This document shows positions 1-32,000 of a stretch of 32,000 nucleotides of DNA, piece after piece. The notes below the pieces were generated by a model. It was not told the DNA's origin and did no database searches. It was given only the letters and a program-made list of their open reading frames with translations. A program made the position numbers and the translations under genes. This stretch comes from Candidatus Iainarchaeum sp. (GTDB taxonomy: Archaea; Iainarchaeota; Iainarchaeia; Iainarchaeales; VGJJ01), in NCBI GenBank assembly GCA_030688545.1, contig JAUYHT010000006.1, forward strand, positions 270,001 through 302,000. The letters run 5' to 3'. Within the stretch, counting starts at the first letter, position 1, and each line of letters opens with the position of its first letter.

Positions 1-383
1 ATGGGTTGGGTGAATTCAAGGGTCAATTGGAACCCATTGTGCGCAATTCCTTTGGTCAGTGTCCCATCCCACATCTGCATCCCCAGCATGAATCCCACGT
101 GCAAGTCCCCATAAATCCCATCCTTGAGGTTCATGAAATGCCCTGACACCGAGACGATGCGCCCATTCCGCAGTTCCTGCGAGACGAAGCGGTTGTGATT
201 GAAGTATTGCACCGTGGCTTCCTTCAGAAGTCCGTCGGCCGTGATCGCCGTGGTTTCTCTGATTCCGTGTTCGCGGATGGCTTGCCGCAACCCTTGGAGC
301 ACGTCATCCCCATCCTCGAACGCCAGGACGAGATTCTTCTTCGTGCTCCTTCCGGTGTAAATAGTCGAATCGAATTGGCTCAT
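1..383 (-). CDS. PPC (DUF296)-like domain protein, partial (3' end runs off the window start)
   Basis: Not in the ORF track because it is open at the window edge. Minus-strand ATG at 383 is preceded by a GAGGGGG SD-like run. Hand translation MSQFDSTIYTGRSTKKNLVLAFEDGDDVLQGLRQAIREHGI...GRIVSVSGHFMNLKDGIYGDLHVGFMLG... resembles the PPC/DUF296 pattern by eye. Confidence 0.5.
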   Translation of the reverse strand, partial: MSQFDSTIYTGRSTKKNLVLAFEDGDDVLQGLRQAIREHGIRETTAITADGLLKEATVQYFNHNRFVSQELRNGRIVSVSGHFMNLKDGIYGDLHVGFMLGMQMWDGTLTKGIAHNGFQLTLEFTQP

Positions 384-483
384 GCCTATTCCCCCTCTCT
401 GCCATACATATCCTTTCCCGGTTTATTAGCCTATTCGATTGTGTAGCAATTACCTTTTTGTAGGGGTATCTCCTTCATCTTAC

Positions 484-1050
484 ATGGATACCCTTTCTTC
501 CTTGGCCGCAGAGGCCCATACCTGCACCCGTTGCCCGCTGTCCCGCTCCCGCACCCTCGCGGTACCGGGAGAAGGGCCGTCGAACGCGACCATCCTTCTA
601 ATTGGAGAAGCCCCGGGGCGGAATGAAGACCTTCATGGGCGGCCTTTTGTGGGCGCGGCGGGAAAGAAGCTGGAGGGGCTCCTGGCTCAAGCGGGGTTGG
701 CGCGGGAAGACGTATTCATTACTTCCGTCGTAAAATGCCGCCCCCCTGAAAACAGGGTGCCTACTTTTGAGGAGGCCACCACCTGCAAGATTAAATTCCT
801 CCAACCCCAAATCCACCTCATTCGACCCGCGCTTATTGGCCTCATGGGACGGACGGCGATTTCCCACGTGTTGGGAGAGAAAATAGACCTGGAAACCATG
901 CACGGGAAGGTACTGGAAAGGAATGGCCAGAGGTACATGATCCTCTACCATCCGGCCGCCATGATCTATAACCAGAACTTAAAGGCAGTCATGGAAAAGG
1001 ATTTTAGGGAATTAACTCCTCATGGGGGGGAGAAACATGCCTTTCGTTAA
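484..1050 (+). CDS. Uracil-DNA glycosylase, family 4 (Fe-S type)
   Basis: ORF 439..1050, with the first ATG at 484. Motifs CTRCPL, GEAPGRNED, FVGAAG, VKCRPP and HPAA are typical of family-4 UDG. Confidence 0.85.
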   Translation: MDTLSSLAAEAHTCTRCPLSRSRTLAVPGEGPSNATILLIGEAPGRNEDLHGRPFVGAAGKKLEGLLAQAGLAREDVFITSVVKCRPPENRVPTFEEATTCKIKFLQPQIHLIRPALIGLMGRTAISHVLGEKIDLETMHGKVLERNGQRYMILYHPAAMIYNQNLKAVMEKDFRELTPHGGEKHAFR

Positions 1051-1576
1051 ACGAACACGTACTCCTCGCAAACCCCGGATGACCTCAAGCAGGGAACGGG
1101 CACTTCTTTCGCGGGTAGAATTGCGCCATGAAAAAAGGGTATCCGAGCTGAAAGATATTCGTTATGCTTTCGACCAAAAAGAGGAAGTGCGGCTCGCCCG
1201 GAAACGAGTTTGGGGTATTCTGCTGGGGGAAGAAAAAGCATCCACCATCTATGCCGCCTTGGTTCCCCTGCTGGGTTTCAAGCTGGATTATTTGGATGCC
1301 GCCTACAACCATGTTGTGATTGCCCTCGATAATACGGAACGTATCCTCCGGCGGAAGGACGTGCCTCCCGGCCTTCGCCGCGCCATCGAACGCCATGCGG
1401 AAACCCTCCGAGAGTTGCAGGATCGCTACTTGGAAGATATTGCTCATTTTTCGAATATCCAGACATTGTATAAGCGAACCGCCAAACGGGTCAAGGAAGA
1501 AGGGATCGACCCTCAGGAGGTTCAGAAAACATTTTCCCTTTTGCAGAAAGAAACGGATTATTATTACATTCTCTGA
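1037..1576 (+). CDS. Hypothetical protein with a basic N-terminus and a charged helical remainder
   Basis: ORF 1022..1576. The ATG at 1037 has GGGGGAG 5 nt upstream and overlaps the UDG stop by 14 nt (operon-like). No family recognised. Confidence 0.5.
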   Translation: MPFVKRTRTPRKPRMTSSRERALLSRVELRHEKRVSELKDIRYAFDQKEEVRLARKRVWGILLGEEKASTIYAALVPLLGFKLDYLDAAYNHVVIALDNTERILRRKDVPPGLRRAIERHAETLRELQDRYLEDIAHFSNIQTLYKRTAKRVKEEGIDPQEVQKTFSLLQKETDYYYIL

Positions 1577-1611
1577 AAAGGATAAAGCAACCGGAAAAAA
1601 AAGTAGGTATC

Positions 1612-1785
1612 TCACTTCTTCCCCAAGAACTTAGCGTGCTGTTTGCTCCACACCTTGTTGGGGGTTTTTTTCAGCCACTCCGCGTAATGTTCCACGAATG
1701 CCATCCGCTGTTCCGAATTCCGGCGTTTCTCCTCTTCCATCTCCTTCCAGTCTTTCTCGGTCAATGTGGGAAGTCTTTTTTCCAT
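1612..1785 (-). CDS. Small hypothetical protein (57 aa)
   Basis: Below the ORF-track cutoff; read by hand as MEKRLPTLTEKDWKEMEEEKRRNSEQRMAFVEHYAEWLKKTPNKVWSKQHAKFLGKK*. Its ATG at 1785 overlaps the last 25 nt of the upstream NTase-like frame. No clear SD. Confidence 0.3.
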   Translation of the reverse strand: MEKRLPTLTEKDWKEMEEEKRRNSEQRMAFVEHYAEWLKKTPNKVWSKQHAKFLGKK

Positions 1786-2228
1786 AGAGTGTGCTCTGCC
1801 TGCTTTTCGACGCCCAATTCGCGTATATGATGGGATAACAACCCCGTATTTAACTTATCGGGGAATATTTTATACAAATGCCGCGCGTCCTCGAAATCCT
1901 TCTCCGTGCCCAAATACCATTTGTAGGCAATCTGTAGTTCAATCTCCGACGTGTATAGCAATCGCCCCTTCAGCCAGATCGGGATTCTCTTTTCCAAAGA
2001 ATAGCCTGCATATTTCGACGTGGCATAATTCACTTCGAAGTTGGGTTCTGGTTTTCCATTCAACGAGAAACGGGGGGCGATTCCTTCCTCCAACACCTCC
2101 AACGTATCCATCAGGGAGAAAGCGTTAATGCATTCAAACCCTTCCTCTTCCAATATCTTCTACCATTCCTCCATTTTTTTCTCGTCCAACCTTTCGATGA
2201 ACATATCCACATCAATAGTATTTCGCGC
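1761..2228 (-). pseudogene. Nucleotidyltransferase-fold protein remnant (N-terminally truncated, in-frame TAG)
   Basis: The frame reads ARNTIDVDMFIERLDEKKMEEW-TAG(2160-2162)-KILEEEGFECINAF...LGTEKDFEDARHLYKIF. A TGA at 2229-2231 closes it upstream, and the only upstream ATG (MSEKSLSAKYY*) is in another frame. The R-x-T-x-D-I/V-D ... ELGF ... K-D-x-E-D layout recalls small archaeal NTase-family proteins. The intact part is ORF 1761..2153 (TTG start). Confidence 0.45.
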
Positions 2229-2305
2229 TCAACGATTTTTCACTCATGAAAGGAAGTCGTTTTCATTTATACTTTGGCGTATGGATCCTCCCTCGCTCCG
2301 GCAGG

Positions 2306-2797
2306 CTAAAAAACTGGATTTAGAAACAAAATAGCGAGATTGAGCAGCGCGGCGAAGCCGACCCAGAGGAGGTAGGGGTAGAGCAGATAGGCGGCCCTGG
2401 CGGAAATGGGTTTGAACGCACGGATGGTTTTCCATATGGCCCACCCCAGCAATAGGATGACAACGAACCCCAGCGCAGGCGATCGGAGGCCGAAGAAGGA
2501 GATGCTCCACAGCAAGTTCAATCCCAACTGGAGGCCGAACACCTTCAAGGCAGGAATGACCTTCTTCTGCTTGGATCCCCGCTCCTGCCAAACCAGATAG
2601 AGGGATATTCCCATCAGCAGGTACAAAAGGCCCCACGCCGGCCCGAACACCCAGGATGGAGGGGTGAAAAAGGGTTTCTCCAATGCCGCGTACCATATTG
2701 GGATGGCGGGCGTGGTGAACAGTGCACCCGCAATTCCTGCGAGCTGGCAAACTCCTATTGAGAGGATAAATCGGATTCCATTGAATGGTTTAGGCAT
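2306..2797 (-). CDS. tspO: TspO/MBR family tryptophan-rich sensory protein
   Basis: 163-aa five-TM protein with WYAALEKPFFTPPSWVFGPAWGLLYLLMG and W-rich later helices, characteristic of TspO/MBR. Confidence 0.85.
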   Translation of the reverse strand: MPKPFNGIRFILSIGVCQLAGIAGALFTTPAIPIWYAALEKPFFTPPSWVFGPAWGLLYLLMGISLYLVWQERGSKQKKVIPALKVFGLQLGLNLLWSISFFGLRSPALGFVVILLLGWAIWKTIRAFKPISARAAYLLYPYLLWVGFAALLNLAILFLNPVF

Positions 2798-3129
2798 ACA
2801 TTTTATTCCGGACCGGATACGATTTCATGACCCTATTCCAGGGCAGTGACAAGCGCTTGCTCCTCGGCCGTATTCGATGCACCGAAACAATTTTTTATTT
2901 ATAAGCCTATTGAAGGCATTCGGGGCGAGAATTCTTCTTACCCCAAGGATATGTTATTCGACACAATTATAGCAATAGGAACCGGATTCCCTCATGAATG
3001 AATGTGAAACTGACCAGGGCAATTGCCGCGAGCACGAATTTCCTGAATGCTGCTAGACCCTCCACCACTAAAAGAGATGTTTTATAGACCAAAATAGGTA
3101 TATTCGTTCATTTGGGAGTATTTACCACC

Positions 3130-4491
3130 ATGAAAAAAAAGACCTCAATGGTAGATGTGATTGTTATTGGCACGGGTTCGGCCGGTTCAATCATCGCGTT
3201 TGCATGTCGTAAAGCGGGAAAAAAAGTTGCCATAATCGATGATAGAAAAGTAGGTGGAACGTGCGCGTTACGCGGATGCGATCCAAAAAAAGTACTAGTT
3301 GGTGCGGCTGATTTGATCGAGTGGAATTACCATATGCATGCTCAAAAAATTATTCATCCAGTTCCAAGAATAAATTGGAATGCGTTAATGCAGTTCAAAC
3401 GAACCTTTACGGATCCCGTTCCTCTTTCGCTTGAAAAAGAATTAGCGGGTGCGGGCATTGCCTTATTCAAGGGACGCGCCATTTTCGTGGATGAACAAAC
3501 CATTCAAGTAGGGGGAGAAATCCTCCTCAAGGGGAAAAAAATAGTGATTGCCACAGGGGCCGTTCCAAATGTCCCCCCCATTCCGGGTTCGAACCATTTC
3601 ATTACGAGCGACGAATTTTTGGAATTAGAAAAACTTCCAAAGGACATTACATTCATCGGCGGAGGATACATTTCATTCGAGTTTGCGCACATCGCCGCTC
3701 GCGCCGGTTCACGCGTGCGGATTATTCACCGAAGCTCCCACGTATTGAAGGAATTTGATCCCGATTTGGTCAAAATGTTGGTTGAATATTCCAACGAAAT
3801 AGGAATCGATATTCTGCTGGATTCAACCCCCACTAAAATTGAAAAGAAAAAAGATACCTATTACTTGACGGTTAAGGGGAAGTCCAAAAAAACCATTAAA
3901 ACAGATTTAGTAGTGATTGGCTCAGGAAGAAAACCGGCGTTGGAAAAACTAAACCTGGAGAAAGCACATATTAAGTGGGATGGAAAAAAACTGTTACTGA
4001 ATGCATACCTGCAAAGTATTTCCAATCCGCGCGTATTTGCAGCCGGCGATGCAGCGTCGAAAGGTCCACCCCTCTCTCCTGTGGCGGGGATCGATGGAAA
4101 TGCGGTCGCCTACAACATGCTTAAGGCAAACAAAACAAAGCCCAATTATGCAGGAGTAGCATCCGTCGTTTTTTCCATTCCTCCGTTAGCCAAAGTGGGT
4201 TTAACGGTGACAGAAGCCCGAAAAAAGGGATTGCATTTCCATGTTAAATTCAAGAAAACCCACGAATGGTATTCGTCGCGACGCCTTAATGAAAGATGCT
4301 CCGGATTCAAAGTACTTGTAGAAAAAGAAACGGGAAAAATTCTTGGTGCCCATATTTTGGGGGAAAATGCGGAAGAACTAATCAATATCTTCGCACTCGC
4401 CATTCGATTAAACCTTTCCATGCATCAATTGAAAACGACTCCATTTGCTTACCCTTCTCATGGTTCAAATGTCCATTCCATGTTCCCTTAA
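3130..4491 (+). CDS. Class-I pyridine nucleotide-disulfide oxidoreductase (glutathione reductase / dihydrolipoamide dehydrogenase-like)
   Basis: ORF 3112..4491 (TTG), with the first ATG at 3130 (MKKKTSMVDVIVIGTGSAGS = FAD GxGxxG). Redox-active GGTCALRGCDPKK (CxxxxC), a second Rossmann motif FIGGGYISFEFA, and AAGDAA. Confidence 0.85.
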   Translation: MKKKTSMVDVIVIGTGSAGSIIAFACRKAGKKVAIIDDRKVGGTCALRGCDPKKVLVGAADLIEWNYHMHAQKIIHPVPRINWNALMQFKRTFTDPVPLSLEKELAGAGIALFKGRAIFVDEQTIQVGGEILLKGKKIVIATGAVPNVPPIPGSNHFITSDEFLELEKLPKDITFIGGGYISFEFAHIAARAGSRVRIIHRSSHVLKEFDPDLVKMLVEYSNEIGIDILLDSTPTKIEKKKDTYYLTVKGKSKKTIKTDLVVIGSGRKPALEKLNLEKAHIKWDGKKLLLNAYLQSISNPRVFAAGDAASKGPPLSPVAGIDGNAVAYNMLKANKTKPNYAGVASVVFSIPPLAKVGLTVTEARKKGLHFHVKFKKTHEWYSSRRLNERCSGFKVLVEKETGKILGAHILGENAEELINIFALAIRLNLSMHQLKTTPFAYPSHGSNVHSMFP

Positions 4492-4575
4492 TTGGTGAGG
4501 GGGCCGACCGGAGCACGCTAATTCCTTTATGTTACCGATTGATAGTTTTATATTCAATGATTTAGCCATTGGACT

Positions 4576-5778
4576 ATGATTCCTAAACCATTGATTCTGC
4601 TCGTCGTTTTGATGCTTGGGTGTATTCAGCCTGAGATTCCAGTAGAAGAAAACACCGTTCCCGCTACCCCTCCCGCACTTCAAAATGAGCTAATGGGAAA
4701 TGAAACCAATGAGGAAGAAACAGAAATGGTTTCCCCCGATGAGATTTATTGGAAAGAGCGCGTGGAAGCAGCATTTGCTCCAGTAGAGTGTCCATCCCCT
4801 CCCCTAATAGATTATCCTGATTCCTATTACCAAGGTCCGCTCATCGATAATCACATTCACATTTCGTCTATTTTTGATGGAGGGCCTGGAAGCGAGCCCG
4901 AAAAAACTGATCATCCCGCATTAGGCGTCACTTCCCATATTACGGATTATATGTGTACCCTTCGCTACGATGGATCAATGCAAGCATTGACCTTTTTTCC
5001 AGTGTGGGATCCCATTGCCGATCAGTATTTGGATATTGCCAAGCGCACAATGAAAGAGTATCCCGATCTTTTTATCCCCTTTATTATGCCACCGGATGAT
5101 GACGGGAATCCAAATGGTTTTCCCACCGTGGATGCGAAAAAGTTGGATGAATTTTTGAGCAGGCATCCGGGTTTATTTCGCGGCTATGGGGAAATAGGAT
5201 TGTATGCGCGACCAGGAGGTGCTCCCGCACTTTTCCCGAATAGCCCGCGATTGAAGGAAATCTATCCCATTGTGCGAAAGCATAATCTTGTCGTGTACTT
5301 CCATTTAGGGGAAGGCCAGCAAGAGGCTTTTGAAGAAATTCTCTCGGAAAACCCGGATATTACCTTCATTTTTCACGGCGACCAACTCATTTCCTACCAG
5401 CAGGATGGAACGCAGTATTTGAGCGCAATTGAGGAAATCTTGGAAAACCATTCCAATGTGTATTATGAGGTGGATGAATTGTGGGGGGACGTTTGGTTAT
5501 TGAAACCCGGCGCGTCCAAAGAGGATTTTCTAGCGCATTTTGAGGATTATGGGCCTTTGCTCGAAAAGGATGTGGCAACCTGGAAGCCCTTTATTGAACG
5601 TTTTCCCGACCAGGTTCTCTGGGGAAGCGATCGTGGAGTTTCTACATTGTGGGATTTGGATCGCGACGTGGCGTTCCAATTGCAGGATTACGTGCGCGCA
5701 TTCATTGGAAAACTCGATCCGTCTGTGCAGGAAAAGTATGCCTACAAAAATTCAGAACGAATATTTGCAAAAAAATGA
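4576..5778 (+). CDS. Metal-dependent amidohydrolase-fold (TIM-barrel) protein, putative lipoprotein
   Basis: N-terminal MIPKPLILLVVLMLGC looks like a signal sequence plus lipobox-like LGC. LIDNHIHIS (HxH), YFHLGEG, IFHGDQ and VLWGSDR resemble amidohydrolase_2-type metal ligands. Confidence 0.65.
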   Translation: MIPKPLILLVVLMLGCIQPEIPVEENTVPATPPALQNELMGNETNEEETEMVSPDEIYWKERVEAAFAPVECPSPPLIDYPDSYYQGPLIDNHIHISSIFDGGPGSEPEKTDHPALGVTSHITDYMCTLRYDGSMQALTFFPVWDPIADQYLDIAKRTMKEYPDLFIPFIMPPDDDGNPNGFPTVDAKKLDEFLSRHPGLFRGYGEIGLYARPGGAPALFPNSPRLKEIYPIVRKHNLVVYFHLGEGQQEAFEEILSENPDITFIFHGDQLISYQQDGTQYLSAIEEILENHSNVYYEVDELWGDVWLLKPGASKEDFLAHFEDYGPLLEKDVATWKPFIERFPDQVLWGSDRGVSTLWDLDRDVAFQLQDYVRAFIGKLDPSVQEKYAYKNSERIFAKK

Positions 5779-5800
5779 CCTCCTCCCCCACGTGAACTAC

Positions 5801-5818
5801 GGGGCACTAAAGTGCCCC
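5801..5818 (+). terminator. GC-stem hairpin with TAAA loop downstream of the amidohydrolase gene
   Basis: ggggcac-taaa-gtgcccc, 23 nt after the stop at 5778. Confidence 0.35.
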
Positions 5819-5955
5819 GCGTCCTTCTCAACACGAAAAGAGAAAGGCGAAAAAATATTTCCGCGGGCGGGATTCATCCACCCACCAATGTGGGATAGGG
5901 TTCTCCCGAAAATGACCTAAAAAGAAAATGAGTGCACCTTGACTTTACAGGAAAA

Positions 5956-6030
5956 TGCCCCGAGCGGGATTCGAACCCGCGTCCCCACCGTGAGAGGGTG
6001 ATATCCTTGACCGGGCTAGACGATCGGGGC
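5956..6030 (-). tRNA. tRNA-Glu (anticodon CUC)
   Basis: Hand-folded cloverleaf: acceptor GCCCCGA/TCGGGGC, anticodon stem TCACC/GGTGG, loop CTCTCAC, T arm GCGGG-TTCGAAT-CCCGC, discriminator A. 75 nt, no CCA, no intron, T-run after the 3' end. Confidence 0.9.
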
Positions 6031-6215
6031 ATCAGTTCTATTCCAAATGATTGGCCTACGGGGGGATTAAAAATCCCGCGACGGTTTCGATCGGGAGGGC
6101 TGGCCAGTACCCTGAAATGACCAGGTGACCGTTATTTCATTTGGGGGGCCCACTATTCCAAAAGAACCAGGGTGGTCCTTTTTAGGTACTTTTCACCCCA
6201 TGAGAATGATAATCC

Positions 6216-6803
6216 ATGTCCCCCCACCAATTCCTCCGCCTATTTTACACCCCCACCCAAGTGCTCCGCCAACAGCGGGATAAGGCCTCCCTGCCCGTCG
6301 CAATGATTAATCTCTTTCTCACGGGAGCCAACGCCGGGGTCGTGGGAATCCTTTATGTCACCCTCCTCCTGGATTCGTTTGGCACGCACCCCCCGGGAAA
6401 GGCTTTGGAACAGATTGGGGGTTATATTTTAGGGGAAGGGTTCCACGTGCTACTGTACCTTCCCTTCATCTCGGCGGTGGGGGCCGTTATTTTTCTGACT
6501 TTATTCATGGCTCTCGTTTGGATGATCGCCACCCAATTGGGGGGTCATGGGAGGTGGGTGGTGAATGTGTATTTGCTTTCCATCCTTTTCCTCCCGATCG
6601 CTATAGGCACCTTTCTCGTGAACCTCGCGCTCATCTTTCCTTTGGTGGGGGGACTTCTAGCCGTGGGATGGGGAATATACATCCTTTATTTGGTTATCCA
6701 AACCGTGTCGATTGCTAATGGTATTTCTCCATCTAAAAGTATTCTCGCATTGGTTTTCCCCGTCGCGCTGGCAGTAGGATTAATCCGCACCTTCACTGGG
6801 TGA
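6216..6803 (+). CDS. Yip1-domain-like polytopic membrane protein
   Basis: 195 aa. The N-terminal LFYTPTQVLRQQ... segment followed by about five hydrophobic helices matches the layout of archaeal YIP1-family proteins. By-eye call. Confidence 0.5.
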   Translation: MSPHQFLRLFYTPTQVLRQQRDKASLPVAMINLFLTGANAGVVGILYVTLLLDSFGTHPPGKALEQIGGYILGEGFHVLLYLPFISAVGAVIFLTLFMALVWMIATQLGGHGRWVVNVYLLSILFLPIAIGTFLVNLALIFPLVGGLLAVGWGIYILYLVIQTVSIANGISPSKSILALVFPVALAVGLIRTFTG

Positions 6804-6853
6804 ATCGGCTATTTTGAAAATAGGAAGAGGGAGGGAATGCCCTCCCACTCATT

Positions 6854-7282
6854 TCAGATGCAACGTCCGGCTGAACAGGTTTTGTTCAAGTCTCCACAAT
6901 CGTATTTGAAGGCATAGGCATGGTTGACCCGAGCCCCGTCATTGTTCACGTTCACATCCTTCCCACACGCATATTCGAGGAGCGTCTGGGTATTCACACA
7001 TCCGTCCACGTACTGGATGGGCAATGGATGGTTTGGGAACCTAGCATTGAGGTCGCCCGACGTGGTGGGGTTAAACCCTCCGTCGGTGTCCAGGCAGGAA
7101 ATGACGTCATTCGCGTCCCCGACCATGAGAGCATTATACAGCGGCCCCCCATTAACATTCCTCACCGTCACTGGAGTAACTGGGATGCGGGTGATATGCG
7201 CCCACACCAATGGAGCGATGACCAACACCACCAATAGGGCGATAACACCCAAGGCGATACTTCCTTTATGAAAATCCATCAT
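6854..7282 (-). CDS. Small secreted six-cysteine protein, paralog 1 of 3
   Basis: 142 aa. Signal sequence MMDFHKGSIALGVIALLVVLVIAPLVWA|H, six Cys, C-terminal YAFKYDCGDLNKTCSAGRCI. GGAGG lies 5-8 nt upstream of the ATGATG start, with a TATA-like ttatataaa box upstream. Confidence 0.75.
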   Translation of the reverse strand: MMDFHKGSIALGVIALLVVLVIAPLVWAHITRIPVTPVTVRNVNGGPLYNALMVGDANDVISCLDTDGGFNPTTSGDLNARFPNHPLPIQYVDGCVNTQTLLEYACGKDVNVNNDGARVNHAYAFKYDCGDLNKTCSAGRCI

Positions 7283-7298
7283 TCATTCCTCCTTCCCA
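7200..7298 (-). repeat. 99-nt block identical to 7834..7932 (SD, start codons, signal peptide)
   Basis: Base-by-base comparison of the two stretches shows no mismatch over 99 nt. The first mismatches are at 7199/7833 and 7299/7933. Confidence 0.9.
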
Positions 7299-7400
7299 AA
7301 AATGGGGTAGAACAATCTTCGAATCCCGAGTTATATAAATGTATGGAAGGTCGCCCATCCGCTTGGAAATAAAGCAATCACCCCAAAGAATTCCAACCAC

Positions 7401-7478
7401 CACGCACCAACCCATGAAACAGGTCTTGTTGATGTCTGCACAATTGAATTTGAAGGCATAGACATGATTGAGCAAACC
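7401..7478 (-). pseudogene. Orphan C-terminal cassette of the six-cysteine family (26 codons, no start, stop lost)
   Basis: Reads GLLNHVYAFKFNCADINKTCFMGWCV directly after, and in frame with, the TAA of the 7479..7916 gene. The nucleotide sequence is closest to the 3' end of the 8032..8457 gene. Confidence 0.6.
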
Positions 7479-7916
7479 TTAAACGCACCATGCGAGGAAG
7501 CAGAATTTGTTGAGATCCCGGCAGTTGAATTTGTAGGCGTACACCTTGTTGGGTTGGAATCCGGTTCCATTATGGTTGACATCGCTCCCGCATGCGAATT
7601 CCAGCTTGTAATCCCCGATAGGGGAACCTAAGCAATTCTCGTAGTAAACCAATTCCGCATTCCGGTCAGCCGATCGCATGCGCAACACGCTTCGGAATTC
7701 GGGATTAAATCCACTGAAGTGTTCGGTACAGGATATGGCATCCGAGGCTTCTCCCATTTGTATGGCGGAATAGGCGATGGCGTGATCCGGGTTGAATATC
7801 GTGACATTCGTGGGTTGTATTCGTTCAATGTGAGCCCACACCAATGGAGCGATGACCAACACCACCAATAGGGCGATAACACCCAAGGCGATACTTCCTT
7901 TATGAAAATCCATCAT
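7479..7916 (-). CDS. Small secreted six-cysteine protein, paralog 2 of 3
   Basis: 145 aa. Its N-terminus is identical to paralog 1, with six Cys at alignable positions and C-terminal YAYKFNCRDLNKFCFLAWCV. Confidence 0.75.
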   Translation of the reverse strand: MMDFHKGSIALGVIALLVVLVIAPLVWAHIERIQPTNVTIFNPDHAIAYSAIQMGEASDAISCTEHFSGFNPEFRSVLRMRSADRNAELVYYENCLGSPIGDYKLEFACGSDVNHNGTGFQPNKVYAYKFNCRDLNKFCFLAWCV

Positions 7917-7932
7917 TCATTCCTCCTTCCCA
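7834..7932 (-). repeat. 99-nt block identical to 7200..7298
   Basis: See 7200..7298. Confidence 0.9.
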
Positions 7933-8031
7933 GAAATGGGGCAGTACTACCATCAATTCAGGAGTTATAAAAATGTACTGAGGACTCACTCATCCATTTG
8001 GAAAAAGAGCGACACCCTCACAGAGTCCTAA

Positions 8032-8457
8032 TCACACGCACCAACCAATGAAACAGGTCTTGTTGATGTCCGCGCAATTAAATTTATAGGCGTAGACATA
8101 ATTGGTGATGAGCCCGTTTCCATTGTGGTTTACATCTTTCCCGCATGCGAATTCCGTTTTAGTGGTGTTGTCAAGGCACCGCTCGAAATAGACTAAATCC
8201 CCATTCCGGTCGGCGGATTGCATGTGCAGGGTGCCCATGAGGTGGGGTTTGAACCCTCCATCCGAGTCGAAGCAATACAGCGCATCATGGGTCTCTCCCA
8301 CTTGTTTCGCGTGGTACGCATAGGTATCTCCCCGGTTTACTACAATCGCCCCCACGGCCTTCATCCGTTCCAAATGCGCCATCACGAGGGGCGCGATGAG
8401 CAATAGGCCCAATAGGGCCAGCCCGGCCCCCAGCATAAATGTCCGATTACTAGTCAT
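8032..8457 (-). CDS. Small secreted six-cysteine protein, paralog 3 of 3
   Basis: ORF 8032..8460 starts at TTG; the ATG at 8457 has AAGGAGG 7 nt upstream. Signal MTSNRTFMLGAGLALLGLLLIAPLVMA|H, six Cys, C-terminal YAYKFNCADINKTCFIGWCV. Confidence 0.75.
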   Translation of the reverse strand: MTSNRTFMLGAGLALLGLLLIAPLVMAHLERMKAVGAIVVNRGDTYAYHAKQVGETHDALYCFDSDGGFKPHLMGTLHMQSADRNGDLVYFERCLDNTTKTEFACGKDVNHNGNGLITNYVYAYKFNCADINKTCFIGWCV

Positions 8458-8572
8458 CAAATTGCCTCCTTAATTGGGGTGGATGGAGTACTTGGGGTCG
8501 GCAAGGAATAAAAGGATAGGTTGTGTCACCTAGCCCAAAATAGATTAATGACGACTAAAATATTTCGTCCAC

Positions 8573-9040
8573 CTATCTATCGAGCATTACCTTCTTCATG
8601 ATCACGGGTTCCAATGGCGCGTCATTCCTTCCAGTGGGGGTTTTCCCAATGGCCTGCACCACCTCCATCCCCTCGATGACCTTTCCAAAGATGGCGTGCT
8701 TTCCATCCAGCCAGGGAGTGGGAACAAGAGTCACGAAAAACTGGCTGCCTCCTGTGTTAGGTCCCGCGTTCGCCATCGAAAGAATCCCGGGGGCGTTGTG
8801 TTTCAATCCTTCTCCAAATTCGTCCGGGATAGTATACCCCGGGCCCCCCGTTCCATTACCAGTGGGGTCGCCTCCCTGCAGCATGAAGCCCGCAATCACC
8901 CGGTGAAAAATCAACCCGTCATAGAATCCTTTAGTGACCAGGTCGAGGAAATTTTGGCTCGTCCGGGGGGCTTTATCCTGGAATAGTTCGGCCCTAAATC
9001 GGCCAAGAGTGGTTTCAAATGAGATGATGGGATTGGGCAT
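8573..9040 (-). CDS. Cyclophilin-type peptidyl-prolyl cis-trans isomerase
   Basis: ORF 8573..9148. The internal ATG at 9040 has GGAGG 8 nt upstream and gives [15 protein letters not shown]... Motifs [15 protein letters not shown] and [15 protein letters not shown]. Confidence 0.9.
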
Positions 9041-9194
9041 GATGGGTTCCTCCGGGATCAATGCACTATCCGTGGGCGCTAATGCATAAAAATGGAGATA
9101 GATGAGAAGCCCGTTGATCCCCATTTCCGGGAGAGAAAACTCCTCCATTTTCCTGGAAAAGCATCTTTTTTAACTCCATTTCCACGGTTTCCCC

Positions 9195-9857
9195 ATGCGC
9201 CGTCCCTTGAAATATTTTCCCTGCAAAATGCCGGCTTTCCGCGGGACCCTCCGGGTTTTGATACTGAATGGTTCACTAAAGCACGGATCCGAAAAATCCA
9301 ATACGCAGGCATTAGTGGAAATCGTATTGCGGTTCATGCGCACCCACGCAAAAATCAAAGTGGAAAGCATTCGGCTTTCCGATCGCCATATTGAAGTAGG
9401 ATTGGGTTTCAAAGAAAGCGAGCAGGATAAATGGCCTGAGATAGCCAAAAAGATTCGCGGAAGCGACATCATCCTTTTTGCCACCCCCATTTGGTGGGGC
9501 AACCGTTCCAGTTTAATGCAGCGGGTGATTGAGCGGTTAGATGCGTTTGACGAGGAACGTATGAAGGAAGGGCGGTCTTCCTTGTACAATAAAGTCGCCG
9601 GCATCGTAATCACCGGCAGCGAGGACGGGGCGCAGCAAACCATGGGGAGCCTCATGGAAGTGCTGAGCTGGATGGGCTTTACTTTACCCCCCGAATGCGC
9701 GGCCTATTGGGTGGGGGAAGTGGGTCAGAATCCAGCGAATGACAAGAAAAAAATGCTCAAGAATGCCGCGGCCAAATACATGGCCAAAACACTCGCACGG
9801 AATATGGCATACTATGCTAAATTGTTGAAAGTATATCCGTTGGAACCCCGGAAATGA
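9195..9857 (+). CDS. NAD(P)H-dependent FMN reductase / flavodoxin-like fold protein
   Basis: RVLILNGSLKHGS, DIILFATPIWWGNRSS and AGIVITGSEDGAQQ fit the FMN_red family. An alternative ATG lies at 9228. Confidence 0.65.
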   Translation: MRRPLKYFPCKMPAFRGTLRVLILNGSLKHGSEKSNTQALVEIVLRFMRTHAKIKVESIRLSDRHIEVGLGFKESEQDKWPEIAKKIRGSDIILFATPIWWGNRSSLMQRVIERLDAFDEERMKEGRSSLYNKVAGIVITGSEDGAQQTMGSLMEVLSWMGFTLPPECAAYWVGEVGQNPANDKKKMLKNAAAKYMAKTLARNMAYYAKLLKVYPLEPRK

Positions 9858-9875
9858 TTTTTTGGAATACAAGAC

Positions 9876-10310
9876 CTATTGGGGTTTGGGATAGCGATAA
9901 TTCACCAACCACTGAATGCTGAATTGATCCTGGAGCGACCCATAATAATCCCCCCAGGGTTGGTCGGCGATGGGCATTTCTATCTTTCCGCCTTGGGAGA
10001 GCGCATGGAATAGGCGGTCAGCTTCTTCTTTACTGTCAGGATGAATGGAAAGGTGAATGTTATTTCCTTTGATTAATTTCTGTCCTAGGGATTCCAAGAC
10101 ATCGGTGGCCATCAGCATGTGACCTTGTCCAATAGACAGTCCCACATGCATCACCTTGTTTTCATCCTCTTTTGAAATAGTCACTCCCTCCATGGGCATA
10201 TCCTTGAATCGCACAACAGGGGTTAATTCCCCCCCAAAAACGGATTGGTAGAAACGGAAGGCGTCTTCCGTATTCCCCGCAAAATTGAGATACGCGTTTA
10301 CTTGAATCAT
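9876..10310 (-). CDS. VOC/glyoxalase-fold protein (PhnB-like)
   Basis: ORF 9876..10352. The ATG at 10310 is preceded by GAGGTGA. MIQVNAYLNFAGNTEDAFRFYQSVFGG...MPIADQPWGDYYG is typical of PhnB-like VOC proteins. Confidence 0.7.
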   Translation of the reverse strand: MIQVNAYLNFAGNTEDAFRFYQSVFGGELTPVVRFKDMPMEGVTISKEDENKVMHVGLSIGQGHMLMATDVLESLGQKLIKGNNIHLSIHPDSKEEADRLFHALSQGGKIEMPIADQPWGDYYGSLQDQFSIQWLVNYRYPKPQ

Positions 10311-10335
10311 GGCTCTCACCTCGTTGTTGTTTTGA

Positions 10336-11244
10336 TCAGGGGTTCCCATCATAGGCTTTTTTCAACCCCCCAATATCGAATTTCTTCATTTTTAGAAATG
10401 CCTGCGTGACCCGTTTCTTTTTCTCAGGATCATTTGTTTGCATCATTTCATTCATCGCCTTCGGAACAATTTGCCAGGAAACCCCGAATTTGTCTTTCAA
10501 CCATCCGCATTGTTCGGCTTCAGGTACCGCCGAGAGCTTATCCCAGTAATAGTCGATCTCCCCCTGCGTCTCGCATTCGACGATGAGGGAGACTCCCTCG
10601 TTAAACCCAAAGGCATGGGGATAAGCGCTGTCCATGGCGGCGAACCATTGGTTTTCGAGCATAAAATCGGCAAACATAATGGTCCCTTCTTTGTCGTATT
10701 CGGCCCCTGCCGGATAACGGGCGGTTTGACCGCGTCGGGCATCCTTGAAAACGCTCACGTAGAAGTCGATGGCTTCCTCGGCCTGGCCCGCATGGTCCTT
10801 GGTGAATAGCAGCGAGGGTACGAGAGCCGTCCGCGATTCCCCTTCCGGATGGGTCAAAATAAGTTGCCAGGACACGCCGTACTTATCCTGCACCCACCCG
10901 TACCACTCGCTGAAGGGGTATTTCTGCAAGGGCATGAGTATTGTTCCCCCCGGCGTCAATTTTTCCCACAGTGCATCCAAATTTTTCCGCGCATGCGGGT
11001 CATTAGATGGATCAAAATTTACAAAAAACGAAATGGAAGGGTTAATTTTGAACAGGGGGCCCGCACTGATTGCCATGAAATCAAGTCCCGCAATGGAATA
11101 TGAAACGATATCGCAGTCCCCGGAGGGCGTGTCATGAATTTGCGTCACATATATGATTTTCGAGTCGGGAAACACAGAAGTATAAAATTCCGCGGCCTCT
11201 TTTGCTTCTTTGTCAAACCATAGGTGGGGGGCGATATTTGACAT
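10336..11244 (-). CDS. Two-domain VOC-family protein (3-demethylubiquinone-9 3-methyltransferase-domain type, duplicated)
   Basis: ORF 10336..11259 (GTG), ATG at 11244. It contains two similar halves (IAPHLWFDKEAKEAAEFYTSVF...YGVSWQL and LVPSLLFTKDHAGQAEEAIDFYVSVF...FGVSWQI). Confidence 0.7.
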   Translation of the reverse strand: MSNIAPHLWFDKEAKEAAEFYTSVFPDSKIIYVTQIHDTPSGDCDIVSYSIAGLDFMAISAGPLFKINPSISFFVNFDPSNDPHARKNLDALWEKLTPGGTILMPLQKYPFSEWYGWVQDKYGVSWQLILTHPEGESRTALVPSLLFTKDHAGQAEEAIDFYVSVFKDARRGQTARYPAGAEYDKEGTIMFADFMLENQWFAAMDSAYPHAFGFNEGVSLIVECETQGEIDYYWDKLSAVPEAEQCGWLKDKFGVSWQIVPKAMNEMMQTNDPEKKKRVTQAFLKMKKFDIGGLKKAYDGNP

Positions 11245-11377
11245 GAATACAATAAGCACCTAAACCGTTTAATATGAAATGGTCAAAAGAAAAAAAGATC
11301 CAAGTCAAGTGGATTATTTGGTCTCACAGATTCAGTGCGGTCTGGACCACAAACCAAACCCCAATCAATGACTTCTT

Positions 11378-11478
11378 CCCCGGCCTAAAGGCCGGGGTAT
11401 CCGATATGGGAAGGATGTCACCTACTCGCGTGATCGCTCGCCAAAAAATGGGCGACTCACGGTCGCCCTAAAGGGCGA
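11378..11478. other. Two GC-stem / TAAA-loop hairpins in the intergenic region (possible small structured RNA or terminators)
   Basis: ccccggcc-taaa-ggccgggg (11378-11397) and tcgccc-taaa-gggcga (11463-11478), with a further tcgcc/ggcga pairing between them. Strand unknown. Confidence 0.3.
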
Positions 11479-11488
11479 GGTATAAACC

Positions 11489-11520
11489 TTTTTGATGAAA
11501 CTTTTTTCTAAAAAGTTTCA
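11489..11520 (-). terminator. Copy of the T-tract palindromic element, 30 nt 3' of the multicopper oxidase stop
   Basis: tttttgatgaaacttttt-tct-aaaaagtttca. Perfect 11-bp inverted repeat 11496-11506 / 11510-11520 with T5-6 tracts on both strands. Confidence 0.5.
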
Positions 11521-11549
11521 ATAAGATTTATTGCCAGCTCGGCGATTCA

Positions 11550-13046
11550 TCATTCAACATGGATATTCGTCATCATTCCAGATTCCAAGTGTTCTGCAGT
11601 ATGACAATGAAGCATCCATTCGCCTGGATTTGAGAACTCCACCGCAATATCGATTGTGCTGCCCGATGGAATGAGCACGGTGTCTTTCCAGGAGGCATTT
11701 TCTACAGGTTTTCCATCAATGGTTAACACAACAAATCGTTGTCCGTGTAAATGAATAGGGTGTTGCATGGGGTGCATACTGTCTTTCAAATTCTTTAGTC
11801 GAATGACCTTCCATGAATCCATTGAAGCGGTCTGCATAATGTCCATATTTTCATTTCCAGTCACGGGGTCACGGAGAATCCACGTGACATCCTCGCTGGA
11901 AGTGCCAGCGTTCATCATGAACATAGAATCTTCCCATTCCACTCCATCGCTGCTTGTCCCCCCATGCATCGTATGTCCACCCCCCATCATGGATTCCATA
12001 GACGGCCAATCAAGCGCAATGTCATATTCCCAATCCGGTTCGATTCCCTTCAACATTTCAAGTTTCTCTATGGGGGGTAAATCAGCGGAATCTGGCACCC
12101 ATTCCGGTATATCCGATAATGCAATGGATGATGAGCCTACTTCTATCGTTCCAAAAACTGCTTTTCCGATGGGCGTTTGATTCAGCACTTCATACACCCC
12201 GGGTTGTGAAAATTGAACCTCCACGATGGCACGTTCGGAGGGGGCTAAGATAACTGCATCTGTTTCAACTGGCTCGGGCAAAAAACCTCCATCCATTGCC
12301 CGCACATATAACGTTTGTTCATCAATGGCAAAGCGCATGGGACGTGCATTTGAGACATTTACGAGCAAGAACCGAACCCACTCGCCCGTTTGAGTTTGTA
12401 CACGTGCATCCGATTGACCGTTTACCAAGAGCTGATTCCCGTACCGTCCCATGAGTGCGAACAACGTTTTGTCTCCTGAAACTTGGATTTTATTTTTTGA
12501 AAGTTGTATATCATCCAACGCCCACGTAAATTCTTTCATGACTGGCAATGGATTTTGAGGTTCGACCCAGATGAGTCCATACATTCCCAAGTCCTGCTGC
12601 CGGTCCTCTCGGACATGAGGATGGTACCAATATAATCCAGCGTCGGGAAAGATCAAATCATATTGATATGTCTTTCCCGATGCCACCTCCTTCTGAGTAC
12701 TGCCCGGGACACCATCATCTTTGTTGGCCACGCGAATTCCGTGCCAGTGTACGGTAGTAGGTTCGGGCAATTGATTAACAAAATTTATTTTGGCGTGCGA
12801 ACCCTGCTTGACTTTAAGGAAGGGACCTGGAATGCTTTCGTTATACGCGTATCCATTTTGTGAAATCCCTTCGAGCGTCCATCGCACGGGTGAGGCGGTT
12901 AATGTGAATGTTTCATTATCAGGTAAATTAATGACGAGGGATTCTTTCGTAGTCGGCAGAACGCTTGCAAAGGGAGTATTGTTTTCTACACAACCGGCGA
13001 GCGATGCTATAACAACAACTCCAAGAAGGACGAGTGAAAGATTCAT
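11550..13046 (-). CDS. Multicopper oxidase (laccase/CueO-like), putative lipoprotein
   Basis: All four copper-ligand blocks are present: HWHG, WYHPH, HPIHLHG, HCHTAEHLESGMM. There is a Met-rich insert (MESMMGGGHTMHGG...MFMMN) and an N-terminal signal with the lipobox LAGC. Confidence 0.9.
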   Translation of the reverse strand: MNLSLVLLGVVVIASLAGCVENNTPFASVLPTTKESLVINLPDNETFTLTASPVRWTLEGISQNGYAYNESIPGPFLKVKQGSHAKINFVNQLPEPTTVHWHGIRVANKDDGVPGSTQKEVASGKTYQYDLIFPDAGLYWYHPHVREDRQQDLGMYGLIWVEPQNPLPVMKEFTWALDDIQLSKNKIQVSGDKTLFALMGRYGNQLLVNGQSDARVQTQTGEWVRFLLVNVSNARPMRFAIDEQTLYVRAMDGGFLPEPVETDAVILAPSERAIVEVQFSQPGVYEVLNQTPIGKAVFGTIEVGSSSIALSDIPEWVPDSADLPPIEKLEMLKGIEPDWEYDIALDWPSMESMMGGGHTMHGGTSSDGVEWEDSMFMMNAGTSSEDVTWILRDPVTGNENMDIMQTASMDSWKVIRLKNLKDSMHPMQHPIHLHGQRFVVLTIDGKPVENASWKDTVLIPSGSTIDIAVEFSNPGEWMLHCHTAEHLESGMMTNIHVE

Positions 13047-13326
13047 GTGTAATGAATTATTAACAGTTCTTTAAATTAAGATGGTATTGGGATAAGCACT
13101 TATTTTTTGAAAAAATGACTTCAGAATAGAATATGAATGAAAAAAAATAACCCAATGGGTGGAAATTGGAATTGTGAATATACCCCATAAAAAACAAGTG
13201 GCTTTCAGTTTGGGCGAAACTGCCGATAGTATTATGCTATTTGGTCGCTCCCTCTTTTGATAGGCGCCGGAACTCGGCTATGAGTTGCAGCATCGCAAAT
13301 GACGTAAGTTTTCAACCTAGACGATG

Positions 13327-13352
13327 TACCTCGGGGGAGGTCTTAACCGCCC
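13327..13352. repeat. Partial direct repeat of the tRNA-Met(CAU) 3' end (att-like)
   Basis: tacctcgggggaggtcttaaccgccc versus tgcctcgggggagacttgaactcccg at 14349-14374. An exact 11-mer cctcgggggag; 18/26 matches ungapped. Confidence 0.3.
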
Positions 13353-13653
13353 AGTGCAACATGCTTACTGATTCAAACTCTTTGGATACTGGCTTAATGC
13401 ATAGCGACTATTTATTCATTGGCTCGAAAAAGGAAATTGTCCTATTTGGAATAAACATGGCGATCCAAACCGTCCCACAGTGTAGACAGCCGTGGCGAAC
13501 GCGCCCAATCAAAAGAAAACCAAGGGGTCGCGTTACCACTCTGTATCGCAGCGGCCTGGCAAAGTGAACCAGTGTCTCAGAGGCGAATTTTTGTGGCAGT
13601 TTTGTGCTATGCCTTTTTTAGAATCTACAAACATAACTGAAAATTGTTCTTAT

Positions 13654-14316
13654 TTAAAATCGTTTCCGGGAGATCACACGATGTTTTGATTGCCCATTTT
13701 TAGTGTATTTTTCAACCAGGACTATTTCTTTTGGGACATAGTCAAAGCGAAGAGAACTTCGATTGACTTTTTCACTCAAATCGCGGAGTTGATCGCTATC
13801 CATCTCTTTAGCAAGCGTGACATGAGGTGTATAATCAAACCTTTTTTGGGGCCATAATTCATATAACCATTTATTTAATTCTTTCAAAAAGCTGTTTGGA
13901 TCGCGTACACGGGCAAATAAGATATTCGGAGACTGAAATGTTCCAACTGGCTTTTTTCCACCAATTTGAATCATGGCAGCAGATGGAAGTATTGTTTTTT
14001 GAAATCGTTCAATTAGTTTGTTCAGTTCACTTGGTGTCATATTCCCAACAAAGTGTAGCGTGATATGCAGTTTTTCAGGGTGTTGTATTTTAATATTCCT
14101 CTTTCCAGAAAGACGATTAAGCCAATGTCGTTGAACTTGTTTTTGTTGTGCAGGCGTTAATCGAACTGCAAAGAATACACGACGCACATTAGAATGGGAG
14201 GAGTGTGCTATTCTCCTCGGAAATAAACGCCCTTTTTCCGACTTGAAACGTGTACGCCCTAATTTCGATGTGACACCTAACGCACGCGGCTTTTTTCCCC
14301 TTAACAAAGAATGCAT
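13654..14316 (-). CDS. 2H phosphoesterase superfamily protein (LigT/ThpR-like RNA 2',3'-cyclic phosphodiesterase) with a basic N-terminal extension
   Basis: Two H-x-T-x motifs at the usual spacing (KLHITLHFVG and TPHVTLAKE). About 45 extra basic residues precede the conserved VFFAVRL start, so the true start is uncertain. A TATA-like box at 14338-14348 abuts the tRNA. Confidence 0.65.
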   Translation of the reverse strand: MHSLLRGKKPRALGVTSKLGRTRFKSEKGRLFPRRIAHSSHSNVRRVFFAVRLTPAQQKQVQRHWLNRLSGKRNIKIQHPEKLHITLHFVGNMTPSELNKLIERFQKTILPSAAMIQIGGKKPVGTFQSPNILFARVRDPNSFLKELNKWLYELWPQKRFDYTPHVTLAKEMDSDQLRDLSEKVNRSSLRFDYVPKEIVLVEKYTKNGQSKHRVISRKRF

Positions 14317-14348
14317 GAATCCGAATAGATCACGAAATTATTAAATCA

Positions 14349-14422
14349 TGCCTCGGGGGAGACTTGAACTCCCGACCTCCGGGTTATGAATCCGGCGCTC
14401 TAGCCAACTGAGCTACCAAGGC
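14349..14422 (-). tRNA. tRNA with anticodon CAU (elongator Met, or Ile2 if C34 is modified)
   Basis: Acceptor GCCTTGG/CCGAGGC, D arm GCTC-AGTTGGCTA-GAGC, anticodon loop TTCATAA, T arm GGGAG-TTCAAGT-CTCCC, discriminator A. 74 nt. A31-C39 mismatch at the base of the anticodon stem. Confidence 0.85.
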
Positions 14423-14457
14423 AGGGTTTCGCCCCTGCGCGACGAGGGACTACGTTA

Positions 14458-14479
14458 GCAGGATTGCAAGCAATCCTGC
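14458..14479. other. Perfect 10-bp palindrome between the methyltransferase stop and the tRNA 5' end
   Basis: gcaggattgc-aa-gcaatcctgc. Possible terminator of the rpiA-like/MTase operon or a tRNA leader structure. Confidence 0.35.
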
Positions 14480-14580
14480 AGTAGGCCTAACTCAATCATT
14501 TCGGTTTCACAAGGCTTAAAAATGGGCCGAGATGAGCGCGTTAAACGATACCCAATCCAGCAATCGCACCCTAAAACAGT

Positions 14581-15291
14581 TCATACGTGAGGGTCCGGAA
14601 GTTGCACAGTGAAGCTGACCTTATTCTTCTTCACGTGCCACTCAGGATGCTCCCGTTTGAGCCGAGTATATACTTTTTCCCATTGAACATCTAGACCAAT
14701 TTCATCATTCACAATAATTCGATCGTGCGTTCCCAAAACAATTATACCCCCTGGCTTGAGTAGCGTGGCAAGTTTTTCGACATATGTATACGCGGTTTCG
14801 AACCCTGGCGACGTAGGTGAAACTAATTTAGGTAAAGGGTCCTTCATCAGGTATATTGTTCCCATGTTTGAATAAATTAAATCAAACCGGAGATGAGCGC
14901 GTTTGGTATAACGAAATAAATCCATGTCCACCCCGTGAATGAATATTACCCCCTCTTCCCTTCTCCATTCGGGGTATGAGTGTTTGGAGTACCCTATCAT
15001 CTGAATGTGTGGACCAAACTCCCGTTGCAATTCACCCATAGCCAATCCTGCACCGCACCCCCAATCCAGTACGTTCAGACGGGACGATTTTTTCATTCGA
15101 TGCCGCAGCCATCCAGCAATATCAAAGCGCAATTCCCCCGCCACAATGCGCAAGGAGGAGTGATCAAACGTATAATCAAAAGGAGAACGAGAATAGATTC
15201 GTTTTCCCTTCTGAGAGGCCACTCGTTCCACCCGAATCACACGAAGGGGCACGGGTTTTCCTTTTGGTTTGCTAGAGCGATAAACGGGCAT
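14581..15291 (-). CDS. Class I SAM-dependent methyltransferase
   Basis: ORF 14581..15303 (GTG), ATG at 15291. Motif I is LNVLDWGCGAGLA and the post-I/II pattern is present. It starts 8 nt after the upstream gene's stop. Confidence 0.7.
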   Translation of the reverse strand: MPVYRSSKPKGKPVPLRVIRVERVASQKGKRIYSRSPFDYTFDHSSLRIVAGELRFDIAGWLRHRMKKSSRLNVLDWGCGAGLAMGELQREFGPHIQMIGYSKHSYPEWRREEGVIFIHGVDMDLFRYTKRAHLRFDLIYSNMGTIYLMKDPLPKLVSPTSPGFETAYTYVEKLATLLKPGGIIVLGTHDRIIVNDEIGLDVQWEKVYTRLKREHPEWHVKKNKVSFTVQLPDPHV

Positions 15292-15299
15292 GCATCCCC

Positions 15300-15971
15300 T
15301 CACTCAAACGTCAGCCGGCTTTTCACCCTTATTTCAGTTTCCCCCACTAATACAAGTCGATCGGCCATTCCGAGGAAGAGGCCGGTTTCGAGTACGCCCG
15401 GGATGAGACGGGATTGGGAATCAATTTCCTCTAAAGTCAGTTTGTCGTCGATCGTGGCTTCTACCAGATAGTGGCCGGACTCCGAGAGGGGGGGTTCTTT
15501 CTCGTATTTTGAATAATCCACTCGTCCGATTTGCTCGAGCAGGAGCAGGGTGCGTTTCCACCCGAAGGTGCTGATCTCGAAGGGCACGTCCCCGTGGATT
15601 TTGTCATACATCTCCTGGCTCGGGAGGATGGCGATCATCTCTCCCGCGGATTGGGCGATCATCTTGTCTCGAACCAGGGAGTAGGTGATGCGTTTGGTGA
15701 AATTGTAGTCCGAATCCGCCTGAGAGACGAATTCGAAGGCGATATCCACCTCCCGCTCATTGAGCGTGGTTAAAGGCAGATGGAATTGTTGGGCCGTGTG
15801 CACCTGGCTCGTGGACGTGGGAATGAGGGGGATTTCCCAGTGGTTCTGCTCGCAGAGCAGACCCAGCTTCTTGAGGAAGAGGTCTCCCAATTGGTTGGTG
15901 CCTATGGCGATGACCTTCCCGTCCTTGACGTATTTGGCCAGGAACGCGTCCACGTGATCTTCCGAGAGCAT
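15300..15971 (-). CDS. Ribose-5-phosphate isomerase A-like protein with substituted active-site blocks
   Basis: End-to-end resemblance to RpiA (VIAIGT, IPLIPTS, IPGVLETGLF..ADRLVLVG), but GTGST, DGADE and KGGGG are replaced. A TATA-like cttatat box lies 20-29 nt upstream of the ATG. Confidence 0.65.
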   Translation of the reverse strand: MLSEDHVDAFLAKYVKDGKVIAIGTNQLGDLFLKKLGLLCEQNHWEIPLIPTSTSQVHTAQQFHLPLTTLNEREVDIAFEFVSQADSDYNFTKRITYSLVRDKMIAQSAGEMIAILPSQEMYDKIHGDVPFEISTFGWKRTLLLLEQIGRVDYSKYEKEPPLSESGHYLVEATIDDKLTLEEIDSQSRLIPGVLETGLFLGMADRLVLVGETEIRVKSRLTFE

Positions 15972-16023
15972 GCGGGAGAATGAGATTAGGGGGATATAAG
16001 GATTAGGGAGAAAAAGGAAGGAA

Positions 16024-16042
16024 GCCCGGGAAACTCCCGGGC
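16024..16042 (-). terminator. Hairpin plus T-tract after the micro-ORF pair
   Basis: gcccggg-aaact-cccgggc. On the minus strand it is followed by ttccttccttttt. Confidence 0.45.
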
Positions 16043-16064
16043 GTTAATTTTAATGCCGATCCCG

Positions 16065-16160
16065 TTAGCGGCGGGCGCGGGGGCGCGAGCTTGCGGGGCT
16101 TCGGCGGGCTGAAGCGGCTGGGCTTCGGGCTCTCGAAGAGGCTCTTCGTGCAGCGGCCAT
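16065..16160 (-). CDS. Micro-ORF, 31 aa, Arg/Ser/Ala/Pro-rich peptide
   Basis: Hand-read as MAAARRASSRARSPAASARRSPASSRPRARR*. AAGGAGGG ends 10 nt upstream of the ATG. Too short for the ORF track. It lies in a locally very GC-rich patch, so a structured RNA is an alternative. Confidence 0.35.
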   Translation of the reverse strand: MAAARRASSRARSPAASARRSPASSRPRARR

Positions 16161-16207
16161 GGTGGTGTTCCCTCCTTTTTGGTGATTAATGGATTTGGAA
16201 AGGAGTA

Positions 16208-16273
16208 TTACCTCTTCTTTCCTCTCTTCCCCTTCTTGGCGGGGGTGACTTTTTTAGCCTTCTTTTTGGGCAT
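16208..16273 (-). CDS. Micro-ORF, 21 aa, Lys-rich peptide
   Basis: Hand-read as MPKKKAKKVTPAKKGKRGKKR*. AAGGAG lies 10 nt upstream of the ATG, and a TATA-like tttaaata box about 60 nt upstream. Confidence 0.35.
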   Translation of the reverse strand: MPKKKAKKVTPAKKGKRGKKR

Positions 16274-16498
16274 TTTTTACATTCTCCTTTGAACGATTTT
16301 CTTAAAAAAAATCGTCGCATGGTGTGCAGTCTTCTGGTATTTAAACGTGTATCTTTTTTGGGGCGGTTTGGCGCGCGGGAACGACCGCCTCTCCTAATTT
16401 CGAAGGATGGAACACCCGTGCGCGTTTTCAAAACGGCGCCCTGAATGATGCAGAAATAGACTGTTTTTCGCCATTTTTTCAAATGGCCGAAGGAGGTG

Positions 16499-16978
16499 TC
16501 ACCGCTTTCGGTCATAGCGCCCAATGAGTTGAGCGTCCTGGAGGATGCGGCCCACCATGGCATCCTCGACTTCTTTCTTGGAGACCCCTTCCCATAAATC
16601 CAATTTCCGGTCCAGGGCATAGAGCCGGAAGACATACCGGTGTTCCCTATCCGAGGGGCAGGGGCCGGTGTAGGCATTCTCCCCCTGCGTGTTCCGCCCC
16701 ACCACTCCTTCGGGATTCGTTCCTTCTGGGATAGAAGCCGTGGAGGTGGGAATATCTATTACCACCCAATGGTCCCAGGAGGTGATTTTTTTGGTCATCC
16801 GCACTGATTCCGGGATGTCCGGGTCGTCCATGAGCAGGACGAGCGAGCGGGCATGCCCGGGCACTCCGGTGATGGTGAGGGGTGGGGATATGTTTTCCCC
16901 GTCACAGGTGTACTTTTGGGGAATTTTTTCTCCATGCGCGAATGCGGGGGATAGGAGTTTCATTCGGGCTACCTTCAT
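16499..16978 (-). CDS. PEBP (YbhB/YbcL) family protein
   Basis: ORF 16499..17143. The conserved domain begins at MKVARMKLLSPAFAHGEKIPQKYTCDGENISPPL. Motifs DDPD..P, HW and GPCPP-like GPCPSDREHRYVFRLYAL. Start at 16978 (TATA-like ttataatttt about 25 nt upstream) or 16963. Confidence 0.8.
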   Translation of the reverse strand: MKVARMKLLSPAFAHGEKIPQKYTCDGENISPPLTITGVPGHARSLVLLMDDPDIPESVRMTKKITSWDHWVVIDIPTSTASIPEGTNPEGVVGRNTQGENAYTGPCPSDREHRYVFRLYALDRKLDLWEGVSKKEVEDAMVGRILQDAQLIGRYDRKR

Positions 16979-17171
16979 AAGAGGACTATTTGGAAAATTA
17001 TAAGGATACTTTTCAGGATGCATTAGAAAAGGGAATCCAAAATGGTTTGAAAAGGGGGCCCAGACTGGCGGGGGGGAATGGTATGTTCCCCTTCTTGGGT
17101 CCGAGGCCTCTGGGGAATAACGGTCAAAACGGCCACTGGGCAACTTTTTTTGAATAGGCTTTTGCCAAATA

Positions 17172-17243
17172 AGCCTCTGGCGAGAGTTGAACTCGCGACC
17201 TCCACATTACCAATGTGGCGCTCTACCACTGAGCTACAGAGGC
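17172..17243 (-). tRNA. tRNA-Thr (anticodon GGU)
   Basis: Acceptor GCCTCTG/CAGAGGC, D arm GCTC-AGTGGTA-GAGC, anticodon arm CCACA-TTGGTAA-TGTGG, T arm GCGAG-TTCAACT-CTCGC, discriminator U. 72 nt. Confidence 0.9.
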
Positions 17244-17273
17244 CGTTTTCCTAAAGAGCACGCGGGGGAATCC

Positions 17274-17281
17274 ATTTAAAG
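17274..17281 (-). promoter_or_regulatory. TATA-like box for tRNA-Thr
   Basis: ctttaaat on the minus strand, 31-38 nt upstream of the tRNA 5' end. Confidence 0.4.
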
Positions 17282-17299
17282 TGGGTGGCGGAGCATAGG

Positions 17300-17518
17300 T
17301 TATAGCGTTTTAAGATGAAGGGGAAAGTACTTTTCAGTATGAAAAATGACCCAAATGTCACCCTTTTTCATGAGCGGCGTTCCAATCCGACGAGACTCCC
17401 CCGAAAAAATTTCCTTTCCTTTTCCACTAAAAAAAACCCCATCCTCAAATAGAGGCGCATGAGGGAAGGCGTAAGCGTCGCTTCCGTCCGCTCCCGCATC
17501 CAGAATCGTTTCGGTCAT
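17300..17518 (-). CDS. Hypothetical protein (72 aa)
   Basis: ORF-track entry with balanced composition. No motif recognised, no clear SD. Confidence 0.3.
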   Translation of the reverse strand: MTETILDAGADGSDAYAFPHAPLFEDGVFFSGKGKEIFSGESRRIGTPLMKKGDIWVIFHTEKYFPLHLKTL

Positions 17519-17550
17519 CGGACGCGTTTACATCTATCAAGTCGGAGTGG

Positions 17551-17814
17551 TTGGAAGAAGTGAAAGAGGAAGTGGAGCGGAAGATCGCCATCGAATGGGA
17601 TAGGATGAAGGAATATGCACCTTCTTTCACCCGAAAGATGATCGCCAGAGATTTCGCGCAAGGCAGTGGGAATGATGATGACATGTTCCGTCGGGCCCGG
17701 ATTTTCATGGGAGGAGAAGAGGACAAGACCCTCTATTTCATTTTTTATGATCCCGTGAAGCAACGGTTCTGGTGTCATTCCACCCGGCGCATGGAGGATA
17801 ACTTTCGGGATTAA
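17551..17814 (+). CDS. Hypothetical protein (87 aa)
   Basis: ORF-track entry (TTG start) with a protein-like composition. The overlapping minus-strand ORFs are Ser/Arg-rich and look spurious. Convergent with hisS. Confidence 0.4.
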   Translation: MEEVKEEVERKIAIEWDRMKEYAPSFTRKMIARDFAQGSGNDDDMFRRARIFMGGEEDKTLYFIFYDPVKQRFWCHSTRRMEDNFRD

Positions 17815-17815
17815 C

Positions 17816-19126
17816 TCATTTCAGGATTCGGCGCTCTATTTCTTTCTCCAGTTTCCCTTTCTCATCGAGGGGGATGAGTGTTTCTTCTCCGCTCGTCATA
17901 TCACGGAGGGTAATTCCTCCATTTGCCGTTTCATCTTCACCCAGGATGAGCACCACTGGTATCCCCTGGGAATTGGCATAATTCATGTTTTTGCTTATTC
18001 CGCGGCGCATGAGGTCAATTTCCACACGTAATCCATAGGCGCGCAGCCGGTCAATGACATTCAGACAGGTAGGGAGGGTATCCCCAATGGGGATGACATA
18101 AACTTCCACCCGCGTCTCCTCGAATGTTTCAGCGAGAATATCCACCAGTCGATCCACTCCGAAAGAAATACCCACCGCGGGAAGCGAGGGACCCCCGAAA
18201 TATTGGATGAGCGTGTCGTATCTCCCCCCACCCCCCACGGATGCCGTGATCCCGGCTTGGATCTCGAACACGCTTCCCGTGTAATAGTCCATTCCCCGCA
18301 CGAGGGAAGGGTCATATGTCACGTATTCGTCTTTGCCTTGCGCCCCAAGCAGCGCCATTATCGTTTCAAGGGCCATAATCCCTTGCGTCGCGATGGCACT
18401 CGTCTTGACGTCATTCTTGGTCTTCTCGAGAGCGTCGTTCAAGTAGGTGAGGATGGTGATGGGCAGTTCGGCGGCCTGCAGTTCCTTCCGTACCCCTTCC
18501 TGTCCCAATTTATCCCACTTGTCCAGGATGCGCATGGCCTCCGTAGTACGAGAGGGGGGAATGCCATTCATGCTCATGAGTTCATTCATGATGCGTCGAT
18601 CATTCAGTCGGATGGAAAAATCCTCGAATCCCAATGCCCGCATCGTGTCGATGGCAAATGAGAGGCATTCCGCATCGGCCTCCGGAAAAGGGGAACCGAT
18701 GATGTCCACATCCCCCTGCGTGAATTCCCGGTAGCGGAAGGCTTGAGGGTTTTCATAGCGGTACACCGTTCCCAGGTTGAATGATTTAATGGGTTTAGGG
18801 AGATCAGGATTTCCTATGACTACGCGTGCGAGGGAGGTGGTGAATTCGAACCGTAATCCCAATTGGCGCTTGGATTGGTCCTCGAGACGAAACATCTCTT
18901 TCTGCACCGCGTCCCCCGCGCCCCCTTTGGCGGCGAGGAGATCATAGTATTCAATCACCGGCACCTGCATGGGTTCAAACCCATATTGGAGGGCTTTTTG
19001 GTAAATAATCTGTTCCACCCATCGTTTGACGCGCGCGGGTTTTCCAAGGATGTCGCGCATCCCCTTTACGGGTTGAAGGGGAATCCCTGGTTTCTCGTCA
19101 TCCATACGTGAATTGGATTCGGCCAT
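17816..19126 (-). CDS. hisS: Histidine--tRNA ligase
   Basis: Class II motifs: PVKGMRDIL, FRLEDQSKRQLGLRFEFT, YRYENPQAFRYREFTQGDVDIIG, GGGGRYD, plus a C-terminal anticodon-binding domain. Confidence 0.9.
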   Translation of the reverse strand: MAESNSRMDDEKPGIPLQPVKGMRDILGKPARVKRWVEQIIYQKALQYGFEPMQVPVIEYYDLLAAKGGAGDAVQKEMFRLEDQSKRQLGLRFEFTTSLARVVIGNPDLPKPIKSFNLGTVYRYENPQAFRYREFTQGDVDIIGSPFPEADAECLSFAIDTMRALGFEDFSIRLNDRRIMNELMSMNGIPPSRTTEAMRILDKWDKLGQEGVRKELQAAELPITILTYLNDALEKTKNDVKTSAIATQGIMALETIMALLGAQGKDEYVTYDPSLVRGMDYYTGSVFEIQAGITASVGGGGRYDTLIQYFGGPSLPAVGISFGVDRLVDILAETFEETRVEVYVIPIGDTLPTCLNVIDRLRAYGLRVEIDLMRRGISKNMNYANSQGIPVVLILGEDETANGGITLRDMTSGEETLIPLDEKGKLEKEIERRILK

Positions 19127-19174
19127 AACGTAGTCCCTTCCCCGATGCTATAAAAAAGGGGTGGGAAAGGGGGC

Positions 19175-20029
19175 TTATTCCCCTTTCTGCTTCCACCAGA
19201 GGGATTGGATGAATGCCCCCGCGGCGAGCACGGTGAATAGTCGTCCTGCCCAGGAGTAGGCATCTCCCGGCCCGGTGGATAGGAGGAAATCGGTGGCAAT
19301 CAGAGCGAGCGTCCCCATCCCAATGAGGTGCCACTGCGCGGACTGCGAGGTCTTTCCCCGGTTGAGCAAGGCATACCGGATGGAGGCCAATACGAATAGG
19401 ACTTGGACTATTGTCACCAGCTGCTGGCGCCAGAGCGAAGGAACCCCATCCGCGATGAATAATGATGGGAGGGTCGCGTGGAGTTGGTATAGACCCACCA
19501 GGAACACGATGAGGAGGGCCAGGGACACCATGACGATGTGGGGAGCCGCATGCAGCTTGCCCTGGCGGGGGGCGAATAAGAAGAATATCCCTGACAGCCC
19601 TAATCCGAATACGAGGAGGTAGTAGCCGAGGCTCGCATTGTCTTGGGCGAGCAGGCCGAATAATCCTGCCAATCCTAATCCGATGAACAGGAAGGTGACG
19701 CTCAGCATGCAAAGGGCAATCCCCTGGAAGAGGTCGAATTGGCTGCGCTCGGATACCGCGTGACGGAAGGATTCGGCGGCCACCAGGAGGATGAGGCCTC
19801 CGCTCAGCAAGTACAGAATGGCGCCCCCCCATTCCCATTCGGAGAAAGAGAAATTAGCCGAAAATATTTGGAGAGCGAAATGCACCACCAGCATGAGCAC
19901 AATGAGCACCGGCATGGTGATGCGCGAAGGGAGCAACCATCGAGTGTGCCCTTCATAGTCATAGCGAGCCAGGATCATGCCGGGATGAAACCCATCGCCC
20001 TTTTTAATGGGCGCATCCGGGTTAGGCAA
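19175..20029 (-). CDS. Polytopic integral membrane protein, unknown function
   Basis: 284 aa with about 7 hydrophobic helices. TTG start at 20029, alternative ATG at 19978. The overlapping 246-aa ORF in another frame is Arg/Pro-rich and looks spurious. Confidence 0.6.
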   Translation of the reverse strand: MPNPDAPIKKGDGFHPGMILARYDYEGHTRWLLPSRITMPVLIVLMLVVHFALQIFSANFSFSEWEWGGAILYLLSGGLILLVAAESFRHAVSERSQFDLFQGIALCMLSVTFLFIGLGLAGLFGLLAQDNASLGYYLLVFGLGLSGIFFLFAPRQGKLHAAPHIVMVSLALLIVFLVGLYQLHATLPSLFIADGVPSLWRQQLVTIVQVLFVLASIRYALLNRGKTSQSAQWHLIGMGTLALIATDFLLSTGPGDAYSWAGRLFTVLAAGAFIQSLWWKQKGE

Positions 20030-20132
20030 TAAAACCCATGCTCTTTTTCACGAGGGATTTTCCATTTCCAGGGAAAAAGCGGCCCATAAAAAGGGCTTTT
20101 CATAAACCTTTTCCTTCGAATTCCATTGGAAT

Positions 20133-20204
20133 GGCCCGTGCGGTGTGACGGTCGCATCCCAGCCTGTGGAGCTGGTGGAGGGGGTTCGACTCCCCCCATG
20201 GGCA
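20133..20204 (+). tRNA. tRNA-His (anticodon GUG) with a genome-encoded G at -1
   Basis: G(-1) at 20133. Acceptor GCCCGTG/CATGGGC (one G-U), anticodon arm CCAGC-CTGTGGA-GCTGG, T arm GGGGG-TTCGACT-CCCCC, discriminator A at 20204. Confidence 0.9.
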
Positions 20205-20253
20205 CTCATTTGGTAACAGTTTGAGGGGAAATTATCCTCTTTTCAACAAATTA

Positions 20254-20889
20254 TCATACGCCGAACCCGATCGAACTGAAAATGGCGAAAACCAGAATTG
20301 GAATAAGTACTATAAGCAAACCAAATAGGATGACCAATAATATCATCCGGGCAATGAACGCTTGCCACACCTTTATTCTATTTGCGACGGCACTCGCGAG
20401 AATGGACAAGTAAAAGCTATAGAACAACATGATAACCAAAAGAATCATGATTATCCAAGCGATTACGGGAACAACGCTCGCGATGATACTCATGAGTATT
20501 AAGATTATCATCGTTGGGATATCAACTACCGATTGCAGGTAGACGTTTTGGGCATAGGTCCCATTGGATTTGAAAAGTTTGGAGAATAGTTTGTCCATTC
20601 CAGACGTAAAGCCGAAGTAGAGAAACATGGCCACTGAAAAGAAGATTGAAATAAAAAGTAGGGCCATCAGCACGGCCCCTGCCACTTCCAATCCTGAGGT
20701 GCCTTCAGGAACCATCGGTAGTTCATCGACGAAAACAGCCAGGATCGATAAAACAAGACCCACTATGAACCCCCATACCAGGAAGCGCTTGGCCGCGAGA
20801 CGGGAGTCCGCGAATGAAAGCTCGCGCTTAAGGATTTCCCTGGGTTTGAGGAGCACACCAAAGTTAAGGTCGAATATCCTTTCGGTCAT
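20254..20889 (-). CDS. Yip1-domain-like polytopic membrane protein (AT-rich gene)
   Basis: 211 aa. The N-terminal FGVLLKPREILKRE segment followed by five hydrophobic helices fits the YIP1-family layout. By-eye call. Confidence 0.5.
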   Translation of the reverse strand: MTERIFDLNFGVLLKPREILKRELSFADSRLAAKRFLVWGFIVGLVLSILAVFVDELPMVPEGTSGLEVAGAVLMALLFISIFFSVAMFLYFGFTSGMDKLFSKLFKSNGTYAQNVYLQSVVDIPTMIILILMSIIASVVPVIAWIIMILLVIMLFYSFYLSILASAVANRIKVWQAFIARMILLVILFGLLIVLIPILVFAIFSSIGFGV

Positions 20890-21032
20890 GGCAAGGGCAA
20901 TGATTCAAGATATTTAAACTTTTAGGGGATGGTTGTTTCGCCAGGAAGAGAGGGGGTTGGCTTATAATCTTGTATCAGAGAGAATGTGGTGTCGACCTGT
21001 AGTATTGTGAACAGGTTTTGTCAATGAATAAA

Positions 21033-21106
21033 GCCCGTGTGGTGTAGTCTGGACAGCATAAAAGCTTGCGGAGCTTTAGACCTGGGTTCAAATCCCAGCA
21101 CGGGTG
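21033..21106 (+). tRNA. tRNA-Arg (anticodon GCG)
   Basis: Acceptor GCCCGTG/CACGGGT (G1-U72 wobble), anticodon arm AAAGC-TTGCGGA-GCTTT, T arm CTGGG-TTCAAAT-CCCAG, discriminator G. 74 nt, followed by a hairpin ggggatt..aatccc and T-runs. Confidence 0.85.
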
Positions 21107-21283
21107 TTGGTGGGGATTCGTACAATCCCTCCATTTTATTTTCGTCTTTGGTTTTAAAAAAAAAAATGAGTCGCCTCAATCACTTTTTTCAAAATGTGAC
21201 GGTTGCCAGGATTTGTTTCCCGCGCCCCCAAACAAGCGCAATCATACTAAAGGGTGTAACGACTCAAATACGTATTCGGAATT

Positions 21284-22474
21284 TCAGCTCGACCCGGGAG
21301 GATAAGGGTTGGGTGCGGGAGCGGGGATGGGGGCGGGAGGAGCATCCGCGGGAGGCTCTTCCACGTGCTCGTACGTGGGGGTGCTGACATCGTCAGTGGT
21401 GGGAGGGGGCGAATAGGACCAGGAGGAGGGAGAGCTGGGGGTTTCGGGCACCGGTTCGGGGGCGTCTTGGCGCACGTCCTGCTCCCACCCCGCGATAGGA
21501 GAAGTTGGGATATAGGTTTCTTTGGGGATGTAGTTCGAGGCGATTGTTCCAAACACCGTGGCCATGGGTTGAATAATGAAGGTGGCGGCGAGAAAGTAGA
21601 GCAGCGAGCCCAACAGCGCGGCGAAAACCCAATAGTTTTCCCTCACGAAGGTGAAGCCGGGAACCTTGTCTTGCACCTGCGCCACAATAGCTTGCGGATC
21701 GAGTTGGCTTTGTTGTTCCCGCACTTGCGCCAGGATGGCGGCGCGATAGGATGGATCATCCAGGCTGGCGAGAGTGAGGTCGATGAGTTGGACGAAGGAT
21801 TGGGCATCCGGGTCACTGCTGCCCCGGAGGTTCTGGAAATCAACGGAGGTGGTGATTTGGGTTAGGGTGTTGCGCTGGGATTGGATGAGGAAATCCGCTG
21901 TCACCTGATCCACGTCCAATTGAGAAAGGATGCGTCCTCCGAAGAGGGAGGCCTCGAAATCATGGTAGAGGGCGTCCCCCTGCGGCGCGGCGAATAAAGC
22001 CAGCGTCACCAGTACCCCGACCCCTAAAATCTGGAGTCCACGTTGCGCCCCATTGAAGCTACTGCGGAAAACGGGGAAGTTCTTGAGTTCCATTCGCTTG
22101 ATGCGCGTGGTTTCAAGCATGAGGGGGATGCTTCCTAAGTAGAAGAGGGACAATGGATACCATTGGGCGAAATTCCCCCAAACCACAGCGGCAATGGCCA
22201 GGGCCAGAATCGTTGGAATGAGGGTCGCGATGTACACCCTGCCCCTTTCGTCCTTGTCCGAGTAGGCGGTGAACAATCCGATAGTGAGAGAGAAGAATAC
22301 TGCGAATAATACAAATGTTCCGCTGATCAACACACTCAGAGCGTCCACATTTCCGATGGCCGTGAGCAATTGGTCAGGGGTCAGGCGGAGTTCATTGAGG
22401 AAAAAGGCCCACGCGAGCGTGGTCAGGAACACGAGTGCGCCGATTATGAGCGGCTTGTGCACATCCTCATTCAT
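21284..22474 (-). CDS. Integral membrane protein with a Pro-rich C-terminal tail, unknown function
   Basis: ORF 21284..22648. The ATG at 22474 forms an ATGA overlap with the MetAP stop (22471-22473). Several TM helices; the tail reads ...PEPVPETPSSPSSWSYSPPPTT...PPADAPPAPIPAPAPNPYPPGSS. Confidence 0.6.
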   Translation of the reverse strand: MNEDVHKPLIIGALVFLTTLAWAFFLNELRLTPDQLLTAIGNVDALSVLISGTFVLFAVFFSLTIGLFTAYSDKDERGRVYIATLIPTILALAIAAVVWGNFAQWYPLSLFYLGSIPLMLETTRIKRMELKNFPVFRSSFNGAQRGLQILGVGVLVTLALFAAPQGDALYHDFEASLFGGRILSQLDVDQVTADFLIQSQRNTLTQITTSVDFQNLRGSSDPDAQSFVQLIDLTLASLDDPSYRAAILAQVREQQSQLDPQAIVAQVQDKVPGFTFVRENYWVFAALLGSLLYFLAATFIIQPMATVFGTIASNYIPKETYIPTSPIAGWEQDVRQDAPEPVPETPSSPSSWSYSPPPTTDDVSTPTYEHVEEPPADAPPAPIPAPAPNPYPPGSS

Positions 22475-23376
22475 ACCAGGCGCTTGACTGAATCCTGGTT
22501 TATTAACATGGTAGTCTCGAATTGGGCCACGATGGCCCCCTTCTTCTCCCGCAACACTGGATGAGGGGTGATGGCACCAAATTTCACCAGGTCGCGCAGC
22601 GCGGTCTTTCGGGAGAAATCCGACATATCCAAATCGCGGGCGAGCCATCGTTCCGCGAAGGGCAATCCTTCATAGTGTTCGAGGCAGAAATCAACCATGC
22701 GGCGCGCATGGGGATTGCGAACGGGCACCTTTTCATGCACTTCGAAAATTTCTATTTGGGGGGCCTCGAAAATTTCTCCATTTCCCCGGATGGAAGCGAA
22801 GGGTTCCATGGCGTAGGCATGTCCCTCTTCAATGGGGGATGGGTCGTCATTGGCAATATTTGGAATGGTAGGGGAACAGTGAGCCGTGTAGGCGTCGAGT
22901 CCGTGGCCGGACAAGTTGAGAATGGGATCCACCCCATATTTTTTCAGGGTGCCCCCGATGGCGGCTCCAAGAACTCGTACTTCCACTCCCATTTTGACTT
23001 CCTTGAACCCCGCTTCCAGAGCGGCTTGCGTGGCGGTGACCAAGTTGGCCACTTCCGCGTCGCCAGAGAAATCAAGTGTGAAGGCCGCGTCGACAATGTA
23101 CCCGTCATGGTGCACCCCGATGTCCACTTTCAACACATCCCCTTTTTTCACCAGCGTCTCGTCCCCGGCGGATGGAGTATAGTGGGCGGCGATGTCATTC
23201 AGGGATAAGTTGATGGGAAAGGCGATGCCGCACCCGTTTTTTTTTGTCAAGGCCTCAATCTCTTCCGCGATATCCAATAGTTTCACTCCCGGCTGGATCA
23301 TATCCCGCGCTTTCTGGCGGCAGAGCGCATGCACTTTAGCGGCGGTCTCGTAATGGGCAACAATGAGGGGGTCCAT
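22471..23376 (-). CDS. map: Methionine aminopeptidase (archaeal/type-2-like)
   Basis: Metal ligands lie in VDIGVHHDGYIVDAAF, GHGL, YAMEPF and AQFETT. The length and the inserted helical subdomain are typical of archaeal MetAP. Confidence 0.9.
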   Translation of the reverse strand: MDPLIVAHYETAAKVHALCRQKARDMIQPGVKLLDIAEEIEALTKKNGCGIAFPINLSLNDIAAHYTPSAGDETLVKKGDVLKVDIGVHHDGYIVDAAFTLDFSGDAEVANLVTATQAALEAGFKEVKMGVEVRVLGAAIGGTLKKYGVDPILNLSGHGLDAYTAHCSPTIPNIANDDPSPIEEGHAYAMEPFASIRGNGEIFEAPQIEIFEVHEKVPVRNPHARRMVDFCLEHYEGLPFAERWLARDLDMSDFSRKTALRDLVKFGAITPHPVLREKKGAIVAQFETTMLINQDSVKRLV

Positions 23377-23513
23377 ACCTTTACTCGGAGGGTAATATTG
23401 TTAAACGATGGCCTTTGAACCAATGCTTTTCAGGGGTTCAGTGAACACCCCCTTCTTCCTTGGTTAAGGTCGGATCAAAAGACCCAGCCGCAAGCGGAAG
23501 TAGCAATAAAGAT

Positions 23514-24335
23514 CTAAATTGAAATGGGTTCCAGGAAGCGGGCGTGTGGGAAACTTAAGCGAGTGGATTCAATCTTTTTGATTTCATCAATATAGATTTT
23601 CCTTATGGCATCCTTTACTTTATCATTTAGCACCACATTTCGAGCCTTTGCAATTTCACCTTTCTTAGCCAATGATATAACTGATTTCTTATTGCCACCA
23701 TACTTTATGAATAGAACTTCAGGAAGACGATTATTTCCAGATAAAAAATCGCCAAATGGTTCGTGATGTTTTTCGAAGTAATCTTGAATGTCGTCATTAA
23801 TTTGTCGAATTATTCCTATAGAATGAGCAATTTTTTCTAATTTTTTACTCGGTTTTTTATTTGCTAACAATTGTCCCACATTAAATCCCGTAGAAACATG
23901 CCCACCCGTGAATAAACGAACAGCTAGAAAATAGTTTTCAAAACTACTTGACTTGTTTGAGGAGGAGATTAAAATCTCACCACGATATAAGTCAAATAAA
24001 TAACCATGAATAGCTTGAAATAATTCAATCTTAAATGAATCCTTTGTTTTTAATAAATTAGAAATCTTTGTCATTTTTCGAATGGATTCAAACCGCAGTT
24101 TTTCTGCTTTGATTATAGTAAATGGAATTCCTTCTTGAACATAAATACAAGCTTTTCCGTTACGCGTTTTTGAGGCATCAATAATATCATCAAGCATCAT
24201 TACAGAATCATCAAGACCATTAGATATTTCTCTAAGCAATTTTTCATGGTTGGATGGAAACTTTTTTGCAGTTGCAAACTCATATCCTGCTTTCACATAT
24301 ACTGCAAAACTTTTTTCGAATTTTTGCAATGCCAT
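23514..24335 (-). CDS. Short polyprenyl (trans-isoprenyl) diphosphate synthase-like protein
   Basis: Both aspartate-rich motifs are present (MMLDDIIDASKTRNG and QINDDIQDY). At 273 aa it is shorter at the N-terminus than typical enzymes. The gene is very AT-rich. Confidence 0.65.
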   Translation of the reverse strand: MALQKFEKSFAVYVKAGYEFATAKKFPSNHEKLLREISNGLDDSVMMLDDIIDASKTRNGKACIYVQEGIPFTIIKAEKLRFESIRKMTKISNLLKTKDSFKIELFQAIHGYLFDLYRGEILISSSNKSSSFENYFLAVRLFTGGHVSTGFNVGQLLANKKPSKKLEKIAHSIGIIRQINDDIQDYFEKHHEPFGDFLSGNNRLPEVLFIKYGGNKKSVISLAKKGEIAKARNVVLNDKVKDAIRKIYIDEIKKIESTRLSFPHARFLEPISI

Positions 24336-24413
24336 GATAATCCTATAAAAGTACTAAATAAAAACCAGCAGAGATAAAATTATGTAGTCATAATACTTTC
24401 TCTGCTTAAATCG

Positions 24414-24445
24414 TTTTTGAACAAACTATTTTAGAAAAAAAGTTT
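24414..24445 (-). terminator. Degenerate copy of the T-tract palindromic element directly 3' of the polB stop
   Basis: tttttgaacaaactattttagaaaaaaagttt, ending 3 nt from the polB TAA (24449-24451). Confidence 0.45.
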
Positions 24446-24448
24446 CTT

Positions 24449-26863
24449 TTAGTTAAACGCCCCCAGCCCGGTCTGTTTTCCTTGATTGCGCAAATCATGG
24501 GGGTCGTATCCCAGTTCCACGAGAATACGTTCGATGGCGGGTACAACTTGGTGGAGAATGTAGTATTCGGCGTCGTAGTCCCCTTCTTTCACGAATTCCT
24601 CGAGTTCGGCTTTCTCTGAAATGGTTTTTCCTTTGGTAGTTATGATGAACCCCAGCATGGCCCCCACTCGGATGTCTTTCCCCCGCTTCATGGCCTTGAG
24701 CGCGGCGGAGACATGGGGGGTTGTTGTAGCGTAGGATGAGGGACGGCGCTGCATCTGGGTGTGTACTACTAAATCCTTATTGGGAATTTTCCCTTCGCGG
24801 AGACGGGAAATAGTCAGTTGGACGGCTCTCAGCGCGGCCTCGGGATTCCCATTCACGAGGACTTCCTGGAGCACGGTCTTCTGCGTCTCCCGCGCAACCT
24901 TGGACCAGTCGCGCCGCACATACTCGAATCCAACGATCGTGAGTTGGTTGTCATAGTCCGCGAGGGCGTATCGTTTCTTGGCCGCGTGCCCCTCTTTCCT
25001 GGTGACAAAAAGCCCGCGCTTGTAGAGGCCTTCGAATTCCAGTTCCATAATGCCGGGCAGAGTTTTGTTTATTTTCTTCACGAGCGCGTGCATATCCTTT
25101 TCGTTTTTATCTGGTGGCAACAACAAAAATGCCGAATCTGTATCTGTGTAAATGGCAGTATATCCTTCTTTTTCAACATCCACAAGTGTCTTCTGAATAT
25201 AGTGCCGCGCCCACGCAGTAATAGCCCGGGCGGATTCGCGGGAGTACCAGCGGAAGCGTGGAAATCCGAGCGTCCCAAAGAAGGAGTTGAGCAGTATCTT
25301 CAACGCCTGCTTGCGTGCTTTCAGATTGGGCTGGCGCGGATCGTCTTTGGAAAGGGTATCCATTTCTTTCTGCACGGCGATGCGCTGGCGGAGGATATCA
25401 TCCATCACTGAGGCGACCAATCCTTTTTCTTTGGTGCAGAACCAGTGCCCCGTGGGGGCGCGGTTGGGGCCTTTCTGGCACTCCTTATGCGCACAATCCA
25501 GTGTCTCGGGGGAAATGTTGTGCGAGATCATAATACTTGGATACAGGGAGCGGAAGTCCAACACCGCCACGTGCGAATGCAAGCCGGCCGTGGGTTCCTT
25601 CACGTAACCCCCTTCGATGGGATTCTGGGTGCGGGCATTCACCTGTTCGTCCGTGGGGGGACTAGGGATGGGAATGTTTCGTGTTACACATTCGGCGAAA
25701 AGCACGGCCTCCACCAATTGGGAGGCGGTGGCGCGGCACGTATCCGAGACTGACAATCGGACGATTCTGGATATCTCGAGCAGGAGGGGAAGGAATTCCA
25801 GGGCGAGACGCTGGGTGAAAATAGTGTCATTGAGGTTGTAGAGGGCCAATTTTTCTAATCCTTTTTTGGTTTGCCAGATTTCGCGGATCTGAACATGGGT
25901 CAGCGTTTTCTCCCCTTCCCCGAAAACGGCCTGCATCACACTCCCCAAATCCAATTTCACGGTTTTGAGGGCCTGAAAACGATTCAAGAGGCGGGCGAGT
26001 TGCAACACATCCACGTGGGGCATCCCTTTTACCCGGGCTTCGTGCCCGCTGCCACGTCCCACGAGTTGGGGTTCACCAAATCCAAGGTCCAGGGACACCC
26101 CATGTTTCTGGGCGCGCGCCAGGAGAAAAGGAAAATCAAACCCATCACCATTGTAGGTGGCAATAATATCCACATTCGCGAGACGAAGGAATGTGATGAA
26201 TTGTTCGAGAAGATGTTTTTCATCCCGAACCAAAGTGGTTAGGTCATCCACATGCTGGGGCATGAACACTTTGTTTCCTTCAGGAGTGGTAATGGCAATG
26301 GAAATGATTTCATCCGCGTCAGAATTGGGCGAAGTCCCTAACCCACATGTTTCGATGTCGAAAGAAGCAACTCGCCAAGACGCGGGGGGTGAATCGAGGG
26401 AAGAAATTGAATGGATATCTCCTGTTTGGTTTAGCGTCAATTCAATTTTCTGATTGGGAATGAGTTTTTTATCCAGGAGATAACGCCGGGTGTAGGGGAT
26501 GTTATACTCATGCATCTCCTTCACATGAGGATAGCGGAGAATCAGCTCCCTCACCCCTAATAGGTCGGGAATGCGGTGGAAATCCAAGCGGATAAATACC
26601 TGGTTGGCTCGGGTGACTTTTTGGACGTGAGCAAGGCGGATACCTCCAGGGAACGTCTCATTTTCAAGGCTGGAAATCATTTCGGGAATGGGGAACCGGG
26701 AATCACATGTTATGTAGAAGTAAGGGGGGAATGTTCTATCCAGGAACAATTTCACCCCTCCCGGGGTGCGGACATATACCTCCACGACGCTCTTTCCCTG
26801 GTCTTCGTGCATCTGCACATCTAACAGCCACCCCTCCCCTGTTTCCTTGCTGCGCGAGGCCAT
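24449..26863 (-). CDS. polB: DNA polymerase, family B
   Basis: Exo I FDIETCG, Exo II YNGDGFDFPFL, Exo III YNLNDT. Pol motifs: A DFRSLYPSI, B KILLNSFFGTLG, C YTDTDS. 804 aa, no intein. Confidence 0.95.
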   Translation of the reverse strand: MASRSKETGEGWLLDVQMHEDQGKSVVEVYVRTPGGVKLFLDRTFPPYFYITCDSRFPIPEMISSLENETFPGGIRLAHVQKVTRANQVFIRLDFHRIPDLLGVRELILRYPHVKEMHEYNIPYTRRYLLDKKLIPNQKIELTLNQTGDIHSISSLDSPPASWRVASFDIETCGLGTSPNSDADEIISIAITTPEGNKVFMPQHVDDLTTLVRDEKHLLEQFITFLRLANVDIIATYNGDGFDFPFLLARAQKHGVSLDLGFGEPQLVGRGSGHEARVKGMPHVDVLQLARLLNRFQALKTVKLDLGSVMQAVFGEGEKTLTHVQIREIWQTKKGLEKLALYNLNDTIFTQRLALEFLPLLLEISRIVRLSVSDTCRATASQLVEAVLFAECVTRNIPIPSPPTDEQVNARTQNPIEGGYVKEPTAGLHSHVAVLDFRSLYPSIMISHNISPETLDCAHKECQKGPNRAPTGHWFCTKEKGLVASVMDDILRQRIAVQKEMDTLSKDDPRQPNLKARKQALKILLNSFFGTLGFPRFRWYSRESARAITAWARHYIQKTLVDVEKEGYTAIYTDTDSAFLLLPPDKNEKDMHALVKKINKTLPGIMELEFEGLYKRGLFVTRKEGHAAKKRYALADYDNQLTIVGFEYVRRDWSKVARETQKTVLQEVLVNGNPEAALRAVQLTISRLREGKIPNKDLVVHTQMQRRPSSYATTTPHVSAALKAMKRGKDIRVGAMLGFIITTKGKTISEKAELEEFVKEGDYDAEYYILHQVVPAIERILVELGYDPHDLRNQGKQTGLGAFN

Positions 26864-26898
26864 ACCTCTTTTTTAAGCCCCGACCGGTCTTTTAATCC
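26864..26898. promoter_or_regulatory. 35-bp bidirectional promoter spacer (polB and the 155-aa coiled-coil gene)
   Basis: Two opposed A/T boxes, ttttttaag (26870-26878) and ttaaaag on the minus strand (26890-26896). Each lies about 20-30 nt from the ATG it faces, implying very short or no leaders. Confidence 0.4.
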
Positions 26899-27366
26899 AT
26901 GCCCGACCCCCTCCCAGCCGGTTACCCGGCGCCTCCCCGCCCCCAAGGAGGGACGGATTACCTCTACACCCTCAACCGGGACCTCAAAGCCCTCAACGCC
27001 TCCGTCCTGGTCATCACCCAGAAGATCAAGTACCTCGTCCGCAACGAGAAAATACTCGGAAGAAATCTCATCATCATCAACAAGCGGGTCAAGGAACTCT
27101 CCACCTCCCTCGCCCAGACGCAAGGGGAAGGGATGTCCGATGAAACTAAACAACTCGTCTCTGACCTATCCCGCCAGGCGAGCGCCTTATCCTCCCAGCT
27201 CGTCCAACTGGAATCAAGGCTCGACACCCTCTCCCGCTCCGCCGCCAAGCAGGACGAGGTGAAAGAACTCAAATATATCATCGATGGGATGAACCCCTTG
27301 CATTACGTCACCCGCGAGCAAGTGGAAGAACTGATTGATAAGCGGTTGGGCGAACGGAAAAAATAA
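26899..27366 (+). CDS. Coiled-coil protein (155 aa), unknown function
   Basis: Pro-rich N-terminus MPDPLPAGYPAPPRPQGG, then heptad-like stretches (LNRDLKALNASVLVITQKIKYLVRNEKIL..., LSRQASALSSQLVQLESRLDTLSR). No family recognised. Confidence 0.6.
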   Translation: MPDPLPAGYPAPPRPQGGTDYLYTLNRDLKALNASVLVITQKIKYLVRNEKILGRNLIIINKRVKELSTSLAQTQGEGMSDETKQLVSDLSRQASALSSQLVQLESRLDTLSRSAAKQDEVKELKYIIDGMNPLHYVTREQVEELIDKRLGERKK

Positions 27367-27369
27367 ATC

Positions 27370-27536
27370 CTTTTTCCTAAAAAGCGTTCGTTTTTTTGAT
27401 CAAACTTCATCGTAAACACTATTTTCCGCCAACGCTTTTTCCAGCGGAAAAAGGGTTGTTACGATGCTCGCAAAACATAGTTTTGCTTGGTTTCCTAAAA
27501 AGTTTCTTTTGATGAAACTTTTTTTTAAAAAGTTCG
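27370..27536. repeat. Array of T-tract palindromic repeat units between convergent genes
   Basis: Units ctttttcctaaaaag-cgttcg-tttttttgatcaaa (27370-27404), ctttttcc-agc-ggaaaaag (27435-27453), tttcctaaaaagtttc-ttttgatgaaa (27491-27517) and cttttttttaaaaagttcg (27518-27536). Confidence 0.7.
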
Positions 27537-29078
27537 TTATGAGAACAAGAAGTCTCCCACCACGCGCTGGGAGTAGGTGTCTCTCAGGGTGACGCGGTAG
27601 TTTTTGCGGCCCACCAAAGCCACTCCGGCCTGGCGTCCGCCGATGACGGAGATTTGGGCGTCGCAGAGGTTGCGGACATTCTGCGGGAGATCGATGCCGT
27701 GGGCTGAAGAGAGGATAAACCCCACGTCCTGGGTGTTGCTCTCGCTCAACAGCCGTTCCAGTTCCCGGTGCAAGGCGGGTTCCCGGCGGGGGTCGAATAG
27801 GGGCATGGCCTCTGGAATGACAATGAGGGATTTCATTCTATCGGATACTCCTTTCCGGGTGTACCAGGAATAGATCCCCTTCATGATGGTGTACACCAGG
27901 AGGTTGCGCAGGCGCGGGGGGGTATGAGGCAGACGCACAACTCCTATTCGTCCGATGGATTGGAACCAGCTCTTGGATATCTCCTCAATAGGATTGGTCC
28001 CGTCGAATAGTTTGGGGAATGTTTGGTCCAATAGGGTAAGGAGTCGTATGAGGCTGTTGATCTGGAAGGAGGAGAATGTGTCCGAGGGGGGGAGTTGTCT
28101 CAAAATGCGCACCCCTTCGTCAATGGAGGTCACGGAATGCTCGCGCAGAAATCGAGCGAGGTGCAATCCCAATTCATGATGCTCCAATCCCAGTATTTCC
28201 ACCATGGCCTCAGGAGGAACAGTTGAGAGTTCGATCTTCAAATTTTCGAAAGGCAGGAATTCCTTCAGGGGAAAACCAATGGGGTCCCCTTCAATCTTTT
28301 GCATGTGCAACGTGTCCGCGCTCGCGTTGGGATTGCGCATGACCGAGAATGTGTTGTTCCAGTCCATTATGACCACGGGGATGTTGGAGAATAAGGCCCC
28401 TTCCGCGATGACCTGAAGCACGTGTTCCCGGTGCTCTTTCCGCCCCCCTTCCACAAGGGTTTTCTTGAAGAAGAGAATGGGTTCCTTCACTAGCAATCCT
28501 GCTTGGGTCGTTCCCAATATGAATTCCCCGGGAAGCGCCCCGCTATGCGCTTGCGGCGTGCGAATAGTCTGATCCCCCTCGCGGGAATAGTGGGCACTCG
28601 TGGCGAGCATGGGAATGAGCATGGGCGCGCTGAAGAAGGCATTCCGCACCTTCTCATTGGTCTGGGCTAATGGGGTCATCTGGATGTCATAGGCCCGTGC
28701 CACTTCTTTCAGCAGGGAGTTCCCCACCTCTATTTTCTTGAGAAGTATATCCGTCTGCTCGAGCACGATGCCCTCCTCCCACGCCACCGACACGGGGTCG
28801 CTGCCCAATATGAGAAAGGTATGCGTCTCGTCCACGCTGTGTTTAGTCCATACCAATAAGTCCCGTGGCAGGGTTTGAACAAACCCCCGGACATCTCCAG
28901 TGGCCTCGTACACCTGGTAGAATTCGCACGTGGCTTGGGTGAATGTTCCCCCTTCCGGGTGCAGGGTTTGGATGTAGATCCATTTTTCGGGGCTCGTGTA
29001 CACCTCGAGTGACTGATCCTGGATATTCCCTTTCAGGAGCAGCGACCAGGGTCCTTGGGCGATCTTGAACAACGGCAT
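27537..29078 (-). CDS. HerA/FtsK-superfamily (DUF87-like) P-loop NTPase homolog with degenerate Walker motifs; function unknown
   Basis: 513 aa. TLVEGGRKEH...VVIMDWNNTF sits where HerA has GxTGSGKS...hhhhDPHGEY. SLIVIPEAM sits where the Walker B hhhhDEAH lies. DVGFILSSAHGIDLPQNVRNLCDAQISV resembles the HerA GhhhhhsQRP..VLSQC block. By-eye alignment only. Confidence 0.45.
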   Translation of the reverse strand: MPLFKIAQGPWSLLLKGNIQDQSLEVYTSPEKWIYIQTLHPEGGTFTQATCEFYQVYEATGDVRGFVQTLPRDLLVWTKHSVDETHTFLILGSDPVSVAWEEGIVLEQTDILLKKIEVGNSLLKEVARAYDIQMTPLAQTNEKVRNAFFSAPMLIPMLATSAHYSREGDQTIRTPQAHSGALPGEFILGTTQAGLLVKEPILFFKKTLVEGGRKEHREHVLQVIAEGALFSNIPVVIMDWNNTFSVMRNPNASADTLHMQKIEGDPIGFPLKEFLPFENLKIELSTVPPEAMVEILGLEHHELGLHLARFLREHSVTSIDEGVRILRQLPPSDTFSSFQINSLIRLLTLLDQTFPKLFDGTNPIEEISKSWFQSIGRIGVVRLPHTPPRLRNLLVYTIMKGIYSWYTRKGVSDRMKSLIVIPEAMPLFDPRREPALHRELERLLSESNTQDVGFILSSAHGIDLPQNVRNLCDAQISVIGGRQAGVALVGRKNYRVTLRDTYSQRVVGDFLFS

Positions 29079-29147
29079 GGGGATTCCAACGGAAGAGGTT
29101 TTTTATAGCAGGGTTGGTTCCTATTTAAAGCGCACGCGAGGCTGGCC
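29079..29147. promoter_or_regulatory. 69-bp bidirectional promoter spacer (HerA-like gene and the 201-aa coiled-coil gene)
   Basis: Opposed A/T boxes: tataaaaaac on the minus strand (about 29099-29108) and tatttaaag (about 29124-29132). Confidence 0.4.
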
Positions 29148-29753
29148 ATGGTCAATGACGAAATCATCCTCAACACCATTCGCAAGATGCAGGACGCGGG
29201 TCTCTCGGATAACATCATCCGTTCTACTCTTTCTGACCTGGGGTTGGGCAACGAGCAGGTCCAATCCTTCCTCTCCCGCGCGGGAATAAAAGACTCATCC
29301 CAAGGTCTTTCCTTTCCGGCCTCCCCCCCTCCTCCCTTATCTGAAAAACCCAATACGGCTTCCAGGGGAGAATCCAACCCTTCCTTGTCAGAAGCCGACC
29401 ACGAGGCCATCGCTTCCCGCACGAGCGAAGTGTTGCAGCAGCAGATGGCCCATCGGGAACAGTCCATACAAAATGAGCATTCCCTGCGTGACAGCATCAC
29501 CCATTTGGCACTGGAACAGCACGGCGAACAATTGAAGGACACCCACTCCGCGGTGGTCGAGCTCCATGACCGGCTGGACGGGATGAATATCGATACCCTT
29601 TCTTCCCGCCTCGCTGGATTAGGCACGCGCACGGATGTCATCGCCAATGACGTATCCGAAATTAAATCCCGCATGGGGGCTTTGAATGCCCTGATGCAGA
29701 AAGTCCTTGAGACGGAACAGAAACTCTTGTTCGGGAGCAAGGACAAGAAATAG
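29148..29753 (+). CDS. Coiled-coil protein (201 aa) with a small helical N-domain and a Pro/Ser linker, unknown function
   Basis: MVNDEIILNTIRKMQDAGLSDNIIRSTLSDLGLGNEQVQSFLSRAG, then PASPPPPLSEKPNTAS, then a long heptad-like C-terminal half. The antisense 243-aa ORF is Cys/Ser/Arg-rich and judged spurious. Confidence 0.6.
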   Translation: MVNDEIILNTIRKMQDAGLSDNIIRSTLSDLGLGNEQVQSFLSRAGIKDSSQGLSFPASPPPPLSEKPNTASRGESNPSLSEADHEAIASRTSEVLQQQMAHREQSIQNEHSLRDSITHLALEQHGEQLKDTHSAVVELHDRLDGMNIDTLSSRLAGLGTRTDVIANDVSEIKSRMGALNALMQKVLETEQKLLFGSKDKK

Positions 29754-29793
29754 CCTTTAGTCATTTGCCCCCGATGTTCTTTTCGACAGAATA

Positions 29794-29961
29794 TTTTTCT
29801 AAACCGTTTTCTTGTAAATTTTTTCTAGGTCGTTTTTGATCGCCCTTTTTTCTAAAAGGAGGGTTTTTGATCAAACTTTTTCCCAAAAAGTTTGATGAGG
29901 AAGCTTTTTTCTGAGTCGATTTTTTGATAAAACTTTTTCCTAAAAAGTTTTTAAAAAAGTT
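29794..29961. repeat. Six tandem degenerate 25-31-nt units of the T-tract palindromic repeat between convergent genes
   Basis: Units start at 29794, 29819, 29845, 29876, 29904 and 29933, with consensus about CTTTTTTCTAAAAAG-N-TTTTTGATCAAA. Perfect palindromes: tcaaacttttt-ccc-aaaaagtttga (29871-29895) and aaacttttt-cct-aaaaagttt (29930-29950). Confidence 0.8.
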
Positions 29962-30366
29962 TCATTTGAAGAGCTTGTGTAGCCCGTCCCAGAATTGTTC
30001 CGCCATGGTGGCGAGGGCGTGCATGGGTTGGGGGATGTTCCATTGGTAATTGTATGCGTCCTTATAGGATTTGGCTCCTTTGGGGAGGATGGTTTCTTGG
30101 GTCTTCTCCGAGAGGGCTTTTCCTATGTTTTCGAATGTCCCTTTGGGATGGCTTCCTTTCGCCGCTTCCATGGCGTGGTATTCCTCCTCGTATATTTTTT
30201 TGGCCTTTTCAATCCCTTTTTTGGCCCCTCGGGTAATCGTCCGAGTGGAATAGAAAACCATGTACACGAGAAATAGCAGGCCGCCTGCGATTAGCCAGAA
30301 TAGGTTTCCCGTCGCCGCGAGCGCCACGAGAATGACTAATAGCAGAATCCATCCTCCCTCACTCAT
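29962..30366 (-). CDS. Small membrane protein (134 aa: two N-terminal TM helices plus a soluble Lys-rich domain)
   Basis: Third gene of a tight operon. Its ATG (30366) overlaps the upstream stop in TAATG. Confidence 0.6.
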   Translation of the reverse strand: MSEGGWILLLVILVALAATGNLFWLIAGGLLFLVYMVFYSTRTITRGAKKGIEKAKKIYEEEYHAMEAAKGSHPKGTFENIGKALSEKTQETILPKGAKSYKDAYNYQWNIPQPMHALATMAEQFWDGLHKLFK

Positions 30367-30731
30367 TAGTGGCCGCCCCCCATGCCTCCAAATCCACCCA
30401 TTCCTCCTCCCATGCCGCCGCCCATACCCCCATCCATTCCCTGGAGCATCGCCAGCATGTCGGGGGACATCGCGGCCTGTTCCTCCGAAGGCTTCACTCC
30501 CACAAAATAGGCCAATCCCACGAGCGCCACGACGACATAGAGTAATTCTCCTTTCAGCGCCCCCCCGAAGATGAAAAATACGACCCCTGTCACGAGCGTG
30601 AGCAATATTCCCGGAATTGAGCGTAGGCTGATGAGCAAAAATACGAGGATGGCGAGGCTCAGCCAGATCTGGCTGTATTGCATGGTGAAGGCCAGCAGGA
30701 ACACCGCCACCGCGTACGTGAAGGAGTCCAT
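30366..30731 (-). CDS. Small polytopic membrane protein (121 aa) with a C-terminal (GGGM)n tail
   Basis: About 4 TM helices, then ...MLAMLQGMDGGMGGGMGGGMGGFGGMGGGH*, verified codon by codon on the minus strand. Confidence 0.6.
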   Translation of the reverse strand: MDSFTYAVAVFLLAFTMQYSQIWLSLAILVFLLISLRSIPGILLTLVTGVVFFIFGGALKGELLYVVVALVGLAYFVGVKPSEEQAAMSPDMLAMLQGMDGGMGGGMGGGMGGFGGMGGGH

Positions 30732-30738
30732 GCGTCGT

Positions 30739-30981
30739 TCACTTCCCGAAGACGTTCACTTTGGTGAAAACGTCTTTTCCGAATGTAGCGAAAGCCCATA
30801 AAAAAACGAGCCCCCACACGAGCTCGGGAAACTGGTAAAACGTGAGGAACATGATTACAAGGGCCGTGACGAAAGCGAGCTTGGTGCTCCCCACATTTCC
30901 TTTGGCCCAGTTGTAGATCCAGATGAATAGGAATATGGTGATGGCCAATTGGACGTTTTCCGTGAGGGATTGGAGGAGCAT
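30739..30981 (-). CDS. Small membrane protein (80 aa)
   Basis: First gene of the three-gene operon. AGGAG lies 4-5 nt upstream of the ATG and a TATA-like cttaaataagg about 35 nt upstream. There is a 7-nt gap to the next gene. Confidence 0.55.
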   Translation of the reverse strand: MLLQSLTENVQLAITIFLFIWIYNWAKGNVGSTKLAFVTALVIMFLTFYQFPELVWGLVFLWAFATFGKDVFTKVNVFGK

Positions 30982-31039
30982 GCGCTCCTATTTTGGACGA
31001 AATCCCCTTATTTAAGGGAATGGTCATTTTGGAGAAAAG

Positions 31040-31774
31040 TTATCCGGAGGCGGCCTCGTCGTAGCGGGAAAAACGTCCTCTCCCTCGTCCCCCATTCCCA
31101 CCCATGCGGGGTCGGCGTTTGCGCGCACCATCGTCATCCCCTTCCCGCACCGGGTGTTCGAACTCTTCGGGCGTCCTGGTAAAGGATTCTTCATCCGCGA
31201 TCTTTCCCGTTCCGATTAAATAGCCCCGGGCCAGGAGCCAATAGATGAGGGCCAGGGATTTGCGCCCTTTATTGTTCACGGGAAGAACCACATCGATGTT
31301 TCTGAGTTCATTGTTCGTTGATGCTAATGCCACTACAGCTGCCCGGGCGAGGGAGGCTTCTTGGATGGCTTGCACATCGGACTCTGGTTCGGTGATGATG
31401 ACCACTTTGGGTTGTAAAAATTCCTTCCCTTCGGGATTGGTAAATGTTCCGGGCACGAATCGTCCGGTGAGCGCGCGGCATCCGATGGTCGCGGCGAATT
31501 CTTCAACCGGTGTTTTCCCATACATCTTTCGGCTGACCACAATAATTTCATGCGGGGCATACCGGGAGAGGAATTGTCCCACGTGCTTGACGCGTTGGTC
31601 AATCATCTGGATATCCAGCACTTTTAGCCCGTCCCGACGCTGTTTGTAGATGTACTTTCCCATATCCCCTGATTTGAATCGGGCGCCGATGTGGGCACCG
31701 GAAGTAAGGTATTTCTCCATGAGGGGATTAGTCCCGACGGGGGTGTTCTGGATATCATCTTGTTTGTCAGTCAT
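31040..31774 (-). CDS. rps2: 30S ribosomal protein uS2 (archaeal type) with an RGG-rich C-terminal extension
   Basis: LTSGAHIGARFKSGDMGKYIY, LTGRFVPGTFTNP, VVALASTNNELRNIDVVLPVNNKGRKSLALIYWLLAR. The tail is ...RKRRPRMGGNGGRGRGRFSRYDEAASG. The ORF begins at TTG 31780, with the first ATG at 31774. Confidence 0.9.
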   Translation of the reverse strand: MTDKQDDIQNTPVGTNPLMEKYLTSGAHIGARFKSGDMGKYIYKQRRDGLKVLDIQMIDQRVKHVGQFLSRYAPHEIIVVSRKMYGKTPVEEFAATIGCRALTGRFVPGTFTNPEGKEFLQPKVVIITEPESDVQAIQEASLARAAVVALASTNNELRNIDVVLPVNNKGRKSLALIYWLLARGYLIGTGKIADEESFTRTPEEFEHPVREGDDDGARKRRPRMGGNGGRGRGRFSRYDEAASG

Positions 31775-31780
31775 CGGCAA

Positions 31781-31975
31781 TCACACGTTATATCGCATCA
31801 CGTCATCGATTAATTCGACATGACTGCGGAGCATTCGTCGGCAACAATACCTTGTTATCCCCAATTCTTGGAAAATATCTTCCCATTTCTCTCCCTTCTT
31901 GACACGGGATTGAATTTCGTCATGGTATCCCGCGACGGGTTTTCCGCATGAGAAGCATCGTACTGGCATGATCAT
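31781..31975 (-). CDS. rpoN: DNA-directed RNA polymerase subunit N (Rpo10)
   Basis: MIMPVRCFSCGKPV...ITRYCCRRML zinc-binding pattern, 64 aa. GGAGGG lies 6 nt upstream of the ATG. Confidence 0.9.
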   Translation of the reverse strand: MIMPVRCFSCGKPVAGYHDEIQSRVKKGEKWEDIFQELGITRYCCRRMLRSHVELIDDVMRYNV

Positions 31976-31990
31976 ATGGTTCCCTCCGAA

Positions 31991-32000
31991 TCAGCGTTTG
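31991..32000 (-). CDS. Last codons of an upstream gene, probably ribosomal protein uS9 (partial)
   Basis: Only ...K-R-stop is visible. uS9 characteristically ends in KR and precedes rpoN in archaeal operons. This is an inference from context only. Confidence 0.3.

Follow-up and report, generated by a model that had tools for sequence, protein, structure and literature searches.

Results

A tandem array of three paralogous genes

Three intact paralogous genes lie in tandem, all on the minus strand, in the window, the 32-kb stretch of DNA analysed here (Table 1), which the NCBI source label assigns to a Candidatus Diapherotrites (DPANN) archaeon MAG. They encode proteins of 141–145 aa with pairwise identities of 38–52% and recover one another by tblastn with E-values from 1e-26 to 3e-44, so that the three adjacent minus-strand genes of the preliminary description, made from the sequence alone, stand as drawn in coordinates, open reading frames and paralogy. 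No fourth full copy was found within the 32-kb window. Two independent assemblies are 100% identical to window positions 7903–11518 and 5433–7541, which confirms the gene 3–gene 2 and gene 2–gene 1 junctions, and gene 3 is 100% identical in Logan contig L001. The products of genes 1 and 2 are annotated as hypothetical proteins at NCBI, with exact protein matches to MDP2666701.1/MDZ4256908.1 (gene 1, Candidatus Diapherotrites archaeon) and MDP2666702.1 (gene 2).

Table 1 Features of the array and its borders, in window coordinates
Feature	Position	Strand	Details
GC-rich hairpin GGGAGGGCATTCCCTCCC, then T-rich tract	6829..6846	-	Directly past gene 1 stop; terminator-like
Gene 1	6854..7282	-	142 aa; predicted signal peptide aa 1-28 (7199-7282); six-Cys module from C63 to the C-terminus (6857-7096)
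Duplicated segment, copy A	7185..7478	-	Fossil, spacer, TATA-like box, GGAGG, first ~30 codons of gene 1
TATA-like box TTTATATAA	7331..7339	-	~50 nt upstream of gene 1 ATG; GGAGG 7288-7292
Non-coding fossil NHVYAFKFNCADINKTCFMGWCV	7401..7470	-	70 nt, in the gap between genes 1 and 2; remnant of a gene-3-like copy (final 23 codons)
Gene 2	7479..7916	-	145 aa; module 7482-7730
Duplicated segment, copy B	7819..8112	-	Gene 3 3' end, spacer, TATA-like box, GGAGG, first ~30 codons of gene 2
TATA-like box TTTTTATAA	7965..7973	-	~50 nt upstream of gene 2 ATG; GGAGG 7922-7926
Gene 3	8032..8457	-	141 aa from ATG 8457, or 142 aa from TTG 8460; module 8035-8274
Mature domain of gene 3	8035-8376	-	Used for structure prediction
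TATA-like element TTTTATT	8507..8513	-	~50 nt upstream of gene 3 ATG; GGAGG 8465-8469
Cyclophilin-type peptidyl-prolyl isomerase	8573..9040	-	Likely start at the MPNPIISF methionine, 155 aa; no signal peptide

All three genes carry a GGAGG 5–7 nt ahead of the ATG and a single TATA-like element upstream of the start, so that the Shine–Dalgarno sequence and TATA-like box attributed earlier to each copy were indeed seen three times. Each gene would probably have its own TATA-box promoter for transcription and its own GGAGG for translation. Of the two possible starts of gene 3, the ATG is the likelier because the GGAGG ends 7 nt before it. Past gene 1, the terminator-like hairpin marks the end of the array.

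Predicted export and conserved cysteines

The N-termini of the three proteins are strongly hydrophobic (maximum 15-residue hydropathy 2.7–3.4) and end in APLV[WM]A followed by His; the AxA-type site described before (LVWA or LVMA, then H) fits the -3/-1 rule in all three. By these rule-based checks (hydropathy and -3/-1 site, not a trained predictor), a signal-peptidase-I-like site with small residues at -3 and -1 is present in 17/17 N-terminally complete family members. Sec export and signal-peptidase-I processing of the three proteins are supported by these sequence features, and indirectly by an excess of N-glycosylation sequons in the family; the 21-residue hydrophobic stretch could instead be an uncleaved signal anchor. 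A hydrophobic helix followed by an all-beta domain in a protein of about 140 aa would also suit type IV pilin-like or archaellin-like subunits that retain a class III signal helix and use the beta domain as pilin head, and genes 1 and 2, as well as two homologs, do have a K-G dipeptide ahead of the hydrophobic stretch. We nevertheless consider pilins very improbable: no family member fits a FlaFind-type class III motif, there is no match to Pfam Class_IIIsignal (PF04021) or to a pilin up to E=10, the -3/-1 site closes the hydrophobic stretch and is preceded by Pro in all 17 complete members, as is typical of signal peptidase I substrates, and the window holds no pilus-assembly ATPase or platform gene.

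The cysteines begin at residue 63, and the proteins stop one residue past the sixth. In the alignment of the three genes none of the six cysteine columns varies, in agreement with the alignable positions first noticed. Across the family, six cysteines are present in 16/20 members, only C1 and C3 are kept in 3/20, and one N-terminally truncated fragment has five. The conserved blocks had likewise been ascribed to all three copies; this holds for C-x-[DE]-x-x-[GS]-G-F-x-P, E[FY]ACG-x-DVN and the C-terminal knot, but SADRN-x-[ED]-LVY occurs only in genes 2 and 3, and gene 1 has FPNHPLPIQY at that place. Gene 2 departs from the others in its module, which lacks the D-x-D-G-G loop (CTEHFSGFNP there), and in the loss of an NKT sequon, now NKF; if the loop is a functional site, gene 2 therefore works differently. 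The mature domains are acidic, not cationic (pI 4–6.5), and none of the three proteins has a C-terminal transmembrane segment, a PGF-CTERM signal or a lipobox as an anchor.

Duplication history and selection

The locus is present once in every related genome read, and its expansion to a three-gene array is lineage-specific. The copy-number comparison proposed at the outset gave one copy at each other locus read, often beside the same cyclophilin gene, and a tandem triple in this lineage. Unequal recombination or gene conversion assembled and remodelled the array, leaving two kinds of trace. Firstly, the fossil 3' end between genes 2 and 1 is 89% identical to positions 8035-8104, a 1-nt indel having destroyed its stop codon. 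Secondly, the two duplicated segments are homologous end to end (blastn, 85% over 280 nt), with 91% identity over the 150 nt of promoter and signal-peptide sequence, and the first 30 codons of genes 1 and 2 give identical protein. Gene 1 is the most ancestral-like copy; it shares 51% identity with the single-copy homolog P0002.

In the mature domains synonymous sites are saturated (pS 0.66–0.84) and the only estimable dN/dS is about 0.23; selection is purifying on average where it is measurable (dN/dS < 1). With dS values that are saturated or undefined, positive selection cannot be claimed, and the word "diversifying" that had been applied to the set is not supported. We give virtually no credence to a decaying or unexpressed duplication remnant devoid of present function. 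The fossil shows that copies do decay here and gene 2 has lost conserved motifs, but the three open reading frames are intact, with their six cysteines, Shine–Dalgarno sequences and promoter-like boxes, dN is far below dS, and homologs are conserved across divergent genomes.

A rare archaeal family beside a cyclophilin gene

An exhaustive profile search over 1.84 billion representatives returned 28 matches; leaving aside the cluster of gene 3 itself, about 17 of them are small proteins made up of a signal peptide and the domain. The family is rare, unnamed and archaeal. Word-indexed searches with gene 3, a 19-member family alignment and the module alignment yielded nearly only gene 3's own cluster and four small relatives; since they return almost only the query cluster, they carry no information on distribution. 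No relative came from scanning with back-translated patterns, done twice on GTDB species genomes and once on JGI metagenomes. Scanning metagenomes with a hand-made degenerate DNA pattern for C-x-[DE]-x-D-G-G-F-N-P uncovered five more module-bearing large ORFs, two of them marginal; this pattern found no small-family member, and in viral contigs it found nothing at all.

The proteins were said to belong to no nameable family, and profile searches bore this out: no match above family threshold was obtained in Pfam-A 2025, NCBIfam 20.0, PHROGs v4 or PADLOC 2.0, and PDB sequence profiles gave none for the window proteins. The sub-threshold matches were chance ones (Col_cuticle_N, E 0.1, on the signal peptide; PDC-M20A, E 0.012–0.05). 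A search of the literature likewise turned up no account of this family.

In related genomes the family locus sits among housekeeping genes. The cyclophilin gene is its conserved upstream neighbour, and the cyclophilin/DS synteny is conserved at the single-copy loci; we treat this gene as context, not as a proven functional partner. The family itself shows 31–41% identity, versus 55–77% for cyclophilin, RpiA and HisRS (methyltransferase, 41%). At two loci, genes for DsbD_TM and thioredoxin are found close to the ortholog; they are absent from the window and were therefore not counted in the system. Large FG-GAP/Big_7 proteins adjacent to the family at two related loci were checked as module carriers and do not contain the module.

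A predicted all-beta domain

The mature domain of gene 3 was modelled by AlphaFold2 as an all-beta domain with a pLDDT of 97, a value that required a 39-sequence alignment (the three paralogs alone gave a pLDDT of 50). Foldseek searches of this model against PDB and BFVD found nothing similar (TM <= 0.27). The structure prediction and Foldseek comparison called for earlier gave a confident model with no match in these two databases. The predicted fold matches no solved structure; a missing Foldseek match does not prove a new fold, and genuinely new folds in archaea proved very rare in a systematic survey (PMC13607799).

Homology to a repeat module of large surface proteins

The preliminary description had pointed to a likeness to repeats of large surface proteins, and this likeness proved to be real homology. 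A profile of the three mature domains retrieved multi-module proteins by hmmsearch at library-wide E-values from 1e-8 (P0010) to just below 1e-3 (P0028). When a profile of the small family only was compared with one of the modules only, hhalign gave a probability of 98.5% and an E-value of 3.2e-15 over 47 columns from C1 to C3, the C4-C6 part being aligned by cysteine pattern alone, and the six cysteines correspond one to one. When 9 small proteins and 19 modules are aligned together, C1, C2, C3, C5 and C6 as well as G7 and E41 do not vary, C4 and D5 are each kept in at least 90% of sequences, and the cysteine spacing is C1-x(~30)-C2-x(~10)-C3-x(15-30)-C4-x(1-6)-C5-x(4-5)-C6. Genes 1 and 3 have all of the motifs C-x-[DE]-x-D-G-G, D/E-x-C and L-x-E-[FY]-x-C; in gene 2 the first is degenerate (CTEHFSG). 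Module carriers include P0010 (1280 aa, JGI metagenome), P0018, P0021, P0022 (SLH-bearing), P0025 (CARDB-bearing), P0026 (Sargasso Sea metagenome), P0027 and P0028, and the domains that accompany the module in large proteins are SLH, CARDB, Big_9 and acid_disulf_rpt. The module taken alone has no Pfam or NCBIfam model and no solved structure.

Discussion

The explanation that we favour, with confidence a little better than even, is that the array encodes exported single-domain proteins of a rare, unnamed family which act as binding modules and have expanded in this lineage. The pre-protein would be exported via Sec, with signal peptidase I cleaving it behind APLV[WM]A, a motif that the family conserves. 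The 114–117-aa mature part is predicted to fold outside the cell into a compact all-beta domain, made up of an N-terminal beta-hairpin and one six-Cys module of about 65 aa; by the homology described above, this module is also repeated in tandem in large extracellular proteins of uncultivated bacteria and archaea, beside SLH, CARDB and acidic Ca-binding-type repeats. Three disulfides, C1-C3, C2-C4 and C5-C6, probably lock the fold; we infer this pairing because the two-Cys variants keep exactly C1 and C3 and some modules have C4-x-C5. By analogy with the domains that stand beside the module in those large proteins, the small proteins are most likely soluble or loosely surface-associated binders of a glycan or protein, on their own envelope or on a partner cell. 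Contact may be made through the near-invariant acidic loop C-x-[DE]-x-D-G-G and the invariant Glu, perhaps mediated by Ca2+, a guess from the conserved carboxylates; D65, D67, the acidic residue ahead of C2 (E93 in gene 3) and E103 would then be predicted to surround a single ion.

Two other roles outside the cell have to be weighed. The proteins might be structural envelope components, either S-layer-associated stabilisers or small decorating subunits, with the paralogs as alternative or stoichiometric building blocks. We regard this as unlikely, although a wall protein anchored by SLH does contain the homologous module, the locus is conserved, occurs once among housekeeping genes in related genomes and is under purifying selection on average, and N-glycosylation sequons are enriched about twofold in the family (63 observed versus 29.6 expected): the proteins lack an anchor, they evolve much faster than most of their neighbours, and their great rarity even inside DPANN would be unusual for a core envelope part. 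Small, secreted, disulfide-rich, tandem and fast-evolving proteins could also be antagonists, that is archaeocin- or toxin-like effectors against competitors or hosts whose tandem copies widen the range of targets, and an ABC-2 transporter pair lies directly downstream at one related locus. Such a role appears quite improbable, since no immunity, maturation or export genes are conserved across loci, the mature domains are acidic, PADLOC and PHROGs gave no meaningful match and the homologous modules are repeats of large structural surface proteins.

DPANN and other ultra-small uncultivated microbes are thought to be contact-dependent, and most of their surface and secreted proteins are without annotation. 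The locus defines a compact six-Cys extracellular module, a candidate new Pfam-type domain family, which is found singly in free small proteins and repeated in giant surface proteins and lies outside family databases and solved structures. It can serve as a marker for related surface proteins in metagenomes, and a 114-aa protein with three predicted disulfides is tractable for structure determination and ligand screening. If the module is a recognition unit, it would offer a handle on the attachment of these organisms to their partners. A bolder proposal goes further, and we hold it to be distinctly unlikely: the six-Cys unit would be an unrecognised fold and superfamily of extracellular, possibly Ca2+-dependent recognition modules of ultra-small episymbionts (DPANN, CPR-like), the single-module Diapherotrites proteins would be diffusible host- or partner-recognition factors that might prime or block the receptors of multi-module adhesins, and the tandem expansion would be an adaptation to different partners.

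Comparison with known systems

Archaeal type IV pilins resemble the window proteins in length, N-terminal hydrophobic segment and beta-rich C-terminal domain; unlike them, the window proteins have no class III motif. LDL-receptor class A and EGF-like Ca-binding domains are small disulfide-rich extracellular modules in which conserved acidic residues hold Ca2+. The window domain shares with them six cysteines within a short extracellular module, used either alone or tandemly repeated, and Asp/Glu and Gly as sole conserved non-cysteine invariants, and its putative 1-3, 2-4, 5-6 pairing would equal that of EGF; it differs in being about twice as long, with long beta strands, and in having no Pfam or PDB fold match. 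The acidic double-disulfide repeat NF033662, also extracellular, acidic and disulfide-bonded, stands immediately before each six-Cys module in P0010; it is a 32-position repeat with four cysteines, which the window proteins do not match. The closest counterpart is the ~65-aa module repeated in the large extracellular proteins that uncultivated bacteria and archaea encode. The window proteins differ from it in carrying a single copy, with a beta-hairpin extension of about 35 aa ahead of it and the signal peptide directly before, and in a longer C4-C6 knot (C-x-D-[LI]-N-K-x-C-x4-C, versus C-x2-G-C-x-[DE]-G-x-C in the repeat module). The six cysteine positions, the C-x-[DE]-x-D-G-G...G loop, D-x-C, L-x-E-[FY]-x-C and the extracellular setting are common to both.

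The three-gene array

The preliminary description of three tandem minus-strand paralogues holds: each gene is an intact open reading frame, the proteins are 38-52% identical and recover one another in pairwise tblastn searches (E 1e-26 to 3e-44), and 45 columns of their alignment are invariant, including all six cysteines (C1-C6) previously proposed to be alignable. No further full copy was detected by tblastn in the 32-kb window. The conserved blocks described for the three proteins are present in every copy except for SADRN-x-[ED]-LVY, which is found only in genes 2 and 3. Each copy had also been credited with its own expression signals, and we read both from the sequence upstream of all three genes: a GGAGG 5-7 nt ahead of the ATG and an A/T-rich TATA-like element about 50 nt upstream. 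A GC-rich hairpin and a T-tract lie downstream of gene 1. For gene 3, the ATG at 8457 is a likelier start than the TTG, since it lies 7 nt past the GGAGG. Gene 2 has lost both the D-x-D-G-G motif (it has CTEHFSG) and an NKT sequon, so its function may have shifted. The products of genes 1 and 2 are deposited as "hypothetical protein [Candidatus Diapherotrites archaeon]" (MDP2666701.1 and MDP2666702.1, exact-sequence matches), and this organism name also stands on the HisRS and PolB of the window. The absence of a nameable family was borne out: neither the three proteins nor any of the 39 aligned family and module sequences gave a meaningful match in Pfam-A, NCBIfam, PHROGs or PADLOC, and PDB sequence profiles gave none.

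Features of the array and its surroundings (window coordinates)
Feature	Position	Strand	Remark
Gene 1	6854-7282	minus	intact ORF, 142 aa
Gene 2	7479-7916	minus	intact ORF, 145 aa
Gene 3	8032-8460	minus	intact ORF, 142 aa counted from TTG
TATA-like element, gene 1	7331-7339	minus	read from sequence
TATA-like element, gene 2	7965-7973	minus	read from sequence
TATA-like element, gene 3	8507-8513	minus	read from sequence
Fossil of a fourth copy	7401-7470	minus	70 nt, 89% identical to gene 3 3' end
Spurious 69-aa ORF	7266-7475		takes in the fossil
Duplicated segment A	7185-7478		fossil, spacer, promoter, first ~30 codons of gene 1
Duplicated segment B	7819-8112		gene 3 end, spacer, promoter, first ~30 codons of gene 2
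Cyclophilin gene	8573-9148	minus	directly upstream of array
Amidohydro_2-family gene	4576-5778	plus
Yip1-domain gene	6216-6803	plus	convergent with gene 1
Yip1-domain gene	20254-20889	minus
FMN reductase gene	9195-9857	plus	adjoins VOC pair
VOC gene	9876-10352	minus	overlaps next
VOC gene	10336-11259	minus
Multicopper oxidase gene	11550-13046	minus	three-domain

Assembly support and origin of the array

Exact matches to the window come from two independent assemblies: a Logan contig (SRR13727534) covers 7903-11518, and a contig belonging to a second MAG (GCA_034375545.1) covers 5433-7541. Each is 100% identical to the window there and ends within the repeated part of the array. Both inter-gene junctions are thereby confirmed. 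Between genes 1 and 2 lies the fossil of a fourth copy, corresponding to the last 70 nt of a gene; it begins 8 nt past the gene 2 stop, encodes NHVYAFKFNCADINKTCFMGWCV, and has had its stop codon destroyed by a 1-nt indel. The two duplicated segments align end to end (blastn, 85% identity over 280 nt); identity reaches 91% in the 150 nt that span promoter and signal peptide. Genes 1 and 2 barely differ in their first 30 codons (dN = 0, dS = 0.16), whereas in their mature domains synonymous sites are saturated (pS 0.79), indicating that the array was shaped by unequal recombination or gene conversion. The one estimable mature-domain dN/dS, for genes 2 and 3, is about 0.23. That the array is a decaying remnant is the less likely reading.

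Relatives and genomic neighbourhood

All 1.84 billion representatives were searched with a profile built from the three mature domains. The profile retrieved 28 proteins at E ≤ 1e-3, of four kinds: the cluster to which gene 3 itself belongs (P0001); about 17 short proteins (103-150 aa), each with a signal peptide, a ~35-aa segment and then the six-Cys module; nine longer ones that carry 2-4 tandem modules each; and two spurious low-complexity matches (P0008, P0020). No small-family member turned up when GTDB representative genomes and JGI metagenomes were scanned; the family is therefore rare. The genes on its readable contigs are archaeal in character (deoxyhypusine synthase, Pelota, RLI, RFC and Hjc among them), and some of these contigs originate from Hainich groundwater 0.1-µm fractions. 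Every readable locus outside the window has one copy, and a neighbour-joining tree (no bootstrap) groups the window genes as (g1,(g2,g3)) next to single-copy homologues, with gene 1 the most conservative; the triplication is therefore lineage-specific.

The window carries archaeal housekeeping genes (family-B DNA polymerase, HisRS, RpiA, ribosomal protein S2, five tRNAs), and its HisRS-RpiA-methyltransferase-cyclophilin neighbourhood is common to several small-family loci, where the small gene lies immediately past the cyclophilin or one gene beyond. Between the window and these loci the small proteins are only 31-41% identical, against 74-77% for cyclophilin, 69% for RpiA, 55% for HisRS and 41% for the methyltransferase, which argues that the family evolves comparatively fast. 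That such proteins are secreted antagonists is less likely than a binding role. Adjacency of the cyclophilin and six-Cys genes recurs in four related genomes (L005, L007, L010, L011). The cyclophilin itself lacks a signal peptide, and any functional link is therefore only tentative; its listed ORF carries a 36-aa extension, and homologues point to a 155-aa protein starting at MPNPIISF (about 9040).

Other genes nearby were also recorded. The Amidohydro_2-family protein, 70% identical to ORFs of contigs L007 and L008, has a lipoprotein-like N-terminus, MIPKPLILLVVLMLGCIQPE, with an L-G-C lipobox, and is probably another exported protein. The multicopper oxidase is an oxygen-using, extracellular-type enzyme, notable for a small DPANN genome. 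Two multi-pass membrane proteins have Yip1 domains; the gene next to gene 1 is adjacent in the second MAG too (L004) and was not seen beside orthologues in other loci. The tandem VOC pair belongs to the 3-dmu-9_3-mt/glyoxalase superfamily. Elsewhere, two related genomes have a DsbD_TM (CcdA-like) gene and a thioredoxin gene within a few kb of their single-copy orthologue (L003 6902-8259, L007 1175-2570), and in two related genomes large FG-GAP/Big_7 surface-protein genes (983 and 1081 aa), whose products lack the six-Cys module, lie beside or near it (L003 846-3797, L010 3154-6399); neither set has a counterpart in the window.

Export, disulfides and fold

The proposed signal sequence was recovered by a rule-based check: in each of the 17 members whose N-terminus is complete, this end is strongly hydrophobic and closes with a Pro-preceded -3/-1 small-residue site, in the window proteins a putative APLV[WM]A|H. 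That they are pilins is less likely, the class III motif (FlaFind-type pattern) fitting none of the 17. The family has 63 N-glycosylation sequons where shuffled sequences have 29.6, a twofold excess; one of them is a conserved N-K-T within the C-terminal knot.

Three family members from other samples (P0014, P0016, P0029) form a short subfamily of 121-123 aa that lacks the C-terminal cysteine knot and retains only C1 and C3. These natural two-cysteine variants, and the C4-x-C5 spacing of some modules, fit a pairing that we infer to be C1-C3, C2-C4 and C5-C6. In the joint alignment of small proteins and modules, the only invariant or near-invariant non-cysteine residues are G7, E41, D5 and G77. 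Gly and acidic positions conserved in this way are typically seen in acidic loops that are structural or bind Ca2+, and the domain may use Ca2+.

AlphaFold2, given the gene 3 mature domain with a 39-sequence alignment, predicted eight beta strands and one short helix (mean pLDDT 97.3, pTM 0.88). Foldseek found nothing significant in the PDB (best E 0.049, TM at most 0.27) or BFVD (best E 0.3), so that a new fold is possible, not proven.

Relation to large surface proteins

The suspected resemblance to repeats of large surface proteins proved sound. Each of the six cysteines has its counterpart in the alignment with a ~65-aa repeat of these proteins, as do the motifs C-x-[DE]-x-D-G-G, D/E-x-C and L-x-E-[FY]-x-C, and hhalign matched a small-proteins-only profile to a repeats-only profile over C1-C3 (probability 98.5%, E 3.2e-15). 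No Pfam or NCBIfam model covers the repeat. The domains found alongside it (SLH, CARDB, a weakly matched Big_9 and the acidic double-disulfide repeat of NCBIfam) suggest a location at the cell surface. That the gene 1-3 proteins, which have neither lipobox nor C-terminal anchor, are a structural part of the envelope is less likely. In P0010, a 1280-aa metagenomic protein (L017 1581-5423), the acidic repeat (NF033662; C-x-D-G-x-D-N-D-x-D-G-x-x-D-x-D-D-P-G-C) precedes each six-Cys module, which suggests a recurrent two-part cassette.

The array as first observed is thus confirmed, and sequence analysis, as far as it can reach, supports its interpretation. The three products would be exported, single-module, three-disulfide proteins that probably bind a partner outside the cell; the extracellular module family to which they belong is uncharacterised and has grown to three copies in one Diapherotrites population. 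Support is good for export, fold and homology; the binding role, Ca2+ use and the disulfide pairing are inferences. Orphan families of this kind are many in DPANN genomes. The locus represents a candidate new domain family whose fold is possibly new, and novel archaeal folds, in the true sense, were very rare in a recent survey (PMC13607799).

What the first reader, a model, noticed from the sequence alone, without database searches (positions are those of the whole stretch)
26864..30981. HerA/DUF87-like protein with eroded Walker motifs, paired with coiled-coil proteins next to PolB and a tiny-membrane-protein operon
The 513-aa product of 27537-29078 aligns by eye to the HerA branch of the FtsK-HerA P-loop superfamily at three points. 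KKTLVEGGRKEHREHVLQVIAEGALFSNIPVVIMDWNNTF (aa ~205-244) sits where HerA proteins have G-x-[ST]-G-S-G-K-[ST] followed by hhhhDPHGEY. MKSLIVIPEAMPLF (aa ~415-428) sits where the Walker B hhhhDEAH lies. DVGFILSSAHGIDLPQNVRNLCDAQISV (aa ~451-478) matches the G-h-h-h-h-x-[ST]-Q-R-P...V-L-S-Q-C block. There is no GK[ST] (GGRKEH instead) and the Walker B Asp is Pro, so canonical ATP hydrolysis looks lost and this may be a pseudo-ATPase scaffold. It shares a 69-bp bidirectional promoter with a 201-aa coiled-coil protein. PolB next door shares a 35-bp bidirectional promoter with a second coiled-coil protein (155 aa). Both divergent pairs end in arrays of the same repeat, followed by a three-gene operon of 80-, 121- and 134-aa membrane proteins. 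No NurA-like nuclease partner is present. I know of no described system with this composition.
Basis: partly seen in the sequence, partly recalled or inferred. Interest (0 to 1): 0.7.

Follow-up and report, generated by a model that had tools for sequence, protein, structure and literature searches.

The report
ATPase-dead HerA ring protein cluster
A small-genome (DPANN) archaeon carries a conserved gene for a HerA-type ring protein that has lost every ATP-burning motif, always next to the same helical, small membrane and DNA polymerase genes, so it probably acts as a scaffold in an undescribed cellular machine rather than as a motor.

Summary
The 513-aa protein (27537-29078, minus strand) belongs to the HerA clade. 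The evidence is a family profile hit to Sulfolobus HerA (E 5.6e-7), Foldseek hits that are all HerA-type (best E 6e-12), and Pfam DUF87 hits in 16 of 20 relatives. It founds a family of at least 191 clusters at 50% identity, named so far from Iainarchaeota/Diapherotrites and Micrarchaeota. None of 149 full-length members has GK[ST]. The lysine position is Arg in 85%. The first Walker B acidic position is Pro in 62% and Asp in 5%.

Gene order is kept from 74% down to about 20% identity: small membrane proteins, a divergent 201-aa helical partner, the HerA-like gene, a convergent 155-aa coiled coil, then a divergent PolB and MetAP. Deep-branching loci add a giant surface protein in front.

The "same repeat" is a genome-specific, terminator-like palindrome also found elsewhere in the window. 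It is not part of the system.

Best reading: a nucleotide-independent HerA-like ring acting as a scaffold in a housekeeping, probably envelope-linked complex, next to a separable cc155-PolB module. Function is inferred, not shown. This is a new variant of a known kind, of moderate interest.

The parts
27537..29078 (-). HerA-like protein (HerAL, 513 aa). It has a beta-rich N-domain (aa 12-99), a helical region, and a RecA-like core with a helical insertion. The P-loop is degenerate (G211-G-R-K-E-H-R217-E), Walker B reads LIVIP422-E423, and the sensor strand reads VGFILSSAH.
   Evidence: ORF. Homologues: 32 and 191 clusters at 50% identity. AF2 model. Foldseek hits to HerA. Profile against PDB. 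Column statistics.
29079..29147 (.). 69-bp divergent promoter spacer. It holds two A/T boxes, 29099-29106 (serving HerAL on the minus strand) and 29122-29129 (serving cc201). Each lies about 18-22 nt from its own ATG.
   Evidence: Sequence. Both boxes are conserved across about 20 loci (TTTATATAC or TTTAAATAG, and GCTATAAAAA). Their role as archaeal TATA boxes for leaderless mRNAs is inferred.
29148..29753 (+). cc201, a 201-aa acidic partner protein (pI 5.4). It has an N-terminal 3-helix domain (aa 3-44), a disordered Pro/Ser linker (45-81) and two long helices (82-145 and 148-200).
   Evidence: ORF. AF2 model with pLDDT 83.7. Family of 65 members. It lies divergent to HerAL in 27 of 28 related loci.
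26899..27366 (+). cc155, a 155-aa basic coiled-coil protein (pI 9.3). It carries a nearly invariant helix QK.KYLVRNEKILGRNLI..NK (aa 41-62), a C-terminal KY.ID..NPL..T..Q motif and a Lys-rich tail.
   Evidence: ORF. Alignments. At least 640 homologues. Heptad score above all shuffles. Its evolutionary rate co-varies with HerAL (partial Mantel r 0.54, p 0.005).
26864..26898 (.). 35-bp spacer between cc155 and PolB with two crossed A/T boxes, 26869-26877 and 26890-26896. Each box lies next to the other gene's start codon, 22-33 nt from its own.
   Evidence: Sequence. Length (34-36 bp) and both boxes are conserved in 17 of 22 loci.
24449..26863 (-). Family B DNA polymerase (804 aa), divergent partner of cc155.
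   Evidence: Pfam DNA_pol_B E 3.8e-59 and exonuclease domain E 1.4e-22. Adjacent in 26 of 28 related loci.
29962..30981 (-). Three-gene run of small membrane proteins: TM80 (30739-30981), TM121 (30366-30731, with a Gly/Met-rich tail) and TM134 (29962-30366, two TM helices plus a soluble tail).
   Evidence: ORFs. Hydropathy. TM80 and TM121 have recognisable orthologues down to loci whose HerAL is about 20% identical.
27367..27536 (.). AT-rich (GC 0.34) convergent intergenic region carrying copies of CTTTTTYCYAAAAAG-type palindromes. These look like bidirectional terminators and are not specific to this cluster.
29754..29961 (.). AT-rich (GC 0.31) convergent intergenic region with 3-4 copies of TTTTTGATxAAACTTTTTCCYAAAAAGTTT, the same terminator-like palindrome.
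21284..23376 (-). Conserved downstream extension of the block: methionine aminopeptidase (22471-23376) and a polytopic membrane protein (21284 to about 22474; its true start is probably Met59 of the listed ORF).
   Evidence: Pfam Peptidase_M24 in relatives. Synteny. Hydropathy and homologues.

Best explanation
HerAL is a catalytically dead member of the HerA clade of FtsK-HerA P-loop proteins. It is kept under strong purifying selection as a core gene of Iainarchaeota/Diapherotrites-type and Micrarchaeota-type DPANN archaea.

**Shown.**
- It has the HerA fold.
- The nucleotide-binding and hydrolysis residues are lost across the whole family, while other positions are invariant: W11, G189, E226, R345, R495 and R499, plus the GPW and PIGFP motifs.
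- Its gene neighbourhood is fixed.

**Inferred.**
- Like other HerA proteins it assembles into a ring. Here the ring would serve as a nucleotide-independent platform rather than a translocase.
- Its constant divergent partner cc201 and its convergent neighbour cc155 would bind it. cc201 has a small helical head, a flexible linker and a long helical pair. cc155 has an invariant helix and a basic tail.
- Through these partners the ring would be tied to a set of small integral membrane proteins. In deep-branching relatives those are co-transcribed with a giant surface protein.
- It would also be tied to the replication gene polB, whose promoter is interlocked with that of cc155.

The most likely role is a housekeeping, envelope-associated scaffold that links a membrane complex to DNA or the replisome, for example chromosome anchoring or partition. 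It is not a repair helicase.
For: **Fold and family.**

**Loss of motifs in all 149 full-length members.** The Lys position is R in 126 and K in 4. The Gly before it is E, D or H. The Ser/Thr position is K, L or R. Walker B position 1 is P in 93, E in 27 and D in 7. The HerA sensor motif QRP is not kept.

**Shortened P-loop in the model.** Strand 206-211 runs almost directly into helix 214-230.

**Strong constraint.** HerAL identity (61-65%) is about the same as PolB identity (58-60%) among close relatives. Several positions are invariant across 60-149 sequences.

**Synteny.** It is kept in 22 Iainarchaeum loci and in deep loci L002, L005, L023, L024, L026 and L027. The cc201/HerAL pair is never split except in L004.

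**Promoters.** The promoter boxes are conserved.

**Rate co-variation.** HerAL co-varies with cc155 (r 0.54, p 0.005) and weakly with TM80 (r 0.29, p 0.02) after removing species divergence.

**Surface-protein context recurs.** Giant CarboxypepD_reg or PKD proteins, or class-III-signal LamG proteins, lie nearby in L002, L004, L005, L023, L024, L026 and L027.
Against: - No physical interaction, oligomeric state, DNA binding or localisation has been tested. The scaffold role is inferred from motif loss and neighbourhood alone.
- The block also contains MetAP, which has no evident functional link, so part of the synteny may be inherited order in slowly rearranging small genomes.
- HerAL and cc201 show no rate co-variation (r -0.07).
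- L025 and L028 keep only cc201 and HerAL. L004 keeps HerAL and cc155-PolB without cc201 or the small membrane proteins. The full set is therefore not obligatory.
- R217, E226, D239 and, in part of the family, E423 could still form a non-canonical ligand site.
Confidence: 0.45

Rival explanations
1. The neighbourhood is only inherited gene order. HerAL would be the degenerate descendant of the repair helicase HerA. It would act on DNA on its own or with unlinked partners, for example as a passive DNA-encircling or end-binding ring used in replication or repair with PolB. The membrane genes would be bystanders.
For: - The best structural matches are archaeal HerA from Thermococcus and Sulfolobus.
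- PolB is adjacent in 26 of 28 related loci.
- MetAP, which is functionally unrelated, is equally syntenic.
- The block abuts the ribosomal-protein and RNA-polymerase superoperon, a region of generally stable order.
- Insertions are tolerated between HerAL and cc155.
Against: - The flanks outside the block vary while the block persists down to about 20% HerAL identity.
- The cc201/HerAL pair survives even where everything else has moved (L025, L028).
- The conserved divergent promoter architecture argues for selected co-regulation.
- HerAL co-varies in rate with cc155.
Confidence: 0.25
2. The cluster is a divergent Ced/Ted/type-IV-secretion-like, or type-VII-like, envelope conduit for DNA or for the giant surface protein. 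HerAL would stand in the VirB4/CedB/EccC position, the small 2-4-TM proteins in the VirB2/VirB3/CedA1/CedA2 positions, and the polytopic membrane protein in the VirB6/CedA position. Energy would come from elsewhere.
For: - The composition parallels Ced, which has a VirB4/HerA-like ATPase, the 6-7-TM protein CedA, and the two-TM proteins CedA1 and CedA2 (PMC9905601).
- There are arrays of small paralogous membrane proteins directly downstream of a giant surface protein in L002, L005, L023, L024, L026 and L027.
- EccC appears among the weak profile hits.
Against: - There is no motor. Every member lacks the Walker motifs.
- The membrane proteins show no sequence similarity to any PDB chain, including T4SS and Ced/Ted components, and none to any Pfam or NCBIfam family.
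- Foldseek ranks HerA proper, not VirB4 or TrwB, in the top 50.
Confidence: 0.12
3. HerAL is still an enzyme. A non-canonical site built from R217, E226, D239 and E423 would bind and hydrolyse a nucleotide or another phosphate ligand, and the protein would still translocate DNA.
For: R217 (85%), E226 (100%) and D239 (85%) are conserved and lie around the former nucleotide pocket. Glu at Walker B position 2 is kept in the window protein and its close relatives.
Against: - The glycine-rich loop that forms the phosphate-binding backbone is replaced by acidic or His residues and is shortened in the model.
- Position 423 is E in only 56 of 149 members.
- The HerA sensor motif QRP is not kept.
- R217 itself is lost in about 15% of members.
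Confidence: 0.08
4. HerAL belongs to an anti-phage defence system of the HerA type (SIR2-HerA, DUF4297-HerA).
For: Several top Foldseek hits are defence-system HerA proteins.
Against: - There is no PADLOC hit and no effector gene nearby.
- Synteny with PolB, MetAP and ribosomal genes is stable across a phylum-level range. This is the opposite of defence-island behaviour.
- The ATPase motifs are lost.
Confidence: 0.02

Closest known systems
Archaeal HerA (the HerA-NurA DNA end-resection helicase; PDB 4d2i, 9x1m)
   Same: The overall fold and domain order match: a beta-rich N-domain, then a RecA-like core with a helical insertion. It gives the best profile hit (E 5.6e-7) and the best Foldseek hits (E 6e-12 and 1.5e-11). 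The Walker B and sensor strands align residue for residue.
   Different: - There is no GK[ST]; the pattern is G-G-x-x-x-x-R.
- Walker B position 1 is Pro.
- The sensor motif QRP is lost.
- No NurA, Mre11 or Rad50 gene is nearby.
- The partners are helical and membrane proteins and PolB.
- The window protein itself does not reach any Pfam threshold.
Ced/Ted DNA-import systems and bacterial T4SS (CedB/VirB4 with CedA/VirB6 and CedA1/VirB2)
   Same: A HerA/VirB4-type P-loop protein is encoded with several small 2-4-TM proteins and a polytopic membrane protein.
   Different: - The P-loop protein is inactive.
- No membrane component shows detectable sequence similarity.
- The genes are core and syntenic with PolB and MetAP rather than damage-induced or mobile.
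- Two coiled-coil proteins have no counterpart in Ced/Ted.
Degenerate ATPase domains of FtsK-like EccC/EssC (type VII secretion)
   Same: They set a precedent for FtsK-HerA-type domains that have lost catalysis and serve as docking or regulatory modules for small helical-hairpin proteins. EccC is a weak profile hit (E 0.012).
   Different: EccC keeps one active domain in the same polypeptide and is itself membrane-anchored. HerAL is a single soluble domain set with no active copy nearby. No WXG100-type partner was identified.
Defence-system HerA proteins (SIR2-HerA, DUF4297-HerA, TdpAB, DndH)
   Same: Same fold. They appear among the top Foldseek hits.
   Different: They are active ATPases with nuclease or NADase effectors in variable islands. 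HerAL has neither feature.

Membership tests
FtsK-HerA superfamily, HerA clade | RecA-like P-loop core with HerA-type topology, recognisable by profile and structure comparison | tested here: met
   - Profile A4 against PDB: 4d2i at E 5.6e-7, YjgR at 7.5e-6, Deinococcus radiodurans HerA at 3.5e-4.
- Foldseek top-50 PDB hits are all HerA, TdpA or DndH.
- Pfam DUF87 hits 16 of 20 relatives, some above the gathering score.
- The window protein alone has no Pfam hit.
FtsK-HerA superfamily, HerA clade | Walker A motif GxxxxGK[ST] | tested here: not met
   There is no GK[ST] in the protein. At the aligned position, none of 149 family members has it; the pattern is G-G-x-x-x-[EDH]-R-[KLR].
FtsK-HerA superfamily, HerA clade | Walker B motif hhhh[DE]E, plus a sensor/arginine motif (QRP in HerA) | tested here: not met
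   Position 422 is P in 93, E in 27 and D in 7 members. Position 423 is E in 56 of 149. Where HerA has SQRP, the window protein reads S-S-A-H and the family is variable.
FtsK-HerA superfamily, HerA clade | N-terminal HAS-barrel domain | tested here: inconclusive
   The model has seven strands in aa 12-99, and Foldseek alignments span 570-680 columns. The N-domain was not compared on its own.
FtsK-HerA superfamily, HerA clade | Hexameric ring assembly | not testable with these tools
   No multimer prediction or model coordinates were available.
HerA-NurA end-resection system | Adjacent NurA nuclease (usually with Mre11 and Rad50) | tested here: not met
   No NurA, Mre11 or Rad50 family appears in the 19 window ORFs scanned or in the Pfam gene tables of 14 related loci.
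Ced/Ted/T4SS-type DNA transfer apparatus | Active VirB4/CedB-type ATPase | tested here: not met
   The ATPase motifs are absent. HerA proper, not VirB4, is the closest structure.
Ced/Ted/T4SS-type DNA transfer apparatus | VirB6/CedA-like polytopic channel and VirB2/CedA1-like small two-TM pilin | tested here: inconclusive
   Small 2-4-TM proteins and a polytopic protein are present. Profiles of TM80, TM121 and TM454 hit nothing in PDB, and scans of the window's membrane proteins hit nothing significant in Pfam or NCBIfam. No structural comparison was done.
HerA-based anti-phage defence systems | Match to a defence-system model plus a linked effector in a variable island | tested here: not met
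   PADLOC gives no hit. The context is a stable housekeeping block.

The most novel reading that the evidence does not exclude
The block would encode a previously unrecognised envelope-spanning machine specific to Iainarchaeota/Micrarchaeota-type DPANN archaea. Its parts would be:
- a giant surface protein;
- a multi-subunit complex of small membrane proteins;
- a cytoplasmic ATPase-dead HerA ring held by two dedicated helical adaptors.

Its expression would be hard-wired to the replicative polymerase through an interlocked 35-bp double promoter. It would couple chromosome replication or partition, or DNA or nucleotide exchange with a partner cell, to the cell surface, without a dedicated motor.
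Probability: 0.22. Interest if true: 0.8.

Novelty: new variant of a known kind. Interest (0 to 1): 0.55.

Why it matters
- HerA-type proteins are known as ATP-driven DNA translocases in repair, defence, secretion and conjugation. A whole, strongly conserved family that has discarded the ATP site but kept the fold would be a clear case of a motor turned into a scaffold.
- The family is a core gene in poorly understood, uncultivated small-genome archaea whose division, chromosome handling and cell-surface biology are largely unknown.
- Its fixed partners are two orphan helical proteins, orphan membrane proteins and PolB with an interlocked promoter. This gives a concrete, testable entry point into that biology.
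- It also provides a clean annotation rule: these proteins should not be called helicases or ATPases.

Tried and rejected
- **Window protein alone.** Pfam, NCBIfam, PADLOC and PDB sequence searches with the window protein found nothing. Only family profiles and structure gave the HerA link.
- **Coiled-coil partners.** hhalign of cc155 against cc201 shows them unrelated (probability 2%). Foldseek of the cc201 model found no hit with E below 1. Profiles of cc155 and cc201 against PDB hit only generic coiled coils.
- **Membrane proteins.** Profiles of TM80, TM121 and TM454 against PDB found nothing.
- **Genome scan.** The diverse alignment A4 was too divergent to derive search patterns. The scan with A1 found only Iainarchaeum-type genomes.
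- **Taxonomy of the deep loci.** Cluster look-ups gave almost no organism names. The only phylum names are Micrarchaeota (P0130) and Diapherotrites/Iainarchaeum.
- **Longer family members.** Extra-long members were checked for informative fusions and had none. P0130 has a low-complexity tail.
- **Repeats and RNA.** The idea that the intergenic repeats belong to the system is rejected. The palindrome recurs 3' of an unrelated gene and is absent from relatives. Rfam and tRNA scans found nothing in the region.
- **Literature.** Searches for an inactivated HerA in DPANN archaea found nothing relevant.

Full report
**What is in the sequence**

The window is archaeal. Exact matches for two of its proteins come from a 446-kb contig of a 'Candidatus Diapherotrites archaeon' MAG, with locus tags Q8P05_04475 and Q8P05_04485.

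| Gene | Coordinates | Strand |
|---|---|---|
| PolB | 24449-26863 | - |
| cc155 (155 aa) | 26899-27366 | + |
| HerAL (513 aa) | 27537-29078 | - |
| cc201 (201 aa) | 29148-29753 | + |
| TM134 | 29962-30366 | - |
| TM121 | 30366-30731 | - |
| TM80 | 30739-30981 | - |

Ribosomal protein S2 and RpoN follow. The quoted peptides lie exactly at aa 205-244, 415-428 and 451-478. The protein has no GK[ST]. The two divergent spacers are 35 and 69 bp.

**Is the 513-aa protein HerA-like?**

On its own it hits nothing in Pfam, NCBIfam, PADLOC or PDB sequences. It does have a family:
- 32 close homologues, all about 510 aa.
- 191 clusters at 50% identity in an exhaustive phmmer search. Most of the 150 best listed are full-length, down to about 20% identity.

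Three lines of evidence place the family in the HerA clade:
- Sixteen of 20 aligned relatives hit Pfam DUF87 (the HerA central domain) and one hits HerA_C. Some exceed the gathering score.
- A profile of 60 diverse members hits Sulfolobus HerA 4d2i at E 5.6e-7. YjgR, Deinococcus HerA, SIR2-HerA, EccC, DptH, TdpA and STIV B204 follow.
- An AlphaFold2 model (pLDDT 82.9) gives Foldseek top-50 PDB hits that are all HerA, TdpA or DndH, led by Thermococcus HerA (6e-12) and Sulfolobus HerA (1.5e-11). The viral library also returns HerA-like proteins first.

HerA-clade homology is therefore established.

**Are the ATPase motifs really gone?**

- HMMER aligns the family's 'livlpeaekl' with HerA 'iiaviEEaHvFl', and 'GiGfilsaese' with 'GVGLTIVSQRP'.
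- The model has strand 206-211, a two-residue loop and helix 214-230. R217 therefore occupies the first helical turn, where the Walker A lysine sits. Pfam DUF87 matches begin immediately after this point.
- Column statistics for 149 full-length members:

| Position | Canonical residue | Found in the family |
|---|---|---|
| 216 | Gly of GK[ST] | E, D or H |
| 217 | Lys | R in 126, K in 4 |
| 218 | Ser/Thr | K, L or R |
| 422 | Walker B acidic 1 | P in 93, E in 27, D in 7 |
| 423 | Walker B acidic 2 | E in 56 |

Other positions are invariant or nearly so: W11, G189, E226, R345, R495, R499, a GPW motif, a PIGFP loop and a C-terminal YRxxxRPxxS motif. Among close relatives HerAL is as conserved as PolB (61-65% against 58-60% identity).

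This is a selected, ancient loss of catalysis in a functional protein. It is not a decaying gene.

**The partners**

*cc155.*
- It belongs to a family of at least 640 proteins.
- It has a nearly invariant helix (QK.KYLVRNEKILGRNLI..NK), a C-terminal KY.ID..NPL..T..Q motif and a Lys-rich tail.
- Its heptad signal exceeds all shuffles.

*cc201.*
- Its family has 65 members.
- It is modelled (pLDDT 83.7) as a 3-helix head, a disordered linker and two long helices.
- It has no structural or sequence relative beyond generic coiled coils.
- It is unrelated to cc155.

*TM80, TM121 and TM134.*
- Each has 2-4 hydrophobic helices.
- TM80 and TM121 have recognisable orthologues in distant loci.
- No known family matches.

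**Conservation of the arrangement**

tblastn of the window proteins against 22 loci from Iainarchaeum-type genomes shows one order everywhere the contig allows:

TM80 > TM121 > TM134 > cc201(-) <> HerAL(+) >< cc155(-) <> PolB(+) > MetAP > a polytopic membrane protein.

Insertions occur only between HerAL and cc155, or between TM134 and cc201.

Loci whose HerAL is only 20-36% identical fall into three patterns:
- L002, L005, L023, L024, L026 and L027 keep the same core. They place a giant surface protein (1600-2900 aa, with CarboxypepD_reg or PKD domains) and 5-9 small membrane proteins in front of it.
- L025 and L028 keep only cc201 <> HerAL.
- L004 keeps HerAL and cc155 <> PolB, flanked by a secreted protein and a class-III-signal LamG protein.

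The block therefore consists of two separable modules: cc201 with HerAL and the membrane proteins, and cc155 with PolB and MetAP.

After regressing out species divergence, HerAL distances co-vary with cc155 (r 0.54, partial Mantel p 0.005). They do not co-vary with cc201 (r -0.07). This is a hint, not proof.

**Promoters and repeats**

- The cc155/PolB spacer is 34-36 bp in 17 of 22 loci. It has two conserved A/T boxes, each lying next to the other gene's ATG.
- The cc201/HerAL spacer carries two conserved boxes 18-22 nt from their own ATGs.
- I read these boxes as archaeal TATA boxes for leaderless mRNAs. That reading is an inference.
- The repeat arrays are AT-rich palindromes (AAACTTTTTYCYAAAAAGTTT) that place a T-run on both strands at convergent gene ends. 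The same element lies 3' of an unrelated multicopper oxidase gene at 11498 and is absent from all 25 related loci fetched by then. They are generic, genome-specific terminator-like elements.

**Interpretation**

*Shown.* HerAL is a HerA-fold protein without an ATP site. It is conserved as a core gene with a fixed set of neighbours.

*Inferred.* It forms a HerA-type ring that works as a nucleotide-independent platform. It would be bound by cc201 and cc155, connected to a small-membrane-protein complex, and transcriptionally coupled to PolB.

*Rivals.*
- Synteny by descent only, with a solitary DNA-binding role.
- A motor-less Ced/T4SS- or T7SS-like conduit. The composition parallels Ced (PMC9905601), but no membrane component shows any similarity.
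- A non-canonical active site.
- Anti-phage defence, which is effectively excluded.

**Novelty**

No paper in the searchable library describes this family or cluster. Public annotations read 'hypothetical protein' or 'DUF87 domain-containing protein'. I rate it a new variant of a known kind: an inactivated HerA subfamily with new partners. It is of moderate interest. The upside is an undescribed envelope-linked machine in DPANN archaea.

Noticed in passing
window 23514-24335 (-): A 273-aa polyprenyl-synthetase-like ORF (PF00348, E 3.5e-21) has GC 0.33, against 0.53-0.57 for both neighbours. It has no counterpart between PolB and MetAP in any of 22 related loci. It looks like a recent foreign insertion into the conserved block.
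   Followed up: partly
window 11498-11518, 27515-27535, 29873-29893, 29930-29950: The palindrome AAACTTTTTYCYAAAAAGTTT occurs only just 3' of genes, including an unrelated multicopper oxidase. Chance expectation is 0 matches, and it is absent from the 25 related loci searched. It is probably a genome-specific bidirectional terminator element.
   Followed up: partly
window 21284-22648 (-): The listed 454-aa ORF overlaps the 3' end of MetAP. Homologues start at its Met59 (about 22474). It is a conserved polytopic membrane protein with no known family, and it follows MetAP in most related loci.
   Followed up: partly
window 30397-30425 (within TM121): A 12-bp tandem repeat encodes a Gly/Met-rich C-terminal tail (GMGGGMGGGMGG...). 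The tail is present in close relatives and much shorter or absent in distant ones.
   Followed up: no
window 26864-26898 and the equivalent spacers in L001-L021: The 35-bp cc155/PolB spacer has crossed promoter boxes, so the two pre-initiation complexes would overlap almost completely. This raises the possibility of mutually exclusive firing of polB and cc155.
   Followed up: no
L023 10062-13937: PolB in this distant locus is 1291 aa and carries an intein (Intein_splicing plus LAGLIDADG hits).
   Followed up: no
L021 (JAGVNS010000035.1): The record is titled 'Thaumarchaeota archaeon', but it carries the complete Iainarchaeum-type cluster at about 61% identity. The bin is probably mislabelled.
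   Followed up: no
L023 5657-7360; L024 5248-6862: The deep-branching loci hold 3-4 paralogous small proteins. Each has an N-terminal TM hairpin and a tail motif resembling PIVVxxxxxxxxYPxxxxIxVxPxW. No obvious counterpart was seen in the window's three TM proteins, and the family appears to be undescribed.
   Followed up: no
window 5955-6031, 14348-14423, 17171-17244, 20134-20205, 21033-21106: Five tRNA genes (Glu-CTC, Met-CAT, Thr-GGT, His-GTG, Arg-GCG) are scattered among housekeeping genes upstream of the cluster.
   Followed up: no
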